A stretch of 20,000 bases of DNA from an uncultured virus (IMG/VR IMGVR_UViG_3300029288_000155) (taxonomy: Duplodnaviria > Heunggongvirae > Uroviricota > Caudoviricetes): IMG/VR virus record IMGVR_UViG_3300029288_000155. The stretch is one strand, 5' to 3'. Numbering within the stretch: the first letter of the stretch is position 1; each line of letters opens with the position of its first letter. The notes beneath the pieces are model-generated. The model ran no database searches and had not been told where the DNA came from. It worked only from the letters and a program-made list of their open reading frames with translations. Positions 1 through 20,000 of this stretch are shown here, piece by piece. A program made the translations under genes and the position numbers.

Positions 1-1
1 C

Positions 2-253
2 CTTAACTGATCTTTTTTTACCCTCAGAAATATGTGATGCCTTATTAAGAATAGTTTTATATGAACGCATTATTCTTAATTTTTCTTTATTTTTCATTTT
101 ATTAAAATTATAATCTTTAAAATTAAAATTACAATTTTTACACAAATGAATAGAAGAAAAGTTAAGAGAGCCACAATCAGGACACCGTTTTTGCCCAGAT
201 CCTGGATTCGAAAGTTTTTTTGTTTTTTGTTTAATTTTTTGATTTTGATTCAT
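2..253 (-). CDS. Zn-ribbon protein, 3' end runs off the window (absent from ORF track)
   Basis: Manual translation from ATG at 253: MNQNQKIKQKTKKLSNPGSGQKRCPDCGSLNFSSIHLCKNCNFNFKDYNFNKMKNKEKLRIMRSYK..., open to the window edge. CxxC-x10-CxxC motif; AAGGAC SD and promoter upstream. Confidence 0.75.
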   Translation of the reverse strand, partial: MNQNQKIKQKTKKLSNPGSGQKRCPDCGSLNFSSIHLCKNCNFNFKDYNFNKMKNKEKLRIMRSYKTILNKASHISEGKKRSVK

Positions 254-294
254 TTTAAAAGTCCTTAAAAATAATTGTTAAAAATACATATCCC

Positions 295-323
295 ACTATA
301 ACCCAATAATTAGATATTGTCAA
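295..323 (-). promoter_or_regulatory. sigma70/sigmaA-like promoter
   Basis: Minus strand TTGACA(323-318)-N17-TATAGT(300-295), about 40 nt upstream of the ATG at 253. Confidence 0.75.
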
Positions 324-509
324 GAACATTTTACTATTGAAATTCTTTTTTATAAATATAAGTCATTATATTTTCTTTATTTATATTTTTTAATTTCTTA
401 TTTTTCAACTTTTTCATTTATGTATGCTATAGGTTCGCGTTTTAAAAGTTAAGCTAAAAAATGTTATTTTTTCATAAAAATATAAGTCTTTCATCAATAT
501 AAAGAGATA

Positions 510-590
510 TTAATCTATTGAATCTTTCGCTAGAATATAACAAAGCACAATTCCCATTAGTATCCAAATTAAGGCGAATAACATATTCAT
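510..590 (-). CDS. 26-aa single-helix membrane peptide (absent from ORF track)
   Basis: MNMLFALIWILMGIVLCYILAKDSID*; AAAGGA directly upstream. Confidence 0.5.
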   Translation of the reverse strand: MNMLFALIWILMGIVLCYILAKDSID

Positions 591-628
591 TTCCTTTTAA
601 CCTTAAATTTTTTTAAAAAATATTTCTT

Positions 629-919
629 CTACCAATCAATAGTCCCATTTTCAATAGATGCATATCCAAAAATACAAGCTACGGCTATATCTAATAATTC
701 TTTTTATATCTCTGATAATGGTTGATTTTGGTGGATTGCTCCCAATAATTCGATATTTGTTTCTTCAGCTATAATTCCATAGATTTCATGAGAGCTTTTA
801 AAAGAGCCATATACTTTTTGATCTAATCTTTTTTTTAAACTATTATATAATTCATTCATTGCTTGTATAATTTTTACATCTGGCACTTCTGGCCTATCTG
901 TTCCTATGCTTGAACTCAT
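629..919 (-). pseudogene. MazG-like all-alpha NTP pyrophosphohydrolase interrupted by an in-frame TAA at 704-706
   Basis: ORF 704..919 has SSHEIYGIIAEETNIELL. The same frame continues after TAA as KELLDIAVACIFGYASIENGTIDW* (TAG 629-631), which supplies the ExxD helix of the MazG fold. Confidence 0.6.
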
Positions 920-921
920 TA

Positions 922-1116
922 TTAATTCTCCTTATAGTCTTCTAATTTACAAAAATCTGGGATAGTTTTATAATCCAATTCGATATCTTTATATTTTTCT
1001 TCTAAATTTGGATAATTACAGGTACGTTTTATTTCTATTGATTTATTTAATGTTAAAGAATTTTTAAAAGGGCATTGTCCACAACACTCAATTATTTGTG
1101 TTAGTTTTTTTCTCAT
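922..1116 (-). CDS. small Cys-rich putative metal-binding protein
   Basis: CCGQCPF...C...IPDFCKL pattern; AAGGA SD. Confidence 0.7.
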   Translation of the reverse strand: MRKKLTQIIECCGQCPFKNSLTLNKSIEIKRTCNYPNLEEKYKDIELDYKTIPDFCKLEDYKEN

Positions 1117-1124
1117 ATTTTTCC

Positions 1125-1298
1125 TTATTTAAATAGGTGATAATATATTGCTATTGGACCATATAATATATGTTCAATAACATCTGAAGATCTTAAATGA
1201 AATAAATTATTTCTAATATTTCCTATTAGTAGACCAATTAAACCTAATATTCCCCATAGAATTATTAATCCTAATATATATAATAATATCATAATCAT
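1125..1298 (-). CDS. 57-aa membrane protein (absent from ORF track)
   Basis: MIMILLYILGLIILWGILGLIGLLIGNIRNNLFHLRSSDVIEHILYGPIAIYYHLFK*. ATGA overlap with the upstream ORF; fills the gap between neighbours. Confidence 0.75.
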   Translation of the reverse strand: MIMILLYILGLIILWGILGLIGLLIGNIRNNLFHLRSSDVIEHILYGPIAIYYHLFK

Positions 1299-1510
1299 TT
1301 TTTTATCTCATTTTGTTTATTATTTAATAATTTAATTTCTTTTTCAATACGTTTCACTATTTTTTTTCTTATTGCCATCGAAGCAGAATCAGATATATAT
1401 CCATGCACATATAACATAGTGACAGAATGAGAAATATCATCATATACCTCAGGAAGTCCAGGGATTTGCTCTGACAATTTTTCTGAAAGTGCCCCAAATT
1501 CTATTTTCAT
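1295..1510 (-). CDS. hypothetical protein
   Basis: 71-aa ORF with AGGAG SD, co-oriented with neighbours. Confidence 0.75.
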   Translation of the reverse strand: MKIEFGALSEKLSEQIPGLPEVYDDISHSVTMLYVHGYISDSASMAIRKKIVKRIEKEIKLLNNKQNEIKK

Positions 1511-1533
1511 TTTTAATTTCTCCTATATATTTT

Positions 1534-1962
1534 TTAATATGTTCTAAGATCAATATGTGGATTTTGTTTTTCAATATCGAAACATTTATAAGACGGGATA
1601 GAATTATCTAAAAAACAAATTATATTTTTTCTTCCATTAAGAATTCCATCTTGAGTAATAGAATAAAAGAAATAAAAAGTCTTATTAATTATAAGACAAT
1701 TTTTTCTTAAAGAAGTCACATCAAAATCCATCATTTCGGCTATTTCTAAAAATTTATTTTTTAAATTTTCAGAACTTTTTATCGTATTTGACAATAAAAT
1801 TATATCTGACATTGGTTTATTCTTTTCGATATTATCATCTTGAAAATCAGATAATATTAAAGCTTCGCAAATTAAAGAAAATGTTTCTCCCACTTGTTTA
1901 ACTTTGTATTTATTTTCTAAAAAATTATGAAGATAATTGATAGAGTTTTCCGTTAAAGCCAT
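1534..1962 (-). CDS. hypothetical protein
   Basis: 142-aa ORF, AAAGGA SD. Confidence 0.75.
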   Translation of the reverse strand: MALTENSINYLHNFLENKYKVKQVGETFSLICEALILSDFQDDNIEKNKPMSDIILLSNTIKSSENLKNKFLEIAEMMDFDVTSLRKNCLIINKTFYFFYSITQDGILNGRKNIICFLDNSIPSYKCFDIEKQNPHIDLRTY

Positions 1963-1986
1963 TTAATTTATTCCTTTAAAAGATTG

Positions 1987-2178
1987 TTATTCTAATACTT
2001 GATTTGTTGAAATGTCTGAATTCATTAAAATTTGATCTGATTGCAAACATAATTTTTCGTATGCCTTTAAATCTTCTTCTAATTCTTTTATTTTTTCAGA
2101 GCTTGCCTTATTCTTTCTAGCATTTCCTAAAGCTTTAGCTTTTTGAAACAAAACTTGCATACTTGTTATTATTTTCAT
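1987..2178 (-). CDS. hypothetical protein, helical hairpin-like
   Basis: 63-aa ORF, AAAGGA SD. Confidence 0.7.
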   Translation of the reverse strand: MKIITSMQVLFQKAKALGNARKNKASSEKIKELEEDLKAYEKLCLQSDQILMNSDISTNQVLE

Positions 2179-2198
2179 ATTTTTCCTTTCTTTATTTT

Positions 2199-2582
2199 TT
2201 AACTATAAGTTGTGGTTAAATATATTCTATATTCGCATCTGTATTTAACTTGAAGTTTTTGAATAAATTCTTGTAAAATATTTTTTTTAATTTCAATATT
2301 ATTCCAAAGAATTCCACTTCCTTGCCCAAAAATTAAGTTTTTTTCTATAATAATATGTCCGTATTTAACAGGACAATATAATTTAGTTATATCAAATTTA
2401 TCTTCTTTTTTAATATATATAATATATTTATCCTCCCCAATTTCTATATCTTCATATAGCGTATATTCATCAGTTCTTTTATATAATGGGATATAATCAT
2501 TTATAATTTTATTATATAATTCTTTTGAATCATCAATAGGAATAATTTCTGATAATAAATTAATATGTGGATCGGAGCTCAT
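2199..2582 (-). CDS. hypothetical protein
   Basis: 127-aa ORF, AAAGGA SD. Confidence 0.75.
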   Translation of the reverse strand: MSSDPHINLLSEIIPIDDSKELYNKIINDYIPLYKRTDEYTLYEDIEIGEDKYIIYIKKEDKFDITKLYCPVKYGHIIIEKNLIFGQGSGILWNNIEIKKNILQEFIQKLQVKYRCEYRIYLTTTYS

Positions 2583-2593
2583 AATTTTTCCTT

Positions 2594-2977
2594 TTAATCT
2601 GTTCCATCTAAAGTAGCGTCTTTAATTTCTTCTTCAAAATTATCATTTTGTTTATATAGATGAAGATTTTTAAAATCTATTTTTTCTGCACATATTTTTT
2701 CAAAATTAACTTTTTCTAAATGAAGCCTATACCATACTTTATCTAAAATAAAGTCAAAAGATTTATCTTTAAAACTATTCAATTTATCAACTAAAGTATA
2801 TAATATTTGCGCTTCTATTTTTTGTTTAAATATTATCTTTCGACTATCAGGGAACTTATTTTTATCTTTATCATAAATAATTAAGTATATATCATAGTTT
2901 TTTTCATTAACAAAAGGAATAATCATTTCCTCAGAACCTTCGTGAACAATATCAATGTTATTAATATTTATATCCAT
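2594..2977 (-). CDS. hypothetical protein
   Basis: 127-aa ORF, AAGGA SD, first gene after the promoter at 3016-3045. Confidence 0.75.
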   Translation of the reverse strand: MDININNIDIVHEGSEEMIIPFVNEKNYDIYLIIYDKDKNKFPDSRKIIFKQKIEAQILYTLVDKLNSFKDKSFDFILDKVWYRLHLEKVNFEKICAEKIDFKNLHLYKQNDNFEEEIKDATLDGTD

Positions 2978-3015
2978 TTTGAATCCTTTATTTTTAAAAA
3001 ATTAAATCAAAATAT

Positions 3016-3045
3016 CTTATACCACACACTATATCTTCTTGTCAA
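3016..3045 (-). promoter_or_regulatory. sigma70-like promoter with extended -10
   Basis: TTGACA(3045-3040)-N18-TATAAG(3021-3016), with TGn before the -10. Confidence 0.65.
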
Positions 3046-3063
3046 GTTTTTTTTATTTTTTTA

Positions 3064-3092
3064 TTGACATTTTTTTTAAAAAGGGATAAACT
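3064..3092 (+). promoter_or_regulatory. sigma70-like promoter, divergent partner of 3016-3045
   Basis: TTGACA(3064-3069)-N17-TAAACT(3087-3092). Confidence 0.6.
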
Positions 3093-3230
3093 ACAAAAAT
3101 AAACTAGATATTAAACTTAAATTAAGGATTTTTGTATAAATTTAGCAAATATTTCATTAGAAGAAAAAATATAAAAGGAAAAATTAATAATATTTAAAAT
3201 ACAATAAAAATATTAATAGGAATAAACAAA

Positions 3231-3491
3231 ATGAATAATAACAATTTTAATAATGACGAAGAAGAATTGGAAGAGATGGAAAAGGAAATTGAAGATCTAT
3301 ATGATAAGAGTATGGATGACAAATTAAATGATGCAATCATCTTTTCTAATTTTTATGATATAGATGATGAAGAAAATGAAGATCCAGATTCCTGTATGCA
3401 CGAAGATAAAGAATTTAATTTTAGTCCAAAAATAATAGACACAGAATTATTATCGGAAGAAGAAATAGAAGAATTATTAGGAGATAATTGA
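3231..3491 (+). CDS. small, highly acidic protein
   Basis: 86 aa with about 33 Asp/Glu, 5 Lys and 0 Arg by hand count; AGGA SD. Confidence 0.8.
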   Translation: MNNNNFNNDEEELEEMEKEIEDLYDKSMDDKLNDAIIFSNFYDIDDEENEDPDSCMHEDKEFNFSPKIIDTELLSEEEIEELLGDN

Positions 3492-3495
3492 TTTT

Positions 3496-3756
3496 TTAAG
3501 GAAAAAATAAAAGTTGACCAGGAATATCTTTTAATCTATTTTCTTCATCAACCTCTTCTTTCGTTTTTAATTGAATAATATCATATGTATATTCTACTTT
3601 TGCGACAGTTGCTTGAAACTTTATTCCACATTCAATACATATAAAAGAATGATAATCCCCTTCTGTTTCTAGCCCATATGTAAAATTATCAAAATTCCCA
3701 TTATTATCATATACTTCTGTTCCACAATTGGGACAGCATACACTTTCTTCCCACAT
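3496..3756 (-). CDS. Zn-ribbon protein with C-terminal clamp-binding-like motif
   Basis: CPNC...CIEC; ends DIPGQLLFFP; AGGAG SD. Confidence 0.8.
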   Translation of the reverse strand: MWEESVCCPNCGTEVYDNNGNFDNFTYGLETEGDYHSFICIECGIKFQATVAKVEYTYDIIQLKTKEEVDEENRLKDIPGQLLFFP

Positions 3757-3767
3757 TTTTTTTTCTC

Positions 3768-4079
3768 CTAATTTAAATTAAGTATTATTTTTTTTGCCAT
3801 TTCTTCTAATTCTTTTTTTTCATAATCTGTTAAATTTTTAAAACTTTCCTTTGTTATTGTTATCCATTCTTCATCAAACATATGATTAGAAGAACATATA
3901 TTTTCATTTTCGCTTTTATAAATAATAAAATTCTCATCTTCTTTTAATATATGAGATAAAGGATCATCTTTTTTTATTTCTACCATATAAGCATTTTCAA
4001 AATCCGTTAAATTTTTAAAAAATAACATATATATTAAACTAATAGCTTCTATAGGGATATCACTTAATGGATAAAACAT
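3768..4079 (-). CDS. hypothetical protein
   Basis: 103-aa ORF, AAGGAC SD. Confidence 0.7.
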   Translation of the reverse strand: MFYPLSDIPIEAISLIYMLFFKNLTDFENAYMVEIKKDDPLSHILKEDENFIIYKSENENICSSNHMFDEEWITITKESFKNLTDYEKKELEEMAKKIILNLN

Positions 4080-4092
4080 TATCTATTTGTCC

Positions 4093-4350
4093 TTAAAAAT
4101 TATCATTTTCGTTAAAAGGAGGATTTTGGTCATTAGATAGTTTATCTCTTAATTTTTTGCATAGTATTTCCAATCCTTTTTTCTCTCTTTCTAATGCTTC
4201 GCAATTAAAATTTTGATAAGTCAGTTCTATTTTTAGATCTGAAATTTCATCCCTCATAGCCAAAATTATCTGATTTAAATAGGTATTTTCATCATATAAT
4301 AATTTATTTTGTTCTTGTATATTTAGATTTTTTTCCTTTTTTTCTTCCAT
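4093..4350 (-). CDS. coiled-coil hypothetical protein
   Basis: 85-aa ORF with heptad-like Leu/Ile spacing; AGGA SD. Confidence 0.7.
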   Translation of the reverse strand: MEEKKEKNLNIQEQNKLLYDENTYLNQIILAMRDEISDLKIELTYQNFNCEALEREKKGLEILCKKLRDKLSNDQNPPFNENDNF

Positions 4351-4380
4351 ATTAAAATTATCCTAAAAGTATTTTTAATT

Positions 4381-4409
4381 ATTATATAGGTTTCCAAATC
4401 ACTTTTCAA
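4381..4409 (-). promoter_or_regulatory. sigma70-like promoter
   Basis: TTGAAA(4409-4404)-N17-TATAAT(4386-4381), 30 nt upstream of the ATG at 4350. Confidence 0.7.
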
Positions 4410-4419
4410 CAGCAAATAG

Positions 4420-4444
4420 AGGAAATATAGAAAAAAAGACGAAA
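4420..4444 (+). promoter_or_regulatory. candidate alternative-sigma (sigmaH-like/late) promoter
   Basis: AGGA(4420-4423)-N17-GAAA(4441-4444) upstream of 4483, too far from the ATG to be the SD. Confidence 0.4.
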
Positions 4445-4482
4445 ATAAAGAATAAATAAAATTGTACTTTTAGGGAAAAAAA

Positions 4483-4794
4483 ATGGAAGATATTTCTGAA
4501 TTTATATTAAAAATTAATACAGAAAACTATAGTGAATTAATTAATAATCGTATTTCTGATATATCAGAAAAATTTGATGATTTTATAGAATCTAAGAGAA
4601 TTTTCTTAGAGAAAAAAATAGAAAAAAATAGCAATCCAAAATATACAGATCCTATTAATAAAAGTAATATAACATTTTATCAATATTATAAAAATCAATT
4701 AATTAAGTTAGAGAACAATCCACAAAAATTAATAAATGAAGAAATAGAGAATTTAGAACAAATAAAACTAGAGAACACAGATAATGGCAATTGA
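4483..4794 (+). CDS. hypothetical helical protein
   Basis: 103-aa ORF with AGGGA SD; overlaps the start of the 1023-aa gene by 11 nt. Confidence 0.7.
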   Translation: MEDISEFILKINTENYSELINNRISDISEKFDDFIESKRIFLEKKIEKNSNPKYTDPINKSNITFYQYYKNQLIKLENNPQKLINEEIENLEQIKLENTDNGN

Positions 4795-7700
4795 AATTAG
4801 AACATTATTACAACTGAATGACGTAAGAGATATCCTAAATGGTGAATATATTTTAATGAATAATATAGATGCATCATGGACAAAGCTTTCTAACGTAGAG
4901 GCTTTGCCTTTATTTGAAACAAGATTATGGAATGAAGGCGAATTTTGTAGAATAGAGTCTGATGACTCTTTGTATTGGAAAGTATATGAAGCAAATGAAG
5001 ATACTATTGAAGATCCTAGAATATCTTCAAATTGGAACATTATATGGGAGATACTTAAAACAGATAATGAGGGGTGGGTTCCAATAGGAAGCAGTTTGAC
5101 AAGATTTACAGGGGAATTTGATTGTAATGAATTTATAATTAGTAAATTATATATAAATAATCCAACTATTGATTATGTTGGTTTTTTTGGGGCTACTTCA
5201 GATGCAAATATAAAAATAAGATTTATAGATTCTTATATAACGGGAAAAGATAGAGTAGGAGGGATAGTTGGAGATAATGGTCATTCAAGCGGATCTGAAA
5301 GTAATATTTATGATAGTTATTTTTTAGGTGATATTCTTGGGAATCAATATGTCGGCGGAATATGTGGAAGGAATAACAGATATGGCAGAATAAGAGAAAC
5401 TTTTTTTAAAGGAACAGTTTCCTCATCTTCTATATATGTTGGAGGGTTTGTTGGATATAATTATAACGGTGGAGAGATAGAAAATTCTTACAATATAGGA
5501 GACATTATAGCATCTTCTTCTTATAGAGGTGGTTTTTGTGGAAGGCAAAGAAACGAAACAGGGGTAGAACCTCACATTATTAATTGTTTTTCTGTTCCAA
5601 CAGGCGGAACTTCGTCCGGGGTAGCTGGTTTTTGCGAAATAAATAATGCCACAATTTTAAATTGTTTTTTTAATAATGATCTGGCTGAACTTACGATTGG
5701 GTCAGGAGGAACTTCTTTAACTTCTATTCAAATAAAGACATTAAATACTTTTACTGATGTAAATTGGGATTTTCCAAACATAATACTTTTAAATGAATGT
5801 TATGTTTTAAATCCAGAAGATGCAAATATAAATCATGTTTGGTATATTTTGTCCGAAAATTATCCTAAATTAATGTGGGAAAAAATTGAAATACCAAATT
5901 TGATTAATACAAATATTTCTGAAAACATTATACAGTGTTCAGGTTTTTTAGTTGGGGATATATCATATAAATATAGTAAAAGTATAGACCAAAATAAAAT
6001 TTTAGAGCAAAGTATAGATGAAACGGAGCAATATCCTTATGGAACAGACATTGATATTAACGTATCTATGGGAAACAATATTAAAACATACTTTGCTTCT
6101 TATGAACGGAAAGGATCCGGAGATGGAACATCAATATATAACTCATTTTTAATATCTGACTTTTGGAATATTTTTATTCCAGGTGACACTTTATTACTAG
6201 ATGATGGAATATATAAAGGAAGTGAATCTATGATTACTCCTACTAATGGAGTAAAAGGGGATGAAAATTTTCCAACAGAAATTAAAGCTGTTAATGATGG
6301 AAGTGTTTTTATTAATGGAGAAGGAGAGAATAAACCAATTTATCTAATAAATAATGATTGGTTCATTATAGAAGGAATTAACGTTTTTAATAGCAACGGA
6401 TCAGTTGTAACACTAAGTAATTCTAGTAATAATAAGTTAAAAAGAATAATAGGATGGGATGCATATGATGGAAATACAAACATTTTTGGTGTGCATTCTA
6501 ATAGTAACAATAATTTAATCGAAGATTGTGCTGGATTCGGAATTGCCAGAAAAATATTTAGCAATTCGCAAATGGGGAACTATTTAACATTAAGGAGATG
6601 TTTTGGAAGATGGGAGGGGAGTCACTATAATGGACCAAAAATGACCTTCACTATGGCATATAATAGCTATAATGCTATTTATGAAAATTGTATAGGAACA
6701 TGGGATGCTTTTAGGATGGATAAAAATTATTTATTAAAATGTTCAGATGAAAACACATACAGCAAATGTAATACCTTGTTTGAAAATTACGAAGTAGATC
6801 AGCCTTACGGAATTTTTTCACGAGATAGAAACGATGGAGATAAAGATGTAAATAGTTATCTTCTGGGATCTATAGCATATGTAAAAGATGGTCAAAAATG
6901 TGAGGGAATTCCATCTCTTATAAATATTTCTAGCTTAAATAAATTATATATTAAAAATTCAACCGCTTTTGCTTCAAATGAATTCATAGCTTTATATTTA
7001 AGTTCTTTTTTTAAGTGGGAAAAAAATAAAAGCTATACTCAAATAGGGGAAGAATCAAGTAGAGGAGTTATTCCAACTATTTATAATGGACATTATTATA
7101 TTCCACTAACAACAGGAGTTACATCTGAAACTCAACCAATTTGGCCTGAAAATGGAGGAACTGTAGAAGATGGAGAGGTAATATGGAAAGATGCTGGAGA
7201 AATAGACTTATTAATACAAAACTTTAATATTTTTGGCACAAAAAATATAAGTAATTGGAATATAGAAAATTTAATAGAGGAAGGAGATATATATGCGGAA
7301 AATGAAGCTAACATAAATTTCCAATATATTGATGGAGTACAAACAAATGTCCCATTATGGCCTTGGCCTATGGATCAAAGAATTTATGATGCAATGACAT
7401 TCGCGGGATATAGCAATATAAATGGAGAAGATAAGAGAATTATTGTAACCTACGAAATAAAGTCTATATTTTTACAAAATATTCTATCCGATATTTATGA
7501 AAATATAATAAATAATTATAATAATATTGTTTCTTATCCTTATAATAATCAAACCTACATATCTAATATAATGTTATATATGACAAATTTAACTACTTCC
7601 GATTATGATGATATTATAAATATGTTTTTATTATTTTCTCAAACTTTTTCAGAAATGCAATCTGTATTAATCGCTTATAATTATTCTGACTATAATTTAG

Positions 7701-7855
7701 TTCCATCCGTTAGAGTTATTAATAGATATTTTAAAGAAAAAATTGATACATCTTTGACTGACTTTGTAAATTCTATTTGGATAGATGAAGTTCCTTCTAA
7801 TTGGAAATATTTATGTCAATTAAGTGGAGAAGATGTTTCTGGATGGAATAGCTAA
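4784..7855 (+). CDS. large modular glycan-interacting protein: GLUG repeats, PASTA-like domain, right-handed beta-helix, carbohydrate-binding-like inserts (putative virion fibre/spike)
   Basis: GLUG-type repeats (VGGIVG, VGGICG, VGGFVG, RGGFCG). PASTA-like segment IPNLINT...GFLVGDISYKYSKSIDQNKILEQ...GTDIDINVSMG. Pectate-lyase-like start GSGDGTS...PGDTLLLDDGIY followed by Asn-rich turns. No signal peptide. Confidence 0.75.
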   Translation: MAIEIRTLLQLNDVRDILNGEYILMNNIDASWTKLSNVEALPLFETRLWNEGEFCRIESDDSLYWKVYEANEDTIEDPRISSNWNIIWEILKTDNEGWVPIGSSLTRFTGEFDCNEFIISKLYINNPTIDYVGFFGATSDANIKIRFIDSYITGKDRVGGIVGDNGHSSGSESNIYDSYFLGDILGNQYVGGICGRNNRYGRIRETFFKGTVSSSSIYVGGFVGYNYNGGEIENSYNIGDIIASSSYRGGFCGRQRNETGVEPHIINCFSVPTGGTSSGVAGFCEINNATILNCFFNNDLAELTIGSGGTSLTSIQIKTLNTFTDVNWDFPNIILLNECYVLNPEDANINHVWYILSENYPKLMWEKIEIPNLINTNISENIIQCSGFLVGDISYKYSKSIDQNKILEQSIDETEQYPYGTDIDINVSMGNNIKTYFASYERKGSGDGTSIYNSFLISDFWNIFIPGDTLLLDDGIYKGSESMITPTNGVKGDENFPTEIKAVNDGSVFINGEGENKPIYLINNDWFIIEGINVFNSNGSVVTLSNSSNNKLKRIIGWDAYDGNTNIFGVHSNSNNNLIEDCAGFGIARKIFSNSQMGNYLTLRRCFGRWEGSHYNGPKMTFTMAYNSYNAIYENCIGTWDAFRMDKNYLLKCSDENTYSKCNTLFENYEVDQPYGIFSRDRNDGDKDVNSYLLGSIAYVKDGQKCEGIPSLINISSLNKLYIKNSTAFASNEFIALYLSSFFKWEKNKSYTQIGEESSRGVIPTIYNGHYYIPLTTGVTSETQPIWPENGGTVEDGEVIWKDAGEIDLLIQNFNIFGTKNISNWNIENLIEEGDIYAENEANINFQYIDGVQTNVPLWPWPMDQRIYDAMTFAGYSNINGEDKRIIVTYEIKSIFLQNILSDIYENIINNYNNIVSYPYNNQTYISNIMLYMTNLTTSDYDDIINMFLLFSQTFSEMQSVLIAYNYSDYNLVPSVRVINRYFKEKIDTSLTDFVNSIWIDEVPSNWKYLCQLSGEDVSGWNS

Positions 7856-7863
7856 TTTTTTAA

Positions 7864-7889
7864 AGGAAAAAAATAAGAAAAATAGGAAT
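7864..7889 (+). promoter_or_regulatory. candidate alternative-sigma (sigmaH-like/late) promoter
   Basis: AGGA(7864-7867)-N18-GAAT(7886-7889); a separate AAAGGA SD lies at about 7902-7907. Confidence 0.45.
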
Positions 7890-7915
7890 TATAATATATT
7901 TAAAGGAAAGAATAT

Positions 7916-9334
7916 ATGAATTGGTATAAATTAGCACAAACTATTAATCATACATATGAAGTTAGAACAAATTATGTAGAAAGAATAGAAAATAAAATAA
8001 AATTTTTACAAAGAAAGGCAGATAGACTTGGGATTCCTAGAATGGAAATATCTGTTTCTAAACCTTTTATAAAAAACATAAATAAGTCTGAAAAGCAAAT
8101 ACAACAAGACAGTAGAATAGGAATAAAAGAAACAACAAGTCCAGTTGAATTTGTTCAAATTACAATAAGTGGAGAGCCTCCAAAGCTTCCTAATTGGCAA
8201 TTTATCGGCAGAATAGAGCATACCCCTGAGGGCAATATTGTTTCTACTTCTCCAGATTCCTCAGTTCCAGTTCCTACTGAATATAGGAATTCTGCTCCAT
8301 ATTGTGAACATTGTAACACTAATAGAGCTAGAAATGATACTTTTTTAGTATACAATACAACTACTCAAGAATTTAAACAAATTGGCAGTAGTTGTTTAAA
8401 AGATTTTTTAGGTCATAAAGATGCTAAGGAATATGCTCAAATGTGGGCAGAATGGTCATTAATAGATACTCAATTAAAAGAAATGCAAGGAAATATGGAT
8501 GACGACGATGAGTATGGCGGCGGCAGGGGAGAGCGATTTGCAAATGTCTTATCTTATCTTGCAGCAGCAGTTAAAGTAATTAAAAGATTTGGATTTTCAT
8601 CCACTACAATTAAAAGTACCGGGGAATATAATCCAGATTCTACTTTAAGTAAAGTAAATTATATTATGTTTCCTCCTAATCAAAATGAATCAGCTTATAA
8701 TGAATGGGAAAATTTTATTCAAAAAAATCAATTAAATATAGATGACTCAGACTACACAGAAGCTCAAAGTATAATTGATTGGGGTAAAAATTTATCAGAA
8801 GAAAAAGTTTCTGGAAGCAATTATTTGCAGAATTTAAAAGTTATTTTGTCTAACGATGGAGTTAATCCAAGGCATTTAGGTATTCTTGTTAGCGCTCCTG
8901 TAGCAAAAATGAAAGATGAAGAAAGAGAAATTTCTTATCAAAAAAGAGAGGAAGAAAACAAACAATCTGATTTTGTGGGAAAAGTAGGCGACAAAATATT
9001 AATGTCGGGAACTTTTGAAGGAAGTACTTCTTTTAATACTTCATTTGGGACAAGTCATGCTATTAATCTTCAAGATATAAATAAAAATAAATATACATGG
9101 TTTACACAAGACATCGGTTCTCTTATTGAATTTAATTTACAAAAAGGATCCCCTATTATCTTATTTGGAACAATTAAATCTCATGATGATAAATTTAAAG
9201 GGATTAAAAAAACTATTTTAACTAGATGCAAAATCATGTCTCCAGATGCAGATAAAATAGACCCTTCCTTTTATAAACCTGAAGAATTTATAAAACAAAA
9301 TAAAAAGAAAGCAAATCTATTAATAGGATTTTAA
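7916..9334 (+). CDS. phage-type protein with Zn-binding motif and C-terminal OB-fold-like domain
   Basis: CEHC...QIGSSCLKDFLG metal motif. C-terminal FVGKVGDKI...TWFT...GTIKSH...TILTRCK has an OB-fold pattern. N-terminus is MNWYKLAQ. Confidence 0.7.
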   Translation: MNWYKLAQTINHTYEVRTNYVERIENKIKFLQRKADRLGIPRMEISVSKPFIKNINKSEKQIQQDSRIGIKETTSPVEFVQITISGEPPKLPNWQFIGRIEHTPEGNIVSTSPDSSVPVPTEYRNSAPYCEHCNTNRARNDTFLVYNTTTQEFKQIGSSCLKDFLGHKDAKEYAQMWAEWSLIDTQLKEMQGNMDDDDEYGGGRGERFANVLSYLAAAVKVIKRFGFSSTTIKSTGEYNPDSTLSKVNYIMFPPNQNESAYNEWENFIQKNQLNIDDSDYTEAQSIIDWGKNLSEEKVSGSNYLQNLKVILSNDGVNPRHLGILVSAPVAKMKDEEREISYQKREEENKQSDFVGKVGDKILMSGTFEGSTSFNTSFGTSHAINLQDINKNKYTWFTQDIGSLIEFNLQKGSPIILFGTIKSHDDKFKGIKKTILTRCKIMSPDADKIDPSFYKPEEFIKQNKKKANLLIGF

Positions 9335-9348
9335 TTAGGAAAACAAAT

Positions 9349-9648
9349 ATGAAAATAATTAATACTGATACTTTTATAAAAAAAATGGCTCAATTGGCTC
9401 AAGAAGATAGTAATGAAAATATAGAAATAAATCAAAATGCTCCTTATTGGCAACTTCTAGAATCTCAATTTGGATCTATTTCTAAAATATCGGGAGAAGA
9501 TAGAACTAAAGTAAAAAATAAGCAAGAAGCTATGAAAACTCCAGGAAAAACTTTTTATATAGATGAAATAGAAAAAGATGTAGTTCTTGTTAATGATGGA
9601 AAAATGTCTCAAATATTAACTAAAGAAGCATTTAAATGGAAAATATAA
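9349..9648 (+). CDS. hypothetical protein with N-terminal KxAQ tag
   Basis: 99 aa, starts MKIINTDTFIKKMAQLAQ; AGGA SD. Confidence 0.75.
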   Translation: MKIINTDTFIKKMAQLAQEDSNENIEINQNAPYWQLLESQFGSISKISGEDRTKVKNKQEAMKTPGKTFYIDEIEKDVVLVNDGKMSQILTKEAFKWKI

Positions 9649-9649
9649 A

Positions 9650-9946
9650 ATGAATTGGCATAAAATCGCTCAAATAAAAACAATTCCAACTATACAAATT
9701 TTAAGTTATAATTATACTACAAATATATTAAAAGTTAATTTTAACGGAGGAAAAGGATATGCATATAAAGTTACTCCAGATTTATTTTATAGAATAAAAA
9801 AACTATTAGATCATCACAATTTTTCTTTGGTTTCTAAAATATTAAAAAATAAATCCCAACAAGAAAAATTAAATAATTTAAGATTAGAAACAAAAGAAGA
9901 ACAAGATTTAATTTTAAAAGACCTAGAAGAAAGAGGGTTTTTTTAG
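9650..9946 (+). CDS. KTSC-like domain protein
   Basis: IQILSYNYTTNILKVNFNGGKGYAYKVTPDLFY fits the KTSC pattern (YD..LxVxF.G..Y.Y..V....Y); starts MNWHKIAQ. Confidence 0.6.
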   Translation: MNWHKIAQIKTIPTIQILSYNYTTNILKVNFNGGKGYAYKVTPDLFYRIKKLLDHHNFSLVSKILKNKSQQEKLNNLRLETKEEQDLILKDLEERGFF

Positions 9947-9949
9947 AAT

Positions 9950-10183
9950 ATGGGGTGTAATTGCAATAAAAATAAAAAAGATATAAAGAAAATTACAATT
10001 ACAAATGTTCCTATTGTAAAAAAAGAAAATGTGATAAATAATGAATCTTATAAGTTAACCAAATGCAATTCTTGTAAGTTTAATTCTAGAAAAAATATAA
10101 ATGGAAGGTGTCTAAAAAGTAATAGATTAGTTTCAAACATAATAAAAGATATAAATTTTAAATGTCCTATAAATAGATTTTAA
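9950..10183 (+). CDS. small basic Cys-rich protein
   Basis: MGCNC start, CNSC...C...CP motif, Lys-rich. Confidence 0.7.
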   Translation: MGCNCNKNKKDIKKITITNVPIVKKENVINNESYKLTKCNSCKFNSRKNINGRCLKSNRLVSNIIKDINFKCPINRF

Positions 10184-10548
10184 ATATGAATTCCTTGCTC
10201 TCTTAATAATTGCGTTTTTAATGAAGAACATTCTTCACATCTGAATTTAGGATTCTTATCATGCCTTTGATCATAGTTTTTAGAATGAACTAATCTATAT
10301 CCTCTAGCTATTTTTCCACAATCTGAACATTGAATTTTCTCTTTTATTTCCCATTGAGCATCTAATTTATCTGATTTGAAAATATATAAATCAATAAAAT
10401 AAAAAAATGCTCCTCCTATTAAATTTGCTATTACTGTTGCCCAGGTTACCCCTAATGATGCAAATAAAGCAACACATAAAGCTAAAATAGGAGTTGATAA
10501 TTGCCACCGAAATAAATATACAGTATATCTTTTCCAATTAAATTTCAT
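10180..10548 (-). CDS. two-helix membrane protein (GtrA-like half) with C-terminal Zn finger
   Basis: Hydrophobic RWQLSTPILALCV...ATVIANLIGGAFFYFIDLYIF, then CSDC...CEEC. Confidence 0.7.
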   Translation of the reverse strand: MKFNWKRYTVYLFRWQLSTPILALCVALFASLGVTWATVIANLIGGAFFYFIDLYIFKSDKLDAQWEIKEKIQCSDCGKIARGYRLVHSKNYDQRHDKNPKFRCEECSSLKTQLLREQGIHI

Positions 10549-10567
10549 ATTTTCCCTTAGTAGAAAA

Positions 10568-10930
10568 TCAAAGTTGATTAAATCGTTCTTTGCCTAAATA
10601 TGCTAAAACAAATTTTTCATTTAATTTCATTAAATTAATTTCTCTAGTATCAATAAACAGAGTTGTTGAGCTTTGCATTTTTTTATTTATTACATTATCT
10701 TTTAATTCATATCCTGTGACTATAACATATGGAAGATCTATAGCCTCTACTCTCATTAAAAGACCTTTTAAATTACTATATCTTTGATTGACTTCTTTAG
10801 GAGGAACCAAAAAAGAAAACATATCCATTTCTGGGATTTGTTGTTGAATATTATTAGGAGTATTTTCTTTAAGGGAGAATACTGTAATAAACATTCCAAC
10901 TTCTAGATCATCTAATTGCAAAATTGCCAT
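10568..10930 (-). CDS. hypothetical protein
   Basis: 120-aa ORF, AAAGGA SD. Confidence 0.75.
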   Translation of the reverse strand: MAILQLDDLEVGMFITVFSLKENTPNNIQQQIPEMDMFSFLVPPKEVNQRYSNLKGLLMRVEAIDLPYVIVTGYELKDNVINKKMQSSTTLFIDTREINLMKLNEKFVLAYLGKERFNQL

Positions 10931-10984
10931 AGAAAACTAATCCTTTCAAAATATTTTTATAAAATACAAAAAACACTTATTTTT

Positions 10985-11890
10985 TTATAAGGAAAAACAT
11001 GTATTCAAAATTCTTTTTTCTGCTATAAGGCAGTATTTGGAAGAAATATCAGACCCAAGATATTTTCTATTATTTTTATGTGACACGATTGCTGTTGTTC
11101 CGGATCCCATAAATGGATCAAAAACGATTCCTTTTTCTGGGCACCCTGCCACAATACAAGGCTCTATTAGGTCAGGAGGATATGTTGCAAAATGAGCACC
11201 TTTAAAAGGTTTTAAAGAAACTGTCCATACAGATCTTTTATTCCTCTTCCCATTGTCTGAAAATTCTCTATTAATATCGTTTCTCATTGTTCCTTCTTGA
11301 TTCTTAGAACCAAAGACTCTTTTTGTCTTTTTTTTACTAACAGCTTCTTCTTTAATTGCATTATTGTTAAAATAATATTTTTCAGATTTTGACAATAAAA
11401 ATATATATTCATGAGCCTTTGTACACCTATCGGTAACTCCTTCTGGCATAGGATTACTTTTATGCCATATAATATCTTGTCTTAAATACCATCCATCTGT
11501 TTGTAGAGCAAAAGCAACCCTCCAAGGAATTCCAATTAAATCTTTAGTTTTTAATCCTATACCCGTTTTTTTGTAAACTCCTTCTCTTTTGTTTCCCATT
11601 CCGGCTCTTCCAGTTGAGGATCTTGAACAATTCCCGGCATAACTGTCTCCTAAATTTAACCATAAAGTTCCATCATTTTTCATTATTCTTTTAACTTCTT
11701 TAAAAACTAATGTTAATTTAGAAACATATTCTTCAACAGATTCTTCTAGCCCAATTTGTCCGGAACAATTATAGTCTCTTAGTCCATAGTAAGGAGGACT
11801 CGTGACACAGCAATTAATATAATTGTCTGGAATTAATTTCATAAATTCTAAACAATCAGCATTATAAATTTTATTAAGCTCTAAGTTCAT
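10985..11890 (-). CDS. orphan N4-cytosine/N6-adenine DNA methyltransferase, beta class
   Basis: Catalytic TSPPY near the N-terminus; SAM-binding DPFMGSGTT near the C-terminus; WYLRQDIIWHK and HFATYP motifs. Confidence 0.95.
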   Translation of the reverse strand: MNLELNKIYNADCLEFMKLIPDNYINCCVTSPPYYGLRDYNCSGQIGLEESVEEYVSKLTLVFKEVKRIMKNDGTLWLNLGDSYAGNCSRSSTGRAGMGNKREGVYKKTGIGLKTKDLIGIPWRVAFALQTDGWYLRQDIIWHKSNPMPEGVTDRCTKAHEYIFLLSKSEKYYFNNNAIKEEAVSKKKTKRVFGSKNQEGTMRNDINREFSDNGKRNKRSVWTVSLKPFKGAHFATYPPDLIEPCIVAGCPEKGIVFDPFMGSGTTAIVSHKNNRKYLGSDISSKYCLIAEKRILNTCFSL

Positions 11891-11906
11891 TTTTTATTTC
11901 CTTTCA

Positions 11907-12068
11907 TTAAATTTCCTTTTTTAGATCAAAAACCATTTTATTTAATAATTTTTTAAATTCTTTTTTTGTGTTTTTATCCAATAATTGTTTATCATAACAC
12001 TGAAGCAATGTTTGAATTTTTTCAACTTGTGTCATTTTTTGTTTTTTTGATTTTTTGTATTTTTTCAT
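11907..12068 (-). CDS. 53-aa basic protein (absent from ORF track)
   Basis: MKKYKKSKKQKMTQVEKIQTLLQCYDKQLLDKNTKKEFKKLLNKMVFDLKKEI*; AAAGGA SD; directly after a promoter. Confidence 0.65.
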   Translation of the reverse strand: MKKYKKSKKQKMTQVEKIQTLLQCYDKQLLDKNTKKEFKKLLNKMVFDLKKEI

Positions 12069-12106
12069 AAATAGTTCCTTTTTAAAAAGTTAAAAATAAT
12101 AGAATC

Positions 12107-12135
12107 AATATAATAGAGAAAAGATTTAAAGTCAA
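12107..12135 (-). promoter_or_regulatory. sigma70-like promoter for the DNA methyltransferase block
   Basis: TTGACT(12135-12130)-N17-TATATT(12112-12107). Confidence 0.7.
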
Positions 12136-12146
12136 GAGGAAAATTT

Positions 12147-12716
12147 TTATATTAAAGTGTCTTTTTTTAACAATAACGTAACGTTTTTATTTTTTCCTCT
12201 TTCTATCCTCTTTATAATAAAAATATTTTTTCCTAAAATATCTATCCACCAATCTAAAGGGTGTACTGTTTTATGAAGACCCTTACTCACGTTATAATGA
12301 GCTATAGAGAAAATTTGCATATTTCCAATATTAAAAAATATATTTAAAAACGGTTTTATATGTTTTTCTTCTAAGTGTTCTAAAACATCAAAACAAAAAC
12401 TAATGTCAAAAACAGATGTATCTAAATTCCATATTGGCAAAGTTATATCTTGTTGAAAAAAAATATATTTTTTTCTATCATAATTCCCAGTGCTTATATC
12501 TATGCCGGTAATACGATATCCTTTATCAGAAAGAAAATCACATAGTTTTCCATTTCCACATCCTATGTCTAAAATATTATGTGATGTTTTAATATATTCT
12601 TCCCATAAGTCAAAAAGTATTAATCCTTGATTTTGTTTTTTATATGGAATAGAGATATCATGAATATGGTCATAAATTTCTTTATATGTTGATCTTTTGT
12701 AGTCTATATCTTTCAT
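12147..12716 (-). CDS. class I SAM-dependent methyltransferase
   Basis: ILDIGCGNG, TGIDIS, FCFDVLEHL motifs. Confidence 0.9.
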   Translation of the reverse strand: MKDIDYKRSTYKEIYDHIHDISIPYKKQNQGLILFDLWEEYIKTSHNILDIGCGNGKLCDFLSDKGYRITGIDISTGNYDRKKYIFFQQDITLPIWNLDTSVFDISFCFDVLEHLEEKHIKPFLNIFFNIGNMQIFSIAHYNVSKGLHKTVHPLDWWIDILGKNIFIIKRIERGKNKNVTLLLKKDTLI

Positions 12717-13633
12717 AAATTTAAAACATTATAAGCGTAACAAAATTCTTCTGTTATAGGAAATAAATTTTTACTTTCTGAAAAATGTTTTATTAACTTT
12801 ACCCATTTATCTACTGATATTTCCTGATATATCAAATATTTCCATACTAAAAAATTACATAACTTATATCCCAAATTAATATCAGTAGAAACATCATCTG
12901 GATACTCATAAGAAGTGTATAAAACTGGTTTATTTTGCCAAAAATATCCAGGAGCAAATTGAGCGACCTTAACTCCTCTTATTAAACAATCAACTACAAA
13001 TGTTGAATTATAAGTTAATACAAATTTACACTTGTCTAGTACTGTATGATTAACCCTTCCAATTTTACAATTATTTTCTTCAGCATAAAAACGGAATTTT
13101 TCTTCCACTTCTCCCTTATTCCAAGGATGTAATTTTAAAAATAATTTTTCTTTATAATACTTACAAGCTCCTTCCACAAACTTGTAATAATCATAAGTAG
13201 AGGATCCTCTATGAATGCTTCTATCCTCTGGGTTTTGTAAAGCTAAAACAATTCCATCCCAAGCAAAATCTGTTTTACTTTGTTGAAATTTAGTGGGTGG
13301 AAATTTTTTATTAAAAATAATTTTACTCGCTTCAATAGGAGGGGAAAAATTTTCAATCATTTGTTGAGCTTGTGGAGTATTTAAAGAACATGAAGAATAT
13401 AACCCAATTGTATCAATATGAACTGCATCCCAAAAAAATCCTGTTTCCATAACTCCCATTTTTACTTTATTTACTGGATCTCCCCAGGATAAAACATAGC
13501 TATTATTTTCATATTTTTTTTCATCTACCTTAAATTCAGGGTATTTAGAAAAATTTTTTTCTGTTATTTGCCTTATTGCTGTTAAATTATAAATATATTT
13601 AGAAATATAAATATTTTTTATTTTTTGTTTCAT
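12713..13633 (-). CDS. KpsC/KpsS-like (capsule biosynthesis family) glycosyltransferase
   Basis: METGFF, ALQNPEDRSI, FLKLHPW, VLTYNSTFVVDCLIRGVKV resemble the HP and NST..(E/D)A...G motifs of this family. Confidence 0.6.
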   Translation of the reverse strand: MKQKIKNIYISKYIYNLTAIRQITEKNFSKYPEFKVDEKKYENNSYVLSWGDPVNKVKMGVMETGFFWDAVHIDTIGLYSSCSLNTPQAQQMIENFSPPIEASKIIFNKKFPPTKFQQSKTDFAWDGIVLALQNPEDRSIHRGSSTYDYYKFVEGACKYYKEKLFLKLHPWNKGEVEEKFRFYAEENNCKIGRVNHTVLDKCKFVLTYNSTFVVDCLIRGVKVAQFAPGYFWQNKPVLYTSYEYPDDVSTDINLGYKLCNFLVWKYLIYQEISVDKWVKLIKHFSESKNLFPITEEFCYAYNVLNL

Positions 13634-14718
13634 ATTTTAAATACATTTTCCCATGATTTTATAGATGTTTCTAATCCCCATTCTTTTTCTAATTTTTCCT
13701 TAGCTTTTCCCCTCATATCTTCTTTTTCCTGGACTTCGTGTGCTATTCTGGAACACTTATATACAAACTCCCTATCGTTATTGCAAAGCCATCCTGTTTT
13801 TCCATCTTCTACTAATACTTTCCATCCTCCTCTATTATCTACAACTAAAACTGTTCCAGAAGCCATTGCTTCAAAACCTACTCTTGGTAAATTTTCAAAC
13901 GTTTCGGTTTGCATAATCAAAACATCACAAAAATTATAAAAATCCTGTTGAGTTATTCCTCCCTCTGGATAACATTTTATCCAATCTGGGGGAGAAAAAT
14001 TATTAAACTTTTTTATAGCCCTATTATCCCAACCTAAAATTAACCCTTGTTTAATACAAGGAGCGGTCATTGTTTCATATATCCAGAATTGTTCTTTCCC
14101 ATATTTGTCAGAATCTCCTCTAGAAATTCTTCCAAAGCGAAATTGATCGTTTTCTCTATTTTCTTTGTATTTAAAAAAAGATGTATCAAAATAGGGCTTA
14201 AATAAAATAGGAGTATATTTATTAAATTCTTTTAATTTTTGAGATACTTTATTAAATTGATGTTCTGTTTGATATAAATTAAAATCTATTAATCCTCTTC
14301 TTTGGCAATCTATTTCTTTTTCAAAATTCCAAGTCATACAATTTACAAAAGTGGTTGTTCTTGCATATTTTTTTATTTCTTCTAAATTATTTAAAAATTC
14401 CCCATTACAAAAAGAGATAACGTGTAATCCTTCTAATGATTCCCAATTTTTTGGAGATGGGACAATACACCCCATCTTTTCTACTTCTTCTTTTTTCTTT
14501 AAACAGTTGTTGTCAAAACCCCCAGTGTGACAAAGAGTAACAGATACCCCCATTTTTCTCCAACAAATTATTTGATGAAAAAGTTCTGTATCTGCTCCTC
14601 CTAAATTGCTTGGAAATCCAACAACTCCTATTTTTATTTCTGAGTCAGATTGATTAACCTTTTTAACTTCTTCTATTTTTTCTATAAAAGGTTTTCTATG
14701 CGGTCTTATTTGATTCAT
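13630..14718 (-). CDS. GT-B glycosyltransferase, GT4-like
   Basis: N-terminal GGADTE; ENLPRVGFEAMASG (E-x7-E motif); GG...VEDGKTGWL. Confidence 0.9.
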   Translation of the reverse strand: MNQIRPHRKPFIEKIEEVKKVNQSDSEIKIGVVGFPSNLGGADTELFHQIICWRKMGVSVTLCHTGGFDNNCLKKKEEVEKMGCIVPSPKNWESLEGLHVISFCNGEFLNNLEEIKKYARTTTFVNCMTWNFEKEIDCQRRGLIDFNLYQTEHQFNKVSQKLKEFNKYTPILFKPYFDTSFFKYKENRENDQFRFGRISRGDSDKYGKEQFWIYETMTAPCIKQGLILGWDNRAIKKFNNFSPPDWIKCYPEGGITQQDFYNFCDVLIMQTETFENLPRVGFEAMASGTVLVVDNRGGWKVLVEDGKTGWLCNNDREFVYKCSRIAHEVQEKEDMRGKAKEKLEKEWGLETSIKSWENVFKI

Positions 14719-15064
14719 CTCTCATAATCTCATTGTATCTTTCTGCAAATTTCTTATTAACACAATTATTTGTATCTTTCATAAAATCTTCTAATACTAA
14801 TTTTTTACCAGAAACAGAACAATAAAAATCTACTATTTTTTGAAGATCTTCTTCTGTAAAATACTTATCAATGATATCATATATTTCTTCAATACACTTT
14901 TCTACATTAAAATCTTTTATTTTTTCTTTTATTTCTTCTGGATTAATACTAGGAAATAAAGACATTAGCCACATTTCATTTCTAATAAAAGAATCTTCTA
15001 ATAGTTTTTGTTGTTTAGAACTTTTTAAAAAGACTTCTATTAAATATCTTTTTTTTTCTGTCAT
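14696..15064 (-). CDS. DUF2059-like protein
   Basis: KYFTEEDLQKIVDFYCSVSGKKL matches the DUF2059 signature as I recall it (F(T/S)xEEL..L..FY.SP.GKK). Confidence 0.65.
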   Translation of the reverse strand: MTEKKRYLIEVFLKSSKQQKLLEDSFIRNEMWLMSLFPSINPEEIKEKIKDFNVEKCIEEIYDIIDKYFTEEDLQKIVDFYCSVSGKKLVLEDFMKDTNNCVNKKFAERYNEIMRDESNKTA

Positions 15065-16731
15065 TTTTTTACCTTTATTTTGTAAACACTATTTTCTTTA
15101 TAAAATAAAACATTATGTTCATCACTACTTAAAATCATATCTCCATTTATTACAGGATCTTCTATAATAACCATCTTATCGTCATCATATCTATTAGAAA
15201 AAATTTCTACTTTTTCTTCTTCTGTAATATAAACTGTAATACCATTTTTTGCAACAGTAAAATTAATACCAGAATAAATAATATCGTCTATTTTTCTAAC
15301 AGAATATTCATTAAAAGACTCATTCATTTTAAAAATAAACTTAGAATATTTTCCGTTTTTATTAGCTATAATTATTAATATTTTATTTAAATATTTGGCA
15401 TCTACTATTTTATATCCTATAGCTTCTTTAATTTTAATCTGATAAGCAGTTTTACTTTGTGGAAAAATACAAGCAACACAAGAACCTAAAATATCTTGTA
15501 AAATTACTCCATCATAAAATTTAGTAGAATTTTCATTAACAGTAGTTACTTCTGTAGCTACGGGAATTATTTTATTAGGTAATTCTATATAAGTAATTTC
15601 AGATATTTTATTTTTTTGTTTAATATATACTCTTCCATCTAAATACATAATATCTTCGGCGAAAATATCACATTCTAATTCTTTTTTATTATTAAAATCA
15701 AAAAGATTTAATCTTTCATTACATATTTTAGATAAAATTATTTTATTATTTGGAGTTACAGAAAAATTAGAATAATCTTTATTTATAACATTATTATTTA
15801 CAGATATATCATTATTTTTAAGGAAACAAACATTATTTCTACAGTAACTATAAAATTTAACTATTTTATTATTATATTTAAACAAATCTGTTATCTCAAA
15901 TTTGTCGCCCCCTTTAATAATAGATTGAATATTTAATGGAGAAATTATAACAACTGTATCAGTTGGGGGAGATACCCTTTCTCCTTTTAAAAATATAGTT
16001 CTGTACCACTCTCTGTAGGTCTCTGGAATAGAATTAAATGGATAACATACCTTTGGGATAGAAACGTCAGGATGGAACGCAGGAACGTTTTTTAACATTC
16101 TTTCTTCCATTGTTTTAATCTTAGGATGAGTTCCCTTAAAAGGATGAATTCCAATAAACATTTGATAGGTAATTATCCCAAAAGAAAACCAATCTGTCAT
16201 TTCACTAAAATTTTTACTATGCCTATCTTTAATACTGTCCATAATGGCAGTAGCTGGAAAATGAGGAGTTTGATAACTATCTGTATCTATGAAATAAATT
16301 TCCTTAAAATTAAAATCTAATAATAAATTCAATTCATTTAAATCCACAATTAAAACATCTTTACTATGAATATTATTAATAGTTTTTTGAGCGTTTTTTA
16401 TTAAGTTTATCGTTGTTTCTAAAGATATTTTATTTCTATCTTTAAACGCCTTAGTAAAATATTGACACATTGAATAAGTATCTTTTAAATATTTCATACT
16501 ATATCCAACTATTTCTTTTTTATCATTAGAAATAATTTCTAAAGGAATAACAACGTTTTTATCCGTAATTTTAGATAATTCTTGTATTTTTAAAAGGGGC
16601 ATAGCCTTTTTAGGATCATGATAAATTTTATAGACAATATCATTATCTCTATAAATTTGCCCTTCTCCCCCTTGCGCAACAAAGTTATTTTTATTTAATT
16701 TTAAATCTTTTAAATTTAAAGTATTTAACAT
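15061..16731 (-). CDS. Ser/Thr protein kinase (TerY-P/YegI-like) with long beta-rich C-terminal region
   Basis: QGGEGQIY glycine loop, VYKIY lysine, VDLNELN catalytic loop, IDTDSYQ, DWFSFGII...GIHPFKG. Confidence 0.9.
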   Translation of the reverse strand: MLNTLNLKDLKLNKNNFVAQGGEGQIYRDNDIVYKIYHDPKKAMPLLKIQELSKITDKNVVIPLEIISNDKKEIVGYSMKYLKDTYSMCQYFTKAFKDRNKISLETTINLIKNAQKTINNIHSKDVLIVDLNELNLLLDFNFKEIYFIDTDSYQTPHFPATAIMDSIKDRHSKNFSEMTDWFSFGIITYQMFIGIHPFKGTHPKIKTMEERMLKNVPAFHPDVSIPKVCYPFNSIPETYREWYRTIFLKGERVSPPTDTVVIISPLNIQSIIKGGDKFEITDLFKYNNKIVKFYSYCRNNVCFLKNNDISVNNNVINKDYSNFSVTPNNKIILSKICNERLNLFDFNNKKELECDIFAEDIMYLDGRVYIKQKNKISEITYIELPNKIIPVATEVTTVNENSTKFYDGVILQDILGSCVACIFPQSKTAYQIKIKEAIGYKIVDAKYLNKILIIIANKNGKYSKFIFKMNESFNEYSVRKIDDIIYSGINFTVAKNGITVYITEEEKVEIFSNRYDDDKMVIIEDPVINGDMILSSDEHNVLFYKENSVYKIKVKK

Positions 16732-16742
16732 TTTAAATCTTT

Positions 16743-17627
16743 CTAAAAAACAATAGATGCAACAGATAAATCATCATAATGAAAAATGTTATCTTTTTGA
16801 CATTGTTTCAAATATGTATTTAATCTTCTTTTTAAAAAATTCTCATTTTTATTTTTAATATTACAAATATTATAAATTGGCTCATGAAAAGAAATAGGTT
16901 CATTTATTTTTGATGTATCTGAACTAGAAATCTTATAAAATGATTCTATTCCATCAGAAAAAAGAAAGATACTGTCAAAAAATGACAGGTCATTATGAAA
17001 AAATACCGAAAAAGAATAATTATTTCTCATTACAACTACAGAATCTAAAACTCTCCAAAGGATATCTGCCTTATGAGAATCTAAATCAATATTTTCTATA
17101 CTCTTGTCTTTATTTATTTTTTCAAAAGAAATAATATTTTCTTTAGAAACTCTACACCAAGATTTTAATCTTTCTTCTGAATTAAAATAATTCATATAAA
17201 ACGGATAATTGTTTTTATAAGAATTTTTTATAACTAATATTGTTTCATCTTTTAATTTTATAGTGATGATTCCATCTCCCAATATTTGACAATAAGTAGA
17301 ATAAGAATTAGATAAAGCAAATATAGAAGTTGCATCCAAAACTTCTTGTGATAATTCTAATTCTTCTATTGTTTTTTGAGAAGAGTCTAAACAAGATGAT
17401 ACATTTATTCTAATAAAAGGAATCAAATTTTGTTTTAAAAGATCATTTTCTATTTCATTTTTAATGCATAAGGTTAGAATTCTTGCCCCTATATCCGTAT
17501 TTAGAGAAGAAGAACATCCATCAGATAAAATAATATAAGATTTATTCTCATCTATTTTTTTAGACAAAGAATAATCTTGACATACTTCATGAGTAGAACC
17601 AATTTGAAAAAAATTATCACAATTCAT
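16743..17627 (-). CDS. PP2C-family protein phosphatase
   Basis: GSTHEVCQD, LSDGCSS, LGDG, FSDG and DDLS metal-binding motifs. Confidence 0.9.
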   Translation of the reverse strand: MNCDNFFQIGSTHEVCQDYSLSKKIDENKSYIILSDGCSSSLNTDIGARILTLCIKNEIENDLLKQNLIPFIRINVSSCLDSSQKTIEELELSQEVLDATSIFALSNSYSTYCQILGDGIITIKLKDETILVIKNSYKNNYPFYMNYFNSEERLKSWCRVSKENIISFEKINKDKSIENIDLDSHKADILWRVLDSVVVMRNNYSFSVFFHNDLSFFDSIFLFSDGIESFYKISSSDTSKINEPISFHEPIYNICNIKNKNENFLKRRLNTYLKQCQKDNIFHYDDLSVASIVF

Positions 17628-17635
17628 AATTTATA

Positions 17636-17676
17636 ATAAAAATAAGGAGAAATAGAATATTCCTCCTTATTTTTAT
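17636..17676. terminator. perfect 14-bp inverted repeat, likely intrinsic terminator/attenuator
   Basis: ATAAAAATAAGGAG(17636-17649) pairs with CTCCTTATTTTTAT(17663-17676); T-rich tail on both strands. Confidence 0.75.
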
Positions 17677-17693
17677 CCCTCATTTAAAACGTC

Positions 17694-18443
17694 TTAAAAA
17701 CTTAAATCTAATAAAGACAACGGTTTAGACATAACTCCTGTCCCTAAAGACTTTGATTGAGCAGAAATAGAATGAGAAACAAAAGCTGCTAATTTGGCTA
17801 AAGTTTTAGCATCGGCATTTTCTATTTCTTCATATTGAGTAAACCCAACATCATCTTTAAATTGAGATAAAACCTTTCCCGTATTATTATTAATCCCTAC
17901 TCCAATAAGAATAGTAACTAAAGATTCTAAAAATTCTTCTTTTATAGCAGAAGATAATTCTTGTTTAATATTATTAGAATTAAAAGATGAAGAATTATCT
18001 TTCCCATCTGTTATAATAAAAATGATCCCATTTGAAGTATAATCGTTATTTTTTAAGGATCTAGCATATTCATTGGTAGCTTGAATGGCGTTTAAAACAG
18101 AATCATATAAAGAAGTTCCGCCATTCGGATTAATGAAATTTTTATAATCAGATAAATCGCATTTTTCTAATAGTTTAAATCCATGTTTTTCTTTTAAAAA
18201 ACTATTAAATGCCAAAATTCTAACTAATAAATTATCTTTTCGTGGACTAAATTGGCAAGACTTAATAACTTCTTTAATAGATTTTTCAAGATCGTTTCTA
18301 TAACTACCAACGCTTCCACTTTCATCTATAACTAAAGTAACTAAAGTATATTCAGTTGCTCCAAGATCTTCTAACTTAGTAGCAGAAAATCCAAAAGTCC
18401 CATTAGCTAATTCAAATGTATCTAAATCATTTTTATTGTCCAT
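17694..18443 (-). CDS. von Willebrand factor A domain protein (TerY-like)
   Basis: MIDAS motif IDESGS, GGTSLYD, IITDG. Confidence 0.9.
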   Translation of the reverse strand: MDNKNDLDTFELANGTFGFSATKLEDLGATEYTLVTLVIDESGSVGSYRNDLEKSIKEVIKSCQFSPRKDNLLVRILAFNSFLKEKHGFKLLEKCDLSDYKNFINPNGGTSLYDSVLNAIQATNEYARSLKNNDYTSNGIIFIITDGKDNSSSFNSNNIKQELSSAIKEEFLESLVTILIGVGINNNTGKVLSQFKDDVGFTQYEEIENADAKTLAKLAAFVSHSISAQSKSLGTGVMSKPLSLLDLSF

Positions 18444-18458
18444 AATAAATCCTTTCTA

Positions 18459-19280
18459 TTATTGGTATTTTTTAATAATTTCTTCAGTAGTAGTTGTTTT
18501 CATTCCACGTTTACTCATATCTTCAATAAATTTCTTTTGGATAGCAGGAAAATCAACAAAAGGAGAAATAACAGGGCTAGTCGCGTCAGTAATAAGAACA
18601 AGCTTCTTAACGTAAGTATCATTCCCGAAACAGTCGGCTATTTGAAAAACTGTCTCCTTAACACAATGTGAACCAGCTTCCCCTGCAATCCAAATTTCAT
18701 CTGCTTCCATTAATACATTAATTAAAGCTGTATTAATTTGAGTAGTGGGGTCCTGTGCATCAGGTACTTCTGCTAGGATACATCCGTAATTCTCCGTGTA
18801 ACAATTGCTCCCCTTGGATACATAATCAATATTTCTAGAGCGTAGTCTTTCCCATTTTAACATAGAATCATAAAGGACTTTAAATATTTGATACCCCTCG
18901 CTAGCAATTAGGCAATGGGTCGGCCAAACACAAAGGGCAAATTTCCCATTTTTTTCTAATGTTTCTGTGTATTGTTGCATTCGTAGAGTTAATTTAGGAT
19001 TAAATGGACGCCAAACCCCGTCCATTACATCTTTATTGGAAATAATGGTAAATGGAGCAGGATTATTTCCATTTTTATCAATCCACCAAGCGGGATGAAA
19101 AACAGACATAAAATGATGGGAATCTAAAGTAGCATGAATTTGACTAATTTTTTCTCCAACCTTGTCAATCATATTAGCAAGTCTTTCCATATCTTTATCT
19201 GCTCCTGGAACAGATAAAGCTCCATCCGGTTTACAAAAGTCGTTTTGTCCGTCTACAATGAGTAAGTGAATATTTTTCAT
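18459..19280 (-). CDS. nicotinamidase/isochorismatase-family cysteine hydrolase
   Basis: IVDGQNDFC..GALSVPGA, LDSH, WPTHC, SKG, AGEAGSHC (Asp-Lys-Cys triad plus metal ligands). Confidence 0.9.
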   Translation of the reverse strand: MKNIHLLIVDGQNDFCKPDGALSVPGADKDMERLANMIDKVGEKISQIHATLDSHHFMSVFHPAWWIDKNGNNPAPFTIISNKDVMDGVWRPFNPKLTLRMQQYTETLEKNGKFALCVWPTHCLIASEGYQIFKVLYDSMLKWERLRSRNIDYVSKGSNCYTENYGCILAEVPDAQDPTTQINTALINVLMEADEIWIAGEAGSHCVKETVFQIADCFGNDTYVKKLVLITDATSPVISPFVDFPAIQKKFIEDMSKRGMKTTTTEEIIKKYQ

Positions 19281-19331
19281 AACAAAATTCCTTTCAAAAT
19301 ATTTTTAAATGTAACTAAAACAACAAATAAT

Positions 19332-19360
19332 ATACTATCAGTTTTCTATTTCCTTGTCAA
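19332..19360 (-). promoter_or_regulatory. sigma70-like promoter for the hydrolase-vWA-PP2C-kinase operon
   Basis: TTGACA(19360-19355)-N17-TAGTAT(19337-19332) with TGn extension; overlaps the end of the upstream gene. Confidence 0.65.
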
Positions 19361-19964
19361 CATCTTTTTTTAAATTATTTTTAAAATTATCATATAAAGA
19401 TATAGTATGGACTATAGCATAAAGACACCAAATGTATCTATAAGTATAATCCCTAAAATCTCTTTCCCATAAATCATCAAATTTGAATCCTTTATATTCA
19501 AAATTATCAGCAACTTCTCTTGCCTTTCCTTCTTCTTCCGAATACCACAAAACTTCGCTCTCAACTTCGTCTAATAATTCTTTTCCTTCTTCTTCAGAGA
19601 GTTCATTATCATAAATATATTGGTCAACTATTTCTTTTATAATTTTTGTAAATAATTCAGAGGAATATTCTTCTGCTCCTCCTGACATGTCTTGAGCTTG
19701 GAGTTTTTCTTTCCAATATCCAGGATTAATTTCTGGTTCTTTTTTTTCTTGTCTAAAAAAATTAAACATATCGGGGAGTCTAGAAAAAACAAAAGATCCC
19801 ATATCTCCACAAAAACATAAATAATTAGGCCAAGTAACGATTTCATAATGATAATATGGGCTTTTGTCTGACATAATTATATGGCGATACTCTCCATCAT
19901 CTTTAAGAATAGACATTTTATGATTTTTAATATGTTTTTTAAATTGATCTTTTATTTCTGACAT
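19338..19964 (-). CDS. phage-type hypothetical protein
   Basis: 208 aa; IVTWPNYLCFCGDMGSFVFSRLPDMFNFFR...INPGYWKEKL resembles a recurrent phage/prophage family of unknown function; AAAGGA SD. Confidence 0.75.
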   Translation of the reverse strand: MSEIKDQFKKHIKNHKMSILKDDGEYRHIIMSDKSPYYHYEIVTWPNYLCFCGDMGSFVFSRLPDMFNFFRQEKKEPEINPGYWKEKLQAQDMSGGAEEYSSELFTKIIKEIVDQYIYDNELSEEEGKELLDEVESEVLWYSEEEGKAREVADNFEYKGFKFDDLWERDFRDYTYRYIWCLYAIVHTISLYDNFKNNLKKDVDKEIEN

Positions 19965-20000
19965 CGTTTTTACGTCCTTTATTTTGTGAATTTATTTCCT

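Follow-up and report, generated by a model that had tools for sequence, protein, structure and literature searches.

The window, a 20,000-nucleotide stretch of DNA from an uncultured virus (IMG/VR record IMGVR_UViG_3300029288_000155, Caudoviricetes), contains on its minus strand, at 15061-19280, four ORFs of 273, 249, 294, and 556 amino acids separated by gaps of 15, 66, and 11 nt. In order of transcription they encode a nicotinamidase (PncA)-type cysteine hydrolase (18459..19280), a TerY/YegL-like vWA protein (17694..18443), a PphC(YegK)-like PP2C phosphatase (16743..17627), and a YegI-like Ser/Thr kinase with an all-beta C-terminal domain (15061..16731). The original prediction of four co-oriented genes with intact catalytic motifs was confirmed: the ORFs are intact at the predicted site, and the motifs are almost fixed in the family alignments. 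A DUF2059 gene recognized with Pfam (14696..15064, minus strand) overlaps the kinase stop by 4 nt. It lies downstream of the kinase only in the window's own clade (a cluster of 13 loci, window included), is present in 5 of 53 kinase-anchored viral loci among the matches listed, and is not a core member of the cassette. Further overlapping genes follow DUF2059, leaving the 3' end of the cassette open. No Rfam match was found in the window.

A single promoter had been proposed for the four genes. A consensus scan detected a candidate sigma-70-type promoter with an extended -10 (minus strand, 19332..19360; TTGACA-17-TAGTAT with TG, reading from 19360 to 19332), which matches the consensus at 10 of 12 positions and is found 52 nt upstream of the hydrolase start. 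The number of promoter-type sites in the scan was that expected by chance (36 observed, 37.1 expected), and the candidate gains weight only because a similar -35/-10 pair, read by eye, precedes the hydrolase in five of nine close relatives. The proposal is further qualified by a hairpin within the unit. This hairpin (20 bp, U-rich in its 3' arm; minus strand, 17635..17677), terminator- or stabilizer-like and absent from the consensus-scan listing, lies between the vWA and PP2C genes, which makes uneven expression of the four-gene unit probable. The 81-nt vWA-PP2C junction has a folding energy of -21.8 kcal/mol (z -4.7), and none of 200 shuffled sequences was equally stable. Counted with kinship ignored, a hairpin follows the vWA gene at 55 of 108 junctions, 30 of them including a U-tract, compared with 96 of 1022 background junctions, of which 41 include one, and follows the hydrolase at 15 of 104 and the PP2C at 15 of 106. 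About half of the loci have no hairpin by the detector used, and no clear hairpin follows the vWA gene of a Variovorax megaplasmid that also carries the cassette.

Viral origin of the contig is likely, and its source is probably a giant bacterial virus. Among classified relatives the nearest (G001) is a terminal-repeat virus record of 461 kb, with 10 shared DNA pieces. The claim of a phage-like genome is supported but not proven, since the 21 window proteins scanned gave no capsid or large-terminase match and no convincing tail gene. Hallmark scans of carrier or related virus records found Terminase_6N in 0 of 5, sheath in 1 of 8, and Gp23 in 1 of 8, with the sheath and Gp23 matches both in G040; these three Pfam scans were negative in G001. 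Searches of five and four related virus records for the window genes at 7916-9334 and 12713-13633, respectively, gave no match, and the hydrolase was found in neither of two viral contigs, both incomplete, that encode a 62%-identical glycosyltransferase.

A nicotinamidase-like hydrolase beside a kinase, phosphatase and vWA protein

The hydrolase assignment draws on profile, fold, and motif evidence. The Asp-Lys-Cys triad D10/K156/C206, aligned to yeast Pnc1, is present in 106 of 106 family sequences, as are D53/H55/H122, which align to the DWH and WPxHC motifs of Pnc1 and which we take to be the Asp/His/His metal site of nicotinamidase PncA. The first 13 matches of a fold search with the structure model (pLDDT 97.2) are all nicotinamidases, and nicotinamidases are the best matches in both sequence and fold, above other cysteine hydrolases, in agreement with the nicotinamidase-like identity originally proposed. 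The match to the PRK11609 nicotinamidase profile (E 7e-12) is under its cut-off, and the score of 45.5 bits does not reach the 174-bit cut-off of the curated nicotinamidase equivalog; judged by sequence, the protein belongs to a divergent, longer PncA subfamily. Residue 201 is Glu or Gln in 105 of 106 sequences, in contrast to Val or Ile in solved PncAs, and the lid region is about 25 residues longer than in yeast Pnc1, so the substrate could differ from that of PncA. The hydrolase very probably deamidates nicotinamide. The deamidation reading rests on the fold and on the adjacency of pncB.

In the window hydrolase, S155 adjoins the catalytic K156. A Ser or Thr occupies this position in 110 of 118 triad-linked hydrolases but in only 8 of 21 stand-alone hydrolases. 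On the tree, three independent pairs are for this association, none is against, and three are uninformative (p 0.25, not significant), and the consensus residues of other alignment columns give a sharper split between the groups.

The vWA protein matches Pfam VWA at or above the cut-off and has a complete MIDAS motif (D40, S44, T110, and D146 in 136 of 136 sequences, with Ser or Thr at 42 in 136 of 136). Its C-terminal tail is Ser-rich (S223, S225, S227, S230, T235, S239). In a profile comparison the protein matches Escherichia coli YegL weakly (60%, E 8.5e-5), with the Ser-rich tail included in the alignment. For the PP2C protein, which matches PF13672 (PP2C_2, E 1.3e-11) and PphC (hhalign, 93.5%), D18, D36-G37, and D225-G226 are present in 129 of 129 sequences and D285-D286 in 128 of 129. 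Pairwise BLAST was weak for both proteins (YegL, E 5e-4; PphC, E 0.076), the link to each being made through profiles only.

Approximately residues 1-265 of the kinase form the kinase domain, which matches Pfam Pkinase at or above the cut-off and aligns with YegI (hhalign, 97.9%, E 5e-13). The DFG motif is replaced by D149-x-D151-S152; K35 is found in 125, D130 and D149 in 127, N135 in 126, and S152 in 123 of 127 sequences. YegI requires its DSD motif plus the next serine (10.1101/819920), for which the window kinase has the equivalent D149-T-D151-S152. The kinase was modeled with a pLDDT of 95.6, the C-terminal part exceeding 90. The wide fold search, made with the kinase domain, retrieved Hanks kinases (Z up to 19.5, rmsd 3.4 over 246 aligned residues); the C-terminal half was modeled within the full-length chain. 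Residues 278-554 are all-beta with 28 strands and match propellers with TM values of 0.66-0.70, and there are also matches to kinase-WD40/propeller chains. In the model, the C-terminal half is most likely a seven-bladed propeller. A membrane kinase like YegI was rejected, as the model contains no helix beyond residue 248, and neither a zinc ribbon nor an OB-fold was found in the model of the last ~280 residues.

The profile comparisons to YegI, YegL, and PphC bear out the proposed TerY-P/YegL-PphC-YegI type of the three-gene unit. The E. coli YegL-PphC(YegK)-YegI triad (10.1101/819920, 10.1101/303594) shares the vWA-PP2C-kinase order, and its YegI is homologous to the window kinase, with the D-x-D-S motif in both. 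It differs in having no adjoining hydrolase gene, and YegI is a two-pass membrane protein (10.1101/819920), whereas the window kinase ends in a predicted all-beta propeller. As described in the accessible parts of the TerY-P sources, the TerY-P triad comprises a TerY-like vWA protein, a PP2C, and a Ser/Thr kinase (PMC11090510, PMC4978471), encoded together as here (Anantharaman 2012; Gao 2020). In those same parts, the kinase C-terminus is a zinc ribbon, with an OB-fold in the anti-phage form (PMC11090510), in place of the propeller, and the partners are Ter, restriction, and type VII secretion genes rather than NAD-salvage genes. Compared with TerY-P as described there, a fourth gene, the hydrolase, is almost obligatory in the window-type cassette.

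Distribution of the cassette and its NAD-salvage neighborhood

The four genes form a conserved, widely shared cassette. Among the matches listed, and considering loci where the hydrolase is flanked by 4.5 kb or more in each direction, with related loci counted separately, all three partners are found beside the hydrolase at 61 of 72 loci in viruses, 25 of 53 in genomes, and 9 of 11 in metagenomes. Conversely, 51 of 53 viral loci anchored on the kinase (among the matches listed, not dereplicated) have the hydrolase nearby. Conservation of the hydrolase beside the triad, set beforehand as the test that could refute the prediction, was therefore found from both sides. The scans behind the locus counts covered the best 80 of 139, the best 80 of more than 539, and the best 80 of more than 527 matches; the ORF caller begins each ORF at the first start codon past a stop, so that some lengths are inflated and single PP2C genes were possibly missed. 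The 25 cellular loci (of 53 among the matches listed) and the Variovorax megaplasmid rule out a virus-specific module, and the cassette cannot be regarded as the viral specialty first envisaged. No paper describing the four-gene cassette was found in a check that covered work other than the founding TerY-P paper.

In dereplicated loci the hydrolase-vWA junction is the most stable (94 of 116), followed by vWA-PP2C (66 of 108) and PP2C-kinase (66 of 98). The cassette can spread over more than 10 kb in some loci, and on the Variovorax megaplasmid it is divided into hydrolase plus vWA and PP2C plus kinase plus pncB. Tree distances across 23 loci show the hydrolase following the vWA protein (rho 0.73) and the kinase (0.70) better than PncB (0.41). 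Tree agreement between the hydrolase and its partners (rho 0.55-0.64) is lower than among the partners (0.64-0.81), and is best for vWA and kinase (0.81). A mutual-information test on 96 paired loci did not separate pairs and was given no weight (top z 8.6 for hydrolase-vWA, 8.7 for hydrolase-PP2C, and 5.5 for vWA-PP2C; 5.8-6.5 when shuffled). The hydrolase occurs without the triad in 21 of 53 genome loci among the matches listed, a whole-genome search gave no strong kinase match for 21 of the 22 cellular genomes tested, many of them incomplete, and the stand-alone state accounts for at least eight changes of state on the hydrolase tree.

The context of the cassette is NAD salvage. Across 247 loci the commonest neighbors are PncB (60), NrtR/Nudix (59), NadE (27), and NadD-like (14), and in kinase-anchored viral loci genes for NAD enzymes repeatedly sit between members of the cassette. 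The 27 of 60 listed neighbor clusters that were typed with Pfam belong to NAD, ADP-ribose, RNA-repair, and ligase families, with no restriction system and no Ter or DNA-processing association among them; RtcB, Tpt1, NADAR, and PARP genes recur nearby. All six neighboring phosphoribosyltransferases typed are nicotinate-type, which rules out a nicotinamide phosphoribosyltransferase route. Among 24 carrier virus records at least 90% complete, 18 encode a PncB-family protein, 18 NadE, and 16 both, and four (G039, G040, G050, G058) encode neither; among 50,697 phage records, by comparison, one PncB query found a match in 14. Two triad-less genomes have the hydrolase as their sole PncA-family match, with pncB directly downstream in one, and pncB immediately follows the hydrolase in several triad-less genomes, such as L089, L093, L139, L142, and L155. 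Of 23 cellular loci, 10 have a strong NrtR/Nudix match no more than 4 kb upstream, compared with 1 of 54 viral loci, and NrtR is rare at viral loci overall (4 of 54). The window proteins scanned include no NAD-synthesis gene and no NrtR.

Possible roles of the cassette

A dedicated TerY-P-type triad may control the nicotinamidase by reversible phosphorylation, a reading that we prefer but hold, as a whole chain, to be a little short of probable. The nicotinamidase would catalyze the entry step of deamidating NAD salvage, in which nicotinamide is converted to nicotinate for PncB, NadD, and NadE. The hydrolase and vWA protein would act as a pair that is produced in excess, with the hairpin after the vWA gene holding phosphatase and kinase at catalytic levels; this part we consider reasonably probable. 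The kinase would read some signal through its propeller and phosphorylate either or both of two targets, the Ser-rich tail of the vWA protein and the S155 that adjoins the catalytic lysine of the hydrolase, and the PP2C would reverse the phosphorylation, switching nicotinamide flux into NAD. Kinase and phosphatase would thereby gate the nicotinamidase through the vWA protein, and in a large phage the switch may time or sustain NAD rebuilding during infection.

The original prediction had coupled NAD status to the kinase switch. The NAD-salvage neighbors favor a link to NAD; as to direction, a kinase acting on the hydrolase-vWA pair fits the anatomy somewhat better. The counter-defense, superinfection exclusion, or host takeover suggested originally found no support in the observations made. 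With the direction as first proposed, the hydrolase would be a sensor: nicotinamide released by NAD-cleaving defenses would alter the hydrolase-vWA pair and free a toxic or host-modifying kinase from the phosphatase, for defense in cells and superinfection exclusion or host takeover in phages. TerY-P-like modules do act as stand-alone anti-phage systems, according to the accessible part of PMC11090510, citing Gao 2020; PADLOC gave weak kinase matches to the defense kinases MAD6 and PD-T4-6 (E 3e-7 to 9e-3), low expression behind the hairpin would suit a toxic effector too, the best tree agreement is between vWA and kinase, and four of the 24 near-complete viruses keep the cassette without PncB or NadE. 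We nevertheless find this rather doubtful, as PADLOC returned nothing for the hydrolase, vWA, and PP2C proteins, the typed neighbor clusters lack a restriction system, and both the interleaved NAD enzymes and the upstream NrtR/Nudix genes of cellular loci argue against it.

It is quite unlikely that the hydrolase acts on another amide, such as a nicotinamide analog, an NAD-derived adduct, or a protein-bound group, in a repair or quality-control unit sharing only regulation with NAD salvage. The score under the equivalog cut-off, E/Q201, the extended lid, and the recurrence of RtcB, Tpt1, NADAR, and PARP would fit, but the top sequence and fold matches are nicotinamidases, the metal-site residues are fixed in the family, and pncB directly follows the hydrolase in several triad-less genomes. 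Co-regulation from a common promoter, in which the PncA is ordinary and the kinase switch independent, neither acting on the other, would explain the repeated stand-alone hydrolases, the looser tree agreement of the hydrolase with its partners, and the possible spread of the unit over more than 10 kb. It seems improbable given that the kinase is almost always found with the hydrolase, that the linkage holds in phages too, where NrtR is rare, and that the hydrolase-vWA junction is the most stable.

Regulated nicotinamidase, the reading we favor, would differ from known NAD systems in its switch. The NrtR-controlled operon nrtR-pncA-pncB-nadD-nadE of Clostridium acetobutylicum (PMC2330246) likewise combines a PncA-type enzyme with PncB, NadD, NadE, and NrtR, the commonest neighbors here, but the main text of that paper mentions no vWA, Willebrand, or phosphatase, whereas the cassette has a vWA protein and a PP2C, and NrtR is rare at its viral loci and was not found among the window proteins scanned. 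The phage NAD reconstitution pathways NARP1-3 (10.1101/2024.02.11.579819, PMC13464706) and the Preiss-Handler clusters pncB-nadD-nadE reported bioinformatically in jumbo phages (PMC11662467) are, as predicted here, virus-encoded means of rebuilding NAD from a breakdown product or precursor. NARP1-3 lack the nicotinamide deamidation predicted for the hydrolase, and none of the pairs Adps+Namat, Nampt+Nmnat, and PnuC+NadR is in the cassette. Unlike the cassette, the described phage routes include no kinase, consisting of paired enzymes or transporters, and the main texts of PMC13464706 and PMC11662467 contain no vWA.

In the cassette, the triad is linked to a single enzyme that is simple to assay. 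The vWA tail and hydrolase S155 are candidate sites of phosphorylation, the hairpin is a candidate step in expression, and the cassette is also present on the megaplasmid of a cultured soil bacterium, Variovorax. The accessible parts of the TerY-P literature name no physiological substrate of such triads beyond the kinase itself; the cassette makes testable what TerY-P-type triads phosphorylate, and whether phages regulate, beyond supplying, NAD recovery. Large phages could possibly, if speculatively, carry a further deamidating NAD route, PncA-PncB-NadD-NadE, whose entry enzyme is switched by the kinase-propeller, phosphatase, and vWA proteins in response to host NAD-cleaving defense, the same switch serving bacteria under NrtR. 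If true, a metabolic target would be defined for triads of the TerY-P type.

Layout of the cassette and its transcription

Four minus-strand open reading frames encode a hydrolase (18459-19280), a vWA protein (17694-18443), a PP2C phosphatase (16743-17627), and a kinase (15061-16731), separated by gaps of 15, 66, and 11 nt, as expected from the original prediction of four co-oriented genes. By Pfam and NCBIfam they belong to the isochorismatase/nicotinamidase (a weak match), VWA, PP2C_2, and Pkinase families. Their catalytic motifs, which had been read as intact, are indeed so: across alignments of 106 to 136 family members, the residues for catalysis and metal binding show little or no variation. 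The proposed single promoter fared less well. The site exists (19360-19332), and by eye a similar promoter-like pair occupies the same place in five of nine close relatives, but on its own it is not above chance (36 sites against 37.1 expected). This candidate lies within the 3′ end of a gene for a 208-aa phage protein of unassigned function (19338-19964, minus strand; phrog_4657, E 2e-52). At the other end, the kinase gene and a DUF2059 gene overlap, and transcription may therefore continue into glycosyltransferase and methyltransferase genes; ORF calls and Pfam place DUF2059, a GT4 glycosyltransferase, a 306-aa unknown protein, and a SAM methyltransferase in an overlapping minus-strand run at 14696-12147. 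Locus L174 has an order identical to that of the window as far as the glycosyltransferase, with 65% identity.

The vWA-PP2C interval holds a hairpin of 20 bp, one arm of which is U-rich (17635-17677; z −4.7). With our own detector, and with kinship uncorrected, a strong hairpin was found after vWA at 55/108 junctions, 30 of them including a U-tract. The same detector gave 15/104 after the hydrolase, 15/106 after PP2C, 12/81 after the kinase, and a background of 96/1022 (41 with a U-tract) after other genes. A shuffle-based count agrees, with z below −3 after vWA at 47/116 junctions versus 4/110 after PP2C. The hairpin, missing after vWA in half of the loci, suggests that the hydrolase and vWA are made in larger amounts than the phosphatase and kinase.

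Conservation of the four-gene unit and origin of the window

Hydrolase loci were gathered from three collections (the best 80 matches from each, plus 2 and 4 more), and partner genes of the triad (vWA, PP2C, and kinase) were counted, without dereplication, where at least 4.5 kb was present on both sides. The neighborhood analysis upheld the predicted association: all three partners occur at 61/72 viral, 25/53 genome-derived, and 9/11 metagenome loci, no partner occurs at 2/72, 21/53, and 2/11, respectively, and the gene order of the window dominates (53 of 72 viral loci). After dereplication, 118 distinct hydrolases are triad-linked. The reciprocal scan found the hydrolase at 51 of 53 kinase loci having at least 9 kb upstream, and three near-complete viruses with no kinase within 8 kb encode one elsewhere. 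In a purely descriptive comparison, with kin sharing history, FastTree distances are correlated between the four genes (rho 0.55-0.81, 96 loci); at 23 PncB-bearing loci, hydrolase distances track those of vWA (rho 0.73) and kinase (0.70) more closely than those of PncB (0.41).

Carriers include huge phages of 462-595 kb in GenBank and, on the cellular side, MAGs of Patescibacteria, Armatimonadota, Acidobacteria, and Rhodoferax. In a cultured Variovorax strain, the cassette is split on a megaplasmid (NZ_LR594667.1, 612000-646000), where hydrolase and vWA are separated by 20 kb from PP2C, kinase, and pncB, with an NAD kinase, an NrtR-like Nudix protein, and a macro domain nearby. Four Vibrio replicons (0.88-0.94 Mb) also carry related hydrolases. 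A second vWA copy lies 2-10 kb downstream of the kinase in loci L013/L024, L085, and L248, and L056 carries a second hydrolase.

The window itself is probably phage DNA, the main alternative being a megaplasmid-like element. It is AT-rich (21-33% GC) and packed with short unknown ORFs, and a 472-aa protein encoded in it occurs in 193 phage records. Among classified sequences, three of the four cassette genes have their nearest relative in G001, a 461-kb virus record with terminal repeats, complete according to IMG/VR, which shares gene order through DUF2059 and 10 DNA pieces across the window. The expected viral character is backed by kinship with G001 and by PHROG matches, but not by hallmark genes: the 21 window proteins scanned include none, and three Pfam hallmark scans of G001 were blank. 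Two window ORFs begin MNWYKLAQ and MNWHKIAQ (7916-9334, 9650-9946), and at least seven G001 ORFs start similarly, a shared N-terminal tag. The plus-strand ORF at 4784-7855 encodes 1023 aa containing GLUG repeats and, in Pfam, a weak PASTA match; the C-terminal end of its product matches a short G001 ORF, there too followed by an MNWY-starting ORF. An N4/N6 DNA methyltransferase (10985-11890, minus strand; PADLOC MTase_II, E 7e-109) has no recognized restriction partner beside it. Apart from the possible source run, sampled window words were found at fractions of 0.28-0.45 in each of four studies, three of landfill and one of groundwater.

The hydrolase, its triad, and NAD salvage

The hydrolase model (pLDDT 97.2) has Pnc1/PncA structures as its top 13 Foldseek rows, with other cysteine hydrolases ranking lower, and yeast Pnc1 is the best sequence match (E 3e-12). 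The score below the PncA equivalog cut-off, about 25 additional lid residues, and Glu/Gln at position 201 mark this subfamily as divergent; at a threshold of E 0.001, 2096 of 2571 candidate proteins were retained. Residue 155, adjoining the catalytic lysine, is Ser/Thr in 110/118 triad-linked versus 8/21 stand-alone hydrolases; the stand-alone set began as 30 loci, from which four viral fragments, four metagenome loci, and one genome whose kinase lies elsewhere were removed. The pattern is no more than a lead on the tree: three pairs favor it, none opposes it, and three are silent (p 0.25). Five hydrolases (L107, L138, L150, L198, and L224; three CPR MAGs and two metagenome contigs) share a conserved N-terminal region of ~250 aa, which had no Pfam match in any of the three proteins checked and may derive from an upstream gene by fusion or read-through.

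By hhalign (97.9%), the kinase is a relative of E. coli YegI, and it retains the D-x-D-S motif, required for YegI activity according to 10.1101/819920. Its C-terminal half, with 28 strands at high confidence in the model, resembles beta-propellers, and the strand count would fit seven blades. The PP2C matches PphC, which dephosphorylates YegI (10.1101/303594). At its C-terminus, the vWA protein has a Ser-rich tail in which six S/T positions are 93-100% conserved; the first part of this tail aligns with the YegL tail.

Across 247 loci, the commonest neighbors are PncB (60), NrtR/Nudix (59), NadE (27), metallophosphoesterase (21), and NadD-like proteins (14), and in many phages NAD-neighbor genes are interleaved between the four cassette genes. 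All six PRTases typed are nicotinate-type, the kind that an upstream deamidase requires. In the 24 carrier virus records with a completeness of 90% or more, a PncB-family match is present in 18, NadE in 18, and a nucleotidyltransferase in 17; PncB and NadE occur together in 16 and neither in 4. One PncB query matched 14 of 50,697 phage records, including 2 of the 4 that bear the hydrolase. A strong NrtR/Nudix match lies upstream at 10/23 cellular versus 1/54 viral loci. No NAD-synthesis gene was found among 21 scanned window proteins; in the related G001, genes for NadE, PncB, and a NadD-like protein lie within ~25 kb of the cassette.

We tentatively favor a mechanism in which the hydrolase would deamidate nicotinamide and would be gated by the kinase and phosphatase, with vWA as intermediary. 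A reversed arrangement, in which the hydrolase is a sensor controlling a toxic or host-modifying kinase, is rather unlikely. Less probable still, and equally so, are a different substrate for the hydrolase and mere co-regulation of hydrolase and triad. In two triad-less genomes (G006 and G008) the hydrolase is the sole PncA-family match; three others have further weak matches. Four near-complete virus records with the cassette and no PncB/NadE match (G039, G040, G050, and G058) are useful cases for the role of the cassette without the remaining pathway.

Clusters of pncB-nadD-nadE in jumbo phages have already been reported (PMC11662467). Our search found no literature joining TerY with nicotinamidase or isochorismatase, and the four-gene unit is undescribed in the available parts of PMC11090510, PMC4978471, PMC2330246, PMC9503650, PMC7824862, PMC11662467, PMC13464706, 10.1101/2024.02.11.579819, 10.1101/819920, and 10.1101/303594; Anantharaman 2012, Gao 2020, or supplements could list the architecture. 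The cassette is real and widespread, an apparently undescribed form of TerY-P-type triad that large phages and bacteria link to a predicted nicotinamidase and to NAD salvage.
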